From Bacteroidota bacterium (GTDB taxonomy: Bacteria; Bacteroidota; Bacteroidia; Palsa-965): a stretch of 63,516 bases of DNA. This document shows positions 1-63,516 of this stretch, in pieces. The DNA lies in NCBI GenBank assembly GCA_021299855.1, contig JAJTEY010000010.1:1-63516 (forward strand), read 5' to 3'. The notes beneath the pieces were generated by a model. It worked only from the letters and a program-made list of their open reading frames with translations, searched no databases and was not told the DNA's origin. The translations under genes and the position numbers were made by a program. The first letter of the stretch is position 1, and every line of letters starts with the position of its first letter.

Positions 1-1
1 T

Positions 2-265
2 GCCGTTAATGCGTTGTGGCCTGCAACAACAATTGCTACTGCCGCAGTTCGAAACTTATTGGGTGGAGAGGAAATGGTGAACAAGTCCAGAACGCCGGAT
101 ATCGTTGCAGATGCAGCTGCGAAAATATTTTCGGTAACGAATAATAGTATCACGGGACAGCATCTAATAGACGAAGACGTGCTGCGCTCACATGGTGTAA
201 ACGATTTTACCGGCTATGCTGTTGACCCGACTCAGGAGTTGATGAAAGATTTATTCCTGGAATAA
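2..265 (+). CDS. SDR family oxidoreductase, C-terminal fragment (HSDL2-like); 5' end lies outside the window
   Basis: The frame is open from the window edge. The tail AVNALWPATTIATAAV..LGG...DIVADAA..I......TG..LIDE..L...G...F..Y resembles the C-terminal region of HSDL2-type short-chain dehydrogenases. TAA stop at 263-265. Confidence 0.55.
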   Translation, partial: AVNALWPATTIATAAVRNLLGGEEMVNKSRTPDIVADAAAKIFSVTNNSITGQHLIDEDVLRSHGVNDFTGYAVDPTQELMKDLFLE

Positions 266-1897
266 TTATCCCAGATATTTCCCTACAATCGGTAGACGTC
301 TTCCGCTTCCGAAGGCTTTGTAAGAAACACGCAAGATTGGTGGAGCCTGTGCGCGTTTCCATTCGTTGCTGTTCACCATTTTAAGCACGCGCTGTATCAA
401 AGCAGTATCAAATCCTTGCTTGACTAATTCATGCGGTCCTTGACGCTGTTCAATGTATTGATACAATAAAGCGTCGAGAATATCATATTCCGGTAACGAA
501 TCGGAATCTTTTTGGTTGGGACGTAATTCCGCTGACGGTGCCTTCGTTAAAATATTTTCCGGGATAACGATTTCATTTCTATTGATGTAACGACACAATT
601 CGTACACTTCAGTTTTGTACAAATCACCAATAACGGCAATGCCTCCACACATATCTCCATACAACGTTCCATAACCGACTGCTGCTTCACTTTTGTTTGT
701 GGTGTTTAATAAAATGTAACCGTGTTTGTTGGCAATGCCCATTAATATAACGGCTCGTAAACGCGACTGAATATTTTCTTCAGCAATATTAAATGGCGCA
801 TCGCCGAATATAGGTTGCAACGTTTTTAGCATGGTATCGTATCCGTCAGCAATACTGATTTTCTCATAACGACACCCCAAATTTTTACACAATTCAATCG
901 AATCGTTTACGGAATGATCCGATGAATACGACGAGGGAAGCAACACCGGTAAAATATTTTCTTTACCTAAGGCTTTAACTGCCAGTGTTACAACTAAAGC
1001 GGAATCAACACCACCACTCAATCCGAGAATCGCTTTGGTGAAACCCATTTTGTTGAAGTAATCCTTAATGCCCAGTATCAGCGCTTGTTCTATCAACTCA
1101 TATTTGTTCAGGGCAATCAGATTTTCCTGTAGCTCATTGATGTTATCGGTTGCTATTATTGATAAGGCTTCAGAGAAATAGGGAAGTTCATTCACAATTT
1201 TTCCCGCAGCAGAAAGCGCCATTGAGCCGCCATCAAAAATGAGTTCTGTTTGTGCACCTACGTGTTGAACGTAGATCAATGGCAGCTGATAGCGTGCAAC
1301 ATTTTTCTTCATCACTTCACGACGTTTCGCAGGATGTTGATGACTAAAAGGCGACGCAGCAATATTGATCATAAGATCAGGAGATTCTTTAATCAATTCT
1401 TCCATAGGCCAGCGCGTGTACATCAAGTCATCTTCAACGTCCCAAATGTCTTCACAAATGGTAAGTGCAATTTTTGTGTTCTTGTATGTTAGACATTGGA
1501 AAGCAGTAGCCGGCTCAAAGTAGCGGTATTCATCGAATACATCATACGTTGGTAACAGTGCTTTATGGTGAACACTTGTAATTTTTCCATCGCTTAAGAA
1601 ATAAGCGGAGTTAAATAAATTCTTGCCTTCAACTTTAGGGTTTACCGATGGCGCTCCAACTACAGCTGCAATATCGGTGCAGTGTTTCGCAATTTCCTGT
1701 ACACTCTTCTCACAACGTTTCAGGAAATCATCAAATTCTAAAAAATCGCGAGGAGGATAACCGCATACACTTAGCTCTCCAAACACAACCAACTCGGCGC
1801 CTTGTTCGCGGGCTTCATGAATGCTGCTAATTATTTTATTCGTATTGGCTTCGAAGTTGCCGATGTGATAATTCAGTTGAGCCAGCGCAATTTTCAT
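266..1897 (-). CDS. nadE: glutamine-dependent NAD+ synthetase
   Basis: 543-aa ORF with ATG start. N-terminal CN-hydrolase domain (ALTICEDIW catalytic-Cys context) is fused to an NAD synthetase domain with PP-loop LSGGVDS. Confidence 0.93.
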   Translation of the reverse strand: MKIALAQLNYHIGNFEANTNKIISSIHEAREQGAELVVFGELSVCGYPPRDFLEFDDFLKRCEKSVQEIAKHCTDIAAVVGAPSVNPKVEGKNLFNSAYFLSDGKITSVHHKALLPTYDVFDEYRYFEPATAFQCLTYKNTKIALTICEDIWDVEDDLMYTRWPMEELIKESPDLMINIAASPFSHQHPAKRREVMKKNVARYQLPLIYVQHVGAQTELIFDGGSMALSAAGKIVNELPYFSEALSIIATDNINELQENLIALNKYELIEQALILGIKDYFNKMGFTKAILGLSGGVDSALVVTLAVKALGKENILPVLLPSSYSSDHSVNDSIELCKNLGCRYEKISIADGYDTMLKTLQPIFGDAPFNIAEENIQSRLRAVILMGIANKHGYILLNTTNKSEAAVGYGTLYGDMCGGIAVIGDLYKTEVYELCRYINRNEIVIPENILTKAPSAELRPNQKDSDSLPEYDILDALLYQYIEQRQGPHELVKQGFDTALIQRVLKMVNSNEWKRAQAPPILRVSYKAFGSGRRLPIVGKYLG

Positions 1898-1920
1898 GGT
1901 GTAAAGGTATCACACTTCCC

Positions 1921-2653
1921 TTAGAAGTTGTACACTAGGCGTTGCTCCATCCTATAGATGAGATTGGGCACATCAACAGGTTGTCTGGTGTCGTACAGCA
2001 ATGAACCGGCAATACCAAAGGCGAAGTGTTTCGTTATTTCGAATGTGAGGTTAAAATCGGTTGCGATTCGGAAGTCTCGCAGGTCGTTGAATGCAGGCTG
2101 ATAGTAGGTAGTGGAGGACAGTTCGGAATGTTCTTTAATGAACCAGGTAAACGTCAGGTAGGTGCTATTACGATGCGTGTACATTTCTTCAAGTTGAACT
2201 CCGCTAAGTTCATATTCAAAAAAGTAAGACGTTCCGACATACATGCGAAGTTTGTCGTTTCTTATAACACGTATTCTGGGTCCTGTGCCGCTCAATGCCC
2301 GGAAATGCAATTGCATGGGCTTGTTATACTGCGTTTGTGCGTATGCTTCACACGTTACACGTAATCTAGCCGGTGTTCAAGAAGTTCTGTCCGTTAAAGC
2401 GATTGAGACTAACATCGTTCAAGAAGATCCATCGGACAAGATTCTTCTGATATTGAACGTGAATCGTGTTACCCGCAGTAAGAATGTGGTTGCTGTTGTA
2501 TTGATAGAGGAAGTTGAGTTTCGTGTTGCCCGCCCAGCCTGAAGTGTCATTGTAAAATCGTTTCGATTCTATATTCAACACTTGCGCATGTCCTTCAGAC
2601 CATGCAAGGAACAATGTGCTCAAACAAAATAGTTGTATCAATCGGAACGTCAT
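1921..2653 (-). pseudogene. outer-membrane beta-barrel protein (DUF481-like) split by a frameshift near 2317-2380
   Basis: Two adjacent minus-strand ORFs lie in different frames (2366..2653 and 1921..2316). The upstream piece has a signal peptide (MTFRLIQLFCLSTLFLAWSEGHAQ). The downstream piece ends in an aromatic residue (..RLVYNF), as OM barrels do. The downstream frame stays open back to 2378 and overlaps the end of the upstream frame. The combined length of about 244 aa fits one gene. Confidence 0.5.
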
Positions 2654-2711
2654 TCCCAGAAACGAAAGAGGCTGCCACATCGGACAGCCCCTCACACTAA
2701 CAAGTTTACAA

Positions 2712-3497
2712 TTAGAATAAAACACCAACCGTAAAAACAACACCGTTGGAACGTGCATTCTGTTTTGTTGCAGAAAAATCATTTGTACCGGTGCGGAACA
2801 AGTACTCAGATTCTTTTTTCAAAACGTTCGAAAAACCATTCAGGTAGTTAACGCCAAAAATCAAGGCGGTTGAGCCTGTAATTCCCCATTCCACACCGCC
2901 TCCAACATTCAAAGCGAACTTAAACAACTGCATATCAGAAGTGTTTTCAATGTCGGTTTGACTTGCAGCAGCCCAATTAGGAGAGGCAAGCACGTCATCG
3001 TTAACACGATTTTTCATGCGGAATGACGCATTAACACCAAACTGACCGTAGTACGTCAATAATCCAATTTCGTTAGTACGCAACTTTAATGTTAGCGGAA
3101 TGGTAACGTATGTTGTTCTGTATGTACGGTCTTTCAATTGATACAATGTGTAAGATTGACCTGTTGTATCATCTTTGGAAATTATTTCACTATCCTTGTT
3201 GAGGAAGTAATAATTGGTGTCAAGCATGTTCAATTTGCCACCATCATAATCCAGTTGAAGACCGGTTGCTAAAAATGAAACTTTGTTTAAACGAAATTCT
3301 GTGCTTAAGCCATAGCTGAAACGGAACATCGCTCCACCACTTTCAAATTTTTTCTGATCATCCGGCTTGTACCACGTAATCATAGGTGCCGCTTTCAATC
3401 CGAAACGGAAATTTTTCAGATCATTTTCTCCCTGTTGCGCTAAAGCAATTTTTGCGGAGATTATCAATGACAATAAAATGAAGATACTCTTTTTCAT
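2712..3497 (-). CDS. porin-family outer membrane beta-barrel protein (OMP_b-brl_2-like)
   Basis: 261 aa with ATG start and signal peptide MKKSIFILLSLIISAKIALAQQ. Has the FRFGLKAAP motif, alternating beta-strand pattern and a C-terminal F. Confidence 0.7.
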   Translation of the reverse strand: MKKSIFILLSLIISAKIALAQQGENDLKNFRFGLKAAPMITWYKPDDQKKFESGGAMFRFSYGLSTEFRLNKVSFLATGLQLDYDGGKLNMLDTNYYFLNKDSEIISKDDTTGQSYTLYQLKDRTYRTTYVTIPLTLKLRTNEIGLLTYYGQFGVNASFRMKNRVNDDVLASPNWAAASQTDIENTSDMQLFKFALNVGGGVEWGITGSTALIFGVNYLNGFSNVLKKESEYLFRTGTNDFSATKQNARSNGVVFTVGVLF

Positions 3498-3547
3498 ACT
3501 TTTAGTGCTGGGTTTAACGTTGCAATATTACGGTAAATTTGTTCAAT

Positions 3548-4561
3548 ATGATGAGACGATTTTTGGGATTATTAGTGCTGATAATTTTTGCTTCGTGTGA
3601 AACCGACCGGTTAGACGTAGACGTTTCGAAAATTGAAGTGAAACCTATGAAATTTGAGCGGTTTGATAATGATTTCTTTGCATTGGATACCGCTCATCTT
3701 GAGAAAGGTCTTGAGCAATTACGAGCTAAATACGGAACATTTACGGATATATTTTTGAATAATGTTATTTGTCCTTCAACGCGCGATTCTTTGGCTTGTA
3801 TGGAATTGCTGCGTTCTTACCTTCACGTGGAAGTTACACGCCCGGTATGGAAGGTGGCAAATCAGCTGTACTCCGTAGGCTTTGAAAAACAAGAGCAGCA
3901 ATGGAACGATGCTTTACGATACTATAAATATCACTTTCCGAAACGCGCGCTGCCCAAACGTGTATTTGTCGTAATCACCGGATTTTTTTACAATTATATT
4001 CAGGCTGAAAGCGAGTACGGAATCAGTTTGGATTATCATTTGGGCGAGAAAAATACATACTACGATGGCCTGCAATGGCCAATGTACAAAAGAAAGAAAA
4101 TGGTGGCTGAACAAATAGTTCCGGGCTTGGTTAAAAGCTGGATGAACAACGAATTCCCGTACAATCCTCCGCAAAATGATGTTATCAACGGAATGATCTA
4201 TGAAGGTAAAATTTTGTACTTGCAACGGGCATTATTGCGTAATGTCCACGATACCATTATTCACGGATTTACATTAGAACAACTCAACTGGTGTTTGGAT
4301 CATGAAGCCAAAATGTGGGTGCATTTAATTGAAGAAAAGAAGCTGTATTCCACCGGCGAAGAAGACATCAAACACATGACCATGGATGCTCCTTTTACGG
4401 CAGGTTTCCCTCGTGAATCGCCCGGAAGAGCAGGTGCGTGGCTCGGATATCGTATTGTGGAGGCTTTCATGAATAAGCATCCCGACGTAACCTTGGAACA
4501 ATTGATGCAACTCAACGCCGGGCATCAAATATTAATCCGTTCCAAGTACAAACCGAAGTAG
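3548..4561 (+). CDS. gldB: gliding motility lipoprotein GldB
   Basis: About 337 aa with lipoprotein signal MMRRFLGLLVLIIFASC. Size and the position immediately upstream of a GldC-like gene and next to nadE match the gldB-gldC arrangement known in flavobacteria. The track start at 3539 is TTG; the first ATG is at 3548. Confidence 0.75.
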   Translation: MMRRFLGLLVLIIFASCETDRLDVDVSKIEVKPMKFERFDNDFFALDTAHLEKGLEQLRAKYGTFTDIFLNNVICPSTRDSLACMELLRSYLHVEVTRPVWKVANQLYSVGFEKQEQQWNDALRYYKYHFPKRALPKRVFVVITGFFYNYIQAESEYGISLDYHLGEKNTYYDGLQWPMYKRKKMVAEQIVPGLVKSWMNNEFPYNPPQNDVINGMIYEGKILYLQRALLRNVHDTIIHGFTLEQLNWCLDHEAKMWVHLIEEKKLYSTGEEDIKHMTMDAPFTAGFPRESPGRAGAWLGYRIVEAFMNKHPDVTLEQLMQLNAGHQILIRSKYKPK

Positions 4562-4604
4562 CGGAAATGTACTTTTGTACCTTCATTATTTCGCAATAAC
4601 AGTT

Positions 4605-4934
4605 ATGAGAAAAGCACAAATTGAATTCAATATTGCATTGGATGAAAATAATCTCCCTTCACAAATTCAGTGGAATGCCAGTGATGCCGGAGAAAAAGGA
4701 TTGAGCAAAGCCATCATGTTGGCAATGTGGGATGAAAAGGAACAAAATACGATGCGTATCGATTTGTGGACCAAAGACATGCTCGTGGATGACATGAAGA
4801 AATTCATGCATCAAACCCTAGTGACCATGGCCGATACCATGCAGCGTGCAACGGGTGAAGAGCAAATGTGCCAGGATATGCGGGATTTTGCGACGTATTT
4901 CGCAGTTCAAATGAAACTTGTTGATCCCGAATAG
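4605..4934 (+). CDS. gldC: gliding motility protein GldC
   Basis: About 109 aa starting at ATG 4605 (the track start 4575 is TTG). Small soluble protein directly downstream of gldB, with GldC-like sequence MRKAQIEFNIALDENNLP..IQWNASD. Confidence 0.7.
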   Translation: MRKAQIEFNIALDENNLPSQIQWNASDAGEKGLSKAIMLAMWDEKEQNTMRIDLWTKDMLVDDMKKFMHQTLVTMADTMQRATGEEQMCQDMRDFATYFAVQMKLVDPE

Positions 4935-5034
4935 TGCTGAAAGTCATAGGTTTAGCAACGAACTTTTTTCTTGCCAATATTTGCCCGTAATTCTATTTGC
5001 ACTATCTTGCTAACTGGTTTTTAGCTAACCCTGC

Positions 5035-6846
5035 ATGGCTATGAAAAAAATTACAAGTGTTGCGTCTGTAATTGCAAGTATGTTCCTTGCTCATACTGTC
5101 GGCGCACAGATTTTCACATCGAATGGTGCAGTCGTATTCGTTGCCAATGGTGCTGTTGTGCACAGTAACGGAGGAGTGACAGTAGATAATACTTCTGCCT
5201 TCACTAATAACGGTACTGTCACCATCACCAATAATTCTACGCTTCCTCTTCCTGGAACTATCACGATTAACAATGCGTCATCAGTGCAGGGTGACGGAAC
5301 TTATCGCGTTGAACAAGATTGGATTAATAATGCAACTTTCAATGGTGGTAACTCTACGGTTGAGTTGTTCGGTAATACGCAGCAGTTGATTACTTCAATC
5401 AATGCTACTGTTACTACATTCAACAATCTTACACTGACAGGCACCGGAACAGGCAACAACAGAAAGAAGACGTTACAAGGCGTTAACGCAGGGACTGGTT
5501 TAACAGGAGTGTTGAACATCGGAGACCGTGAATTGGAAACGCAACAGCAAACATTCTTTGTGTTAAATCCCGCTATAACAGCGGTACTTAACGTTACTAC
5601 GCCGGGTGCTGAAGGTTTTGTTTCAAGTTTAGCGCCGGGAACATTCTCTCGTTTAACCAATGCTGCGTCGGCGTATGTATATCCAACAGGTTCGAGTGTT
5701 GTGTTAACACGTTATCGTCCTGTTGTAATTACTCCAACTGCTGCTGCTGCCAATGAATACACGGTTCGTTTTGTAAACAACGATCCTGATGTGGACGGTT
5801 TCAATCGTAGTATCAACGATGGTTTGTTATGTTTAGCGAACGATACATTCTATCACGCTATCCTTCGTCCAAACGGTGCTACTTCTGCTGATATCATGTT
5901 GCATTATATTGCTGCAACAGACGGTGTTTGGAGCGGTATGTCGCATTGGCGTACAACCAACAACCAATGGAACGATATGGCCACTGTAGTGCCAAGTACG
6001 TCGGGTGTTTTTACAACGCTAAACAGACAAGGTTGGTTGTTCGCTAACCCGGGTGAACCTTATGTGTTAACCGATGTTCGTCCTGCTGCGCCAACCGTAA
6101 CCTGTCCAACTATCTGCGAAAATTCTTCCGGTAATTTATATAGTGTAACAGGTGGAACCGGCAGCGGATATCTTTGGAACGTTGCGCCAAACGGTACAAT
6201 TGCTTCCGGACAAGGTGGTGATTCATTATTCGTGGATTGGACAACAGGATCAGGTTACGTAACAGTGGTTGCTGTATCACCGACAGGTTGTAATTCTTTA
6301 CCTGACAGTTGTTTCACTCAACCGGTGGCTGCTCCGCTTGGTGCATTTGCTGATAGCTCGTTCGGTATGTTCAGTAACGATTTCATTTTCTTCGATCAGT
6401 CTGTTGGCGGTAACTCATGGTCATGGGATTTTGGTGATGGTAACTCATCTACATCGCAAAACCCTACGCACGAGTACGGTGCATCTGGAACATACACTGT
6501 TGTGTTAACTGTAACTAATGCTGCAGGCTGTGCGGATACAGTAATGCAGGTGGTTACTGTAACAGAAGGTATTTTAATTCCTAACGTGTTTACGCCAAAT
6601 GGTGACGGCGTTAACGATGAATTCTTTATTCCTAACAGCGGATTGAAAGAATACTCATTGGAAATTTATGATCGTTGGGGCGTTTTAATTTTCAACTCTA
6701 CTGCTCCTGAAGTTCGTTGGGATGGAAGAACTAATTCCGGCCAACCCTGCACAGATGGAACGTATTATTACATCTTGAAAGCTGTATCTAATACCGCCGA
6801 TTATAGCACAACAGGCTTCTTAACCTTGTTTGGTTCACAGCGATAA
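5035..6846 (+). CDS. T9SS type B sorting domain-containing secreted protein with PKD domain
   Basis: 603 aa with signal peptide (..MFLAHTVGAQ) and a PKD repeat (WDFGDGNSSTSQNPTHEYGASGTYTVVLTV). The C-terminal IPNVFTPNGDGVNDEFFI...YDRWG...W.G motif is typical of the gliding-associated C-terminal (type B) sorting domain. An alternative ATG lies at 5041. Confidence 0.85.
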   Translation: MAMKKITSVASVIASMFLAHTVGAQIFTSNGAVVFVANGAVVHSNGGVTVDNTSAFTNNGTVTITNNSTLPLPGTITINNASSVQGDGTYRVEQDWINNATFNGGNSTVELFGNTQQLITSINATVTTFNNLTLTGTGTGNNRKKTLQGVNAGTGLTGVLNIGDRELETQQQTFFVLNPAITAVLNVTTPGAEGFVSSLAPGTFSRLTNAASAYVYPTGSSVVLTRYRPVVITPTAAAANEYTVRFVNNDPDVDGFNRSINDGLLCLANDTFYHAILRPNGATSADIMLHYIAATDGVWSGMSHWRTTNNQWNDMATVVPSTSGVFTTLNRQGWLFANPGEPYVLTDVRPAAPTVTCPTICENSSGNLYSVTGGTGSGYLWNVAPNGTIASGQGGDSLFVDWTTGSGYVTVVAVSPTGCNSLPDSCFTQPVAAPLGAFADSSFGMFSNDFIFFDQSVGGNSWSWDFGDGNSSTSQNPTHEYGASGTYTVVLTVTNAAGCADTVMQVVTVTEGILIPNVFTPNGDGVNDEFFIPNSGLKEYSLEIYDRWGVLIFNSTAPEVRWDGRTNSGQPCTDGTYYYILKAVSNTADYSTTGFLTLFGSQR

Positions 6847-6863
6847 ACAATAGAATATTTGAT

Positions 6864-6896
6864 AAAAAAGACCCGTCGAAAACGGGTCTTTTTTTA
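6864..6896. terminator. bidirectional intrinsic terminator between convergent genes
   Basis: AAAAAAGACCCGT-cgaaa-ACGGGTCTTTTTTT: an 8-bp GC-rich stem flanked by an A-run and a T-run. Confidence 0.8.
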
Positions 6897-7490
6897 TTTC
6901 AGTTGATTGTGCTCTTCAATAAACTCCATCAATTCTTCACGACCCATCTTCGATTCCGATGAGGTGAAAAAACAATTGGGCAATTCTTCCCAATAATTAA
7001 GCAGTTCCTTTTTGTACACGGCAAACATTTTCTGAATCTGATTTTTCGATTGCTTGTCGCACTTCGTAAACACAATGCAGAACGGAATATTATTTTCACC
7101 CAGATTATTCATGAAGGAAATATCAATCGGCTGCGGAGGGATTCTGCTGTCTACGAGCACGAACACACAACGTAGATTAGCCCGTTTCATAATGTAATAA
7201 GTAATGAGCTTATCAAATTTCTCACGCAATTCCTTGGAAACCTTTGCATAACCGTAACCGGGTAAGTCAACGAGATACCAAGTTTCATTAATCAGAAAAT
7301 GATTAATCAGTTGTGTTTTTCCGGGGCGACCTGATGTTTTTGCGAGCTTACTATGGTTAGTCAGCATGTTGATCAGCGAACTCTTTCCAACATTAGATCT
7401 TCCGATAAACGCGTATTCCGGCAAAGTTGTAACAGGACATTCGTCCGCACGTGCACTGCTCTTAATGAATTTAGCTGACTTGATTTGCAT
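6894..7490 (-). CDS. engB: ribosome biogenesis GTP-binding protein YihA/YsxC (EngB)
   Basis: P-loop GRSNVGKSSLIN, DLPGYGY and TKCDK motifs. ATG at 7490 gives the usual MQIKSAKF start; the track start 7502 is GTG. Confidence 0.9.
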   Translation of the reverse strand: MQIKSAKFIKSSARADECPVTTLPEYAFIGRSNVGKSSLINMLTNHSKLAKTSGRPGKTQLINHFLINETWYLVDLPGYGYAKVSKELREKFDKLITYYIMKRANLRCVFVLVDSRIPPQPIDISFMNNLGENNIPFCIVFTKCDKQSKNQIQKMFAVYKKELLNYWEELPNCFFTSSESKMGREELMEFIEEHNQLK

Positions 7491-7494
7491 TACT

Positions 7495-8451
7495 TTACTC
7501 ACGTGCTTTAAGTTCTTCTATGTATGACGTAACGTGGCGTTCCTTTTTCGAATCGTAGATATCTGCAATCGTAACCATAATGCCGGTTTCATCAACGTCA
7601 CCAAACTCACCGTTTACTGCAGTGCCAAAGTTTTTCATGGTTGCACTTAAGTTCATATAAGAGTTCACCAATGGCGGAATAAATTCGTCTCTTTCACGAA
7701 CATAGGCGTTGAGTAAGCGATGTCCTTCCTTGTAAGGCAATCCTTTCAACGCGGTAACGAACGCGGTAGTATCTGTTTGCGGAATTACTCTGAAAATTGG
7801 AGTGACAAGTTGATCGTGATCCGGAAAGTAATAATCCATAAATGCCATAATGTGATCACGCGCCGCAACATCGTAATGCCTGTACATGGTAACTTTTCCG
7901 AAGAAGTAGCGAATATCCTTGTGATCGACCACCAACGCACCTAATCCGTCCCACAAAGTAACCAGAGAAAATAAGCCTTTTCTATTGGACGATGAGGGCT
8001 GATATTGAGGTTGAATGAAGGATCTTCCCAGCTCAATAGTGTACGGTAGATAATTCGTTTTAAATGTTTCAGAGAATGTGAAAAGTTCAGTAGTGGCGAG
8101 GTGATGATGACCATGTTCGTCCAATGCCTTATCACACCGGATGAAACGATAACCACCAACAATCTCCATGTCAATGGGATTCCATACGATTAATTGCTCG
8201 TAGCAACGAGGACCTAAATCAAATTCATCCAGATCACAGTCTTTTCCTGTTCCGCCACCTGCAGCGCGAAACGTTACTTCGCGAAGTCTTCCTATTTCCT
8301 TTAAAGTATTTGGCGCATTATTGTCGTTAATGATGTAAATCTCGTTGTTACCATTATTGGTATTACGAACAAACGTCGAACTATTGAGTTCGCTTTTAAG
8401 CGTGGCTTTATCAATCAGATCAATTATCGGCTTCATCATATCAATACTCAT
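7495..8451 (-). CDS. GNAT-fold N-acyltransferase, OlsB/GlsB-like (aminolipid synthesis, hemolysin-like family)
   Basis: 318 aa with ATG start. Has a 4-bp start/stop overlap with the upstream lysolipid acyltransferase gene. Sequence type (..LREVTFRAAGGGTGK..D.D.FD) and the pairing match the N-acyl amino-acid lipid loci of Bacteroidota. Confidence 0.6.
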   Translation of the reverse strand: MSIDMMKPIIDLIDKATLKSELNSSTFVRNTNNGNNEIYIINDNNAPNTLKEIGRLREVTFRAAGGGTGKDCDLDEFDLGPRCYEQLIVWNPIDMEIVGGYRFIRCDKALDEHGHHHLATTELFTFSETFKTNYLPYTIELGRSFIQPQYQPSSSNRKGLFSLVTLWDGLGALVVDHKDIRYFFGKVTMYRHYDVAARDHIMAFMDYYFPDHDQLVTPIFRVIPQTDTTAFVTALKGLPYKEGHRLLNAYVRERDEFIPPLVNSYMNLSATMKNFGTAVNGEFGDVDETGIMVTIADIYDSKKERHVTSYIEELKARE

Positions 8452-9287
8452 TGTTTTGTAAACGGTCCCGGACGCTGATCACGAATGGCATACACCTGAT
8501 CACGAAACAATCTGGCCCACTCTCTTGGTGATTTCGATTTATCAAGGTGCGTAGACATAACGGGTCGGTCAAATATAATCCGAATGGTTTTATTCTTCTG
8601 CTTGTACATCTCATCAACGAGATAAAACATTTCGATATTAGCTTTTATACCTAAACGTTTTCGCCACAGTGCGAGATTGTAAAAGAAAGGAGAGTTAGCA
8701 CCTTCTATGAAAGCAGGAACAATTGGCTGATGATATTGCACCGCTTTGTTAACGAAACTTTTTTTCCATTCTAAATCGCTGACCTCTCCGTTTTGCTTGC
8801 GCGACACAAGGCCCGCTGGAAAAATCAGAATAGCATGCTCGGATCTATATGCAGCTTCAATCTTTTCCCCCTCACGTTGCGTTCCATGTTTATTAACAGG
8901 TACGAAAAATTCTTGTAACGGTTCCAGGTGCAATAAAATGTCGTTGACTAGAAATTGAATATCGCGACGTTGATTATAGACACCTTCAATTAATGCCAGT
9001 CCGTCAAGCCCTCCCAATGGATGATTGCCGATAATGTAACAACCGCCTTGCGCGGGAATGTGGTCTACTCCTTGCGATTCGATGCGTACATCAAACTCAC
9101 GAAAGACTGCATGTATAAATGCTATTCCTTTTTTGTTCCCGTGAAGTGCCATGAATTTGTTGACATCAGCTTCATGTAGGATGCGTTTAATATAACGCAA
9201 CACAGGTCCCGGCAACCACTTCAATAAACGCGGATTTTTGGACGCAATGATTTTCTCGATGTCTATAAATCGCTCTTGCTGATCCAT
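8448..9287 (-). CDS. lysophospholipid / 1-acyl-sn-glycerol-3-phosphate acyltransferase family protein, OlsA/GlsA-like
   Basis: 279 aa with an acyltransferase H(X)4D-type box GNHPLGGLDG and FPAG motif. Translationally coupled to the N-acyltransferase gene. Confidence 0.65.
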   Translation of the reverse strand: MDQQERFIDIEKIIASKNPRLLKWLPGPVLRYIKRILHEADVNKFMALHGNKKGIAFIHAVFREFDVRIESQGVDHIPAQGGCYIIGNHPLGGLDGLALIEGVYNQRRDIQFLVNDILLHLEPLQEFFVPVNKHGTQREGEKIEAAYRSEHAILIFPAGLVSRKQNGEVSDLEWKKSFVNKAVQYHQPIVPAFIEGANSPFFYNLALWRKRLGIKANIEMFYLVDEMYKQKNKTIRIIFDRPVMSTHLDKSKSPREWARLFRDQVYAIRDQRPGPFTKQ

Positions 9288-9653
9288 GCGTTAAAGATAT
9301 CAATATCTCATGAGAGCAAAAATTATCTAAAACATTGTAAGATCAATTAATTCTAACGTATTAAAGAAATTTCGGTGATAAAACGATTTTTTACCAATTT
9401 CCGGTCGTGATGCACGTTAAGTGCTCTTATATGTCTTATAAATAAAGGATTTTACCTGATTAGTAGGTCCAAATAATTGGTCGGCGATCAAGTTTGGGCT
9501 TTTTTGATCTGGAGAAGGAAGTTGTTCATTTCTCCCACCGTAATTTTCGGGGATTGATTTCGAAAAAAACCAATAAAATCAATGCATTGAGCGATATCTA
9601 TAATTCAAAATGAGTCACTTTTGACGGCGATTTTATATAAGTTATTAACAAAA

Positions 9654-9678
9654 GTGGGGTAGAGTGGGATTTAGTGGG
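9654..9678 (+). promoter_or_regulatory. three phased MraZ boxes (GTGGG direct repeats, 10-bp period) upstream of mraZ
   Basis: GTGGG at 9654-9658, 9664-9668 and 9674-9678, each separated by a 5-nt spacer, 39 nt upstream of the mraZ ATG. This is the architecture of the MraZ operator described for Pmra in E. coli and for AAAGTG-type boxes in Mollicutes. Confidence 0.7.
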
Positions 9679-9716
9679 ATTTTATTCTTTATTTTTACCA
9701 CGTTCAGTTCCAAATC

Positions 9717-10196
9717 ATGATCACTTTAATCGGCGTACACGAAGGAAATGTAGATGCGAAAGCGCGTCTGGTATTGCCTGTTGCTTTTAAAAAGCAGTTG
9801 CAGCCGTTATTGGATAAAGGATTTGTGTTGAAGCGGAGTGTGTTTCAAAAGTGTTTGGAACTCTATCCGATGTCCGAGTGGGAAAAGTTGATGCAGGATG
9901 TCAACAAGTTGAACCGATTCAAAAAGAAGAATGTCGATTTCATTCGTGCATTTAGTGCCGGAGTGAAAATGGTGGAAATGGATAGTAGCGGCAGAATTCT
10001 GATTCCAAAAGATCTGATGTCTTATGCAGGCATTGGAAAAAATGTAGTCATGTCCTCTGCGGTTAATGTCATTGAAATCTGGGATAAGGATGCTTACGAA
10101 AATGCAATCAACGATCCTGCAGTGGATTTTGGAGCATTAGCGGAAGATGTAATGGGTAGCATGGGTAATAAAGCCGATGACGTCGATATACCATAA
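9717..10196 (+). CDS. mraZ: division/cell wall cluster transcriptional regulator MraZ
   Basis: 159 aa with two SpoVT/AbrB-like halves (DAKARLVLP.. and DSSGRILIPK). First gene of the dcw cluster. Confidence 0.93.
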   Translation: MITLIGVHEGNVDAKARLVLPVAFKKQLQPLLDKGFVLKRSVFQKCLELYPMSEWEKLMQDVNKLNRFKKKNVDFIRAFSAGVKMVEMDSSGRILIPKDLMSYAGIGKNVVMSSAVNVIEIWDKDAYENAINDPAVDFGALAEDVMGSMGNKADDVDIP

Positions 10197-11094
10197 GTCA
10201 GTTCTTTTAAATGAATGTCTGGAGGGATTGTTAATCCGACCAAGCGGCATCTACGTTGATGTCACTTTTGGAGGCGGAGGACACACACGAGCAATTCTCG
10301 ATAGACTGAATGAAAATGGTCGCGTAATCGCTTTTGATCAGGATGAAGATGCATTGCAAAATGTACCTGATGATAAACGATTTACGCTGGTAGGGCAGAA
10401 TTTCAGATTTCTGAAAAATTTTCTGCGCTTACACGGTGCCATTCCGGTGCATGGAATTTTAGCCGACTTAGGCATTTCCTCGCATCAGATTGATCGTCCT
10501 GATCGCGGGTTTTCTACTCGCTTTGACGGGCCACTGGATATGCGCATGAATAGAAATGCTACTACTACTGCTGCTGATGTGCTCAATACCTATGAGCCGT
10601 ATCAGTTGAAAAAAATCTTCTCGCTCTACGGCGAAGTAGAAAATGCAGGACGTTTAACTCAGTTGATTGTAAATGCTCGAAACGATCAACCAATTCTCAC
10701 AATAGCAGAATTGAAAGAGGCGATCGCCGGTTGTCTTCCCCGTGGAAAAGAGTTTAGGTATCTCGCTCAGGTTTTTCAGGCGCTGCGTATTGAAATCAAT
10801 GCAGAGATGAAAGCACTTGAGGAGTTACTGAAACAATCTGTTGAGGTATTAGCTCCCGGAGGTCGATTGGTTGTGATTTCCTATCACTCGTTGGAAGATC
10901 GTATGGTTAAAAATTTTATGCGTTCCGGAAACATCGAAGGAAAGGAAGAAAAAGATTTCTATGGAAATCTAATACGACCACTCGAACCTGTGAATAGAAA
11001 ACCAATAGTTCCAACAGACGAAGAAATTGAATTGAACTCACGCGCGCGTAGCGCCAAACTAAGAATAGCAGAAAAATCGCGGATTGCGGAATGA
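10177..11094 (+). CDS. rsmH: 16S rRNA (cytosine1402-N4)-methyltransferase RsmH
   Basis: 305 aa with YHKSVLL.E, DVTFGGGGH and ISYHSLEDR motifs. Canonical position after mraZ. Confidence 0.95.
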   Translation: MTSIYHKSVLLNECLEGLLIRPSGIYVDVTFGGGGHTRAILDRLNENGRVIAFDQDEDALQNVPDDKRFTLVGQNFRFLKNFLRLHGAIPVHGILADLGISSHQIDRPDRGFSTRFDGPLDMRMNRNATTTAADVLNTYEPYQLKKIFSLYGEVENAGRLTQLIVNARNDQPILTIAELKEAIAGCLPRGKEFRYLAQVFQALRIEINAEMKALEELLKQSVEVLAPGGRLVVISYHSLEDRMVKNFMRSGNIEGKEEKDFYGNLIRPLEPVNRKPIVPTDEEIELNSRARSAKLRIAEKSRIAE

Positions 11095-11510
11095 CGAAAA
11101 ATAAGATAATAGAAAAGAAGCCGATAGAGGAGAAGCCTGAAGTAAAATCAGGTAAAGGAAATGTCGTCACTCGTACCGTTGGAAGTTTATTAAGTGGTTC
11201 ATTTTTATCAAAAGAGCAAGCGCTGCGTTCGTTGCCGTTCTTACTTTTTCTAACCGTGGTGGCGCTGTTTTATATCTCCAACGGCTATTACGCAGAAGAA
11301 CAAATTCGCAAACTGAACAGATTGAGCAACGATTTAAAAGAGTTGCGTTCGGAATTCATCATTTCAACTTCTGATGTGATGTTCATTAGTAAGCAATCAG
11401 AAGTGGCACGTTGTTCTGCACCATTAGGCATTAAAGAGTCGGTAGAACCTCCGATAAAGATCACGGTTACATCATCAGATTTAGCAGCAGCACAGGATGG
11501 AAAGCAATAA
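11091..11510 (+). CDS. ftsL: FtsL-like cell division protein (Bacteroidota type)
   Basis: 139 aa with a single TM (LPFLLFLTVVALFYI) followed by a coiled segment (IRKLNRLSNDLKELRSE). Sits between rsmH and ftsI, with ATGA overlap to rsmH. Confidence 0.7.
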   Translation: MTKNKIIEKKPIEEKPEVKSGKGNVVTRTVGSLLSGSFLSKEQALRSLPFLLFLTVVALFYISNGYYAEEQIRKLNRLSNDLKELRSEFIISTSDVMFISKQSEVARCSAPLGIKESVEPPIKITVTSSDLAAAQDGKQ

Positions 11511-13626
11511 ACATATTTTGCGTCGGGTGTATGTGGTGTACATCTTCTGCTGCGTGTTCGCGGTGGCCATCCTCTCGCGTGTATTCTTCGTACAGATTGC
11601 ACAAGGCGAAAAGTGGAAGATGGAAGCGGAAAACTTCATGGTAAATGAACTCGACATCGAAGCGGTTCGCGGAAATATTTTCGCTGTCGACGGATCCTTG
11701 TTAGCAACGTCACTTCCTTATTATGAAGTAGGAATAGATCCCTTCGCAAATTCTTTTATTGATGATGCAGAGTTTCAGGACAGTGCACGTGCACTTGCAA
11801 AAGGTCTTGCTTATGTATTGGCAGAAAAGAGTGAGCGTGATTATGCACGATTAATTCTCAAAGCACGAAAAGACGGAGATCGTTATCAGTTGCTGGCAAG
11901 AAATGTTTCGTTTAAGCAGTTGCAGGAGTTAAAGAAGTTGCCACTTTTCCGTGTAGGTAAATACAAGGGTGGTTTCATCTATGTACAAACGAATAAGCGT
12001 GAATTGCCTTTCCGAATGTTGGCAGCACGTACTATAGGTTATGCTCGTCCTGATGGATTGAAGGTAGGTCTTGAAGGTGCATATGACTCGGTATTGACCG
12101 GAATTAGCGGTAAGCGCTTGATGCGAAAAATTGCAGGTGGAGTTTGGATGCCGCTGAATAACGATAATGAAATTGAACCTCAACACGGTAAAGATGTCGT
12201 TACGACAATTGACATCAATATTCAGGATGTTGCAGAGAACGCTCTAATGAATTCGTTAAGTGCACACGATGCAAAGTATGGTTGTGTAGTGTTGATGGAA
12301 GTAACTACAGGCGAGATTCGCGCTATTGCTAATCTCACTAGAAAAGATTCCGGTGTGTATCAAGAAGATTTCAACTATGCGATAGCAGATGCACGCGAAC
12401 CGGGGTCAACGTTCAAACTTGCTTCTCTTCTTGTTGCAATGAATGATGGCGTTGCAAAGCTTACTGACAAGGTTGATCTCAATAGTGGTGAATACAAGTA
12501 CTTCGATCGCACCATGAAAGATTCTCATCCTCCCAAAAAGAATGAAGTAACGTTAGAGGAAGCGTTTTGGGAGTCAAGTAATGTTGGAATTTCTCGCATC
12601 ATTCATCGTGCATACGCCAAACAACCGAAACAGTTTACAGACGGTTTAGATCAAATCGGTTTTGGTAAGCAACTTGGTTTGTCAATTGCGGGTGAAGGAA
12701 AATCACGAATTAAAAATGCAGGCGACAAAGATTGGTATGGTACTTCATTACCGTGGTTATCGATAGGCTACGAATCGTTAATCACTCCATTACAGACGCT
12801 CACATTATATAACGCTGTTGCTAATAATGGTGTGATGGTGAAACCTCGATTAGTAAAAGAAATTCAGGATCGCGGTAAAGTAGTGGAGTCATTTCCAATT
12901 GAAATAATTAATCCGGCAATTGCTAAGCCGGAGGCCGTTGCTGCCGCACAACAACTGCTGGAAGGCGTTGTGCAAAATGGGACTGCTAAGAGTTTGAAGA
13001 ATACATCATATCGCGTTGCCGGGAAAACGGGAACAGCGCAGGTGGCGCAGGGCAAAGGCTACAAGGGGGCAAATGGTGTAACCTATCAAGCTTCGTTCGT
13101 AGGTTATTTCCCCGCAGACAAACCGAAATATTCGTGCATTGTAATTGTCAACGCACCTTCTAATGACGCATACTACGGTGGTGTTGTTGCAGGTCCTGTG
13201 TTTAAGCAAATCGCAGATCGCGTTTATGCTACTGAATTAGATATTCATAACGCGCAACCTTCAAAAAATCCGATCGCTGAACTACCTAGCGTAAAGCGCG
13301 GGTTGTACGCACACACAATGCTCGCAGCAAACGGATTGATGTTGAAGACAAACGGAGAATCATTTTCAGAGTCTGATGTAATCGATTTAAAGAAAACTGA
13401 CTCCGGTGCTGTCTATCAAAGCAGTAAGGTTAATGTTGAATCAATATTAAAAAAGAAAACTATGCCGGATATGCGCGGTATGGTGGGTGCAGATGCTTTG
13501 TTCTTGCTGGAATCAGCAGGTTATCGTGTACGCATCAAAGGAGCGGGCTCAGTTAAAAGTCAGTCTGTTCCGATGGGTACAGCTTTGAAACCAAATGATG
13601 AAATCGAACTCGAATTGTCTTTATGA
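11497..13626 (+). CDS. ftsI: penicillin-binding protein, FtsI/PBP3-class transpeptidase with C-terminal PASTA domain
   Basis: 709 aa with N-terminal TM and motifs STFK, SSN and KTGT. PASTA-like tail (MPDMRGMVGADALFLLESAGYRVRIKG). Confidence 0.9.
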   Translation: MESNKHILRRVYVVYIFCCVFAVAILSRVFFVQIAQGEKWKMEAENFMVNELDIEAVRGNIFAVDGSLLATSLPYYEVGIDPFANSFIDDAEFQDSARALAKGLAYVLAEKSERDYARLILKARKDGDRYQLLARNVSFKQLQELKKLPLFRVGKYKGGFIYVQTNKRELPFRMLAARTIGYARPDGLKVGLEGAYDSVLTGISGKRLMRKIAGGVWMPLNNDNEIEPQHGKDVVTTIDINIQDVAENALMNSLSAHDAKYGCVVLMEVTTGEIRAIANLTRKDSGVYQEDFNYAIADAREPGSTFKLASLLVAMNDGVAKLTDKVDLNSGEYKYFDRTMKDSHPPKKNEVTLEEAFWESSNVGISRIIHRAYAKQPKQFTDGLDQIGFGKQLGLSIAGEGKSRIKNAGDKDWYGTSLPWLSIGYESLITPLQTLTLYNAVANNGVMVKPRLVKEIQDRGKVVESFPIEIINPAIAKPEAVAAAQQLLEGVVQNGTAKSLKNTSYRVAGKTGTAQVAQGKGYKGANGVTYQASFVGYFPADKPKYSCIVIVNAPSNDAYYGGVVAGPVFKQIADRVYATELDIHNAQPSKNPIAELPSVKRGLYAHTMLAANGLMLKTNGESFSESDVIDLKKTDSGAVYQSSKVNVESILKKKTMPDMRGMVGADALFLLESAGYRVRIKGAGSVKSQSVPMGTALKPNDEIELELSL

Positions 13627-15086
13627 AATTATTGCGCGACATATTATATAAAGTTCAGTTAGTCGAAGTTCACGGCTCAACTAATGTTGCAGTCGCTGCA
13701 ATTACGTTCGATTCTCGCAGAATCACCAAGGAATGCATGTTCGTTGCTGTTCGTGGTGTTACAACCGACGGTCACGCGTTTATCAATAGCGCACAATCTT
13801 CCGGCGCTGTTGTTATTGTGTGTGAAGAGTTACCTGCAGAACGCTCTGATAAGGTTACCTACGTGTTGGTTGCCGATTCATCTTCAGCACTCGGCGTTAT
13901 GGCTGCTAACTTCTATGACAATCCATCGGAATCATTGAAGTTGGTGGGCGTTACCGGCACTAACGGAAAAACAACAACAGTAACGTTGTTATACCGCTTA
14001 TTCAAGGATCTCGGTTATAAAGTAGGCATGTTGACTACTGTGCGCAACATGATCAACGGAGAGGAGATCCTTGCAACGCACACAACGCCTGATGCAATAG
14101 AGTTGAATCGCTTACTGCGTCAAATGGTTGATGCCGGATGTAAGTACGCATTCATGGAAGTGAGTTCGCATAGCGTTGTGCAAAAAAGAATTCATGGAGT
14201 CCGTTTTGCAGGTGGCGTGTTTACAAATATTACGCACGATCATTTAGACTATCACAAAACTTTCGATGCATATATCAAAGCCAAGAAAGGTTTCTTTGAT
14301 CAGCTACCAGGTGATGCATTTGCACTGATTAATAAAGATGATGCCAACGGTGCGGTGATGGTACAAAACACACGGGCATTGAAGAGAAGTTTCTCTGTAC
14401 AACATCTTGCTGATTTCAAGTGTCGCGTTCTCGAAAATCACTTCACAGGATTACATCTTTCTATGGATGGTACAGAAATGTGGAGTCGATTGATCGGATC
14501 ATTCAACGCATACAACTTGACCGCTGTTTACGCGACTGCGATTCTTTTGGGTCGCGATAAAATGCATGTGTTAACAACACTGAGCACGTTGAATTCTGTG
14601 GAAGGTAGATTTCAGTATGTGCGTTCAGACTCAGGAATTATTGGCATCGTTGACTATGCACATACTCCGGATGCGCTTGAAAATGTTTTACGAACGATCA
14701 ATGATATCCGTGGTGGTAATGAGTCGGTAATCACAATTGTTGGATGCGGAGGTGATCGTGATGCTGCCAAACGTCCAATCATGGCAGCTATTGCAGCTAA
14801 CAATAGCGAAAAAACTATTCTCACTTCTGACAATCCAAGAAGTGAAGATCCTGCAAGCATTATCAAAATGATGGAAGCCGGTGTGGAAGCGCACAATGCA
14901 CGTAAAGTGTTGTCCATAGTCGATCGAAGAGAGGCAATCCGCACAGCAGTGGCATTGGCTAAGCCCGGCGATATCATTCTTGTGGCCGGAAAGGGTCACG
15001 AAAAATATCAGGAAGTCAACGGTGTTAAGCATCTATTTGATGACCTGCAAATATTAACGGAAGAGTTGAACTTAAAAACACACTAA
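13623..15086 (+). CDS. murE: UDP-N-acetylmuramoyl-L-alanyl-D-glutamate--2,6-diaminopimelate ligase
   Basis: 487 aa with Mur ligase P-loop [11 protein letters not shown], the DNPR motif ([10 protein letters not shown]) and dcw context. Confidence 0.93.
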
Positions 15087-15090
15087 GTAC

Positions 15091-16368
15091 ATGTTGTACT
15101 ATCTGTTCTATTGGCTAGACCAAGCGTATAATTTCCCCGGAGCCGGAGTGTTTCGTTACATCTCTTTCCGTGCTGCTATGGCCGTGTTTGTGTCGTTGCT
15201 CATTTCCATGGTGTTCGGGAAGCGCATCATTGGTTTTCTACGTCGAATGCAAGTGGGCGAAACGGTTCGAGATCTGGGCTTAACCGGCCAGAAAGAAAAA
15301 GAAGGCACACCAACTATGGGTGGCTTGATCATCTTGTCTGCAATTCTTATTCCAACATTATTGTTCGCGCGATTGGATAACATCTACATCATTCTGATGA
15401 TTGTTTCTACAATTTGGTTAGGTATCATTGGTTTTCTTGACGATTATATTAAAGTTTTTAAGAAGGATAAAGCGGGCTTGCACGGGAAGTTTAAGGTGAT
15501 GGGTCAAATAGGTTTGGGAGTAATTGTTGGATGCACTCTGTATTTCAGTGATGCTGTTGTCGTTCGTGAAAAAGTTAATCCGGAAAGTAAAGATTTACTA
15601 TCACTCACAAGCGGCACTCCTGCAGCTCAAAATGTGAATGGTAATGATCTTCCATTGTTTTCTAAAAATGAAACGAAATCGCTTGCAACTACAATCCCCT
15701 TTTTAAAGAATAATGAATTCGACTATACGGATATCGCCGGAGTTTTTGGTGACGCGGCACGTCAGTGGGCCTGGATCATTTTTATTCCGATTGTGATCTT
15801 CATCATTACCGCTGTTTCCAACGGTGCTAATGTTACGGATGGAATTGACGGACTCGCTGCCGGCACATCTGCTATTATCGGTGTGGTACTTGGTATTCTG
15901 GCATACGTATCGGGTAATACCATTTTCGCGGATTACCTAAATATCATGTACATACCTGACACAGGCGAGTTGGTAATTTTTATTGCAGCATTTGTTGGTG
16001 CATGTGTCGGTTTCTTATGGTACAATGCTTATCCGGCTCAAGTGTTCATGGGTGATACGGGCAGTCTCGCGTTGGGAGGAATTATCGCGGTGTTCGCGAT
16101 CGCTATTCGCAAAGAGTTACTCATACCGATTATCTGCGGCGTATTTCTGGTGGAAAATTTGAGTGTCATACTTCAGGTTGCTGTTTTCAAATACCGCAAA
16201 AAGAAATTCGGTATCGACTACGCGAAAGCGAATCGCTTATTCCTGATGTCACCATTGCATCACCATTATCAGAAGAAAGGCTTTCATGAATCCAAAATTG
16301 TATCACGATTCTGGATTGTTGGAATCATGTTGGGCGTACTGGCAATCGCAACATTGAAACTGAGATAA
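15091..16368 (+). CDS. mraY: phospho-N-acetylmuramoyl-pentapeptide-transferase
   Basis: 425-aa polytopic membrane protein with [13 protein letters not shown] and [11 protein letters not shown] motifs. Confidence 0.95.
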
Positions 16369-16369
16369 G

Positions 16370-17707
16370 ATGTCAAAGCGCCTGGTAATACTTGGAGGAG
16401 GTGAAAGTGGAGTGGGAGCCGCTTTGTTGGCGCAGAAGCAGGGATACGCGGTTTTCGTAAGTGATAAAGGAGAGATTAAAAAAAAATATAAAGACGTTCT
16501 TTCAAATCATGGAATTGAATGGGAAGAGTTGAAACATACTCCCGAGCTCATTTTGACCGCAGATGAAGTCATTAAGAGTCCCGGAATTCCGCAGCATGTT
16601 GAAATAATTAAAGCAATACGCGCGAAAGGAATTTCGGTTATCTCTGAAATAGAATTTGCAGCACGATTCACTAATGCCAAGATGATCTGTGTAACAGGCA
16701 GTAATGGTAAAACAACAACAGCGTCGTTGATTTATCATGTGCTGCAGAAGGCGGGATTGAATGTGGCACTCGGTGGTAACGTGGGCAAGAGCTTTGCAGC
16801 ACTCGTGGCTGAAGGTAGTTATGATTATTTCGTGTTGGAGTTAAGCAGCTTTCAGCTTGAAGATATGTACGAGTTCAAAGCGCATATAGCAATCATCACC
16901 AACATTACGCCGGATCATTTAGATCGTTACGAATACGATGTTACAAAGTATGCAGCGGCCAAGTTTCGCATCACGCAAAATCAAACAACGGAAGATACAC
17001 TGATTTGGTGTCTTGATGATGAGATCACGAATCAACTGTTGTCAAAAGTTTCAGGTAATGCACGACGATTTCCCTTTTCCATTCAACAACATGTCGAAGA
17101 AGGCGCATTTGTAGAAAACAACCAAATCAATATAACTGTAAATAACACAAACCTGTCTATGACCATCGAAGAATTAGCATTGCAAGGGAAACACAATTTG
17201 TACAATTCAATGGCTGCCGGTATTGCCGGACGCTTGCTGGATGTACGTAAAGAAACTATTCGTGAAAGTTTAAGCGACTTCCAAAGTGTGGAACATCGTT
17301 TGGAATTTGTAGCACGAATTAACAACATCGATTTTATCAACGATTCTAAAGCAACCAATGTGAATTCTACTTGGTATGCGTTGGAAAGCATGTCAACTCC
17401 TGTAGTTTGGATTGTTGGTGGTGTTGATAAAGGCAACGATTACACATCACTTTTCGAATTAGTAAAAGAAAAGGTGCGTGCAATTATTTGTCTGGGTACT
17501 GATAACTCTAAAATCATCAGTGCCTTTGGCGACAAGGTCGATATGATCGTTGAAGCAGGAAGTGCTCAGGAAGCGGTTGCGCTTTCATATCGTTTGGCTA
17601 AAAAAGGTGATTCGGTGTTATTGTCACCTGCATGTGCAAGTTTCGATATGTTCGAAAACTACGAAGATCGTGGACGTCAATTTAAAAGTGCTGTAAAAGG
17701 ATTGTAA
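16370..17707 (+). CDS. murD: UDP-N-acetylmuramoylalanine--D-glutamate ligase
   Basis: 445 aa with GGGESG Rossmann N-terminus, P-loop VTGSNGKTTT and NDSKATN motif. Full-length C-terminal domain is present. Confidence 0.95.
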   Translation: MSKRLVILGGGESGVGAALLAQKQGYAVFVSDKGEIKKKYKDVLSNHGIEWEELKHTPELILTADEVIKSPGIPQHVEIIKAIRAKGISVISEIEFAARFTNAKMICVTGSNGKTTTASLIYHVLQKAGLNVALGGNVGKSFAALVAEGSYDYFVLELSSFQLEDMYEFKAHIAIITNITPDHLDRYEYDVTKYAAAKFRITQNQTTEDTLIWCLDDEITNQLLSKVSGNARRFPFSIQQHVEEGAFVENNQINITVNNTNLSMTIEELALQGKHNLYNSMAAGIAGRLLDVRKETIRESLSDFQSVEHRLEFVARINNIDFINDSKATNVNSTWYALESMSTPVVWIVGGVDKGNDYTSLFELVKEKVRAIICLGTDNSKIISAFGDKVDMIVEAGSAQEAVALSYRLAKKGDSVLLSPACASFDMFENYEDRGRQFKSAVKGL

Positions 17708-17708
17708 T

Positions 17709-18200
17709 ATGTTGCTTACGCTCGAACATCATCAGCAATTGTTGCAGGCTCGTTTGAGAATGCAAGGTGATACAAATCATCACATGGAACACGTTGTAGA
17801 ACGTAACGGTGTAGTCTGGTTGAATCATTCTATTGCCACAAGTTTCGAGATGGTTGCCATTGCGCTGAAGGATATTCCTCAAAACGTAGTGGTGATTCTG
17901 GGCGGTGTTGATCGATTCAATGAACACCATGTATTTGCACCGGCATTTCATGGCAAAGTAACGGGCTTGGTTTGTTTGGGTTCAACAAGAGACAGATATT
18001 TTAAGGCCTTTGGACAGGTAGTGCCTTTGATTGTTTCTGCGAACTCGCTTGCCGAAGCGGTGCAGCTTGCCGACAAGATGGTAATGCGGGATACGCAGTG
18101 TGTCTTGTTCGCTCCGGGGTGTCCGAGCTATGATGCTTTTGATAATTACAAGAATAGAGGTGATGAATTTAAACGCGTAGTAAAAGCTGCGCTTATTTAG
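17709..18200 (+). CDS. stand-alone diverged paralog of the MurD C-terminal (Mur_ligase_C) domain
   Basis: 163 aa; the ATG begins 1 nt after the murD stop. It aligns along its whole length to MurD residues from about 300 to the end: MEHVVE/VEHRLE, NHSIATS/NDSKATN, VVVILGGVDRFNEH/VVWIVGGVDKGNDY, LVCLGS/IICLGT, LFAPGCPSYDAFDNYKNRGDEFK/LLSPACASFDMFENYEDRGRQFK. Confidence 0.75.
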   Translation: MLLTLEHHQQLLQARLRMQGDTNHHMEHVVERNGVVWLNHSIATSFEMVAIALKDIPQNVVVILGGVDRFNEHHVFAPAFHGKVTGLVCLGSTRDRYFKAFGQVVPLIVSANSLAEAVQLADKMVMRDTQCVLFAPGCPSYDAFDNYKNRGDEFKRVVKAALI

Positions 18201-18202
18201 AA

Positions 18203-19384
18203 ATGGGAATCAACGTATTTAAATATTTCAAAGGAGACAAGGCAATCTGGATGATTGTGTTAATCCTTTCGTTGATGTCATTGATGGCAGTATACAGCTC
18301 TGTGGTTACACTAGCGTACAAACATCATGATGGTAATACGTTGCATTATTTATTTAAACATCTCAAAATTATTGTATTGGGATTTGTCTTGATGTATATC
18401 ACACACAGAGTTAAGTATGGATATTTCTCCAGGATATCACAGATCATGTTGATTGCCGCAGTGCCTTTGTTGTTATACACATTGATAAAAGGTGCTAATC
18501 TGAACGAAGCGAGCCGCTGGATTGCTATACCGGGAACCGGACTGACATTTCAAACTTCCGATTTCGCAAAACTCGCCTTGATCATGTACATCGCTCGCGT
18601 CCTAACGCAGCAGCAATCTAAGCTTGATGATTTCAAAACGGTGTTGTTGCATGTAATGTTGCCTGCAGGTGTAATCAGTGCACTAATTCTCCCTGCTAAC
18701 TTTTCTACTGCGGCATTACTTTTTACTACTTGTTTAATTCTGATGTTCATTGGTGGAGTGAAGCTTAAATATATAGGAGCCGTTTTGGGCATCGCTGTTG
18801 TCGGCTTCATGTTATTATTATTGTTAGGTGCGGCTTTCCCTAAGACTTTGCCGCGTATTGATACCTGGAAGCAACGTATTGTGAATTTCGTTGGTGGCGA
18901 AGAAGAGCAAGATGCGGATAAAAATTATCAGGCAAACCAGGCAAAAATTGCTGTTGCAACCGGAGGATTTATGGGTAAAGGACCGGGCAATAGCACTCAG
19001 CGAAACTTCTTACCTCACCCGTATTCTGATTTTATTTTCGCAATAGCTATTGAAGAATATGGGAGTGTAATGGGCGGTATTGGCATTGTCGGATTATATC
19101 TATGGTTACTATTCCGCGGCATTCGCGTTGCTACTCGAAGTAAAAAAACGTACGGTACATTATTAGCATTCGGGTTGTCATTCAGTCTCATTTTTCAGGG
19201 TATGATTAACATGGCTGTCGCGGTAAATTTATTTCCGGTTACAGGTCAGCCATTACCTTTCTTAAGTATGGGTGGTACAAGCATTTTGTTCTCAAGTTTA
19301 GCGATTGGAATTATTTTGAGTGTCAGCAGAGAGTCGGAAGAAGAAGATAGCACACAGAAAGGAGGTGAAATTGCGACCGCTTAA
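18203..19384 (+). CDS. ftsW: peptidoglycan glycosyltransferase FtsW (SEDS family)
   Basis: 393-aa polytopic SEDS protein (..PHPYSDFIFA.., PVTGQPLPFLSMGGTS) between the murD region and murG. Confidence 0.92.
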   Translation: MGINVFKYFKGDKAIWMIVLILSLMSLMAVYSSVVTLAYKHHDGNTLHYLFKHLKIIVLGFVLMYITHRVKYGYFSRISQIMLIAAVPLLLYTLIKGANLNEASRWIAIPGTGLTFQTSDFAKLALIMYIARVLTQQQSKLDDFKTVLLHVMLPAGVISALILPANFSTAALLFTTCLILMFIGGVKLKYIGAVLGIAVVGFMLLLLLGAAFPKTLPRIDTWKQRIVNFVGGEEEQDADKNYQANQAKIAVATGGFMGKGPGNSTQRNFLPHPYSDFIFAIAIEEYGSVMGGIGIVGLYLWLLFRGIRVATRSKKTYGTLLAFGLSFSLIFQGMINMAVAVNLFPVTGQPLPFLSMGGTSILFSSLAIGIILSVSRESEEEDSTQKGGEIATA

Positions 19385-20483
19385 GTTTATCATCAGTGGA
19401 GGTGGAACGGGAGGACATATTTTCCCTGCTATCGCAATTGCAAATGCTTTAAAAGCAAGACTTCCTGACGCGGAGTTTTTATTCGTCGGTGCTGAAGGTC
19501 GCATGGAAATGGAAAAAGTTCCTGCCGCCGGATATAAAATCGAAGGTTTATGGATTAGTGGATTGCAACGTCGATTGACTTTAAGTAATCTGGCATTTCC
19601 ATTTAAAGTGATCAGCAGTTTGTTGAAGGCAAAAAGAATTCTGAAAGATTTTAAACCTGATGCTGTAATTGGAACCGGAGGCTATGCAAGCGGACCAATG
19701 TTAAGAGTTGCAGCAAATGCAGGCGTCGTTACTCTAATTCAGGAACAAAATTCATATCCCGGTATTACTAATAAATTGTTGGCTTCAAAAGTTGATCGTG
19801 TGTGTGTCGCTTATGAAAACATGGATCGCTTTTTCCCGAAACAAAAAATTGTAATGACGGGCAATCCTGTCCGACAGGATATTTTAAATCTTGATGGTAA
19901 GAAAGCGCGCGCGTTGGAACAATTTAATTTGAACAGCGACAAGTTAACCATCTTGGTTATCGGAGGAAGCTTAGGGGCACGATCAATTAATCAAGCAGTT
20001 TCGGGAATTCTAAAGGTTTTATCGGACAGTAATGTGCAATTAATCTGGCAAACAGGTAATGCGTATCATCCCAAAGCAGTAGAAGATCTTAAAGCTTCCG
20101 GTGTTTCAAATTTTTTTGTCGCGCCATTTATTTCCAGAATGGATTTGGCCTATAGTGCAGCTGATATTGTTGTCTCGCGTGCAGGCGCAAGTTCAATTTC
20201 TGAATTGTGTATAACCGGCAAAGCGAGCATTTTGGTGCCTTCGCCTAATGTTGCGGAAGATCATCAAACCAAGAATGCGTTAGCATTGGTGCAGAAGGGT
20301 GCTGCAATGCTGATTAAAGATCAAGAGGTAGGTTCTGGTTTGGCGGCTGCATTGAAAAAACTTATCGAAAGCGAAGAAGTTCGTGTAGAGTTGTCTTTAA
20401 AAATATCTATGCTCGCAATGCCGAATTCAGCCGATCTGATTGCGGGTGAAGTGTTGAACTTGTTAAATAAGCGGAATGTATAG
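19320..20483 (+). CDS. murG: undecaprenyldiphospho-muramoylpentapeptide beta-N-acetylglucosaminyltransferase
   Basis: GGGTGGHIFPAIAIA N-terminal motif and a GT28 C-terminal domain. The true start is uncertain: ATG 19320 overlaps ftsW by 65 nt, while in-frame GTG 19365 or TTG 19371, preceded by AGGAGG, would give the usual short N-terminus. Confidence 0.9.
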   Translation: MSAESRKKKIAHRKEVKLRPLKFIISGGGTGGHIFPAIAIANALKARLPDAEFLFVGAEGRMEMEKVPAAGYKIEGLWISGLQRRLTLSNLAFPFKVISSLLKAKRILKDFKPDAVIGTGGYASGPMLRVAANAGVVTLIQEQNSYPGITNKLLASKVDRVCVAYENMDRFFPKQKIVMTGNPVRQDILNLDGKKARALEQFNLNSDKLTILVIGGSLGARSINQAVSGILKVLSDSNVQLIWQTGNAYHPKAVEDLKASGVSNFFVAPFISRMDLAYSAADIVVSRAGASSISELCITGKASILVPSPNVAEDHQTKNALALVQKGAAMLIKDQEVGSGLAAALKKLIESEEVRVELSLKISMLAMPNSADLIAGEVLNLLNKRNV

Positions 20484-21888
20484 TCAGTTGAAACATATAC
20501 ATTTCATTGGCATTGGCGGTATCGGCATGAGTGCTTTGGCTCGCTATTTCCTTAAGTCGGGCAAAACGGTTTCAGGTTATGATAAAGTGCGTTCTGAAAT
20601 TACGGATGCTTTGCAGAACGAAGGCGCACAGGTTTATTTCGAAGAGCGCACGGACTTCGTGAAGTTGCTGACTGATAAGTATGATGAAAACGAATTGTTA
20701 CCGGTGTATACTCCGGCTATTCCTGCAAATCATGCTGAATTACAATTCCTTCACTCGATTAAGCATACAATTAAAAAGCGCGCTGAAGTTTTAGGGATTA
20801 TCACTTCCGGAGCTAAAACACTTGCAGTTGCCGGTACACATGGTAAAACTACCACTACAACTTTATTGGCGCATTTATTGAAATCATCCGGAAAAAATGT
20901 CTCTGCATTCTTGGGTGGTATTTCCAATAATTACGGAACGAATTTGCTCTTAGGTAATCCGCTATCTGAAACCGATGAACATTTTGTCGTTGTAGAAGCA
21001 GATGAATATGATCGTTCATTCCTGCATTTAAAACCATATATATCTATAGTTACAGCAACCGAACCGGATCATTTGGATATCTATGGAACTGAACAGGAAA
21101 TGTTGAATGCTTATGCCGAATTTGTAAATCAAATTTCTGCACAAGGTGCATTAGTATATAATCGTAATGCAACCCAAATCAACTTGAACAATGCAACATG
21201 CACGCAGCTTTCGTATTCCATTCGTAACAACGCTGATGCTATTGCAACGAACATTCATATAGCGAAAGGTCTGTACGTTTTCGATTATAACTTCAACGAT
21301 GTAAAATACGACCGTTTAAAGTTAGGATTGCCCGGACGACATAACGTTGAAAATGCCGTGGCTGCAATAACAGCTGCTACTTTGGTTGGCTTGAAGGAGT
21401 TTGATATCAGAGTGGGCTTGGAAAGTTTTAACGGTGTTGGACGACGTTTTCAAAAACAACTGCAATCTGAAAAGCTCGTAGTGATTGATGATTACGCACA
21501 TCATCCTACAGAAGTTCAGGCATGTTTGAGTTCTGTTAAAGAATTGTATATCGGTAAAAAGATTACAGCTGTTTTTCAGCCGCATTTATTTTCACGTACT
21601 AAAGATTTTCACAAAGAATTCGCAGCTGCTCTTTCCCTCGCTGATCAGGTGTTGTTAATGGATATTTATCCTGCACGTGAGCTTCCTATTTCCGGAGTAA
21701 GTTCAGCAATGATTCTGGAACATATTACTTCGGCACAAAAACAATTGGTACATGCCAATAGTGTTACAAGCGAGTTGCTGAATAATCACGGGGATGTTGT
21801 TGTGTTCATGGGTGCGGGTAATATCGAATTGTTGGTAAAGCCGTTTTGTAAAGCATGGTTGCAGAAAGAGAAGGAGGTGTTGTCATGA
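20476..21888 (+). CDS. murC: UDP-N-acetylmuramate--L-alanine ligase
   Basis: 470 aa with HFIGIGGIGMSALA N-terminus and P-loop AGTHGKTTTT. Confidence 0.95.
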   Translation: MYSQLKHIHFIGIGGIGMSALARYFLKSGKTVSGYDKVRSEITDALQNEGAQVYFEERTDFVKLLTDKYDENELLPVYTPAIPANHAELQFLHSIKHTIKKRAEVLGIITSGAKTLAVAGTHGKTTTTTLLAHLLKSSGKNVSAFLGGISNNYGTNLLLGNPLSETDEHFVVVEADEYDRSFLHLKPYISIVTATEPDHLDIYGTEQEMLNAYAEFVNQISAQGALVYNRNATQINLNNATCTQLSYSIRNNADAIATNIHIAKGLYVFDYNFNDVKYDRLKLGLPGRHNVENAVAAITAATLVGLKEFDIRVGLESFNGVGRRFQKQLQSEKLVVIDDYAHHPTEVQACLSSVKELYIGKKITAVFQPHLFSRTKDFHKEFAAALSLADQVLLMDIYPARELPISGVSSAMILEHITSAQKQLVHANSVTSELLNNHGDVVVFMGAGNIELLVKPFCKAWLQKEKEVLS

Positions 21889-22685
21889 AGCGTTTCATTC
21901 GTCCCGTATTGTGGACACTCTTTCTAGTCGGAATTATTGCAGTTACAGGATTTTCAGTAGGTCGCAATGCTGATCGTGTATGCGAAAATTTAAAAATAAC
22001 AATCGATTATCAGGGTGCAGGAATCTTCCTTACTGGAGAGGATATCAAGGAAGTATTGGAGCAGCAGCAAACTCCGGTAATCAGACAACAACGATCGGAA
22101 ATTGATGTGTTATGGTTGGAACAACAAATTGGTAAACATCCGGCCGTGCAATATGCTGACGTTTTCTCCAATGTAAATGGTGACGTAACGATTAATGTAA
22201 CGCAGCGAAAGCCAATCGCTCGCATTGTTACGGTTACGAATGAATCCTACTACATGGATAGCAGAGGTTTCATAATGCCATGGTCGGATAAATATGCCGC
22301 GCCGTTATTGCTGATCAACGGAAGAATTGCAGATTCTTATGGCAATTACTATCCGTACAACTTTAGTCAGATTCCTGCTGATTCTGCCATAAAGACTAAC
22401 TATATGCTTGATGACGCATGGCACGTGGCTGCAGCAATCACTGCAGATTCATTTTTGACCGCGCAAATTGCTCAAGTGTATATATCGAGTGCTCGTTCCA
22501 TAGAATTGATTCCGCGAATTGGAAGTCATGTTATAAAAATTGGTGATGTAACCGATCTTGATAAAAAGCTAAAAAAACTGATCCTTTTTTATAGGAAGGG
22601 TCTATCTCAAACCGGTCGTTGGGAGGATTATGCTATCATCGATCTACGTTTTAATAATCAAATTGTCTGCACCAAAAAACAATAA
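21885..22685 (+). CDS. ftsQ: cell division protein FtsQ
   Basis: About 266 aa from ATG 21885 (ATGA overlap with the murC stop, AAGGAGG upstream). One N-terminal TM followed by a POTRA-like region. Sits between murC and ftsA. Confidence 0.8.
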   Translation: MKRFIRPVLWTLFLVGIIAVTGFSVGRNADRVCENLKITIDYQGAGIFLTGEDIKEVLEQQQTPVIRQQRSEIDVLWLEQQIGKHPAVQYADVFSNVNGDVTINVTQRKPIARIVTVTNESYYMDSRGFIMPWSDKYAAPLLLINGRIADSYGNYYPYNFSQIPADSAIKTNYMLDDAWHVAAAITADSFLTAQIAQVYISSARSIELIPRIGSHVIKIGDVTDLDKKLKKLILFYRKGLSQTGRWEDYAIIDLRFNNQIVCTKKQ

Positions 22686-22687
22686 AT

Positions 22688-23965
22688 ATGGAATCTGAAA
22701 TTGTAGTCGGCCTTGATATCGGCACCACTAAAATCGCTGCTCTGGTGGGTAGAAAAACCGGACATGATAAAATCGAGATACTTGGAATCGGTAAAGCCGA
22801 ATCGCTGGGTGTTGCGCGCGGCGTAGTTTTAAATATCGACGAAACCGTGAAGGCTATAAAGTTGGCAGTTGATGAAGCTGCAGCAAAATCAGGTGTCGAT
22901 ATTAAAGTAGTGAACGTTGGTATTGCAGGGCAGCACATTAAAAGTGTTCAACATCGCGGCATGAAAACGCGCCGTTCCATTGATGAAGAAATTAGTCAGA
23001 AAGATATCGATGAGTTAATCGAAGACATGTATCGTTTGGTAATGTCGCCCGGTGAGGAAATTATACACGTGATACCGCAAGAGTATATCGTGGATAATGA
23101 AATCGGAATTAAGAATCCGATTGGCATGGCCGGTACACGTCTTGAAGCGAATTTCCATATTATCACAGGGCAAGTTGCCGCCGCTCGTAACATTTACAAA
23201 TGCGTGAACAAGGCGGGACTCGAGGTGCAGGATCTCACATTGGAACCGTTAGCTTCTGCTGATGCAGTATTGAGTAAAGAAGAAAAAGAAGCCGGAGTAG
23301 TGCTCGTTGATATTGGTGGCGGAACTACTGATGTCGCAATTTTTCACGATGGAATCATTCGTCACACTGCCGTAATTCCATTTGGTGGCAACATTATAAC
23401 CGAGGATATCAAAGAAGGTTGCAGCATTATTAAAACCCAGGCTGAATTGCTGAAGATGAAGTTTGGTTCTGCATTGGCCAGCGAAAATCAGGAGAATGAA
23501 ATCGTCTCTATTCCGGGCTTGAGAGGTCGACCACACAAGGAAATTTCTGTTCGCAATCTGGCTAATATTATTCAGGCCAGAATGGAAGAAATCATCGAAC
23601 ACGTGTATTATGAAATCAAGAATAGCGGATTCGAGAAGAAATTAATTGCAGGAATTGTTGTTACCGGTGGAGGAGCTCAGTTGAAGCATATCACACAGTT
23701 AATGGAGTTCGTTACCGGAATGGATACTCGTGTTGGTTATCCTAATGAACATCTGGCTGCAAGTTCTGAAGAAGTGACCAGTCCAATGTTTGCAACAGGT
23801 GTGGGCCTTGTTATGCGTGGATTACAAAATGTTCAAGGTACAAAGCAAAACGAAGTGAAGGAACCTACTAAGGTGAAAGGACATTCCGATGATCGCAAAC
23901 GTGGTGGATGGTTTGATCAGATTTTTACCAAAGGAAAACAGTGGTTTGAAGAGGATTCGAATTAA
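22688..23965 (+). CDS. ftsA: cell division protein FtsA
   Basis: 425 aa, actin-like ATPase with VGLDIGTTKIAALVG, VDIGGGTTDVAIF and VVTGGGAQL. Confidence 0.95.
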   Translation: MESEIVVGLDIGTTKIAALVGRKTGHDKIEILGIGKAESLGVARGVVLNIDETVKAIKLAVDEAAAKSGVDIKVVNVGIAGQHIKSVQHRGMKTRRSIDEEISQKDIDELIEDMYRLVMSPGEEIIHVIPQEYIVDNEIGIKNPIGMAGTRLEANFHIITGQVAAARNIYKCVNKAGLEVQDLTLEPLASADAVLSKEEKEAGVVLVDIGGGTTDVAIFHDGIIRHTAVIPFGGNIITEDIKEGCSIIKTQAELLKMKFGSALASENQENEIVSIPGLRGRPHKEISVRNLANIIQARMEEIIEHVYYEIKNSGFEKKLIAGIVVTGGGAQLKHITQLMEFVTGMDTRVGYPNEHLAASSEEVTSPMFATGVGLVMRGLQNVQGTKQNEVKEPTKVKGHSDDRKRGGWFDQIFTKGKQWFEEDSN

Positions 23966-24066
23966 CAGTAATCAACATTTGCCCGTTTATAAATATCAAA
24001 GCACTACGGAAAATTAAATTGTAAGGTGAACTAATTTTCACGCAATTAATATTAAAACAACAAGAG

Positions 24067-26151
24067 ATGGACTTTTACGGAATATTTGACGAAGACCAAA
24101 ACAACGAACAAGAACAGAAGTTCGAGATGGGATTCTTTAACACATCCGGAGCCATGGAAGATTCGGGTGATGCAGCTGATAGCAATTCTGAGGTTAACGC
24201 TGATGCTTCAAATGAGGCAGGAGTTTTCGAATTTGATATCGTCGGTGAACAGGAAATATTCGATTCTGAATTTGAAGAGAAAATCACATCTGTAAGTGAA
24301 GAAAGCCAAATGCTAGCTTCACAAGAAACGATTGTTGTTATGGAGCTGGAAAATGAAACAACAAACAATATCGTGAACCGGGAGGAAGAGGAGTTGATGC
24401 CGCAAAATAGTGTAGAGTCGAAGGTAATGAACGAAGTCGAAATGATTTTTGAAACACCGTTTCCCGTTACCGAAGCTGATCCTTTAGGACTAGTGGGCGC
24501 TGCAGCCTTCGTGCAGCAAGAATTTGAAAACACAACACAACATACAAACACTCAAACAGATTTAACTATGACTTTTGATTTACCCAATCAGTCTTCCATC
24601 ATCAAGGTAATTGGTGTAGATCTCGGTGGTCGCCGTATCATTAAAAACAAAAATCGCATGGGAATTAAAGGTGTGGATTTTGTCGTATGCAACACCGATA
24701 AGCAGGCATTAGACATGAGTCCGGTTCCGAATAAAGTAGTACTTGGTGCAACACTTACTGAAGGTCGTGGTGCAGGATCTATTCCTGAAGTTGGTCGTAA
24801 TGCTGCAATTGAAAATATCGAAGATATTCGTCAGCTTCTTGCTAATAATACCAAGATGGCATTTATCACTGCAGGTATGGGCGGTGGAACAGGGACAGGT
24901 GCAGCTCCTATCATTGCAGGTATCGCTAAAGAATTAGGTGTACTTACTGTTGGTATTGTAACAGTTCCATTTGCGTTTGAAGGAAACAAACGTAAGCAGC
25001 AAGCTGAGCATGGATTGGAACAACTAAAGCAAAACGTAGATACATTGCTCGTTATCTGTAACGATAAGTTGCGTGAAATGTACGGTAACTTGAAACTTAG
25101 CGATGCATTCGGTCACGCAGATGATGTATTGACCATTGCTGCGAAGAGTATTGCTGAGATTATCAGCATCTCTCAGCAGATTAACGTGGACTTCGCTGAC
25201 GTTTGCACTGTAATGCGTGATAGCGGCGTTGCCATTATGGGCTCTGCTTCGGTATCAGGAGAGAATCGTGCTGTACGTGCTGTAGAACAAGCATTGATGT
25301 CGCCATTGTTGAATGATAACAATATTTCCGGCGCACGTTATGTGTTGCTGAATATCGTTTCCGGTACGGAAGAAATTACAATGGATGAGTTGGGCGAAAT
25401 CACAGACTATATTCAGGAAGCAGCAGGTCAAACTGCTGAGATCATTAAAGGTTACGGCGTAAATCCTGAATTGGGTGATGCAGTTAACGTAACTATTATC
25501 GCTACGGGGTTCAATCAAAGCAATCCTGTAGCCTACGAATATTCACGTAAACCTGAACAAGAGATAATCGTGAAGCAGTTGGACGAAACTCCGGTACAGG
25601 AATTATTTACACCTCCGGTACAGGAAGTTAAGGCGCCTGAAGCAACTGTTGATCCGCTGGAACCATTCTTGATCTCCAAGAATGAAGAGCCGGTAATCAG
25701 TAATGAAGTACCAAATTCATCTAACGTAATTGAATTTGAAGTAAACAACGTCGCAGAAGTGCAAATGGAGTTTAATATTTCTGAAGTTGAAATGCAGGAA
25801 GAAGAACTCGTTCAGGAGCCGGAATTGCTTGAGCCTGTATTGAAGGTTGTTGAACAAACAGAAAAAAATGAAAGTGTTCAGGAGGAAGTAGTTCGTGTAG
25901 AAAAGGAAGAGCAGCAGCGCAGAATGAGTGATCGTGTGCAGAAGTTGAAAGAGATGAGCTTGAAGTTGAAAACTCAGGCAGGATTAAGCGAAATTGAAAA
26001 CGAGCCTGCATACAAGCGTCGCAATGTTCAGTTGGATAACGTTCCTCATTCTTCAGAAACTCAGGTGTCTCGTTATACCTTGAGCGAGAACGAAGACAAG
26101 AAGATCGAAATTCGTCCGAACAATTCATTCTTGCACGATAACGTAGACTAG
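24067..26151 (+). CDS. ftsZ: cell division protein FtsZ, atypical (167-aa acidic N-terminal extension; T1 glycine loop substituted)
   Basis: 694 aa. The tubulin/FtsZ core runs from MTFDLPNQSSIIKVIGV (internal ATG 24568) with T4 signature AGMGGGTGTGAAP, then a long linker and the Bacteroidota-type C-terminal peptide (..EPAYKRRN....NNSFLHDNVD). Canonical position after ftsA. Confidence 0.9.
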   Translation: MDFYGIFDEDQNNEQEQKFEMGFFNTSGAMEDSGDAADSNSEVNADASNEAGVFEFDIVGEQEIFDSEFEEKITSVSEESQMLASQETIVVMELENETTNNIVNREEEELMPQNSVESKVMNEVEMIFETPFPVTEADPLGLVGAAAFVQQEFENTTQHTNTQTDLTMTFDLPNQSSIIKVIGVDLGGRRIIKNKNRMGIKGVDFVVCNTDKQALDMSPVPNKVVLGATLTEGRGAGSIPEVGRNAAIENIEDIRQLLANNTKMAFITAGMGGGTGTGAAPIIAGIAKELGVLTVGIVTVPFAFEGNKRKQQAEHGLEQLKQNVDTLLVICNDKLREMYGNLKLSDAFGHADDVLTIAAKSIAEIISISQQINVDFADVCTVMRDSGVAIMGSASVSGENRAVRAVEQALMSPLLNDNNISGARYVLLNIVSGTEEITMDELGEITDYIQEAAGQTAEIIKGYGVNPELGDAVNVTIIATGFNQSNPVAYEYSRKPEQEIIVKQLDETPVQELFTPPVQEVKAPEATVDPLEPFLISKNEEPVISNEVPNSSNVIEFEVNNVAEVQMEFNISEVEMQEEELVQEPELLEPVLKVVEQTEKNESVQEEVVRVEKEEQQRRMSDRVQKLKEMSLKLKTQAGLSEIENEPAYKRRNVQLDNVPHSSETQVSRYTLSENEDKKIEIRPNNSFLHDNVD

Positions 26152-26155
26152 TAAG

Positions 26156-26599
26156 ATGAATCTGGAAGAGAAAGTTCAGGCTGATATGAAGGCTGCGATG
26201 CTGGCTAAGGATCAACCCAAGCTGGAAGCTATTCGTGCAATCAAATCTGTACTGCTGCTATTAAAAACTTCTCCTGATGGTTTAACGGAAGAGTCTGCAA
26301 TTAAAGCTTTGCAGAAAGAAGTAAAGAAGCGCAAGGAGACAGCCGAGTTGTATGTTTCGCAGGCACGTCAGGATTTAGCAGATGTAGAAGTATTTCAGGC
26401 TGGTGTAATTGAGTCTTATCTGCCAAAGCAAATGGGTGAAGCGGAATTACGCGATGCACTGAAAGTATTGATTAGCGAAGTAGGTGCGTCCGGTCCCGGT
26501 GATATGGGAAAAGTGATGGGTGCCGCCACTAAGAAGTTTGCAGGTATAGCGGATGGTAAATTGATTTCTGTAATTGTAAAAGAGATATTGAGTTCGTAA
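26156..26599 (+). CDS. GatB/YqeY domain-containing protein
   Basis: 147 aa with the typical YqeY sequence (..DMKAAMLAKD...L.AIRAIKS.....E...R.E.A..Y......DLA..E.....ES.LP). Starts 4 nt after ftsZ. Confidence 0.8.
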   Translation: MNLEEKVQADMKAAMLAKDQPKLEAIRAIKSVLLLLKTSPDGLTEESAIKALQKEVKKRKETAELYVSQARQDLADVEVFQAGVIESYLPKQMGEAELRDALKVLISEVGASGPGDMGKVMGAATKKFAGIADGKLISVIVKEILSS

Positions 26600-26684
26600 A
26601 AATCGTGTGTTGTAAATCTGTGTTTGTGTGTGGAACGTTCGGCTTGTGTGTGTGGCCGGACGTTCTTGTTTTATACAACCAATA

Positions 26685-26715
26685 AAAAAGGCTTCCCGTA
26701 TAGGAAGCCTTTTAA
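26685..26715. terminator. bidirectional intrinsic terminator between convergent genes
   Basis: AAAAAAGGCTTCC-cgtata-GGAAGCCTTTT: a 9-bp stem with flanking A-run and T-run. Confidence 0.75.
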
Positions 26716-26731
26716 CTTATTGATTATGCAA

Positions 26732-27322
26732 TTAGTTAATCGTATGCACCAGCTTCTTGGTGTAAACTTGCCCGTTGATGTTCATCTGAACAAAATAAAT
26801 TCCTGACGAAAGATTCTCAGGAGTCCATACCAACTCATAGTGGCCCGGATTCATTTTGTCTTTAGCAACAACCGCAACTTTCTTTCCGGTCATGTCAAAA
26901 ACAGAAATCTCCACATCACCTACAGTAGCCAATGAATAATCAATGGTCAACTTGTTGGTGAATGGGTTTGGTGATGCGCTGATAGCATTCACGGTTGGTG
27001 CAATCTCGGTGATACTTGTTGCAGTTACCGCTACGTTCTGACAACTTGTTGCGTTACATGATGCAGTATCTGCCAAATCAAAGAAATACGCACATACCTG
27101 ATAAGTGCCGGCAGCAGCATACGTTTGAGAAGCTGTTTGGCCAATCCCGATTTGTGAATTGCCCCAATCCCAGCCATAAGTTGGAATTGTAGCAGTTCCT
27201 GTACCAACAGCCGAAGCATTAACGGTTAAACCGTTGGTGGTGTAAGTAAAAGTAACTTGGCACTGCGCTTGAGCAGCCAATGCTAATGTTACACTCGCAA
27301 TTAACGTGTAGAGTTTTTTCAT
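26732..27322 (-). CDS. T9SS type A sorting domain-containing secreted protein (PKD-like N-terminal domain)
   Basis: 196 aa with signal peptide MKKLYTLIASVTLALAAQAQ and a PKD-like WDWGNS..Y..AGTYQV segment. The C-terminal Por-secretion CTD pattern is SPNPFTNKLTIDY...VEISVFDMTGKKV........G.YELVW....L.SGIYFVQM. Confidence 0.85.
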   Translation of the reverse strand: MKKLYTLIASVTLALAAQAQCQVTFTYTTNGLTVNASAVGTGTATIPTYGWDWGNSQIGIGQTASQTYAAAGTYQVCAYFFDLADTASCNATSCQNVAVTATSITEIAPTVNAISASPNPFTNKLTIDYSLATVGDVEISVFDMTGKKVAVVAKDKMNPGHYELVWTPENLSSGIYFVQMNINGQVYTKKLVHTIN

Positions 27323-27388
27323 GCAAAAAGTGGTTTTAGTTTGTAATCAAATTTAATCAGGAAATTCAAACTAAATACACCAATTGTG

Positions 27389-27703
27389 CTAATCCGTCTG
27401 ACTTTTTAAGATGTTTTGATCCAATAACGTCCCAAATGGTACAAAATGGCCAAGCGGAATAATATCAAAACCAACAACTCCTGCGCGTACTAACGGGAAT
27501 GTATCCAATATGCGACGTGCTTCTTCGGTGTCCGCACATTCAAGAACCAGCACAGTTCCCGGGCGATCTTTACGAAAATATACTTCACGAATAATTTCTT
27601 TTGTCTGTAACATCCACACGTGCAATGCTTCGCGAATCACAACACCTCGAATGTTTTCTTCCGTAGCCGAAGGAAGTATTTTGTCTATAGCCAGTATTTT
27701 CAT
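27389..27703 (-). CDS. hypothetical small protein (possibly ferredoxin-like / muconolactone-isomerase-like fold)
   Basis: 104-aa ORF with ATG start in a co-directional minus-strand gene string. No diagnostic motif recognised. Confidence 0.45.
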   Translation of the reverse strand: MKILAIDKILPSATEENIRGVVIREALHVWMLQTKEIIREVYFRKDRPGTVLVLECADTEEARRILDTFPLVRAGVVGFDIIPLGHFVPFGTLLDQNILKSQTD

Positions 27704-27729
27704 GATTTGTGCTTTTGATTAAAGGTAAA

Positions 27730-28587
27730 CTATTCGTTGGAAATATACTTGCCCCGCATTTTTCCATTGCCCATCGGAATGTTAAAACCTGCAGTAACCA
27801 ATGCCATGCCGTCCCAGAATTTGTGAGAAATCATGGCATCACCGGTAGCAAATACATTTCGGAAATTACAGAACACTCCTTTGCCTGTTGTTTCAAGAAA
27901 TAAGTACTTCAGGAATACCGTACGAATACCGGCTTCAATTCCATATACTTCTCCTGCAACATGAAAGTTGTGATTAACGCGCTCTCCGAACAACGTTACG
28001 TCTGAACGAGGAACAACAATCCCTGCACCAACCTTGCCAACTGCAAATACGGATAGCAATGGCTTTTGCCACAGCGGTATTCTACCCATAAAGTTGAACA
28101 TTAAAAAATTGGCACCATCGGTATGTTCCATCGCGAGGAAGTGATGACTGACCAAAGTATCCTGATCATAAGTTGTTCCGTAAATCTGTCCGGTTAACTT
28201 AACGGTTTGGTAGTTGTAAAGTATGTATTTGGAGTGATCAAAATTTATTTCAACACCAAACATACTTCCGGGCAACCAATAACCCATACGATAGCTGTAC
28301 TGAGGAATACTGATAGCTACTCGAAAAATATCTTGAACCTGCGGCCTGTCATACGCACGCATATCATGAAGAATGAAATCAAATTTTCCATTTGGATCAT
28401 GCACGTGAATATCCGACTTGGAATACCAGTTTTTGTTGTATCCGAAACTAATGTAATAAGTTCCTTTTTTATCGTTTATCGGACGTTGTTGCTTAACCCC
28501 GAAATAATCGCGTAGATTGGATTCTTCTTGTGAATTTCCTTCAGTTGCTATGGAAAAAACAAGCAGTGTAAATATTAAACGAATCAT
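27730..28587 (-). CDS. hypothetical secreted / outer-membrane protein
   Basis: About 285 aa from ATG 28587 with signal peptide MIRLIFTLLVFSIATEGNSQ. Aromatic-rich alternating pattern suggests a beta-barrel. The track ORF start at 28632 lies upstream of the signal peptide and is less likely. Confidence 0.6.
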   Translation of the reverse strand: MIRLIFTLLVFSIATEGNSQEESNLRDYFGVKQQRPINDKKGTYYISFGYNKNWYSKSDIHVHDPNGKFDFILHDMRAYDRPQVQDIFRVAISIPQYSYRMGYWLPGSMFGVEINFDHSKYILYNYQTVKLTGQIYGTTYDQDTLVSHHFLAMEHTDGANFLMFNFMGRIPLWQKPLLSVFAVGKVGAGIVVPRSDVTLFGERVNHNFHVAGEVYGIEAGIRTVFLKYLFLETTGKGVFCNFRNVFATGDAMISHKFWDGMALVTAGFNIPMGNGKMRGKYISNE

Positions 28588-28748
28588 TTTTGAACGCGAT
28601 TTCTGGAGTAATCGATAATCAGCAGCATACAAAAAGGAAGTGCGTGTACTGCTACGATTCCCGGATAAATTCCTGCAATTTTTAATGCGATGGTTGCTAC
28701 AATCACAACGCCCAAACCGATGAAGGCAATTTTTCTCAACTTCGACAT
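28584..28748 (-). CDS. candidate 54-aa small membrane protein
   Basis: Hand-translated: MSKLRKIAFIGLGVVIVATIALKIAGIYPGIVAVHALPFCMLLIIDYSRNRVQK. It has two hydrophobic segments, and its TGA overlaps the ATG of the downstream gene (ATGA at 28584-28587). Below the size cut-off of the ORF track. Confidence 0.35.
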   Translation of the reverse strand: MSKLRKIAFIGLGVVIVATIALKIAGIYPGIVAVHALPFCMLLIIDYSRNRVQK

Positions 28749-28783
28749 AACCGTAATGTTTTTCTAAAGGTAAGTATTACGAA

Positions 28784-28816
28784 ATAAAAAAAGCCCGGAA
28801 GTGAACCGGGCTTTCT
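28784..28816 (-). terminator. intrinsic terminator downstream of groEL
   Basis: The minus strand reads AAGCCCGG-ttcactt-CCGGGCTTTTTTTATTT, 18 nt after the groEL stop. Confidence 0.8.
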
Positions 28817-28833
28817 TTATCATCAGTTATAAT

Positions 28834-30258
28834 TTACATCATGCCTTCCATTCCTCCGCCCGGCATAGGCATCGGCTTGTCTTCCTTAATTTCGGAAAGA
28901 ACGCACTCTGTAGTCAATAGCATTCCTGCAATAGACGCAGCATTTTCTAATGCAACACGCGCCACTTTTGTAGGGTCGATAACACCTGCATCGTAAAGCT
29001 TCTCGTATGTTTCAGTACGTGCGTTATAACCGTAATCACCTTTGCCTTCACGTACTTTCTGCACCACGATAGAACCTTCAACACCTGCATTCGCGCAGAT
29101 CTGACGTAAAGGTTCTTCAATAGCACGACGGATAATGTGAACACCTGTTGTTTCGTCGTCATTGTCGCCTTTCAATTTATCCAGCGCATCTTGCACGCGG
29201 ATATAAGCAACGCCGCCACCCGGTACAATTCCTTCCTCAACCGCAGCACGTGTTGCATGTAATGCATCGTCTACGCGATCTTTCTTCTCTTTCATTTCCA
29301 CTTCAGTTGCAGCACCAACGTATAACACTGCTACACCGCCGGCCAACTTAGCCAAACGCTCCTGCAACTTTTCTTTGTCGTAATCAGAAGTGGTAGATTC
29401 AATTTGTGCTTTAATCTGATTAACACGTGCAACGATGTCGTTCTTTTTACCGGCACCACCAACAACTGTAGTGTTGTCTTTATCAATGGTAACTTTTTCT
29501 GCACGACCCAGGAACGATAACTCAGCGTTCTCCAGTTTGTAACCGCGCTCTTCGCTGATTACCTGGCCGCCGGTAAGAATTGCGATGTCTTCCAACATTG
29601 CTTTACGACGATCTCCGAAGCCTGGAGCTTTAACAGCAGCAATGCGCAGTGATCCGCGAATCTTGTTCACTACCAATGTAGCTAGCGCCTCGCTGTCTAC
29701 ATCTTCAGCAATAATCAAAATTGGTTTGCCGGTTTGTACCGCCTTTTCAAGTACCGGAAGTAATTCCTTCATGTTGCTGATCTTCTTGTCGTAAATCAGA
29801 ATCAGCGGATTGTCCAATACAGCTTCCATTTTGTCTGCATCAGTCACGAAGTATGGAGAAATGTAACCGCGATCAAACTGCATACCTTCTACAACTTCAA
29901 CAGTTGTTTCGGTGCCTTTTGCTTCTTCAACCGTGATAACACCTTCTTTCTTCACACGACCCATTGCTTCAGCAATTAACTTACCGATAGCGCTGTCGTT
30001 GTTCGCAGAAATAGTAGCAACTTGCTCAATCTTTTCATTGTCGTCGCCAACTTTCTTCGACATCTTCTTTAGGTTTTCAACCACTGTTGCAACAGCCTTA
30101 TCAATACCGCGCTTCAAGTCCATCGGATTAGCTCCTGCAGCAACGTTTTTCAAACCTGATGTTACGATTGCTTGCGCCAATACAGTCGCAGTTGTAGTTC
30201 CGTCACCGGCAACGTCTGCAGTTTTGGAAGCTACTTCCTTAACCATTTGAGCGCCCAT
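28834..30258 (-). CDS. groEL: chaperonin GroEL, apparently 5'-truncated (first ATG corresponds to E. coli Met69)
   Basis: 474-aa ORF beginning [29 protein letters not shown] and ending ..GGGMEGMM. GroEL homology ([21 protein letters not shown]) continues in frame upstream to about 30321 with no ATG/GTG/TTG. The groES stop is at 30333. Confidence 0.9.
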
Positions 30259-30332
30259 ATTTTCAATGGGATCTTTCAGTTCAATTTCCTTAGCAACTGA
30301 AACACCATCTTTCGTGATAGTTATACTATAAT

Positions 30333-30611
30333 TTATACAATTGCGAAAATGTCTGATTCACGCATAATCAAGAATTCTTTCCCATCAATCTGAACTTCCG
30401 TTCCGGCATACTTTCCATAAAGAATTTCGTCTCCAACTTTTACAGTCATGGGTTCGTCCTTTTTACCATTTCCAACTGCCACTACCTTGCCGCGCTGCGG
30501 TTTTTCTTTAGCGGTATCTGGAATAATGATTCCACCTGCTGTCTTTTCTTCTGCCTGTGCTGCCTGAACTACTACACGGTCAGCAAGAGGCTTAATCTTA
30601 ACATTTGCCAT
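30333..30611 (-). CDS. groES: co-chaperonin GroES
   Basis: 92 aa: [15 protein letters not shown]......[25 protein letters not shown]. Confidence 0.95.
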
Positions 30612-30791
30612 TGCTTATAAATTTTGAGTTATTACGTTTGGTTTATTGTGTTAAAGCCCGAAGGCATCCTACTTGCACCAATATTATACCAATCCTTACT
30701 TTTTTTATGATCAACGCCAATATTACAGTTTCATTGAAAAAAAAATGCCAGGAAATGACATCCTGACATTGAGTGTATTTTGTAATAAAAA

Positions 30792-31157
30792 TTACTTCGG
30801 TTGTGGTGCCGGTTGTGGTGCCGGTGCAGCGGGCTGTTGCGGCTGTGGCTGTGGCTGTGCTGCTGGTGCCTGATTGTTGAAGTCTGCCGCGCGGTCTTTA
30901 GTGGTTGATGTTCCGCCTTCTCCACCTACGCGGCTTCCTGAACTTAAGCTGGCACTAAAAATACTCAACACCAATAGCGCTACCGCCAATCCCCATGTAG
31001 CTTTTTCCAAAAAGTCTGCCGTACGACGAACGCCCATTACTTGAGCGCCTGAAGTAAAGCCGGAAGCTAATCCGCCGCCTTTAGGATTTTGAATCAATAC
31101 AGCCAGCACCAATAGGATGCAAATCAGGATAATCAGAATGGAAATAACTGCGGTCAT
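30792..31157 (-). CDS. secG: preprotein translocase subunit SecG with Pro/Gln/Ala-rich C-terminal tail
   Basis: 121 aa with two TM segments and the [10 protein letters not shown] motif. Tail reads [26 protein letters not shown]. Confidence 0.85.
30798..30870. repeat. GC-rich low-complexity tandem repeat encoding the SecG PQA tail
   Basis: CGGTTGTGGTGC occurs twice in tandem (30798-30821), followed by GGCTGT/GGCTGTGGCTGTGGCTGTGCTGCTGG-type degenerate repeats. Confidence 0.7.
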
Positions 31158-32446
31158 TTCGATGTATTTTTATTTGGTGTTCGTTTCAGTTCTTCAATAA
31201 GGGCTGCAAAGTAAGTGCTTTTTTCCGGATATTTCAAACTGAGTTTTTGATAGGTGCGAATAGCCTTCGGATAATTTCCTTGTTTCGCGTAAATCCTTGC
31301 TAATGTTTCAGTTACGAAATCATCCGACTCCTGGACACTCTTCTTTGCCATGTTAACAGGATTGTAGAAGCTCGTTTTTGTTGGTTTTATCCGCGGTTCT
31401 TCCTGTATAAAACGCTCTATCAATTGTTCCGGCATCACCGGCTCACTTTGCGGCTCCTTGATAGGAACTACTTCCTGTTTATTCGCATCCAATTGCTTCA
31501 ACCAGCCCGCAAAGTCCGACGATTCTACCTCCAATTCTGTAGTTGCCGGAATCGGCACTTGATCAATTATCGGTGAAGTTACATCGATAGCTTGCTCGGC
31601 TACCGAGGGCAATTCTTCAGGCAATTCATCCCGCACCTCCAACAAAATACTGTTGTTGATCGCAGACGTAATGATCGACTGTTCAATCGGATCTTCCGGA
31701 ACCACAATAGGAGTTGATGCCGTTTCATCTTCAACAATCTCCTCTGTTATAACAGGCTCGGTATACCGAATATCCCAGGAATGTTCTTCTTGAGTTTCTT
31801 CTGTGATACCAGGTGATATTTCGTCATAAATTTCACTCGTGCCGATATCCTCCGCACCATCCGGCTCAACTAAAACGTACAAAAGCGTATTGATTTCATC
31901 AGCAGCAGTTGGTGGAACTTCTTCTTGTACTGCAGGTGTTTCAACAACTTCAGATGTCGGTTTTATGTTTTGTTCCGGTTGTGGAGGAGGTACAGGTGTC
32001 GGATGATTTCTCCAGTGGTGCAACAATTGAAGCTGACGCAACATTCCCGCTTCCCATTCCTCAGAATTACTACGCAATTTATTTTTGTGAACAAAAGGAA
32101 TTGCAGGTTCTAAAGGTGTTTGAGCGATTTCTTCCTGAATCGGCTCTGAAGACTTGATTTCATTAATTACTTCCTGAACTGATTCTTCGGTGATAGCAGC
32201 CGTTGTTATTGCTTCTTTACTAGTGATGAGTTCATACAATTTCTTTCTGTTTACCGCATGTGCTGCTGCTATACGAAGTTGCTGATTGTACAAAAAACTA
32301 TTGTCGTTATGCAGGGATTTGATGTACAACAAATGCGCAGTCTGAAACCACGGGTAATTGCGCAACACCTCATCCAGTTGTGCCCCGGCATCTTTGCCCA
32401 GCTTAACAGGATGATTTATCCATTGATGCAGCGTTGCAGTATTCAT
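31154..32446 (-). CDS. tetratricopeptide-repeat protein with acidic central region
   Basis: 430 aa with a C-terminal TPR ([39 protein letters not shown]). ATGA overlap with secG. Confidence 0.65.
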
Positions 32447-32450
32447 CGTT

Positions 32451-32966
32451 TTACCACGCGTTTATTGAGCGGTTCATAATATCTTGAACAATCTGATCGG
32501 TAATTTCTTTAATCAATTGATCTTCCACAGCAGGCAAACTTTGTGAACTTGGAAAGTCTGCAAATCGGCTGAAGGAGGATTCGAAATTATATTGTTCTTC
32601 TATTTTATCGGTGTACTTGATATTGATGGAAATCGTTAATCGGTTGAGCGCAGCTTGATCCGTGCCTCCACCCGAAATGGCCACAGGTGCAATGGAATAA
32701 CCCGTGATGGTTCCTTCATAATTCAAATCGCCATTTTGTTGCACCAGTTTTAGTCGTGTTTGTCGCAGAATGATTTCGCGCAAAGCTTCTGTCATGGTTT
32801 GTGGCAAGGTCGGTTTTGCCAGTGGTGCACTATTGTTGAAAGTAATAACGGAAACAGTAACGGAATCTGCAAAGGTTCTTCCTCCGGATAAGCTGTACCA
32901 CTTGCATCCGTGCATGGAAAATCCCAGTAGCGTTGCTGTTATCAGCAGTAGTGCTCCGATACGCAT
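32451..32966 (-). CDS. lptE: LPS-assembly lipoprotein LptE family protein
   Basis: 171 aa with lipoprotein signal (..LLGFSMHGC). Size and position between the sigma-54 activator and the TPR/secG genes follow the arrangement usual in Bacteroidota. Confidence 0.6.
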   Translation of the reverse strand: MRIGALLLITATLLGFSMHGCKWYSLSGGRTFADSVTVSVITFNNSAPLAKPTLPQTMTEALREIILRQTRLKLVQQNGDLNYEGTITGYSIAPVAISGGGTDQAALNRLTISINIKYTDKIEEQYNFESSFSRFADFPSSQSLPAVEDQLIKEITDQIVQDIMNRSINAW

Positions 32967-32969
32967 GCC

Positions 32970-34196
32970 TTATCCTTTAATATTATACTCATTAATTTTC
33001 CGGTACAGCGTTCGCTCCGAAATGCCCAATTCTTTCGCTGCATTTTTGCGTTTTCCGCGATGTTTCTCTAATGCTTTCTTGATGAGTTCAATCTCCTTTT
33101 CCTGCAACGATAAAGAATCTTCAACTACTTCTTCGTGCTCTAAAATTTCATCATGGTCATACGTCCCTTTGGGCAATACCATTGGATGATCTGATGACGG
33201 CAACACAACAGGTTGATCTGTGAAGACCGGCGCATGTTTAGGAAGTAACTCCTGCTTTACGTGTCCGCCTTGAATCAACTGCATCGTTACTGATTTCAAC
33301 TCGTTTAACTCTTGTCGCATTTGTTGAATCATCTGAAACAAAAATTCACGCTCCATCATATCGCCTGCTTGCTGTTCACCTCTTGCAAGAACAGGCATTG
33401 ATGCTGCGGGTGACTTATAATCAGGCAAATATTTCTGCAAGATGGTTGCGTCAATATCACGCGATTTTTCAATGATACTCAATTGCTCTGTAACGTTTTT
33501 TAATTGACGAACATTCCCGTGCCAGTAATAATTCACCAGCATATGTTCCGCGTCAGACGTAAGTTTCACTACGGGCATACGATAACGTGTCGCAAAATCA
33601 GCGGCAAATTTTCGGAACAACAAATGAATATCTTGCTTGCGTTCACGCAAAGGTGGCAACGCAATTGGAACAGTATTTAAACGGTAATATAAATCCTCAC
33701 GAAACTTGCCGCGTTGAATAGCATCAGGAATGAAAACGTTTGTTGCAGCAACTACGCGCACATTTGTTTTTTGCACCTTCGATGAACCTACACGAATAAA
33801 TTCTCCGGTCTCTAAAACCCGCAGGAGTCGTGCTTGCGTAGCCAAAGGCATTTCTGCAACTTCATCTAAAAAAATTGTTCCGCCGTCTGCCACTTCGAAA
33901 TAACCTTTACGTGCTTCCGTTGCTCCGGTAAATGAACCTTTCTCATGACCGAACAATTCCGAATCTATTGTTCCTTCTGGTATCGCACCACAATTCACAG
34001 CTATGTATGAACCGTGTTTTCTGCTGCTGAGGTGATGAATAATTTGCGGAAAAACTTCTTTACCCGTTCCGCTCTCGCCGGTAATGAGTACAGCGAGATC
34101 AGTCGGAGCAACCTGAACCGCGATATCAATAGCACGATCCAGTTGGGCGGCAGATCCGATAATTCCGAAACGCTGTTTGATTTCCTGAATAGTCAT
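32970..34196 (-). CDS. sigma-54-dependent transcriptional activator (AAA+ core plus Fis-type HTH, no N-terminal sensory domain)
   Basis: 408 aa with Walker A GESGTGKE, GAFTGA-type loop (GSFTGA), ELFGHEKG, and a C-terminal HTH (AAKELGISERTLYRKI). Confidence 0.9.
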   Translation of the reverse strand: MTIQEIKQRFGIIGSAAQLDRAIDIAVQVAPTDLAVLITGESGTGKEVFPQIIHHLSSRKHGSYIAVNCGAIPEGTIDSELFGHEKGSFTGATEARKGYFEVADGGTIFLDEVAEMPLATQARLLRVLETGEFIRVGSSKVQKTNVRVVAATNVFIPDAIQRGKFREDLYYRLNTVPIALPPLRERKQDIHLLFRKFAADFATRYRMPVVKLTSDAEHMLVNYYWHGNVRQLKNVTEQLSIIEKSRDIDATILQKYLPDYKSPAASMPVLARGEQQAGDMMEREFLFQMIQQMRQELNELKSVTMQLIQGGHVKQELLPKHAPVFTDQPVVLPSSDHPMVLPKGTYDHDEILEHEEVVEDSLSLQEKEIELIKKALEKHRGKRKNAAKELGISERTLYRKINEYNIKG

Positions 34197-34198
34197 GT

Positions 34199-35629
34199 TT
34201 AATTTTTAACTGCTTTTCCAATCAATGTTGTCGCAGTGCAACGTTCCACCAAAACATCAGCATAATCGCCGGGCTTAAAATGTTCTTTGGGGAATACCAC
34301 AACGGTATTTTGTGTGTTACGTCCCATCCACATTTCATCCGATTTTTTCGATTCGTGTTCTACCAACACACGATGTACTTTACCAACCTGTGCTTTGGTT
34401 TTCTTTTCCGAAAGTTTTTGCTGTAGCGCTATCACTTCGCTTAAACGACGCTTTTTGATTTCTTCCGGCACATCGTCCGTAAACTTACGTGCAGCTTGTG
34501 TTTTAGGACGTTCCGAGTAGGCAAACATGTATGAAAAATCGTACTCCGACCATTCCATCAAACTCAACGTGTCTTGATGATCTTCTTCTGCCTCAGTGCA
34601 AAATCCTGTAATGATATCGGAAGAAATTCCGCACTCGGGAATAATTCGACGAATGGCACGAATGCGATCCATATACCATTCACGATCGTAACCGCGGTTC
34701 ATAATATCCAACATTCTGCTGCTGCCGCTCTGAACGGGAAGGTGAATGTATTTGCAGATGTTATTGTACTTCGCCATCGTATGCAGAACTTCGTCCGTCA
34801 TGTCCTTCGGATGCGAAGTGCTGAAACGAATGCGCAAATCCGGAGAAACCAACGCAACACGTTCCAATAACTGAGCGAAGTTCACGGCGTGTGCGCGCTG
34901 TTCTTCGGTGAGAATTTCTTTTTTCAATCCGCCGCCGGCCCACAAGTAGGAGTCAACGTTTTGTCCCAACAAGGTGACTTCACGATAACCTAAATCAAAA
35001 AGTTCTTTCGCTTCTTTTACAATGCTCTCCGGATCACGAGAACGTTCGCGCCCACGTGTAAATGGAACTACGCAAAACGAACACATGTTGTCGCAACCGC
35101 GCATGATGCTGATAAACGCAGTAACGCCATTACTGTCCAAACGCACAGGGGTAATATCGGCGTACGTTTCTTCTTTCGAAAGAATTACGTTCACTGCCTT
35201 ATGACCGCCCTGAACTTTTCCTATCAACTGCGGCAAATCACGATACGCATCAGGACCAACCACTATGTCAACGATTTTTTCTTCTTCCAAAAATTTCTCT
35301 TTCAATCGTTCCGCCATACACCCCAGCACGCCCACAATCAAATCGGGCTTGTGCGATTTCCAACTTTTGAATTCGTTCAGTCGATTTCTTACGCGTTGTT
35401 CGGCATTCTCCCGTATAGCACAGGTATTGATAAATATCACGTCCGCTTCACGATAATCTTTCGTGGTAGCAAAACCATCCTGGCCAAGAATTGAAGCCAC
35501 AATCTCCGAATCGGAGAAGTTCATCTGGCAGCCGTAACTCTCCAGAAATAATTTTCGTTGCCCTTCTTGTCCGGGCACCAGCAATGCTTCGCCTTGTCTG
35601 TTCTCGTCTATTACTTTTTCCAACTCCAT
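34199..35629 (-). CDS. miaB: tRNA (N6-isopentenyl adenosine(37)-C2)-methylthiotransferase MiaB
   Basis: 476 aa with UPF0004 domain (YGCQMN), radical-SAM [11 protein letters not shown] and a TRAM C-terminus. Confidence 0.93.
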
Positions 35630-35855
35630 ATTTTTTTTGGGAGGACGAAGGTAAGGTATAATATTTCCCTGTCAAAATGGCAGTTGGTTAAACTTTCAAA
35701 AAAAATATTTGGAATGTTCGAAAATCTCTATTTATATATAAATAGGGGAGAAATCTGACTGACTTGGAGCATGTCAGTATTTGGAAGTCTCGCAACTCTT
35801 GCTTTTTCTTTGCAACATGTCGAACGTAAAAGTGAAGCAGTTTAGAAGAAGCATT

Positions 35856-38288
35856 ATGGCAAAAAACCTAGTTATTGTGGAGTCCCCTGCGAAGGCAAAA
35901 ACCATTGAAGGATTTTTGGGGAAAGATTTTTTGGTGAAATCATCGTTCGGTCACGTGCGTGATTTAGCCAAGAAGGGAATGGCCGTGGATACGGATAAAG
36001 ATTTCAGTCCGGTGTACGAAGTGAGTCCGGATAAAGAGAAGGTAGTAGCGGAATTAAGAAAATTAGCAAAATCAGCAGAGATTGTTTGGTTAGCAACGGA
36101 TGAGGACCGCGAAGGAGAAGCTATTTCATGGCACTTATTTGAAACCTTGAAGTTAGATGACGATAACACGAAACGAATTGTGTTTCATGAAATCACCAAG
36201 CCTGCAATTTTAAAGGCTATACAGAATCCCCGCACCATCGATAAACACCTGGTTGATGCGCAACAGGCGCGTCGAATTCTGGATCGTTTAGTGGGCTTCG
36301 AGTTGTCTCCGATTTTGTGGAAGAAAATTAAACCTTCCTTGTCTGCAGGTCGCGTACAAAGTGTTGCCGTGCGATTGATTGTGGAGCGCGAACGTGAAAT
36401 TCTGAATCACAAATCGGTGTCTTCGTTCAAAGTGAGCGCCTTGTTTCTTGCAGGTAGCGCGGCTTTCAAAGCGGAATTGAAAAGTAATTTCACTTCTCGT
36501 GACGAAGCTATGGCCTTTCTTCAGAAATGTAGAAACGCTGTATTCACGGTAAACGCGCTTGATACAAAACCGGCTAAAAAATCACCGGCAGCGCCGTTCA
36601 CAACATCTACGTTGCAACAGGAAGCATCACGAAAGTTAGGCTTCTCCGTAAAGCGCACCATGAGCGTTGCACAGCGTTTATACGAAAGCGGAAAAATTAC
36701 ATACATGCGAACCGATAGTGTTAATCTTTCGGATCTCGCAATGGAGATGGCGGCAGGTGTGATCAAAAATAATTTCGGCGAGAAATACGTGAACCCACGA
36801 CGCTATAAAACGAAAAGTAAAGGTGCACAAGAAGCTCACGAAGCGATTCGTCCAACATACATGGAAAACAGTTCCATTGATGGTGAACGCGATGAAATGC
36901 GCTTGTACGATCTCATCTGGAAACGTACGCTGGCTTCTCAGATGGCGGATGCAGAACTTGAAAAAACAACTGCACAAATTGGAACGGCTGCAACTACAGA
37001 AACATTCGTAGCGCAAGGTGAAGTCATCAAGTTCGACGGATTCCTAAAAGTGTATATGGAATCTTCTGATGATGAAGGTGACGATAACGAAAAGCAGGAA
37101 GGTATGTTGCCGGCAATGAGTGTTGGTCAACAACTCGGACTCGAGAATATTACGGCTACCCAGCGATTCACACACCATCCTCCGAGATATACTGAAGCGA
37201 GTTTGGTGAAGAAATTGGAAGAGCTTGGAATTGGTCGACCTTCAACTTATGCACCAACGATTTCAACGGTTCAGGATCGTGGTTATGTAGTGCGCGAAGA
37301 TCGTGAAGGGAAACCACGCAACTACGACGTTTTGACGTTGAAAAGCGGAAATATCAACGAAGAAATTCGTACTGAAAATACGGGTGCCGAGAAATCAAAA
37401 TTATTCCCAACCGATATCGGAATGGTAGTAACCGACTTCTTGCAACAATACTTCCCGCAAATCATGGATTACAACTTCACCGCATCGGTAGAAGAAGAGT
37501 TCGATCGTATCGCGGACGGTGAGATGGATTGGAGAAAAATGCTGAAAGATTTTTATCGTCCTTTTCATCAGGAAGTAGAAAAGACATCAGAAACATCGGA
37601 GCGTGCAAGCGGCGAGCGTTTGTTGGGTGTTGATCCGAATAGCGGTAAAAATGTTTACACTCGTATAGGTCGATTCGGTCCATTGGCTCAAATCGGCGAA
37701 AGCGACGATGAAAAGAAAAAATTCGCGAGTCTGCGTAAGGATCAGCGTTTGGAAATGATTACGCTGGAAGAGGCATTGGAATTGTTCAAATTACCGCGTA
37801 TATCCGGACAATACGAAGGCAAGGACATGAAAATTGCTATCGGTCGCTTTGGTCCGTATATCCAACACAACAGTGCATTTTACTCGATTCCGAAAACGGA
37901 TGATCCCATGTCTGTTTCTGTTGAACGGTGCATTGAGATTATCGAAGCTAAACGCAAAGCCGATGCAGAGAAAGAAATCAAGGTTTTTGAACCGGAACGT
38001 CCCGATGTTCGTTTATTGAATGGACGTTGGGGGCCGTATCTGGCTATCGGTAAAGATAATTTCCGCCTGCCGAAAGGAACAGATCCGTTGACGTTATCGT
38101 TGCAGGATTGCCTGAAACTTGCGGAAGAGCAGGGTGGTGGCAAATCGAAAAAAGCAGCTGCATCAAAAGCTGTTCCGGCTAAAGCAACAAAAGCTCCGGC
38201 AAAAAAGACGAAAGCTCCTGCAAAGAAATCTGCAACTCCGAAAAAGAAGCCGGCGAAAAAAGCTGTCGCAAGTAAGAAGGTCAAATAG
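35856..38288 (+). CDS. topA: type I DNA topoisomerase (TopA) with Lys/Ala/Pro-rich C-terminal tail
   Basis: About 810 aa from ATG 35856 (MAKNLVIVESPAKAKTIEG). TOPRIM DEDREGE and active-site Tyr context ITYMRTDS are present. The track start 35781 adds an improbable leader. Confidence 0.95.
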   Translation: MAKNLVIVESPAKAKTIEGFLGKDFLVKSSFGHVRDLAKKGMAVDTDKDFSPVYEVSPDKEKVVAELRKLAKSAEIVWLATDEDREGEAISWHLFETLKLDDDNTKRIVFHEITKPAILKAIQNPRTIDKHLVDAQQARRILDRLVGFELSPILWKKIKPSLSAGRVQSVAVRLIVEREREILNHKSVSSFKVSALFLAGSAAFKAELKSNFTSRDEAMAFLQKCRNAVFTVNALDTKPAKKSPAAPFTTSTLQQEASRKLGFSVKRTMSVAQRLYESGKITYMRTDSVNLSDLAMEMAAGVIKNNFGEKYVNPRRYKTKSKGAQEAHEAIRPTYMENSSIDGERDEMRLYDLIWKRTLASQMADAELEKTTAQIGTAATTETFVAQGEVIKFDGFLKVYMESSDDEGDDNEKQEGMLPAMSVGQQLGLENITATQRFTHHPPRYTEASLVKKLEELGIGRPSTYAPTISTVQDRGYVVREDREGKPRNYDVLTLKSGNINEEIRTENTGAEKSKLFPTDIGMVVTDFLQQYFPQIMDYNFTASVEEEFDRIADGEMDWRKMLKDFYRPFHQEVEKTSETSERASGERLLGVDPNSGKNVYTRIGRFGPLAQIGESDDEKKKFASLRKDQRLEMITLEEALELFKLPRISGQYEGKDMKIAIGRFGPYIQHNSAFYSIPKTDDPMSVSVERCIEIIEAKRKADAEKEIKVFEPERPDVRLLNGRWGPYLAIGKDNFRLPKGTDPLTLSLQDCLKLAEEQGGGKSKKAAASKAVPAKATKAPAKKTKAPAKKSATPKKKPAKKAVASKKVK

Positions 38289-38321
38289 GTACTTATCAAC
38301 TGTAGGTATTGAATAAAGATT

Positions 38322-38356
38322 AAGTCACTGCGTGTTTATTGCGCAGTGACTTTTTA
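38322..38356 (+). terminator. intrinsic terminator downstream of topA
   Basis: AAGTCACTGCG-tgtttattg-CGCAGTGACTTTTT: an 11-bp stem followed by a T-run. Confidence 0.8.
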
Positions 38357-38379
38357 ATATTTGTCCAATAGCCTTCCTT

Positions 38380-39567
38380 ATGTCAACGAATCTGCAGTTC
38401 CCTGAATTTTTTGAGCCGGTTAAATGGAATGCCATTAACGGCAACTATAATTTTTTATCTACTCAGTTCGGTAGTCTGATCCGCGTGTATAAAGAAGGAG
38501 ACGAATGGCCTGACCTCGACGGAATGCAGTTTGCATTAATCGGAGTCATGGAAGATCGTCGTGCGGTTAATAACAATGGTTGTGCACTCGCTCCCGACCA
38601 CGTGCGCGGATGGTTGTACAAATTGTTTCAGTCCAATTGGGAACTTCGGTGCGCTGATTTAGGCAACATTCGTGCAGGTAATCAACCCGGCGATACCGAC
38701 TTCGCGCTGAAGACTGTTATTGGTTCGTTGTTGCGAAAAAATATTATTCCAATTATAATCGGCGGTGGCAATGAGTTGGCGTATGCACAATATCTCGCGT
38801 ATGAAGCCATCGAACAAACGGTTAATCTTGTATCCATTGATCCGGAATTTGATCTCGGAAGCGCGGATGATGAATTACAGAATAAATCATGGTTGAGTAA
38901 AATCATTTTACATCAACCGAATATGCTGTTCAATTTTTCGAACATCGGTTATCAAACCTATTTCGTGGAACAAAGTACCGTTGATTTAATGGCCAAATTG
39001 AATTTCGATGTACATCGTTTGGGGCAATGCCGCGCGAAGTTGGAAGATATTGAACCCATTATTCGCAATGCCGATATGGTGGCTTTTGATATGAGTTCAA
39101 TTCGCCGATCTGAATCTCCCGCGCACGAGCAAGCCGGTCCGAACGGATTCACGGGTGACGAAGCATGTCGCCTGGCCCGCTACGCCGGTATCAGCGATAA
39201 ATGTTCTTCATTCGGTATTTACGAAATGAACCCGGCCTACGACCAGAGCGGTCAAACGGCGCATTTGGTGGCGCAGATGGTTTGGTGTTTTCTGGAAGGC
39301 TACTACAACCGAAAAAAAGATTATCCGTTCACCGATATTTCAGAATACACGAAATACAGAGTGTTTCTGAAGGATCATAAACATGAAATCGTCTTTTACA
39401 AAAGTTCCAAAAGCGATCGTTGGTGGATGGAAGTTCCTTATCCGCCCAATCAACGCCTCAAATTTGAACGACACGCACTCGTGCCCTGCACCTACAGCGA
39501 TTATCAATTGGCCTGCGAGGAAGAAATGCCGGATCGTTGGTGGCAAACTTTTCAAAAACTCTTCTAA
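38380..39567 (+). CDS. arginase/formimidoylglutamase-fold protein, metal-ligand motifs apparently degenerate
   Basis: 395 aa. The ureohydrolase-like layout is recognisable (IIPIIIGGGNE.., LVSIDPEFD, VAFDMSS), but GGDHS, DAHxD and SxDxDxxDP are not conserved as read by eye. Confidence 0.55.
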   Translation: MSTNLQFPEFFEPVKWNAINGNYNFLSTQFGSLIRVYKEGDEWPDLDGMQFALIGVMEDRRAVNNNGCALAPDHVRGWLYKLFQSNWELRCADLGNIRAGNQPGDTDFALKTVIGSLLRKNIIPIIIGGGNELAYAQYLAYEAIEQTVNLVSIDPEFDLGSADDELQNKSWLSKIILHQPNMLFNFSNIGYQTYFVEQSTVDLMAKLNFDVHRLGQCRAKLEDIEPIIRNADMVAFDMSSIRRSESPAHEQAGPNGFTGDEACRLARYAGISDKCSSFGIYEMNPAYDQSGQTAHLVAQMVWCFLEGYYNRKKDYPFTDISEYTKYRVFLKDHKHEIVFYKSSKSDRWWMEVPYPPNQRLKFERHALVPCTYSDYQLACEEEMPDRWWQTFQKLF

Positions 39568-39771
39568 CATTTTCAAAATCCTGTATCTTTTTGAAAATAG
39601 AGGAGTTATATCTCCCAAACGGGTATCTTAGGACTCCTTTTTTAACAAATTATGCCCTTTTTAACAGGTTGAGGTTAAAAAAGATTTGTTTTGTTATTGA
39701 GGATATCTATCTTAGCGACCTAAGTGTATTCTGTAAAGACCAGAAATTAAGACAGGAAAAATAAATTCATT

Positions 39772-40509
39772 ATGAAGAAAACCCTTACCACTATTGCGCT
39801 TGCGCTAGGTGTAATGAGCGGATTTGCTCAGCAAGACCCGCAATTTTCTCAGTACATGTACAACAAAATGTTCATGAATCCGGCTTATGCGGGCATGCGT
39901 CAGGCGTTGTGCGGTACATTAATCGCCCGTCAACAGTGGAGCGGGTTTGATGGAGCACCTCAAAGCGGTGTGCTTTCTATCGACGGCTACGTTCCTCCAT
40001 TGCGTGGTGGTTTAGGCCTAAACGTAATGTATGATAAGCTTGGTTTCGAACAAACCATGGCTTACCGTTTAGCATACTCATTTCATATTAATGATGTAGG
40101 TGGCGGAACATTGGGTATCGGTATCGAAGCCGGCGCTGTGAGTAAGCGTATCGGACCAACAGGTACTAACCAGTGGATTGCTACTACAAACTGGCAGAAC
40201 GACGTGGCTATTCCTCCTCCGGTTATGGCAAAAACAACTTTTGACATAGGATTTGGATTGTGGTATCAGCGCCAGAATTTGTGGATTGGTTTATCTTCTA
40301 CTCACTTGCCGGCGAATACAATTGATGACGGTACTATACCATATGGCACACCTCCTGTTACACACAATTTAGTGTATAACATGGCGCGCCACTACTTTAT
40401 TACGGGTGGATACAACTGGGAAACCGGTGGAGCTTGGTCTATCCGTCCGTCTTTTTTAGTAAAATCTGATGCTACAGTTACTACTTTTGATGTTAAGAGT
40501 TATTCTTGA
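39772..40509 (+). CDS. porP: PorP/SprF family type IX secretion system membrane protein, apparently C-terminally truncated
   Basis: 245 aa with signal peptide and the family N-terminal signature AQQDPQFSQYMYNKMFMNPAYAG. Sits upstream of gldK as in porP-porKLMN loci. Ends ..FDVKSYS without the usual C-terminal strands or terminal aromatic residue. Confidence 0.75.
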   Translation: MKKTLTTIALALGVMSGFAQQDPQFSQYMYNKMFMNPAYAGMRQALCGTLIARQQWSGFDGAPQSGVLSIDGYVPPLRGGLGLNVMYDKLGFEQTMAYRLAYSFHINDVGGGTLGIGIEAGAVSKRIGPTGTNQWIATTNWQNDVAIPPPVMAKTTFDIGFGLWYQRQNLWIGLSSTHLPANTIDDGTIPYGTPPVTHNLVYNMARHYFITGGYNWETGGAWSIRPSFLVKSDATVTTFDVKSYS

Positions 40510-40642
40510 ACTACTGTCATCCGATCGAAATCACGCCGAAGCGTGAAGGTCACGGGGACGTTCGTTTGTTCGACTAATAAGCAAATTGATCAAATTGTAA
40601 CCTGACCGAAACAATTACCGTAGAAGCGAGTCCTCTCGTTTC

Positions 40643-40675
40643 AAATCGTCGCCTGAAAAAAGTGACGATTTTGTT
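40643..40675 (+). terminator. terminator-like hairpin in the porP-gldK spacer
   Basis: AAATCGTC-13 nt-GACGATTT followed by TGTTG. AU-rich stem with a weak U-tract. Confidence 0.3.
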
Positions 40676-40764
40676 GCAAAGGGAACAATTTACGATGCGG
40701 GAACATCGTTTAATAACAAAGGGAAACAACACTACTAACTAAAAGGGAAACTAAAGGAGGCAAA

Positions 40765-42195
40765 ATGAAACGTATCTTGATCGTTGGCATGGCTGCATTA
40801 CTGCTGAGCTCTTGTTCACAAGAGAATGGTCAGTTGATGGGCGTGCAGGACAGACCGGCATGGTATCCGTTTGACCCGTATGGAATGTTATACTGTCCTA
40901 TGGGCAGTTACAACATGGGGCCAAGCGATGAGGACATCCCGTACGCACACACCACCAAATCCAAAACGGTCTCTGTGCAGGCATTCTACATGGACCAAAC
41001 CGAGATATCTAATAACGAGTACCGCCAGTTCGTTTACTGGGTGCGTGACTCGATCGCTCGTCGTCTTTTGTCTGAAGTAGCAGAAGAAGATTGGTTAATC
41101 ATGGAAGAAGACTTTATCGGTTACGAGGACAATGGTCCTGTGTACATTGATGAAGATTATCCTGAAGATCCTTATCGTCCGTTAAATTGGGAAATGCGCT
41201 TGCGTTGGGATGAGACCGATCCTGAATTAAAAGCTGCATTGGATCCAATGTACTTACCTGCTGAAGAGCGCTTTTATCGTCGTAAAGAAATCGACACACG
41301 TCGTTTGATTTACGAATATTATCGTATAGACTTGCGCACGGCATCTCAGAAGTCTAACCGTTACATTCCAAAAACTACTCCGGGACCAAACGGACGTCAG
41401 TTTCCTACTCGCGAAGTTGGATCTTATAACGTTACTTCTAAAGAAGGTAGTAAGAGCAACGTAAATCGTAGCGTATTCATTATAAAAGACGTAATTCCTG
41501 TTTATCCGGATACGTTGGCATGGATCCACGATTTCACATACAGTTTTAACGAGCCAATGACCAATATGTATTTTTGGCATCCGGCTTATGATGATTATCC
41601 GGTCGTAAACGTAACCTGGAAACAAGCTCGTGCATTCTGTGTATGGCGCACCATGTTGTTAAACTGTTTCTTAAGTGGAGACGGTGAAGCAACTGTTCAG
41701 GATTTCCGTTTACCAACTGAATCTGAGTGGGAATATGCGGCTCGTGGCGGTCTGCAGTTGTCACCATTCCCTTGGGGTGGTCCGTATATCCGTAACGCAC
41801 GTGGATGTTTCTTAGGAAACTTTAAACCAATGCGCGGTTCTTATATCGACGACGGTGGTTTCCACACAGTTAAGATTTTCTCATACAACCCGAACGATTG
41901 GGGCTTCTATTGCATGGCGGGTAACGCAGCAGAGTGGACGTCCAACGCGTTCGATGAATCTGCTTACGATTTCATGCACGACTTGAACCCTGATTACCAG
42001 TATGAAACTACTGTGCAGGAAGAACAAGTTCCTGTATTGTGCCGTAAAGTAATTCGTGGAGGATCGTGGAAAGATGCAGGTTTCTATTTGCAGAACAGTA
42101 CTCGATCATACGAATATCAGGACACAGCCAAGTGTTATGTAGGATTCCGTTGTGCAATGACCTTCTTGGGGCGTTCGAAGGATGACGATTTATAA
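40765..42195 (+). CDS. gldK: gliding motility lipoprotein GldK (T9SS PorK)
   Basis: 476 aa with lipoprotein signal (..ALLLSSC) and an FGE-sulfatase/SUMF1-like domain (FYMDQTEISNNEYRQF, RLPTESEWEYAARGG, VIRGGSW). Followed by gldL, gldM and gldN. Confidence 0.92.
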   Translation: MKRILIVGMAALLLSSCSQENGQLMGVQDRPAWYPFDPYGMLYCPMGSYNMGPSDEDIPYAHTTKSKTVSVQAFYMDQTEISNNEYRQFVYWVRDSIARRLLSEVAEEDWLIMEEDFIGYEDNGPVYIDEDYPEDPYRPLNWEMRLRWDETDPELKAALDPMYLPAEERFYRRKEIDTRRLIYEYYRIDLRTASQKSNRYIPKTTPGPNGRQFPTREVGSYNVTSKEGSKSNVNRSVFIIKDVIPVYPDTLAWIHDFTYSFNEPMTNMYFWHPAYDDYPVVNVTWKQARAFCVWRTMLLNCFLSGDGEATVQDFRLPTESEWEYAARGGLQLSPFPWGGPYIRNARGCFLGNFKPMRGSYIDDGGFHTVKIFSYNPNDWGFYCMAGNAAEWTSNAFDESAYDFMHDLNPDYQYETTVQEEQVPVLCRKVIRGGSWKDAGFYLQNSTRSYEYQDTAKCYVGFRCAMTFLGRSKDDDL

Positions 42196-42257
42196 ATGGA
42201 AATTAACAAACCAAGCAATAATTCTTTTTTAACTAACCTAACAAACAAGTAGAAAAA

Positions 42258-43121
42258 ATGAGCGGTAACAGTCTCTTTGCAAGTAAGAAGTGGAAGAACT
42301 TCATGGCGAAGTTGTATGGTTTCGGTGCAGCAGTCGTAATCGTTGGAGCGTTGTTTAAAATCCAACACTGGCCGGGTGCAGGTTTAATGTTGATCGTGGG
42401 TCTTGGAACAGAGGCCGTGATCTTCATTTTCTCTGCATTTGAACCATTACATGAAGAATACGATTGGACATTAGTGTACCCTGAATTGGGTGGTATGCAA
42501 GACGAAGAAGGCCGTTCACAAGGTAAGGCAATTGGCGGAGGAGATAATTTGACTCAACAATTGGACAAAATGTTGGAAGAGGCTAAGATTGGTCCTGAAT
42601 TGTTGGAGAGCCTGGGAACAGGAATGCGGAATTTGAGCGATAGTGCTGCTAGGTTGGGTGAAATCGCTGATGCAAGTGTTGCTTCAAAAGATTTCTCTGA
42701 CGGATTGGTAAAAGCTACAGATAGCGTTGGTCGTTTGTCTCAGGCGTACGAGCGCGCTAACGAGAGCGTTTCTTCTTCAGTTGATTCATTGGCTGATGCG
42801 TATTCTCGCGCCTCTAAGACTTTGGAATCGTTTGCTGTTGCAAATGATGAAGCAGCTTCGTATAACGATCAGTTGTCTAAAGTATCGAAGAACTTATCTG
42901 CCTTGAACGCAGCATACGAGTTGCAATTGCAGGGTTCAAACGAACACTTGAAAGCTACTAATATATTGTATGAAGGTATCCAATCTATATTGTCTAATCT
43001 GAACGAATCTGTCGAAGATACTCGCAAGTATCGTTCTGAGATCAACAACTTGGCAGAGAATCTTGAAGCTCTCAACACCGTTTACGGTAACATGTTGACT
43101 GCGATGAACGTTCGTCGCTAA
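42258..43121 (+). CDS. gldL: gliding motility protein GldL (T9SS PorL)
   Basis: 287 aa. The N-terminal two-TM module KLYGFGAAVVIVGALFKIQHWPGAGLMLIVGLGTEAVIFIFSAFEP is diagnostic of GldL. Confidence 0.9.
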   Translation: MSGNSLFASKKWKNFMAKLYGFGAAVVIVGALFKIQHWPGAGLMLIVGLGTEAVIFIFSAFEPLHEEYDWTLVYPELGGMQDEEGRSQGKAIGGGDNLTQQLDKMLEEAKIGPELLESLGTGMRNLSDSAARLGEIADASVASKDFSDGLVKATDSVGRLSQAYERANESVSSSVDSLADAYSRASKTLESFAVANDEAASYNDQLSKVSKNLSALNAAYELQLQGSNEHLKATNILYEGIQSILSNLNESVEDTRKYRSEINNLAENLEALNTVYGNMLTAMNVRR

Positions 43122-43169
43122 TAGATCTGTTTATTTATTAATAAGAACCTAATAAGGAGATTATAGAAA

Positions 43170-44789
43170 ATGGCTGGAGGTAAACAGAGTCCGCGTCAAA
43201 AGATGATTGGTATGATGTACTTGGTACTCACCGCACTTTTGGCGCTGAACGTGTCCAAAGAGATTATCACCTCGTTCATTGTTATCGAATCCGGTTTGAT
43301 TCAAACCAATAAGGGTATCGAGAACAAGAACGGTGTATTGTATTCGCAATTCGATCTGGCTAAACTCAATGACGAGAAAAAGGCCGGCCCTTTCTTTGAT
43401 AAAGCGATGAAAATTAAAGCTGAGTCGAAGAAACTGTATGATTTTATTCAGAATCTGAAGGCAGAATTGAAAATGAACGTAGAAGGATTGCCCGACAAAA
43501 AGATCGGCGATACTATGCAGTCTATTTTCATTGCAAAACCGGATGATTATGATATCCCAACAAACTACATGATCGGTGAAGATCCGGCGAATGTTACCGG
43601 AAAAGCAAAAGATCTTAAGGCTGAGATGTCCAAGTACAAGAAATTCCTGGAAGATCAATTGGCTCCTGATCAAAAGGAGAAGTTGAAAAACAACCTGGCA
43701 ACTCTTGATACTAAAGACCAATACTCAAAGGACAACGAAAAAATGGTGTCTTGGGAATGGTACAACTTCTATCATATGCCTATTACTGCAATGTTGGCTA
43801 ACCTAACACGTCTTCAGATTAACGTGAAGAATGCTGAAGGTGATGTTGTTGCAGAATTGTTGTCTTCTGTATCTAAGAACGACTTTAAGTTCGATACACT
43901 TGCAGCAAAAGTTGTAGCACCAACTTCTTATGTATTGTCAGGAGATAAGTATCGTGCGGATCTATTCGTTGCAGCGTTCAGTACTACCCAAGATCCTCAG
44001 ATATGGTTGTGTGACTATGACTCGGTGACAAAAGTGCCCAAAGGACCAATTGACTCTACTTCGGTAAAGGTTAACCGCGGTATTGGAACTTATGAAGTTC
44101 CTGCAGCTGCTGTTGGTTTGCAAAAGTGGTCAGGGTTGATCCGTGTGAAGAAGCCGGATAACACTTTCGAGTCATATCCATTTAAGTCTGAGTATATCGT
44201 TGCTGCTCCGTCTGCTGCGGTATTCCTGGAAAAGATGAACGTGTTCTACATCGGAGTTGATAATCCTATCAGCATTTCTGCTGCGGGTGTTGCTCCTTCA
44301 GATTTACAGCCAAGCCTTAGCGGCGGTTCTATGAGCCCTGCAGGCAAGCCAGGAAGCTACATTGTGCGTGTAACAGGTGGAACAGAAGCAACAATTAACG
44401 TTGGTGCTAAATTGAACGGTATTAATAAACCAATGGGATCTTTTAAGTTTCGTGTTAAGCGTGTGCCTGATCCGGTTGCCTATGTCGGAAACATTAAGGG
44501 CGATGGTCAGATGACGAAAGCGGAATTGTTAGGACAGAGTGGCGTATTTGCTCGTATGGAAAACTTTGATTTCGACCTTTCGTTCAAAGTGGTATCATTT
44601 GTGATGTCAATGAATGTTAACGGTGCATTCGTAGAAAAGAAGGGCTCAGGTCCAGCGTTAACCGGCGACATGAAATCATTGTTACAAGGTGTTAAGCCGG
44701 GCAACAAAGTATTTTTTGAGCAAGTAACTGTTCAGGGGCCAGACGGATCACTCCGTAAGATTCCGGGTGTTAACATCAAAGTGAAATAA
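43170..44789 (+). CDS. gldM: gliding motility protein GldM (T9SS PorM)
   Basis: 539 aa with the N-terminal signature MAGGKQSPRQKMIGMMYLVLTALLALNVSKEI followed by a large periplasmic region. Confidence 0.92.
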   Translation: MAGGKQSPRQKMIGMMYLVLTALLALNVSKEIITSFIVIESGLIQTNKGIENKNGVLYSQFDLAKLNDEKKAGPFFDKAMKIKAESKKLYDFIQNLKAELKMNVEGLPDKKIGDTMQSIFIAKPDDYDIPTNYMIGEDPANVTGKAKDLKAEMSKYKKFLEDQLAPDQKEKLKNNLATLDTKDQYSKDNEKMVSWEWYNFYHMPITAMLANLTRLQINVKNAEGDVVAELLSSVSKNDFKFDTLAAKVVAPTSYVLSGDKYRADLFVAAFSTTQDPQIWLCDYDSVTKVPKGPIDSTSVKVNRGIGTYEVPAAAVGLQKWSGLIRVKKPDNTFESYPFKSEYIVAAPSAAVFLEKMNVFYIGVDNPISISAAGVAPSDLQPSLSGGSMSPAGKPGSYIVRVTGGTEATINVGAKLNGINKPMGSFKFRVKRVPDPVAYVGNIKGDGQMTKAELLGQSGVFARMENFDFDLSFKVVSFVMSMNVNGAFVEKKGSGPALTGDMKSLLQGVKPGNKVFFEQVTVQGPDGSLRKIPGVNIKVK

Positions 44790-44812
44790 CAACTACAAGG
44801 GAGGAACTACAA

Positions 44813-45673
44813 ATGAAAACGATCAAAAGTATTCTGATTGCAGCATTTCTACTGCTTATTGGCAGTACTGCTGACGCACAGGTACTCGATCCGAATTTTC
44901 CGGATCAGGTGTACATGAAGGAGAATACACGTGCGCGTAAGCCAATTCCGTACACGCATCTTCGTGAAGCGGACGTCATGTGGTCGAAGCGTGTGTGGAG
45001 AACTATCGATTTGCGAGAGAAGTTTAATCATCCGCTGTATTATCCGGAAACGCGTATCAACGATCGTCGTTCTCTGTTTGATGTGATCAAAGACGCATTA
45101 TTAACCGGAGAAATCACTGCATTCGATAATCCTGTATTGGATGACGAATTCAAGGTGAAAATGTCGAAGGTTCAGGTGGAAGGAATGTTTACGCAGTGGG
45201 ATTCTACAAATCAGGTAGAAGATCCTAACAATCCGGGAACATTCATTATTTCTCCTATCCGTATCGATCTTAACTCTAACTCTGTAAAGGCGTATTGGAT
45301 TAAGGAAGATTGGTTCTTCGATAAGCAGCGTTCCGTAATGGACGTCCGTATTTTGGGTTTATGTCCTTTGCGTGAAAAAGCTGATCCATCAACCGGTGAA
45401 GTTGTAGGCTTCTTACCATTGTTCTGGGTGTATTTCCCACAGTGTCGTCCAGTTTTTGCAAAAGCAGAAGTTTATAATATGAAGAATGATGCAGAGCGTC
45501 GTTCATTGGATGATACATTTTGGAAACGCATGTTTCAGAGCTATATACATAAGGAAAGTAATGTCTACGACCGTACTATACCTGCGTATTATACAGGCTT
45601 GGATGCATTGTTGGAAGCAGATCGCGTAAAAGACGATATATTCAAGGTGGAGCACGATTTGTGGCACTTCTAA
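44813..45673 (+). CDS. gldN: gliding motility protein GldN (T9SS PorN), copy 1
   Basis: 286 aa with signal peptide. Conserved blocks: READVMWSKRVWRTIDLREKFNHPLYYP, YWIKEDWFFDKQRSVMDVRILG.CP, ESNVYDR and a C-terminal HDLWHF. Confidence 0.9.
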   Translation: MKTIKSILIAAFLLLIGSTADAQVLDPNFPDQVYMKENTRARKPIPYTHLREADVMWSKRVWRTIDLREKFNHPLYYPETRINDRRSLFDVIKDALLTGEITAFDNPVLDDEFKVKMSKVQVEGMFTQWDSTNQVEDPNNPGTFIISPIRIDLNSNSVKAYWIKEDWFFDKQRSVMDVRILGLCPLREKADPSTGEVVGFLPLFWVYFPQCRPVFAKAEVYNMKNDAERRSLDDTFWKRMFQSYIHKESNVYDRTIPAYYTGLDALLEADRVKDDIFKVEHDLWHF

Positions 45674-45682
45674 ACGAAAAAT

Positions 45683-45716
45683 AAAATCCCACTGAAAAGC
45701 GGGATTTTATTTTTTG
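45683..45716 (+). terminator. intrinsic terminator after gldN copy 1
   Basis: AAAATCCC-actgaaaagc-GGGATTTTATTTTTT. Confidence 0.7.
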
Positions 45717-45751
45717 CAAAAAAAGTCATTCGAAAGAGTGACTTTTTTTTT
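45717..45751 (+). terminator. second tandem terminator-like hairpin after gldN copy 1
   Basis: AAAAGTCA-ttcgaaagag-TGACTTTTTTTTT. Confidence 0.6.
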
Positions 45752-45798
45752 ATTGCGGTATATGCTTCTAAAGTTCACAAATAAGAAGGGAGCACTAT

Positions 45799-46686
45799 AT
45801 GTATCGTCAACTATCAAATCATCAAAGCAGAAAAACATATCGCGTATTTGTAATTCTATGTTTTGGATTGATTATGAATCTGGTTTCAAGACAATTATTC
45901 GGACAGTCCGATTTCGGTGAAACATTTTACGTTAAAGAAAATACACGCACCCGTAAACCAATTCGATACGTACATGAACGTGAAGCAGATATTATGTGGT
46001 CGAAGCGCGTTTGGAGAACGATCGATTTGCGTGAGAAGTTTAATCATCCTTTATATTTCCCTGAAACACCTACAAATCCACGTTTGAGTTTGTTTGATGT
46101 GATCAAAAAAGGTTTAATAGAAGGGTCTATTTACGCGTATGACAATCCTGTTTTTGATGATGAATTCAAAGTGCGAATGACTACTGCACAAGTAGCTCAG
46201 TTGTTCACCTGGTACGATTCTACTAATTTGGTTGCTGATCCGTACAATCCGGATAACATGATTCAGGCGCCAATTCAGTACAATTTAACTGCTAATATGA
46301 TTAAGCAGTATTGGGTGAAAGAAGATTGGTTTTGGGATCGTCAGCGTTCTGTGATGGATGTTCGGATAATCGGTATTTGTCCGTTGCAGGAAAAGACGGA
46401 TGCTGCAGGCGAAGTGATTGGTTACAAACCTTTATTCTGGTTGTACTTTCCGGCATGTCGCGATTTGTTTGCTCGTCATGAAGTATTCAATACAAAGAAT
46501 GATGCGCAACGTTTATCGTTTGATGATGTGTTTCATAAAAGAATGTTCGGTAGTTATGTGCGTAAAGAAAGCAACGTTTACGATCGCACAATCGAGTCGT
46601 ATGCTCCGGGTCTAGATGCCTTGCTGGAAGCGGATCGCGTGAAGGAAGATATTTTTAAGACTGAACACGACATGTGGCATTTTTAA
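45799..46686 (+). CDS. GldN paralog, copy 2 (GldO-like)
   Basis: 295 aa with the same conserved blocks as copy 1 (READIMWSKRVWRTIDLREKFNHPLYFP, YWVKEDWFWDRQRSVMDVRIIGICP, ..HDMWHF). Has its own hydrophobic N-terminus. Confidence 0.88.
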   Translation: MYRQLSNHQSRKTYRVFVILCFGLIMNLVSRQLFGQSDFGETFYVKENTRTRKPIRYVHEREADIMWSKRVWRTIDLREKFNHPLYFPETPTNPRLSLFDVIKKGLIEGSIYAYDNPVFDDEFKVRMTTAQVAQLFTWYDSTNLVADPYNPDNMIQAPIQYNLTANMIKQYWVKEDWFWDRQRSVMDVRIIGICPLQEKTDAAGEVIGYKPLFWLYFPACRDLFARHEVFNTKNDAQRLSFDDVFHKRMFGSYVRKESNVYDRTIESYAPGLDALLEADRVKEDIFKTEHDMWHF

Positions 46687-46703
46687 GTCGTGTCTTTTGC
46701 GCG

Positions 46704-46734
46704 CGGAGTCATCGTTTCGGTGGCTCCGTTTTTT
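46704..46734 (+). terminator. intrinsic terminator after gldN copy 2
   Basis: CGGAGTCATCG-tttc-GGTGGCTCCG (with G-U pairs) followed by TTTTTT. Confidence 0.6.
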
Positions 46735-46830
46735 ACGGCATACTATTTGAATGAATACTTACGTTAGTATATTAATCTATGGAACAACATTTACATCTGT
46801 TTTACTTAATTCATTTGAAAGGAGTACACG

Positions 46831-47760
46831 ATGAAGATGCATGTTCATTCCAAACGCACTGCACGTACTGTCGCTGTTGTATATACGGAGCTATCCGTAG
46901 CAATTAAGGTGTTGCTGTTTTTTATTGCACTATTTTTTGCGGTTCAGGTGTCCGCGCAGAATCCATGTATTGCTGTGGACAACGGATTAATTATAGGTCC
47001 CGAATCTCACGGAGCAACAAAAATGCGTAAGCCGGTTCCTTATCCGCACGTGCGTGAAGCTGATGTAATGTGGGCGCAACGTATTTGGAGGACGCTGGAC
47101 CTTCGCGAGAAAATGAATCATCCGTATTATTATCCGGAAGTGCCAAACGGAGGATTGATGAGTTTATTTGATATCATCAAAGGCTCTGTTTTAGGCGGAT
47201 GTGTTACTGCATTTGATAATCCCGTGTTGGATGATGAGTTTAAAGTGAAGATGACCGCGGAACAAGTCAGTAATTTGCTGATCAGTAAAGACGTGGTGGA
47301 CGTAGAAGATCCTTTCAATCCGGGAACGTATCGTCGCGACACGATCGTCACTGAAATACAGTCATCGGATGTGTTGGCATACTGGATTAAAGAAGACTGG
47401 TTTTTTGATAAACAGCGTTCAGTAATGGATGTGCGTATTCTGGGGATTTGTCCACTGGTTGCGAAGAAAGATCCGAACTCAGGTGAAGCTATTGGTTATC
47501 GTCCGTTATTCTGGATTTACTTTCCTCAACTGCGTCCGGTGTTGGTTCGGCATGAGGTGTATATCGGACAGAATTTCGCGCAACGTTTGAGCTACGATGA
47601 TATTTTCACGAAACGATTCTTTGCCAGTTACATTCACAAGCAATCGAATGTTTACGATAGAAGTGTGTCGTCTTATTTGACAGGTCTAGACGCGTTATTG
47701 GAGTCGGAAGCCATCAAAGAAAATATCATGAATTTTGAGCACGATCTCTGGCATTTTTAA
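46831..47760 (+). CDS. GldN paralog, copy 3
   Basis: 309 aa with a longer N-terminus containing a TM/signal segment (VLLFFIALFFAVQVSAQ). Same conserved blocks (READVMWAQRIWRTLDLREKMNHPYYYP, YWIKEDWFFDKQRSVMDVRILGICP, ..HDLWHF). AAAGGAG lies upstream. Confidence 0.88.
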   Translation: MKMHVHSKRTARTVAVVYTELSVAIKVLLFFIALFFAVQVSAQNPCIAVDNGLIIGPESHGATKMRKPVPYPHVREADVMWAQRIWRTLDLREKMNHPYYYPEVPNGGLMSLFDIIKGSVLGGCVTAFDNPVLDDEFKVKMTAEQVSNLLISKDVVDVEDPFNPGTYRRDTIVTEIQSSDVLAYWIKEDWFFDKQRSVMDVRILGICPLVAKKDPNSGEAIGYRPLFWIYFPQLRPVLVRHEVYIGQNFAQRLSYDDIFTKRFFASYIHKQSNVYDRSVSSYLTGLDALLESEAIKENIMNFEHDLWHF

Positions 47761-48422
47761 TCCAATGAGCGTCGCAGAAATTGCATCAATGGAAACATGG
47801 CGTTGCACGTTGCAATTACTTGCTTGTCGAAATTTGGTGCTAATACTTCCTTGTCCGTGAAATTTCGAAACGCAATAAACGATTTCAATTTTAAGTAATC
47901 CATCGCAGGATTGTCGGCAGTATAGCCTTTTGGTGGACGGGCCAGCTTATGTTCTTGATCTAAAATGCCAAAAAACTTTTTGAAAGTATTGTTTCTAATT
48001 ATCGCGTTGAATTCATCAAAATTGTAATCAATTTCCTGGCGATATTTTGTAAGGTCAACTGCTTGCGGCAAGTAGCTTCCTCCTGCGACAAACGAATTGC
48101 CCGGCTCAATATGCACGTAATATCCCGGTACTGCTGCTTTTTTACCTCCCGGGTTTATTGCAGCACCCATGTTCGATTTATACGGGGTTTTATTTGCGGA
48201 GAATCGGACATCTCTGAAAATTCGGAACACACATTTATCAGCGGATAATTCCGGCTCTATTTGTTTGTCGAATTTGCGCAGTTGTGGCAATAAAGCATCA
48301 AAGAAACTGATGATATCTGTTTTCGCTTCTACATAAGAACTTCTGTTTTCATCAAACCAAACTTTGTTGTTATGCTGTTTCAGTTTTGATAAAAATGAAA
48401 GTGTGTTTTTGGAAATGCTCAT
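47757..48422 (-). CDS. DUF2461 domain-containing protein (TIGR02453 family)
   Basis: 221 aa with N..WF..N...Y, FRI.RDVRFS..K.PYK and GYY.HIEPG..F.GGG patterns. Confidence 0.8.
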   Translation of the reverse strand: MSISKNTLSFLSKLKQHNNKVWFDENRSSYVEAKTDIISFFDALLPQLRKFDKQIEPELSADKCVFRIFRDVRFSANKTPYKSNMGAAINPGGKKAAVPGYYVHIEPGNSFVAGGSYLPQAVDLTKYRQEIDYNFDEFNAIIRNNTFKKFFGILDQEHKLARPPKGYTADNPAMDYLKLKSFIAFRNFTDKEVLAPNFDKQVIATCNAMFPLMQFLRRSLD

Positions 48423-49564
48423 AGTTCGGGATAGTCTTTATCGCGTTGAACCTCCGGCTCTGTTGCTTCATCCAGATCGTCTGTCAATTTTTTAATAAAG
48501 TGATAATGGCTTAAAAATTCTTTTGCGATAATACGAAGAACAGTATATACCGGCACAGCAGCAATCATTCCCGGAATGCCTGCTAATGTTGCTCCCAATA
48601 GAATGACCGTAAATATTTCTATTGGATGCGCTTTTACTGAATTGCTGAAAATATAGGGTTGAATCAGGAACGAATCAATACTATTTACAGTTAAAAAAAC
48701 GAGTGCTATTTTTCCTGCTAATGGCAATAAACCCGAATAAAATTCGAGGTGAAGATTGGTTGAGACGCCAATTATTACCGCTATGGATGCCCCAATCAGA
48801 GGGCCTACATAAGGAATAACGTTGAGGATTCCTGCGAGAATGCCGATGGTAATAGCGTTTCGAATACCCAGTAGTGACATACCAACACTCACCAATATGC
48901 TGACAAGGAGGATGTCAATAAGTATCGCAGTGAAGTATTTGGTTAGCATAGTATTAGTGTCATTCAAAATATTATCGACTTTCTCTCGATGTTTATCCGG
49001 CACCGCAAGCAATAACGTTTGGTAAATTATATTGCCATCCTTGAGCATGAAGAAGGTGAAAAATGAAATGATAAAGAATGCCGAGATCAAGCTGATAACC
49101 GTATTCATAGCAGTTGTGGCGACCACAGAAATTTGTGTCATCCCAAAAAAGTTTGCCAAGGAATCTTGAACAAATTGATTGAAGGTTCTGGTATCTCCAC
49201 TGGATTGTTGAAATTCGGCAAACAGGCCGTGCAGCTGATCGATAGGTTCTTTAAGTGTGACCATGAGTTGCTGCTGATCAACTTCGGACAAGTAATTAAT
49301 TTCAGTAAGCACCATCGGAATAAAGATGGAAACTATCGCACCAATAACAACGTAAATGCCCAGCAATACCACTAGAGCGCGAAATGCTCGTGGTATTTTC
49401 TTTTTTCCGATGCGCAATTTCTCCAGTTTATTTTCGAGCGGCCGGGTAATGATTGTGAGCAGTGCTGCGATAATGATGTACAACAGGATAGTGCGGAACA
49501 CCCACATCAGCGCCAGCACCAACGCAATTACTATGAATAAAACAATCGGATTTTTAATTTTCAT
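48419..49564 (-). CDS. AI-2E family transporter (PerM-like permease)
   Basis: 381-aa polytopic membrane protein with the typical ..NVIPYVGPLIGA.. segment. 4-bp overlap with the downstream gene. Confidence 0.8.
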   Translation of the reverse strand: MKIKNPIVLFIVIALVLALMWVFRTILLYIIIAALLTIITRPLENKLEKLRIGKKKIPRAFRALVVLLGIYVVIGAIVSIFIPMVLTEINYLSEVDQQQLMVTLKEPIDQLHGLFAEFQQSSGDTRTFNQFVQDSLANFFGMTQISVVATTAMNTVISLISAFFIISFFTFFMLKDGNIIYQTLLLAVPDKHREKVDNILNDTNTMLTKYFTAILIDILLVSILVSVGMSLLGIRNAITIGILAGILNVIPYVGPLIGASIAVIIGVSTNLHLEFYSGLLPLAGKIALVFLTVNSIDSFLIQPYIFSNSVKAHPIEIFTVILLGATLAGIPGMIAAVPVYTVLRIIAKEFLSHYHFIKKLTDDLDEATEPEVQRDKDYPEL

Positions 49565-49634
49565 TACCGTAAAGTTAGTGAAATGCCTTTGTTATTGATG
49601 GTTGGAGGGATTTCCTGTGTACCTTTGCACCCTC

Positions 49635-51572
49635 ATGATTTCAGTTAGTAATCTTACAGTTGCATTTGGCGGATTCACGCTATACGACAATATTTCATTT
49701 ATGGTTGGAGCCCGCGATCGTATTGGTCTTGCGGGTAAAAACGGGGCAGGTAAATCAACATTGCTAAAAATTATTGCGGGTTATCAGCGTCCTGATACCG
49801 GCGATATTTCCATGCCATCGGGTTATACCATTGGTTATTTGGCGCAGGATATGGCGCACAATCTCGGAAAAACCGTTTTTGATGAAGCGTCCACTGCGTT
49901 TCAGGAATTGAAAGAATTAGAGCGTAAGATTGAATACATCACGGAACAACTTACCGTGCGTACGGATTATGAAACCGATTCGTACATGGATTTGATCAAC
50001 CAATTAAATGATGCTAATGAACGAATTGTAGTATTGGGTGGTCATGCAATTGAAGGAGAAGTGGAGCAGGTGTTGCGTGGGCTTGGTTTCTCGCATCACG
50101 ACATGCATCGTCTAATGGATGAATTTAGTGGTGGATGGAGAATGCGTGTAGAACTGGCGAAGATATTATTACGAAGACCGAACGCCTTGTTGCTGGACGA
50201 ACCAACGAATCACCTGGATATTGAATCTATACAATGGCTGGAAGAATTTTTGAAAACCTACGAAGGCGCTGTAATACTGGTTTCGCACGATAAAGCGTTT
50301 TTGGATAATATCACCACAAGAACAATTGAAATTTCTTTAGGCAAGCTCCACGATTATAAAGCGAATTACTCCAAATACTTGGTGTTGCGAAAAGAGCGTC
50401 GTGAGACACAGTTGGCCGCCGCTAAAAATCAGCAACGCGAAATTGAAAAAACGGAACGTTTGATTGATCAGTTTCGTGCGAAGTCGAGCAAAGCTTCATT
50501 TGCGCAATCCTTGATTAAGAAGCTGGATCGTATGGAGATTATCGAAATTGATGATGAAGATAATTCATCAATTCGCTTTCGTTTTCCTCCTGCTCCACGA
50601 TCCGGAAAGGTTGTTGTAGAAGCGAATCAATGCGTAAAATACTATGACGACAAGTGTATCCTGAATAAGGTTGACGTGATGATTGAACGTGAAGATAAAG
50701 TTGCGTTCGTCGGAAGAAACGGAGAAGGTAAATCGACCATGATTCGAATGATTATGGGTGAAGCCACTACATCCGGCGAAGTGAAGCAAGGTTTTAGTGT
50801 AGATGCCGGTTATTTTGCTCAGGATGATGCGGACACGATGAATCCGGATAAAACGGTTTTTGAGACTATCGACGAATTGGCTCTTGGTGATGTAAGGAAG
50901 CAAGTGCGTGGGATTTTAGGTTCGTTTTTGTTTAGCGGTGATACTGTAGATAAGAAAGTTAAAGTATTGTCCGGTGGTGAACGTACGCGACTGGCGTTAT
51001 GTCGATTGTTGTTAAAGCCGCACAACTTATTGATTCTGGACGAACCTACGAATCACCTTGACTTGCGTTCGAAGGAAGTGTTGAAGCAAGCACTGATGAA
51101 CTTTGATGGAACGCTGATTGTAGTTTCTCACGATCGTGATTTTTTACAAGGCCTGACGAATAAAGTATTCGAGTTTAAGGGTGGTCAGGTGAAAGAACAT
51201 TTGGGTGATGTGTATGAGTTTATTCGTTCGCGAAAGATTGACGAATTGAGTGATCTTGAAAAGAAAACATCTCCATTCACGGCTAGTAAGCCGGAACCTA
51301 AACCGGCAAAGAATACCATTGATGAAGGCGCGAAAGAGCGTGAGAAAGAAGTTCGCCAGTTAAAAAGTAGATTAGCGAAGAAAGAAGAAGAAATAGCGCA
51401 GCTGGAAGCGTTTATCAAGAAGTTCGATGAGCAACTTGCGGATCCCGGTAAATACCAGGAAATAATGAATAACAAAACAGCTTACGCTGAATATGATCAG
51501 AAACGTAAGCTGTTGGAGCAATGTATGGAAGAATGGACGGCTTTAAACGAGCAGATTGATGCTTCGAATTAA
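49635..51572 (+). CDS. ABC-F family ATP-binding cassette protein (two NBDs, C-terminal coiled coil)
   Basis: About 645 aa from ATG 49635. Two Walker A sites (GKNGAGKST, GRNGEGKST), two signature motifs (FSGGWRMR, LSGGERTR) and no TM domain. Confidence 0.92.
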   Translation: MISVSNLTVAFGGFTLYDNISFMVGARDRIGLAGKNGAGKSTLLKIIAGYQRPDTGDISMPSGYTIGYLAQDMAHNLGKTVFDEASTAFQELKELERKIEYITEQLTVRTDYETDSYMDLINQLNDANERIVVLGGHAIEGEVEQVLRGLGFSHHDMHRLMDEFSGGWRMRVELAKILLRRPNALLLDEPTNHLDIESIQWLEEFLKTYEGAVILVSHDKAFLDNITTRTIEISLGKLHDYKANYSKYLVLRKERRETQLAAAKNQQREIEKTERLIDQFRAKSSKASFAQSLIKKLDRMEIIEIDDEDNSSIRFRFPPAPRSGKVVVEANQCVKYYDDKCILNKVDVMIEREDKVAFVGRNGEGKSTMIRMIMGEATTSGEVKQGFSVDAGYFAQDDADTMNPDKTVFETIDELALGDVRKQVRGILGSFLFSGDTVDKKVKVLSGGERTRLALCRLLLKPHNLLILDEPTNHLDLRSKEVLKQALMNFDGTLIVVSHDRDFLQGLTNKVFEFKGGQVKEHLGDVYEFIRSRKIDELSDLEKKTSPFTASKPEPKPAKNTIDEGAKEREKEVRQLKSRLAKKEEEIAQLEAFIKKFDEQLADPGKYQEIMNNKTAYAEYDQKRKLLEQCMEEWTALNEQIDASN

Positions 51573-52435
51573 TGCGTTTTAGTTAAGGTAGCAGGTGTTA
51601 CGATAATAAAATCTCCAAGACCTTTTCCTTCTTTACCGAGTTGATCAATGTTGTCTTGTTCAGCAACTGATATGACAACGATTTTAAGGTCGGGCTTCTG
51701 TTGTTTTACATACCACACAATGCTTTGGTGATTGTCACTGTGATATGCGCCATTATAATGTAAAAATGTCTGACCCGTTTTCCAGTTTTGTAACAGGAAA
51801 TAGGCCATTGTAGCATCTTTCAGGGCCTGCGACTTAGGCAAGTTCTGTCCACCATGACCACCGGCATTTTCAAAAATTTCTTTGTAGCATTTTAATTCCG
51901 GGTCATACTTAAACGGAAGCGGGCAAATCCATTGCCTCTCCGATGCAGGAAGCGAGTCCAACGATTCAGTTCCTTTCATATATACCATGTTGGCGTATTT
52001 ACGCGGAACGTTAGTGGCAATGAATGCCAATTTATTGGTTTTTGCAAAGTCAACCAGTGGTTTATAATCTGTTTTGTAGTTGGGCCAGAGGCGGACAGAA
52101 TCTTTTAATTTCTTTTCGTCTAAAGTTCCGGCTAAGTACGAGTTTAAAGCTCGCTGGTTATCTGCCTCGAACATTTCTGCGCCAAGCACCAACTTATCTT
52201 TTTTAACTGCAAACAAATCTTTCGTGAGTTCAAGTTGCAGCCAATGATGAATCGGATTGTTGTGGTGTTCTCCGAAAAATACGATGTCTGCTGACTGAGC
52301 AGCAGCAAGAATTTGTTGATACGATGCCTTTTTTCCCTGAGAAGAGAAAACGGAGTACGCTATTTTTTCGGTCGTCTTAAATGTGAAACTCAAGGTAAAG
52401 AGACCTAGAATGGGGATGAGGAATTTGGTTTTCAT
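51569..52435 (-). CDS. ChaN-like (Tiki/heme-binding uptake, DUF399) family protein
   Basis: 288 aa with signal peptide, then ADIVFFGEHHNNPIHHWLQLEL and GAEMF motifs characteristic of ChaN/PF04187. Confidence 0.65.
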   Translation of the reverse strand: MKTKFLIPILGLFTLSFTFKTTEKIAYSVFSSQGKKASYQQILAAAQSADIVFFGEHHNNPIHHWLQLELTKDLFAVKKDKLVLGAEMFEADNQRALNSYLAGTLDEKKLKDSVRLWPNYKTDYKPLVDFAKTNKLAFIATNVPRKYANMVYMKGTESLDSLPASERQWICPLPFKYDPELKCYKEIFENAGGHGGQNLPKSQALKDATMAYFLLQNWKTGQTFLHYNGAYHSDNHQSIVWYVKQQKPDLKIVVISVAEQDNIDQLGKEGKGLGDFIIVTPATLTKTH

Positions 52436-52492
52436 TATTAAGGGATGGTTAAGTTATTTGAAGGTAGGCAATGTTACTGAAATGCCGATTTT

Positions 52493-53359
52493 ATGAACGA
52501 GAAAAAACAATTACGAATTGCCATTCAGAAATCGGGTCGCTTGTACGACGATTCGATTCGTATGTTGCGCGAATGCGGCATTGAACTGAACAATGGTTTA
52601 CAACGACTAAAGGCAGAAGCCTATAATTTTCCTTTGGAAGTATTCTTCCTGCGAGACGATGATATTCCTGAATACGTTGCAGGTGGCGTTGCAGATATTG
52701 GAATTGTTGGCGAGAATGTCCTTGTCGAGACACAAGCTGACGTGCAAACCGTTCAGCGCTTGGGTTTTGGAAAGTGTCGTTTGTGCATAGCAATTCCTAA
52801 AGGAAAGAAGTATAGCGGCGTGGAAGATTTTGAAGGCAAGCGTATCGCTACCACATACGTGAATGTACTCGAGCAATTTCTGAAGAAGCGAAAAGTGAAG
52901 GCTGAAATTCATGAAATCAGCGGCAGTGTGGAGATTGCTCCCGGAATTGGTTTGGCAGACGCTATTTGTGATATCGTTTCGTCCGGAAGTACATTATTCA
53001 CGAATGGATTGAAAGAGGTGGAAACGGTGATGAAGTCGGAGGCCGTATTGATTGCCAATAAAAATTTAAAGTCGGCCGATATGAAAATAATTGAACGCTT
53101 GTTGTTTCGTATTCAAGCCGTGCAGCAGGCCAAGCGCAACAAATACGTGTTGCTGAATGCACCCAATGACAAGTTGGATTTGATAACAGCAATGATACCC
53201 GGAATGAAAAGCCCTACCATTTTGCCACTGGCGAAGAAGGGATGGAGTTCCGTTCACTCTGTAATTGAAGAAGATCGTTTTTGGGAAATAATCGAAGAAC
53301 TCAAGAAATTGGGGGCGCAGGGAATTCTGGTAGTGCCAATTGAAAAAATGGTAGTATGA
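52493..53359 (+). CDS. hisG: ATP phosphoribosyltransferase (long form)
   Basis: 288 aa with LRIAIQKSGRL, DIVSSGSTL and a C-terminal regulatory domain. First gene of the his cluster. Confidence 0.93.
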   Translation: MNEKKQLRIAIQKSGRLYDDSIRMLRECGIELNNGLQRLKAEAYNFPLEVFFLRDDDIPEYVAGGVADIGIVGENVLVETQADVQTVQRLGFGKCRLCIAIPKGKKYSGVEDFEGKRIATTYVNVLEQFLKKRKVKAEIHEISGSVEIAPGIGLADAICDIVSSGSTLFTNGLKEVETVMKSEAVLIANKNLKSADMKIIERLLFRIQAVQQAKRNKYVLLNAPNDKLDLITAMIPGMKSPTILPLAKKGWSSVHSVIEEDRFWEIIEELKKLGAQGILVVPIEKMVV

Positions 53360-54648
53360 TAAAATTGTTTCAACCAAAAACGGATGATGAGTTGAGTGTT
53401 TTGTTACAACGACCATCGGCATCTGTTGGGCAATTAGAAGAAGCAGTTACTGCTGTATTGGATGAAGTGCGTCGTTCGGGTGATGATGCTGTAAGGCGCT
53501 ATACGCTGCAATTTGATGGAGTACTGCTATCTGATTTTCGTGTATCGCAAAAAGAATTGCAGGAGGCTGATCAATTAATTTCTGCCGAATTAAAAGAGGC
53601 TATTGCGCTTGCAAAATCTAACATCGAACGATTTCATCGTGCGCAACATATTGGGGTACAACAAATGGAAACTATGCCCGGTGTTCTATGCAGGAGAAAG
53701 TCCATTCCAATAGAAAATGTGGGATTATATATTCCCGGTGGAACAGCGCCGTTGTTTTCAACCGCATTGATGTTAGGGATTCCCGCTGTGTTGGCGGGAT
53801 GTAAGCATATCGTGTTATGCAGTCCTCCGGGTAAAGATGGGCGAATTCATCCTGCAATTTTATATGCTGCTCATACAGTCGGAATCACACAAATTTTTAA
53901 AGTTGGTGGTGTACAAGCTATTGGTGCAATGGCATATGGCACGGAGAGTATTCCTAAAACCAACAAGATTTTTGGTCCGGGTAATGCATATGTGACGTGT
54001 GCCAAACAGTTGCTGGCAAAGCATGGGTTCGCAATTGATATGCCTGCAGGTCCATCTGAAGTTGCAGTGATTGCTGATGATAGCGTTCCTCCTGCGTTTG
54101 TTGCGGCGGATTTATTAGCCCAGGCAGAACACGGCAAGGATAGTCAAGTGATCGTATTCTCTGATTCTCCCGAATATTTGCAACGAGTAGTTGACGAAAC
54201 TAAAACGCAATTGGAACAGTTACCACGAAAGGAAATTGCACGTGCAGCATTAGATTGTAGCCGTGCAATTGTTACCCCCGATTTGTCGACAGCCTTGGAA
54301 TGGTCCAATCGATATGCTCCGGAACACTTGATATTAGCTTGTCGCAATGCACGCGAGTTGGCTGAACATGTCGTCAACGCAGGATCTGTTTTTATCGGGC
54401 CGTGGTCTCCGGAAAGTGTTGGCGATTATGCATCAGGAACGAATCATACTTTACCGACAGGAGGTCATGCCAATTCCTGGTCGGGCGTATCGTTGGATAG
54501 TTTTGTGAAAAAAGTTACGTTTCAGGAATTAACGCGTGATGGTTTGCAAGTAATCGGTCGAGCAGTTGAATTGATGGCTGAAGCGGAAGGCTTGCGCGCC
54601 CATGCAAATGCAGTAACGATACGATTAAATCAAAGCGACTATGTTTGA
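53356..54648 (+). CDS. hisD: histidinol dehydrogenase
   Basis: 430 aa with the IFGPGNAYV and QAEHG motifs. ATGA overlap with hisG. Confidence 0.95.
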   Translation: MIKLFQPKTDDELSVLLQRPSASVGQLEEAVTAVLDEVRRSGDDAVRRYTLQFDGVLLSDFRVSQKELQEADQLISAELKEAIALAKSNIERFHRAQHIGVQQMETMPGVLCRRKSIPIENVGLYIPGGTAPLFSTALMLGIPAVLAGCKHIVLCSPPGKDGRIHPAILYAAHTVGITQIFKVGGVQAIGAMAYGTESIPKTNKIFGPGNAYVTCAKQLLAKHGFAIDMPAGPSEVAVIADDSVPPAFVAADLLAQAEHGKDSQVIVFSDSPEYLQRVVDETKTQLEQLPRKEIARAALDCSRAIVTPDLSTALEWSNRYAPEHLILACRNARELAEHVVNAGSVFIGPWSPESVGDYASGTNHTLPTGGHANSWSGVSLDSFVKKVTFQELTRDGLQVIGRAVELMAEAEGLRAHANAVTIRLNQSDYV

Positions 54649-55699
54649 TATAAATACACTACTTCGGAATAACATCAAGGTGTTAACGCCGTATTCATCC
54701 GCACGTGATGAGTTTAAAGGCGCTGCTGAAATATTTTTGGATGCCAATGAAAATAGTTTCGGTTCACCCGCCGCTGTTACCTTCAACCGTTATCCTGATC
54801 CGCTGCAGCGCAGTTTAAAAGAGAAAATCAGTGCGGTAAAAGGAGTTCCCGCACACAATATATTTTTGGGTAATGGCAGTGATGAACCGATTGATCTTTT
54901 ATACAGAGCATTCTGTAATCCGGGTAAAGACAATGTTATTATCACGCCACCAACATACGGCATGTATGAAGTGAGTGCTAATATTAATGATGTGTTTGTA
55001 AAACGCGCTCCACTGTTGCCGAATTTTCAGTTGGATATTGATTTGATCGGCAGCTTGATTTCACCGCAAACAAAATTGATCTGGATTTGCTCTCCGAATA
55101 ATCCGACCGGTAATTCCATGCAACGTGAGGATGTAGAATTGTTGCTGAATAACTTTAACGGAATAGTTATCGTTGATGAAGCATATATCAATTATTCCCG
55201 CAGCAAGAGCATGATTGCGGAGTTGGTGGAATATCCCAATTTGGTGGTTTTACAAACGCTATCTAAAGCTTGGGGACTTGCGGGTTTGCGCATCGGCATG
55301 GCGTTCGCGTCGGAAGATATCATTCAAATATTGAATCGCATAAAACCGCCGTATAACATTAGTGAAGTAGCGCAACGTGAAGCATTGAATTCGCTAGATC
55401 ACATTGAACAAGTGAATGATTGGATCAGGACAACAGTGAAGGAGCGTGAAGCGTTAAGCGTTCATTTGAAACAGTTGCCGTTTGTTCAGCATGTGTATCC
55501 TTCCGATGCTAACTTTTTGTTAGTGAAATTCAATGATCCGCGTGAGATTTATCATTATCTCGTTGGCAATGGCATTATCGTCAGAGACAGATCAAATGTG
55601 CTGTTATGCGAAGGATGCTTGCGTATTACGGTAGGCACGCCGGATGAAAATAGGAAGTTGCTTAAAGTGTTGTCAGAATATTCATTAGTCAAGTCATGA
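54641..55699 (+). CDS. hisC: histidinol-phosphate transaminase
   Basis: 352 aa with LDANEN, PNNPTG and the PLP lysine context [14 protein letters not shown]. Confidence 0.93.
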
Positions 55700-56808
55700 A
55701 AAAGAGAGTTTTATTTATCGACAGAGACGGAACGCTGATTGCGGAGCCTCCTGTAACTTTTCAAATTGACGGATTTGAGAAGCTGAAGTTTTTGCCCGGT
55801 GTGATCACACAACTTGGTAAAATTGCAGCGACGGGACGTTTCGAATTAGTGATGGTTACGAATCAGGATGGTTTGGGAACAGCATCATTTCCGGAAGAAA
55901 CTTTTTGGCCCACGCATAATTTGATGTTGGATATTTTAAAAGGTGAAGGGGTTGAATTTTCCGAGATCTGTATTGATCGTAGTTTCGCGGATAATCCATT
56001 GCCATCAAGAAAGCCCGGCACCGGTATGCTGACGAAATATTTTTCGGATAGTTATGATTTAGCGAATTCGTATGTCATCGGAGATCGTATTACCGATGTT
56101 ATGCTTGCTCAGAATATGGGTTGCAAGAGTATTTTTATTCGCAGCTACGATGAGCCGGGTGATTGGACAAACAAGATTACTTTGATTGCTAATGATTGGC
56201 AAACCATCTCCAATTATTTACTGAGTGATGATAGAAGGGTAGAACATCAACGCATTACCAACGAAACTTCGATACGTGTTGTGTTTAATCCGGATGGTCG
56301 CGGTCTTTGCAGTATTAGCACAGGTTTGAATTTTTTCGATCACATGCTGGAGCAAATTGGGAAACATTCAGGAAGTGATTTAGTGATTGAAACAAAGGGA
56401 GATTTACATATTGATGAACATCACACCATTGAAGATACTGCGATTACTTTAGGTGAGGCTGTAGCTTCAGCATTGGGCGATAAGAAAGGAATTACCCGAT
56501 ATGGTTTCTGTTTACCAATGGATGATTGTTTGGCACAAGTGGCCATTGATTTTGGCGGGCGACCTTGGCTGGAATGGGATGCGGAATTTAAGCGCGAAAA
56601 AGTCGGCGATATGCCAACAGAAATGTTTTATCATTTCTTTAAATCATTTACTGATGCTGCTCGATGCAATTTGAATATTAAAGCGGAAGGCACAAACGAA
56701 CATCATAAAATTGAGGCCATTTTTAAGGCGTTAGCAAAAGCTATTGGCATGGCAGTAACTCGGAATACAGACAAATTGATTTTACCAAGCACTAAAGGTA
56801 AATTGTAA
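55696..56808 (+). CDS. hisB: bifunctional histidinol-phosphatase / imidazoleglycerol-phosphate dehydratase
   Basis: 370 aa with HAD N-terminal domain ([14 protein letters not shown]) fused to IGPD ([21 protein letters not shown]). Confidence 0.93.
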
Positions 56809-57912
56809 TTATCCCTTACGCGGATAATAGGTGTCCAGTAAGAAAAAGTATGGTCCGAAGAAGTGGTGACGAAATATTCGGTTTGGATCATCTGGATATT
56901 TTTGACGATATGCTGCATTCGGCATAAGAATTATTGGCGTTCCGCAAGGCACATAATTCATGCTGCGTACATATTGGTATTTGGGTGTTCCGGGTAAAGA
57001 TCTTCGCACCAAGAATCCCACGCGCTTGCCTAAAAACTTTCTGAATTTGCGTTCGCTTTTTCGCACCGCGCGATTCATTTTTCGGATCACACTTTTAGTT
57101 ACCCACTTCTGGGGTCCACGTGTTCTGCTCATCAGTGAACTGATGTTGGCAAAGGGATTAACCGGATTTAAGTCATTTAATGTTTGAATCGCGAAAGGTA
57201 CTTCCGGTACCCAATCGGAAGCATTTACAACACGAAATGCCCATCCGTCACGTGTTATGAAATCGTAATCATAAGCATATTTCAAATTGCCGGGTTTGGG
57301 TGCCGCTGTGGCGTACGTCTTAATGATTACATCTGTAGGGATTTTTTTTCCGCGCTCGTAATGCAAGTATGACGTGAGAAGACAAGCGATGGCGCCACCC
57401 TGACTGTGTCCAACAATCAAGAATTCTTTATTTCCGTTTTTGTAGTTTGAATTGATTTGTTCCACCACGGACTCCTGCAAGTATGCCAATGCGATTGTCC
57501 ACCCCACATGAACAAATGCGCCGGAGTCAGCAGCCAGTTGGTATTTGAAAGTTTTTCCATTCGCCAATGTGAGTTGATGAATAGCGGGGACCATTCCGGC
57601 ATAAAAATTTTCGAGCCACGACTCTGCATTACCCGTAGTGCCGCGAATGCTTATTACTGCAACGGAATCTTTTCTTTGCCATAAATCCCAACGATTATCC
57701 AAAGCCATTTCGGGCGAACGATATGCGAGCTGATAATTCGCCGGTTGCGGATACAATATATTAGTCCATGGGGTGTCAATTTGATACACGGATAATTGCA
57801 TCAGTTCGCGTAATTCGATGTGGTCAAATCCGGGTTTTAGTTTTTGTGCACTTAGCGTGTGACAAAACAGCAGCAACAATAAAGGCCAACGGAACAGTAG
57901 TAATGGACACAT
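56809..57912 (-). CDS. secreted class-3 lipase / alpha-beta hydrolase family protein
   Basis: 367 aa with signal peptide (..LLLLLFCHTLSAQ) and nucleophile elbow VGHSQGGAIA. Convergent with hisB; the two stop codons abut. Confidence 0.6.
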   Translation of the reverse strand: MCPLLLFRWPLLLLLFCHTLSAQKLKPGFDHIELRELMQLSVYQIDTPWTNILYPQPANYQLAYRSPEMALDNRWDLWQRKDSVAVISIRGTTGNAESWLENFYAGMVPAIHQLTLANGKTFKYQLAADSGAFVHVGWTIALAYLQESVVEQINSNYKNGNKEFLIVGHSQGGAIACLLTSYLHYERGKKIPTDVIIKTYATAAPKPGNLKYAYDYDFITRDGWAFRVVNASDWVPEVPFAIQTLNDLNPVNPFANISSLMSRTRGPQKWVTKSVIRKMNRAVRKSERKFRKFLGKRVGFLVRRSLPGTPKYQYVRSMNYVPCGTPIILMPNAAYRQKYPDDPNRIFRHHFFGPYFFLLDTYYPRKG

Positions 57913-58023
57913 TTACCAAAGATACGAAGTGCACTTATCGTTACACTGTTGCTTAGATTTTACTTTTAGTAAAGTAATTCTTGGGAGTAAAAACAAATTC
58001 CTTCTATATTTGCCTCATGAACG

Positions 58024-58599
58024 TTGCAACTTATAATAATAGACAATTACGATTCGTTCACATACAATCTCGTTCATCTGGTAGAGAAGATCACCTACGA
58101 GGATGTACCGGTGATGCGTAACGATGAAGTTGATTTTGATGCGCTCGATTCCTGCGAAAGAATTATACTTTCTCCAGGTCCGGGTTTGCCTAAGGATGCC
58201 GGTTTGATGCCAGAAGTGATCAGACGTTATGCAGGACAAAAACCGCTCCTTGGTGTTTGTCTTGGTCATCAGGCGGTATCTGAATTTTTGGGTGCGCGGC
58301 TGTATAATCTGGAACGCGTGATGCATGGAATAGCAACACCTATTTCAATTACAGAAAGAGGTGATGTATTGTATCGAGGCGTACCCGATGGCATTGCGGT
58401 TGGCCGTTATCATTCATGGGCTGTGGATGAATCATCGTTGCCGAATGACGTACATGTTACTTCTCGCGATGAGTCGGGTTGTGTAATGAGTATAGAAAGT
58501 AAGTCGCGACAGTTGTTTGGTGTGCAGTACCATCCCGAGTCGATTTTGTCACAATTTGGAGAAGACGTTTTGAGTAACTTCATCCAATATCAACCCTAG
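58024..58599 (+). CDS. anthranilate/aminodeoxychorismate synthase component II-type glutamine amidotransferase (TrpG/PabA-like)
   Basis: 191 aa with IIDNYDSFTYNLVHL, catalytic Cys context GVCLGHQA and VQYHPES. Apparent TTG start at 58024, immediately after an in-frame TGA. Confidence 0.85.
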   Translation: MQLIIIDNYDSFTYNLVHLVEKITYEDVPVMRNDEVDFDALDSCERIILSPGPGLPKDAGLMPEVIRRYAGQKPLLGVCLGHQAVSEFLGARLYNLERVMHGIATPISITERGDVLYRGVPDGIAVGRYHSWAVDESSLPNDVHVTSRDESGCVMSIESKSRQLFGVQYHPESILSQFGEDVLSNFIQYQP

Positions 58600-58629
58600 T
58601 GTTTAAGTTCACCAATAAAACAATGTCGA

Positions 58630-59229
58630 GTGAAAATTGCGATTGTTCAATACAATGCAGGTAATACACGATCCGTGCAATATGCTTTGCAACGATTTGG
58701 TATAACACCCGAAATTACAGCTGATCCGGATCGTCTTAGGGCTGCGGATAAAGTGATATTTCCGGGAGTGGGCGAAGCTTCCAGCGCCATGAAGTTTTTG
58801 CGCGAGCATCAGTTGGATCTTGTGATCAAAGAGTTGAAGCAACCCGTTCTTGGAATTTGTTTGGGCATGCAACTCATGTGCAGGCATAGCGAGGAAGGTA
58901 ATGTGAAAGGCCTGGGTATTTTTTCAAATTCCGTGAAACGATTTCCGTCACAAGAAAATTCCGGATTTAAAGTGCCACACATGGGCTGGAATACATTGAG
59001 TAGCTGCCAAGGTCGACTGTTTAAAGGACTTCCCGAAGCTCCTTTTGTGTATTACGTGCACAGTTTTTATGCGGAAATTGGAACTTCAACAGTAGCAACA
59101 ACTGATTATATTTTGCCGTTTAGTGCGGCTTTATACAAGGATAATTTTTATGCGCTGCAGTTTCACCCTGAAAAGAGTGGAGTAGATGGCGAGTTAATCA
59201 TGAGAAACTTTCTGGAACTTACGATATGA
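58630..59229 (+). CDS. hisH: imidazole glycerol phosphate synthase subunit HisH
   Basis: 199 aa with IAIVQYNAGN, GICLGMQL and QFHPEKS. GTG start. Confidence 0.92.
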   Translation: MKIAIVQYNAGNTRSVQYALQRFGITPEITADPDRLRAADKVIFPGVGEASSAMKFLREHQLDLVIKELKQPVLGICLGMQLMCRHSEEGNVKGLGIFSNSVKRFPSQENSGFKVPHMGWNTLSSCQGRLFKGLPEAPFVYYVHSFYAEIGTSTVATTDYILPFSAALYKDNFYALQFHPEKSGVDGELIMRNFLELTI

Positions 59230-59948
59230 TAACGATTATACCGGCTATTGATTTGATCGACGGAAAATGTGTGCGACTATCGCAAGGCGATTATGCGGCG
59301 AAGAAAGTTTACCATGATCATCCTGCAGACGTAGCAAAGGAATTTGAGCAATTAGGAATTAAACGATTACATCTTGTAGACCTTGATGGCGCGAAAGCCG
59401 GAGCAGTTGAGAATCTTCGTGTTTTAGAGGAAATTGCGAAACATACAGGTTTGCAAATTGATTTCGGAGGTGGAGTTACAGATGCTGAAACTGCGCGGCA
59501 AGTGGTGAATGCCGGAGCGCAATGGATTAGTGTGGGAAGTATTGCTGTTAAAAATCCCGGTGCTTTGAAAGAATGGATGAGTGAATTAGGCCCTGAGCGA
59601 TTTATGATTGGCGCAGATGTTCGCGAAGGAAAGCTGGCCATTTCGGGTTGGTTACAACAAACAGACATTGATGTGATGGGTTTTATACAGCAATGGAACG
59701 ATGCAGGAGTGCAACAATTTTTCTGCACTGATATTGCTAAAGATGGATTGCTTCAAGGACCGTCTCTTGATTTGTATCGGGACATCTTACAGCGTCATCC
59801 TGCAGTTGTATTAATAGCCAGTGGAGGCGTGTCATGCATGGATGATATAGATCGTTTAGAAGAGCTTGGCTGTCATGGAGTGATTGTGGGAAAAGCGATT
59901 TATGAAGGAAAAATTTCTTCGGTTCAACTTAAACAAAGAAGCGCATAG
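59226..59948 (+). CDS. hisA: 1-(5-phosphoribosyl)-5-[(5-phosphoribosylamino)methylideneamino]imidazole-4-carboxamide isomerase
   Basis: 240 aa with IIPAIDLIDGKCVRL, LHLVDLDGA and SGGV motifs. ATGA overlap with hisH. Confidence 0.93.
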   Translation: MITIIPAIDLIDGKCVRLSQGDYAAKKVYHDHPADVAKEFEQLGIKRLHLVDLDGAKAGAVENLRVLEEIAKHTGLQIDFGGGVTDAETARQVVNAGAQWISVGSIAVKNPGALKEWMSELGPERFMIGADVREGKLAISGWLQQTDIDVMGFIQQWNDAGVQQFFCTDIAKDGLLQGPSLDLYRDILQRHPAVVLIASGGVSCMDDIDRLEELGCHGVIVGKAIYEGKISSVQLKQRSA

Positions 59949-59951
59949 TAT

Positions 59952-60707
59952 ATGTTGACCAAACGCATTGTTCCTTGTCTGGATATTAAAGATGGCCGTA
60001 CGGTGAAAGGTGTAAACTTTGTTGCACTGAAGGACGCCGGTGATCCTGTTGAACTTGCAGCTCGTTATGCAGAGCAAGGTGCTGATGAATTGGTTTTTCT
60101 AGACATAACAGCAACGCATGAAAAGCGCAAAACGTTGGTGCATTTAGTGGAGCAGGTTGCAGCGGCAATTAATATTCCGTTCACTGTAGGTGGTGGTGTA
60201 AGTAGTATTGATGATGTTCAAGCGTTACTAAGTTCAGGGGCTGATAAAATTTCGGTGAACTCTGCTGCATTCAAACGTCCTGAATTGATTAATGAATTAG
60301 CAGGTAATTTTGGTTCACAGTGTGTGGTGCTTGCTGTTGATGTTAAGCGCGAACAGGACGATTGGATCGTGTACTTAAATGGAGGACGACTATCCACGGG
60401 TAAATCGGCGATAGCATGGATACAGGAAGCTGTGGATCGTGGTGCGGGAGAATTGTTGCTAACTTCAATGGATCACGACGGAACAAAAAGTGGTTTTGCA
60501 GTGGAGTTTACTGCATTAATTTCCGAATTGGTTGAAGTGCCTGTTATTGCATCCGGAGGTGCAGGGAATGAAACTCATTTTGTGGAAGTTTTTACACGTG
60601 GTAAAGCTGATGCAGCTTTGGCGGCGGGCATCTTTCACTATGGAGAAGTCACTATCCCGCAATTAAAAAGTAAATTAGCGCAACATCAAATACCTGTTCG
60701 TTTATGA
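59952..60707 (+). CDS. hisF: imidazole glycerol phosphate synthase cyclase subunit HisF
   Basis: 251 aa with [33 protein letters not shown] and ASGGAG. Confidence 0.95.
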
Positions 60708-61363
60708 AATGGTTATGTATGGTTGCTGTAGCAGCAGCTGTAATTTTCTCTCAATGTGCTCCTACGCGTTATGTACGCCCGCTGGAAGTTGGTCAACATG
60801 CTGTCAATGCTTCGTTTGGTGGACCGACCATTAAGTTCGGGGGTGCGGTAATACCAATTCCTATGACAACCGTTGGCTATGGTTATGGTCTGGATACCGG
60901 TTTCACTATATACGGAAATTTGCACACTACATCTTTAGCATTTGGAACTTTTCAGGCAGATGCGGGAGCGTGTTGGTCGGTGTGGGAAAAGGATACGTTT
61001 GGCATAAGCATGAATTTCGGTTTGAATATGGCTATCGATAGATGGGAATGGAATAGAAAAATTTGGCCTCAGGTAGGTTTTAACGCATATAGGTACGTTG
61101 GTTCGCGTGGAGGAATGTTGTATGCCGGAGCAGATGCCTGGGTGGAATTTGCAAAACAACGTTCTCATCAGGTTGAACAACCCACGAAATTGTTGCCCGC
61201 GTTTCATGTCGGTTATCGTAAGCAAAACGAAAAATGGATGTTTCAATATGAAGTAAAATCTATTGCGCCATTCACTGCAAATAAGCCTAATGTCGTAGAC
61301 TATGTAGGAATTGCAGGCAACGGTGCATTCGGACTTTATTTCGGTATTTACAGATTGTTTTAA
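60704..61363 (+). CDS. hypothetical lipoprotein, beta-barrel-like
   Basis: 219 aa with lipobox-like signal (..AAAVIFSQC), Gly/aromatic-rich alternating pattern and C-terminal ..YRLF. ATGA overlap with the hisF stop. Confidence 0.55.
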
Positions 61364-61364
61364 C

Positions 61365-62258
61365 ATGAGAACATTTATTCTATTTTTTGCATTAGCCGTA
61401 GCGGGTAGTTCCTGCCTGCGATTGGATTCGATGTTGTACAACACCACTGATAAATTGGAACGTTACGAACGCGACAATTATACCGGTGAACAGGATTTCA
61501 TATTGGATGAAACGTACAAAATTCAGGATAGCATGATTCATGAATTTACGTTAGCTTCTCAAGTTCCCGGCGAAAGTTCACCAACAACGATCTATGCAGT
61601 GTATTTGGGAGATATCAATCGCATAAGTATAGATACGGTAATACTTTATTGTCATGGCAATAAATGGCACATGGACTTTTATTGGCAACGTGCGAAATTG
61701 CTGGCTCATACAGGAAGTAAGCATCGTTATGGTGTGTTGATGCCGGACTATCGTGGGTTCGGTCGTTCGGAAGGTACACCAACTGAAGATGGTTTGTATG
61801 CAGATGTGGATGCAGCAATGAATTGGTTGAAGACAAATGGTTTGACGAATGCAAGACTTGTGGTGTATGGTTTTAGTATGGGCAGCGCCCCGGCTGTTGA
61901 GTTATCTGCACATCCTCGAAGTATGCGTCCGTCAAAAATAATTTTAGAAGCGCCGTTTGCTTCTGCAGCGGTTATGGGTGAAGACGGTTCACAACTGGCG
62001 ATGCCGGGATCTTATTTTACCAACTTAAAAATTGATAACGCGGAAGAAATTAAATTGTGCAATCAACCATTACTGTGGATTCATGGTACAGGTGATAATT
62101 TCCTGAACTATACCACTCACGGACAAGTAGTGTTTGATAACAGTAAAGGCAATCCGAAATATTCTTATCTGGTTTCAGGCGCAGATCATGGCAATGTTCC
62201 TGTCGTAGCAGGATTTTCAACCTACAGTACTCGTTTATTGGAATTTATTACGGAATAG
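61365..62258 (+). CDS. alpha/beta hydrolase family lipoprotein
   Basis: About 297 aa from ATG 61365 with signal MRTFILFFALAVAGSSC and nucleophile elbow GFSMGSA. HGTGD and DHG segments are plausible sites for the Asp/His triad. Starts 1 nt after the previous stop and ends 1 nt before hisIE. Confidence 0.7.
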   Translation: MRTFILFFALAVAGSSCLRLDSMLYNTTDKLERYERDNYTGEQDFILDETYKIQDSMIHEFTLASQVPGESSPTTIYAVYLGDINRISIDTVILYCHGNKWHMDFYWQRAKLLAHTGSKHRYGVLMPDYRGFGRSEGTPTEDGLYADVDAAMNWLKTNGLTNARLVVYGFSMGSAPAVELSAHPRSMRPSKIILEAPFASAAVMGEDGSQLAMPGSYFTNLKIDNAEEIKLCNQPLLWIHGTGDNFLNYTTHGQVVFDNSKGNPKYSYLVSGADHGNVPVVAGFSTYSTRLLEFITE

Positions 62259-62861
62259 ATGGCAACGGCTCAACCCAATTTTAGTAAAGGTCCCGGAGGT
62301 TTGTTACCGGCAATTATTCAGGATGCAGATACACGTGTTGTATTGATGCAGGGTTATATGAATGAAGAATCTTATGCCGAGACTATCCATAAAGGTTTGG
62401 TGACGTTCTACAGTCGTTCGAAGCAGCGATTGTGGACTAAAGGAGAAGAAAGTGGAAATGTGCTGAGAGTGGTATCGATTCATTTGGATTGCGATTCGGA
62501 TTCTATTTTAATTAAAGTTCATCCACAAGGTCCGACATGCCATACAGGTGCGGCAACGTGTTGGAATGAAGATAATGAAGGTTATTTTTTACAAGAGTTA
62601 GAACGCGTAATTCAAAGTCGTGTTAACGCTGCGCCCGATTCATCGTATACTGCACAATTACTTGCGAAAGGAATTAATAAAGTAGCACAGAAAGTTGGTG
62701 AAGAAGCTGTTGAGTTGGTGATTGAATCGAAAGACAACAACAAGGAATTATTTCTGAACGAAGCAGCTGATTTGATGTATCACTACTTGGTGTTGCTGAC
62801 GGCAAAAGGATACAGTTTGGAGGATGTCATCAACGTATTGAAGTTACGTCACAAGAAATAG
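62259..62861 (+). CDS. hisIE: bifunctional phosphoribosyl-AMP cyclohydrolase / phosphoribosyl-ATP diphosphatase
   Basis: 200 aa with HisI part (LLPAIIQD, YSRSKQRLWTKGE.SGN, DCD.D) and HisE part (KVGEEA.E, EAADL.YH..VLL). Confidence 0.93.
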   Translation: MATAQPNFSKGPGGLLPAIIQDADTRVVLMQGYMNEESYAETIHKGLVTFYSRSKQRLWTKGEESGNVLRVVSIHLDCDSDSILIKVHPQGPTCHTGAATCWNEDNEGYFLQELERVIQSRVNAAPDSSYTAQLLAKGINKVAQKVGEEAVELVIESKDNNKELFLNEAADLMYHYLVLLTAKGYSLEDVINVLKLRHKK

Positions 62862-62863
62862 TA

Positions 62864-63007
62864 GACTCCGTATAGGAGTCAAACACCTGTAACCGTAACG
62901 CGGTTACAGTGTAAGCACGACTCCGTTAGGAGTCGCACAACACAATTTACTTGTCAGGCTGATAAATTGACTTCCGAACCTCAGTCTACGATTTAAATCG
63001 TAGACTG
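62864..63007. repeat. array of four short perfect hairpins / palindromes downstream of hisIE
   Basis: GACTCC-gtata-GGAGTC (62864-62880); CTGTAACCG-taacg-CGGTTACAG (62887-62909); CGACTCC-gtta-GGAGTCG (62918-62935); and the 26-nt perfect palindrome CAGTCTACGATTTAAATCGTAGACTG (62982-63007). Hairpins 1 and 3 share the same stem. Confidence 0.8.
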
Positions 63008-63307
63008 CGCATAAAATTAACCGAGATGATTCAATCCCGCACACTGACTTATTTACATCACCTCGTTATTTATAAACAGTACTTGTATCATACACATCTT
63101 CCCGCGCTTCCAATTCTGCCATGATGTTTATTCAGGCATTTTTTAATTTAATGATTAACTTTTAATTAAAGACTAATTAGAATCCAATTAGAAAATTGTT
63201 AAAATTACCGCATCTATCTATTTTTTATTTCCTTTCAAACCATCACTACCATTGACCTTCAAGACGACCCCGTGAAAAATCACGCTGTTTTCCCGTGATT
63301 TTTCCCC

Positions 63308-63336
63308 TTGACAAGAGTAACAGCATGCTTTATATT
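63308..63336 (+). promoter_or_regulatory. candidate promoter (TTGACA-17 nt-TATATT) for the partial downstream ORF
   Basis: TTGACA at 63308-63313 and TATATT at 63331-63336 with a 17-nt spacer, 19 nt upstream of ATG 63355. This is a sigma-70-type match; the Bacteroidota -7 TAnnTTTG consensus is only partly matched. Confidence 0.3.
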
Positions 63337-63354
63337 GCGTACAAAATACCCGTG

Positions 63355-63516
63355 ATGCTTACTTACTTACTTACTTACATAAAGCGTAGTCGCGCTGCTT
63401 TGCTACTGATCATGCTATACGCAGGCAGCATAAACGCCCAGTACGAGCGCCTTTGGAAGGTGGAGCAAGAAAACAACATGACATTGGAACGTTCTCAGGT
63501 AGTTGTTCGGGCAGAT
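63355..63516 (+). CDS. 5' end of a secreted protein (signal peptide), continues beyond the window
   Basis: ATG 63355, open to the window end (54 codons): MLTYLLTYIKRSRAALLLIMLYAGSINAQYERLWKVEQENN... with a signal-peptide-like h-region and an AQ cleavage context. Confidence 0.45.
   Translation, partial: MLTYLLTYIKRSRAALLLIMLYAGSINAQYERLWKVEQENNMTLERSQVVVRAD
63359..63378 (+). repeat. (TTAC)5 tetranucleotide tract within codons 2-8 of the partial ORF
   Basis: Five perfect tandem TTAC units read directly from the sequence. Confidence 0.9.

Follow-up and report, generated by a model that had tools for sequence, protein, structure and literature searches.

The native ftsZ gene of the population studied here resembles canonical bacterial FtsZ, e.g., that of Escherichia coli, Staphylococcus aureus, and Bacillus subtilis (structures 9isk, 3vo8, and 2vam): it encodes GGGGSN as T1 glycine loop, GGGTGTG as T4 signature, an FtsZ_C domain, and a conserved C-terminal peptide, and it follows ftsA in the dcw cluster. 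In the contig as printed, by contrast, the T1 loop is overwritten. The second described system to which this locus must be compared is the contamination of assemblies with Illumina P5/TruSeq adapters, a known class (FCS-adaptor or adaptor contamination is mentioned in 1,679 papers in a literature search) that is routinely screened for, e.g., with VecScreen and FCS-adaptor. Such remnants usually face outward at the ends of contigs and contain the inner adapter as well (AGATCGGAAGAGC...). In the window (the whole stretch of DNA that was analysed, 63,516 nt), the sequence is identical (29/29 nt) and ATCATT leads into the same A-rich tail, but the remnant lies 24.6 kb inside a 63.5-kb contig, lacks the inner adapter, and is a one-for-one replacement that leaves the open reading frame (ORF) intact. 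It is this internal, in-register, and ORF-preserving position that is unusual. The altered segment of ftsZ is almost certainly a technical artefact, i.e., Illumina P5 adapter sequence and a run of A's laid over 33 nt of native sequence in register.

The affected gene (24067..26151, plus strand, 694 aa) is located in a dcw cluster with the order murC - ftsQ-like (21855-22685) - ftsA - ftsZ, beside a yqeY-like gene (26156-26599), and its canonical position is confirmed by ftsA directly upstream (22688..23965, plus strand, 425 aa). The conserved GTPase core of the protein starts at M168 (ATG at 24568). Pfam matches to Tubulin (PF00091; 2.9e-38) and FtsZ_C (PF12327; 1.6e-21) were obtained, and solved FtsZ structures align without gaps (best E value, 1.3e-80), placing VIGV-DLGGRRIIKNKNRM-GIKGV of the window opposite VIGV-GGGGGNAVEHMVRE-RIEGV of E. 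coli. The T4 signature GGGTG(T/S)G is present as AGMGGGTGTGAAP.

Nucleotides 24619-24660 of ftsZ translate to DLGGRRIIKNKNRM at the position of the T1 glycine loop (patch-bearing string, GATCTCGGTGGTCGCCGTATCATTAAAAACAAAA); the motif GGGG(S/G)N is absent from the contig FtsZ as printed, which reads DLGGRR. A first-pass annotation had described a T1 loop replaced by a basic stretch of equal length, with an intact T4 signature and no glycine loop in the alternative frames. The sequence does read this way, and the reverse-complement frames likewise lack a glycine loop. The 14 residues given as the extent of the patch were too many, though the divergence itself is real: it amounts to 10 substitutions within codons 185-196 (12 codons), and the last two residues, RM, are native. 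At the DNA level, 18 mismatches separate the window from the native gene, all of them within nt 24620-24652 (33 nt), a pattern that point mutation cannot yield. On the plus strand, GTGTAG (24614..24619) forms a left junction common to the native gene and the adapter, 23 nt of adapter (24620..24642) overwrite the native GCGGAGGTGGAAGCAACGCCGTT, i.e., the codons for GGGGSNAV, and an A-run, AAAAACAAAA (24643..24652), overwrites the native AATCACATGT. The native sequence is back in register from 24653 to 24660 (ATCGCATG; ...Y/N R M), downstream of which the window is identical to all same-population contigs.

Several other origins of this block were considered and rejected. A compensated double frameshift does not apply, because neither alternative frame contains a glycine loop and the DNA shows a block substitution without indels. 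A small inversion at the AGATCT palindrome is ruled out by the lack of a glycine loop in any reverse-complement frame, and gene conversion from elsewhere in the window by the uniqueness of the 29-mer described below, even with three mismatches allowed. Given the adapter identity, the likeness of VIGVDLGG to the phosphate-1 motif of ASKHA/ROK kinases is a coincidence.

Positions 24614..24642 (plus strand) reproduce exactly, at 29/29 nt, the final 29 nt of the reverse-complemented P5/TruSeq universal adapter (GTGTAGATCTCGGTGGTCGCCGTATCATT), the corresponding P5 sequence being AATGATACGGCGACCACCGAGATCTACAC. The same 29-mer was found as adapter or trimming sequence in 175 papers by a literature string search, and the forward P5 string in 3,121. 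It is unique in the window, was not matched in 100 shuffles with up to three mismatches, and has a chance expectation of about 4e-13 (analytic). The AGATCT palindrome, which had been noted at the start of the patch and is indeed there, belongs to the adapter (...GAGATCTACAC). The native sequence itself resembles the adapter at this site: 11 of the first 16 nt agree (GTGTAG and GGTGG), as do 10 of the 23 overwritten nt, and the 6-nt GTGTAG is complementary to the P5 oligo's 3' end (CTACAC). The inner adapter (AGATCGGAAGAGC...GAGTGT) is missing, and native sequence extends as far as GTGTAG; no P7 sequence was found in the window. A 12-nt match to the inner TruSeq universal adapter (AAGAGCGTCGTG) occurs at 50392-50403 within an ABC-F ATPase gene (49602..51572). 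It was rejected as a second adapter remnant, since it is a 12-mer only, falls within an ordinary stretch of the ABC-F ATPase (LRKERRETQ), and about 0.4 such matches per adapter are expected by chance in 63.5 kb.

The A-run fits the same source. Illumina surface (lawn) P5 oligos carry a 10-T spacer at their 5' end, and the length of the run is as expected for reading into this T10 spacer of a surface-bound oligo, of which it would be the complement. A 10-T 5' spacer is also documented for immobilised P5/P7-type primers in a home-made analogue, i.e., not an Illumina flow cell (PMC11123353). A model composed of the reverse complement of P5 and 10 A's (39 nt) matches window positions 24614-24652 at 38/39 sites; only 24648 departs from it, with the native C, and the end of the model at 24652 coincides with the last mismatch between the window and the native gene. 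The patch is thus accounted for base by base. Among the 88 public cases that continue far enough past the adapter, A follows ATCATT in 97-99% at positions 1-6 and in 82-86% at positions 7-10 and falls to about 50-60% beyond position 10, and exactly 10 A's precede poly-G (no signal) in 4/4 public cases. As a side observation, the lengths of the A-runs in these 88 cases (among the adapter-bearing genome contigs L003-L122) are bimodal, with a main mode of 10-11 and a second mode of exactly 6 (12/88). The T10 spacer does not account for the 6-A class, which may stem from another flow-cell oligo or from trimming.

What the organism itself encodes can be read from its relatives and from other assemblies of the same population. 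A database search returned four proteins (P0002-P0005) that are 88-92% identical to the window FtsZ from end to end, including the N-terminal extension. Together with a further 694-aa FtsZ (P0121), all of them read GGGGSNAVNHMY at the T1 position, and in the alignment the four close relatives and more distant Bacteroidota FtsZ proteins read GGGGSNAVNHMYR(M/Q) at the patch site. P0121 is identical to the window protein at 684/694 residues, and all 10 differences lie in the patch. It is encoded on four contigs according to the cluster table and on five according to a contig look-up (NCBI, JGI, ENA, and Logan), while the window's version, a member of the same cluster, is found on one contig only and its patched protein is recorded in JGI/IMG. 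The native 36-mer GGCGGAGGTGGAAGCAACGCCGTTAATCACATGTAT, encoding GGGGSNAVNHMY, is identical in five independent contigs from five samples (L001 and L123-L126; JGI 3300008262, 3300042383, and 3300042691, ENA ERZ27247987, and Logan SRR9659497). On either side of the patch, these contigs differ from the window only by a few scattered SNPs and one 180-bp indel. Outside the patch, the background divergence is 0-2 mismatches in 2.5-7 kb, with no mismatch in about 2.8 and 2.5 kb for L125 and L126 and two SNPs plus the 180-bp indel in 7.3 kb for L001. No other same-population assembly contains the patch, and the junction of ftsZ and adapter was not found in the metagenome collection.

Since the same population natively carries GGGGSN (P0121, L001, and L123-L126), the failure of the T1 loop is that of the contig and not of the organism, whose real FtsZ is ordinary and has the canonical loop GGGGSNAVNHMY. 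Of the three explanations offered in the first-pass annotation, an assembly or patch artefact was the correct one, although the P5 adapter had not been recognized. The prediction of an unusual FtsZ impaired in nucleotide binding is not supported by the DNA and proteins of this population; the annotation had named close orthologs with GGGGSNA at this position as a refutation, and P0002-P0005, P0121, and the five same-population contigs all show this native loop. A second functional ftsZ is not required either, and tblastn with the FtsZ core across the window detected only ftsZ itself. Biologically, the patch carries no weight, and nothing about it argues for an FtsZ independent of GTP or for a second ftsZ hidden elsewhere.

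The adapter is also found far beyond this population. The 25-mer AGATCTCGGTGGTCGCCGTATCATT is present in more than 120 genome contigs of unrelated bacterial and archaeal phyla (Proteobacteria, Actinobacteria, Cyanobacteria, Firmicutes, Chloroflexi, and Thermoprotei archaea), and adapter plus five A's in more than 120 metagenome contigs. Most copies lie at contig ends and point outward, and an A-run nearly always comes next. About a dozen copies are internal and show the same succession as the window, i.e., native sequence up to ...GTGT, adapter, 6-12 A's, and native sequence again; the reading frame is kept across the patch in 7/8 informative cases (p=0.0026). In an aminotransferase of a Campylobacterales MAG (L069), an alignment of 344 residues with PDB 3ezs crosses the patch without a gap, the only gap being a single residue far from it. 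Here, ...ffyNDTATTEIYTgyk... stands opposite ...ilinDECYSEIYentp..., and this comparison suggests an adapter-like native site here as well (NDE..SEIY versus ND...TEIY). For a prephenate dehydratase (L035), the alignment with 2qmx is gapped in a variable loop near the patch.

Adapter-encoded peptides were observed inside ORFs of public MAG and genome contigs, e.g., in prephenate dehydratase, aminotransferase, M3-type peptidase, and alpha/beta hydrolase genes, namely VDLGGRRIIKK (sense) in L035, L036, L041, L088, L090, and L096 and NDTATTEIYT (antisense) in L069, L070, L094, and L101. On balance, we regard in-register internal P5 substitutions as a probably recurrent and under-screened class of artefact that would seed these peptides into public protein databases. 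An adapter piece deep in a long contig can swap bases one for one and keep the ORF of an essential gene open, and the patched protein then enters databases as a plausible-looking variant. Because the patch is internal, one for one, and ORF preserving, it is not flagged by end trimming and sanity checks during gene calling, and screens limited to contig ends or frame disruption miss such cases. VDLGGRRIIKK and NDTATTEIYT are practical flags for internal P5 contamination. A different arrangement was seen in two public contigs, with P5rc-A8-T7-P7 junctions (ATCATT AAAAAAAA TTTTTTT CAAGCAGAAGACGGCATACGAGAT) at about 138-180 of L109 and about 151-195 of L118, which look like surface-oligo or adapter dimers joined via their spacers.

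The most likely route to the patch, judged from its anatomy, is mis-priming followed by a mixed-signal Read 2. The surface-bound P5 oligo (5'-T10-AATGATACGGCGACCACCGAGATCTACAC-3') would mis-prime inside the ftsZ template, with its 3' end pairing through GTGTAG and the nearby GGTGG; the agreement of 11/16 nt with the adapter makes this a plausible site for mis-priming. Truncated strands would then arise in clusters that also hold full-length strands, and Read 2 would report native sequence up to GTGTAG, then the adapter, and then 10 A's. Once the truncated strands run out, the calls would revert to the full-length strands, and the native sequence would reappear without a shift in cycle register. 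If coverage was low, the assembler may have retained the chimeric path of equal length over the native one. Simple read-through is disfavoured because the inner adapter is missing before the P5 part, and mixed clusters are favoured because the native sequence resumes in register after a templated end and a native call interrupts the A-run.

The same artefact could instead have originated at the assembly stage, by reads or contig tips with adapter and A-tail being laid ungapped onto native sequence through ungapped consensus, contig merging, or mismatch "correction," with the adapter piece kept to its end and native sequence thereafter. We consider this possible, though clearly the less favoured of the two. 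Outward-pointing adapters with A-tails are very common at contig ends and would provide raw material for merging, an ungapped overlay would likewise preserve the register, and the resemblance between native sequence and adapter (11/16 and 10/23 matches) could make an aligner tolerate the overlap. However, ordinary read-through tips have the inner adapter before P5, whereas the window is native up to GTGTAG, and the stop exactly after 10 A's together with the native non-A call is easier to reconcile with a templated end and mixed signal than with an arbitrary end of a read or contig. De Bruijn graph assemblers, moreover, are unable to change paths on 6 nt of homology. Far less probable is a physical chimeric library molecule, i.e., an adapter ligated or recombined into a genomic fragment and then faithfully sequenced. 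Adapter chimeras and lawn-oligo dimers do occur, as the junctions in L109 and L118 exemplify, but a ligation would not swap an equal number of bases and resume in register, and a ligation chimera would lack the complement of the T10 spacer, which is peculiar to the surface oligo. That the patch is real DNA, i.e., a strain-specific or sub-population ftsZ allele with a replaced T1 loop, perhaps compensated by another ftsZ, is effectively refuted already, since the open and in-frame ORF of equal length with an otherwise intact protein is outweighed by the 29/29-nt match to a synthetic oligonucleotide with a spacer-derived A-run (which would need a natural 38/39-nt copy of both), by 18 mismatches in 33 nt versus none in about 2.8 and 2.5 kb of background, by the native loop in every other same-population assembly, by the same string in contigs of unrelated phyla and archaea, and by the absence of a second ftsZ from the window.

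Independently of the patch, two genuine traits set the FtsZ of this clade apart from canonical FtsZ, namely an acidic extension of 167 aa at the N terminus and a long acidic linker. The extension (residues 1-167; 24067-24567) is acidic and of low complexity and precedes the conserved core (MTFDLP...). In relatives out to proteins of about 60% identity, it is open and in frame, and both the N-terminal motif MDxYxIFD and a FPVTEADPLGLVG segment are conserved. Between the window and L002, the differences per codon position are 18/19/38 and the indels are in frame, and the extension therefore looks coding but fast-evolving. The methionine of the core is taken as the start in some NCBI annotations of the clade's FtsZ (P0016, 527 aa). 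In the acidic linker, L001 (JGI 3300008262) lacks 180 nt (60 aa; window 25556-25735 versus L001 2872/2873), which L123-L126 carry like the window. This deletion is in frame, with short TGAA-type microhomology, and may reflect a difference between strains or a collapse during the assembly of L001.

Two further peculiarities of the contig lie outside ftsZ. At the 5' end of groEL (30322/30323), the window lacks 155 nt that are present in L123 (16257-16411) and comprise the start codon, the first ~46 codons, and the 5' leader. The groEL ORF of the window (28834..30258, minus strand) has 474 aa from an internal ATG, while GroEL has 541-542 aa in four other contigs (those of L001 and L002, L123, and JGI 3300059473). 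The borders of the gap have a 3-nt microhomology (GTT) in common; another assembly error in this contig is the probable cause, a real deletion the alternative. SNPs relative to L123, from which the window otherwise hardly departs (~99.8% identity), are clustered at 15621-15843 and 30784-31122, the latter with a 6-nt indel-like block at 30841-30846, and these clusters probably represent ordinary strain-level variation.
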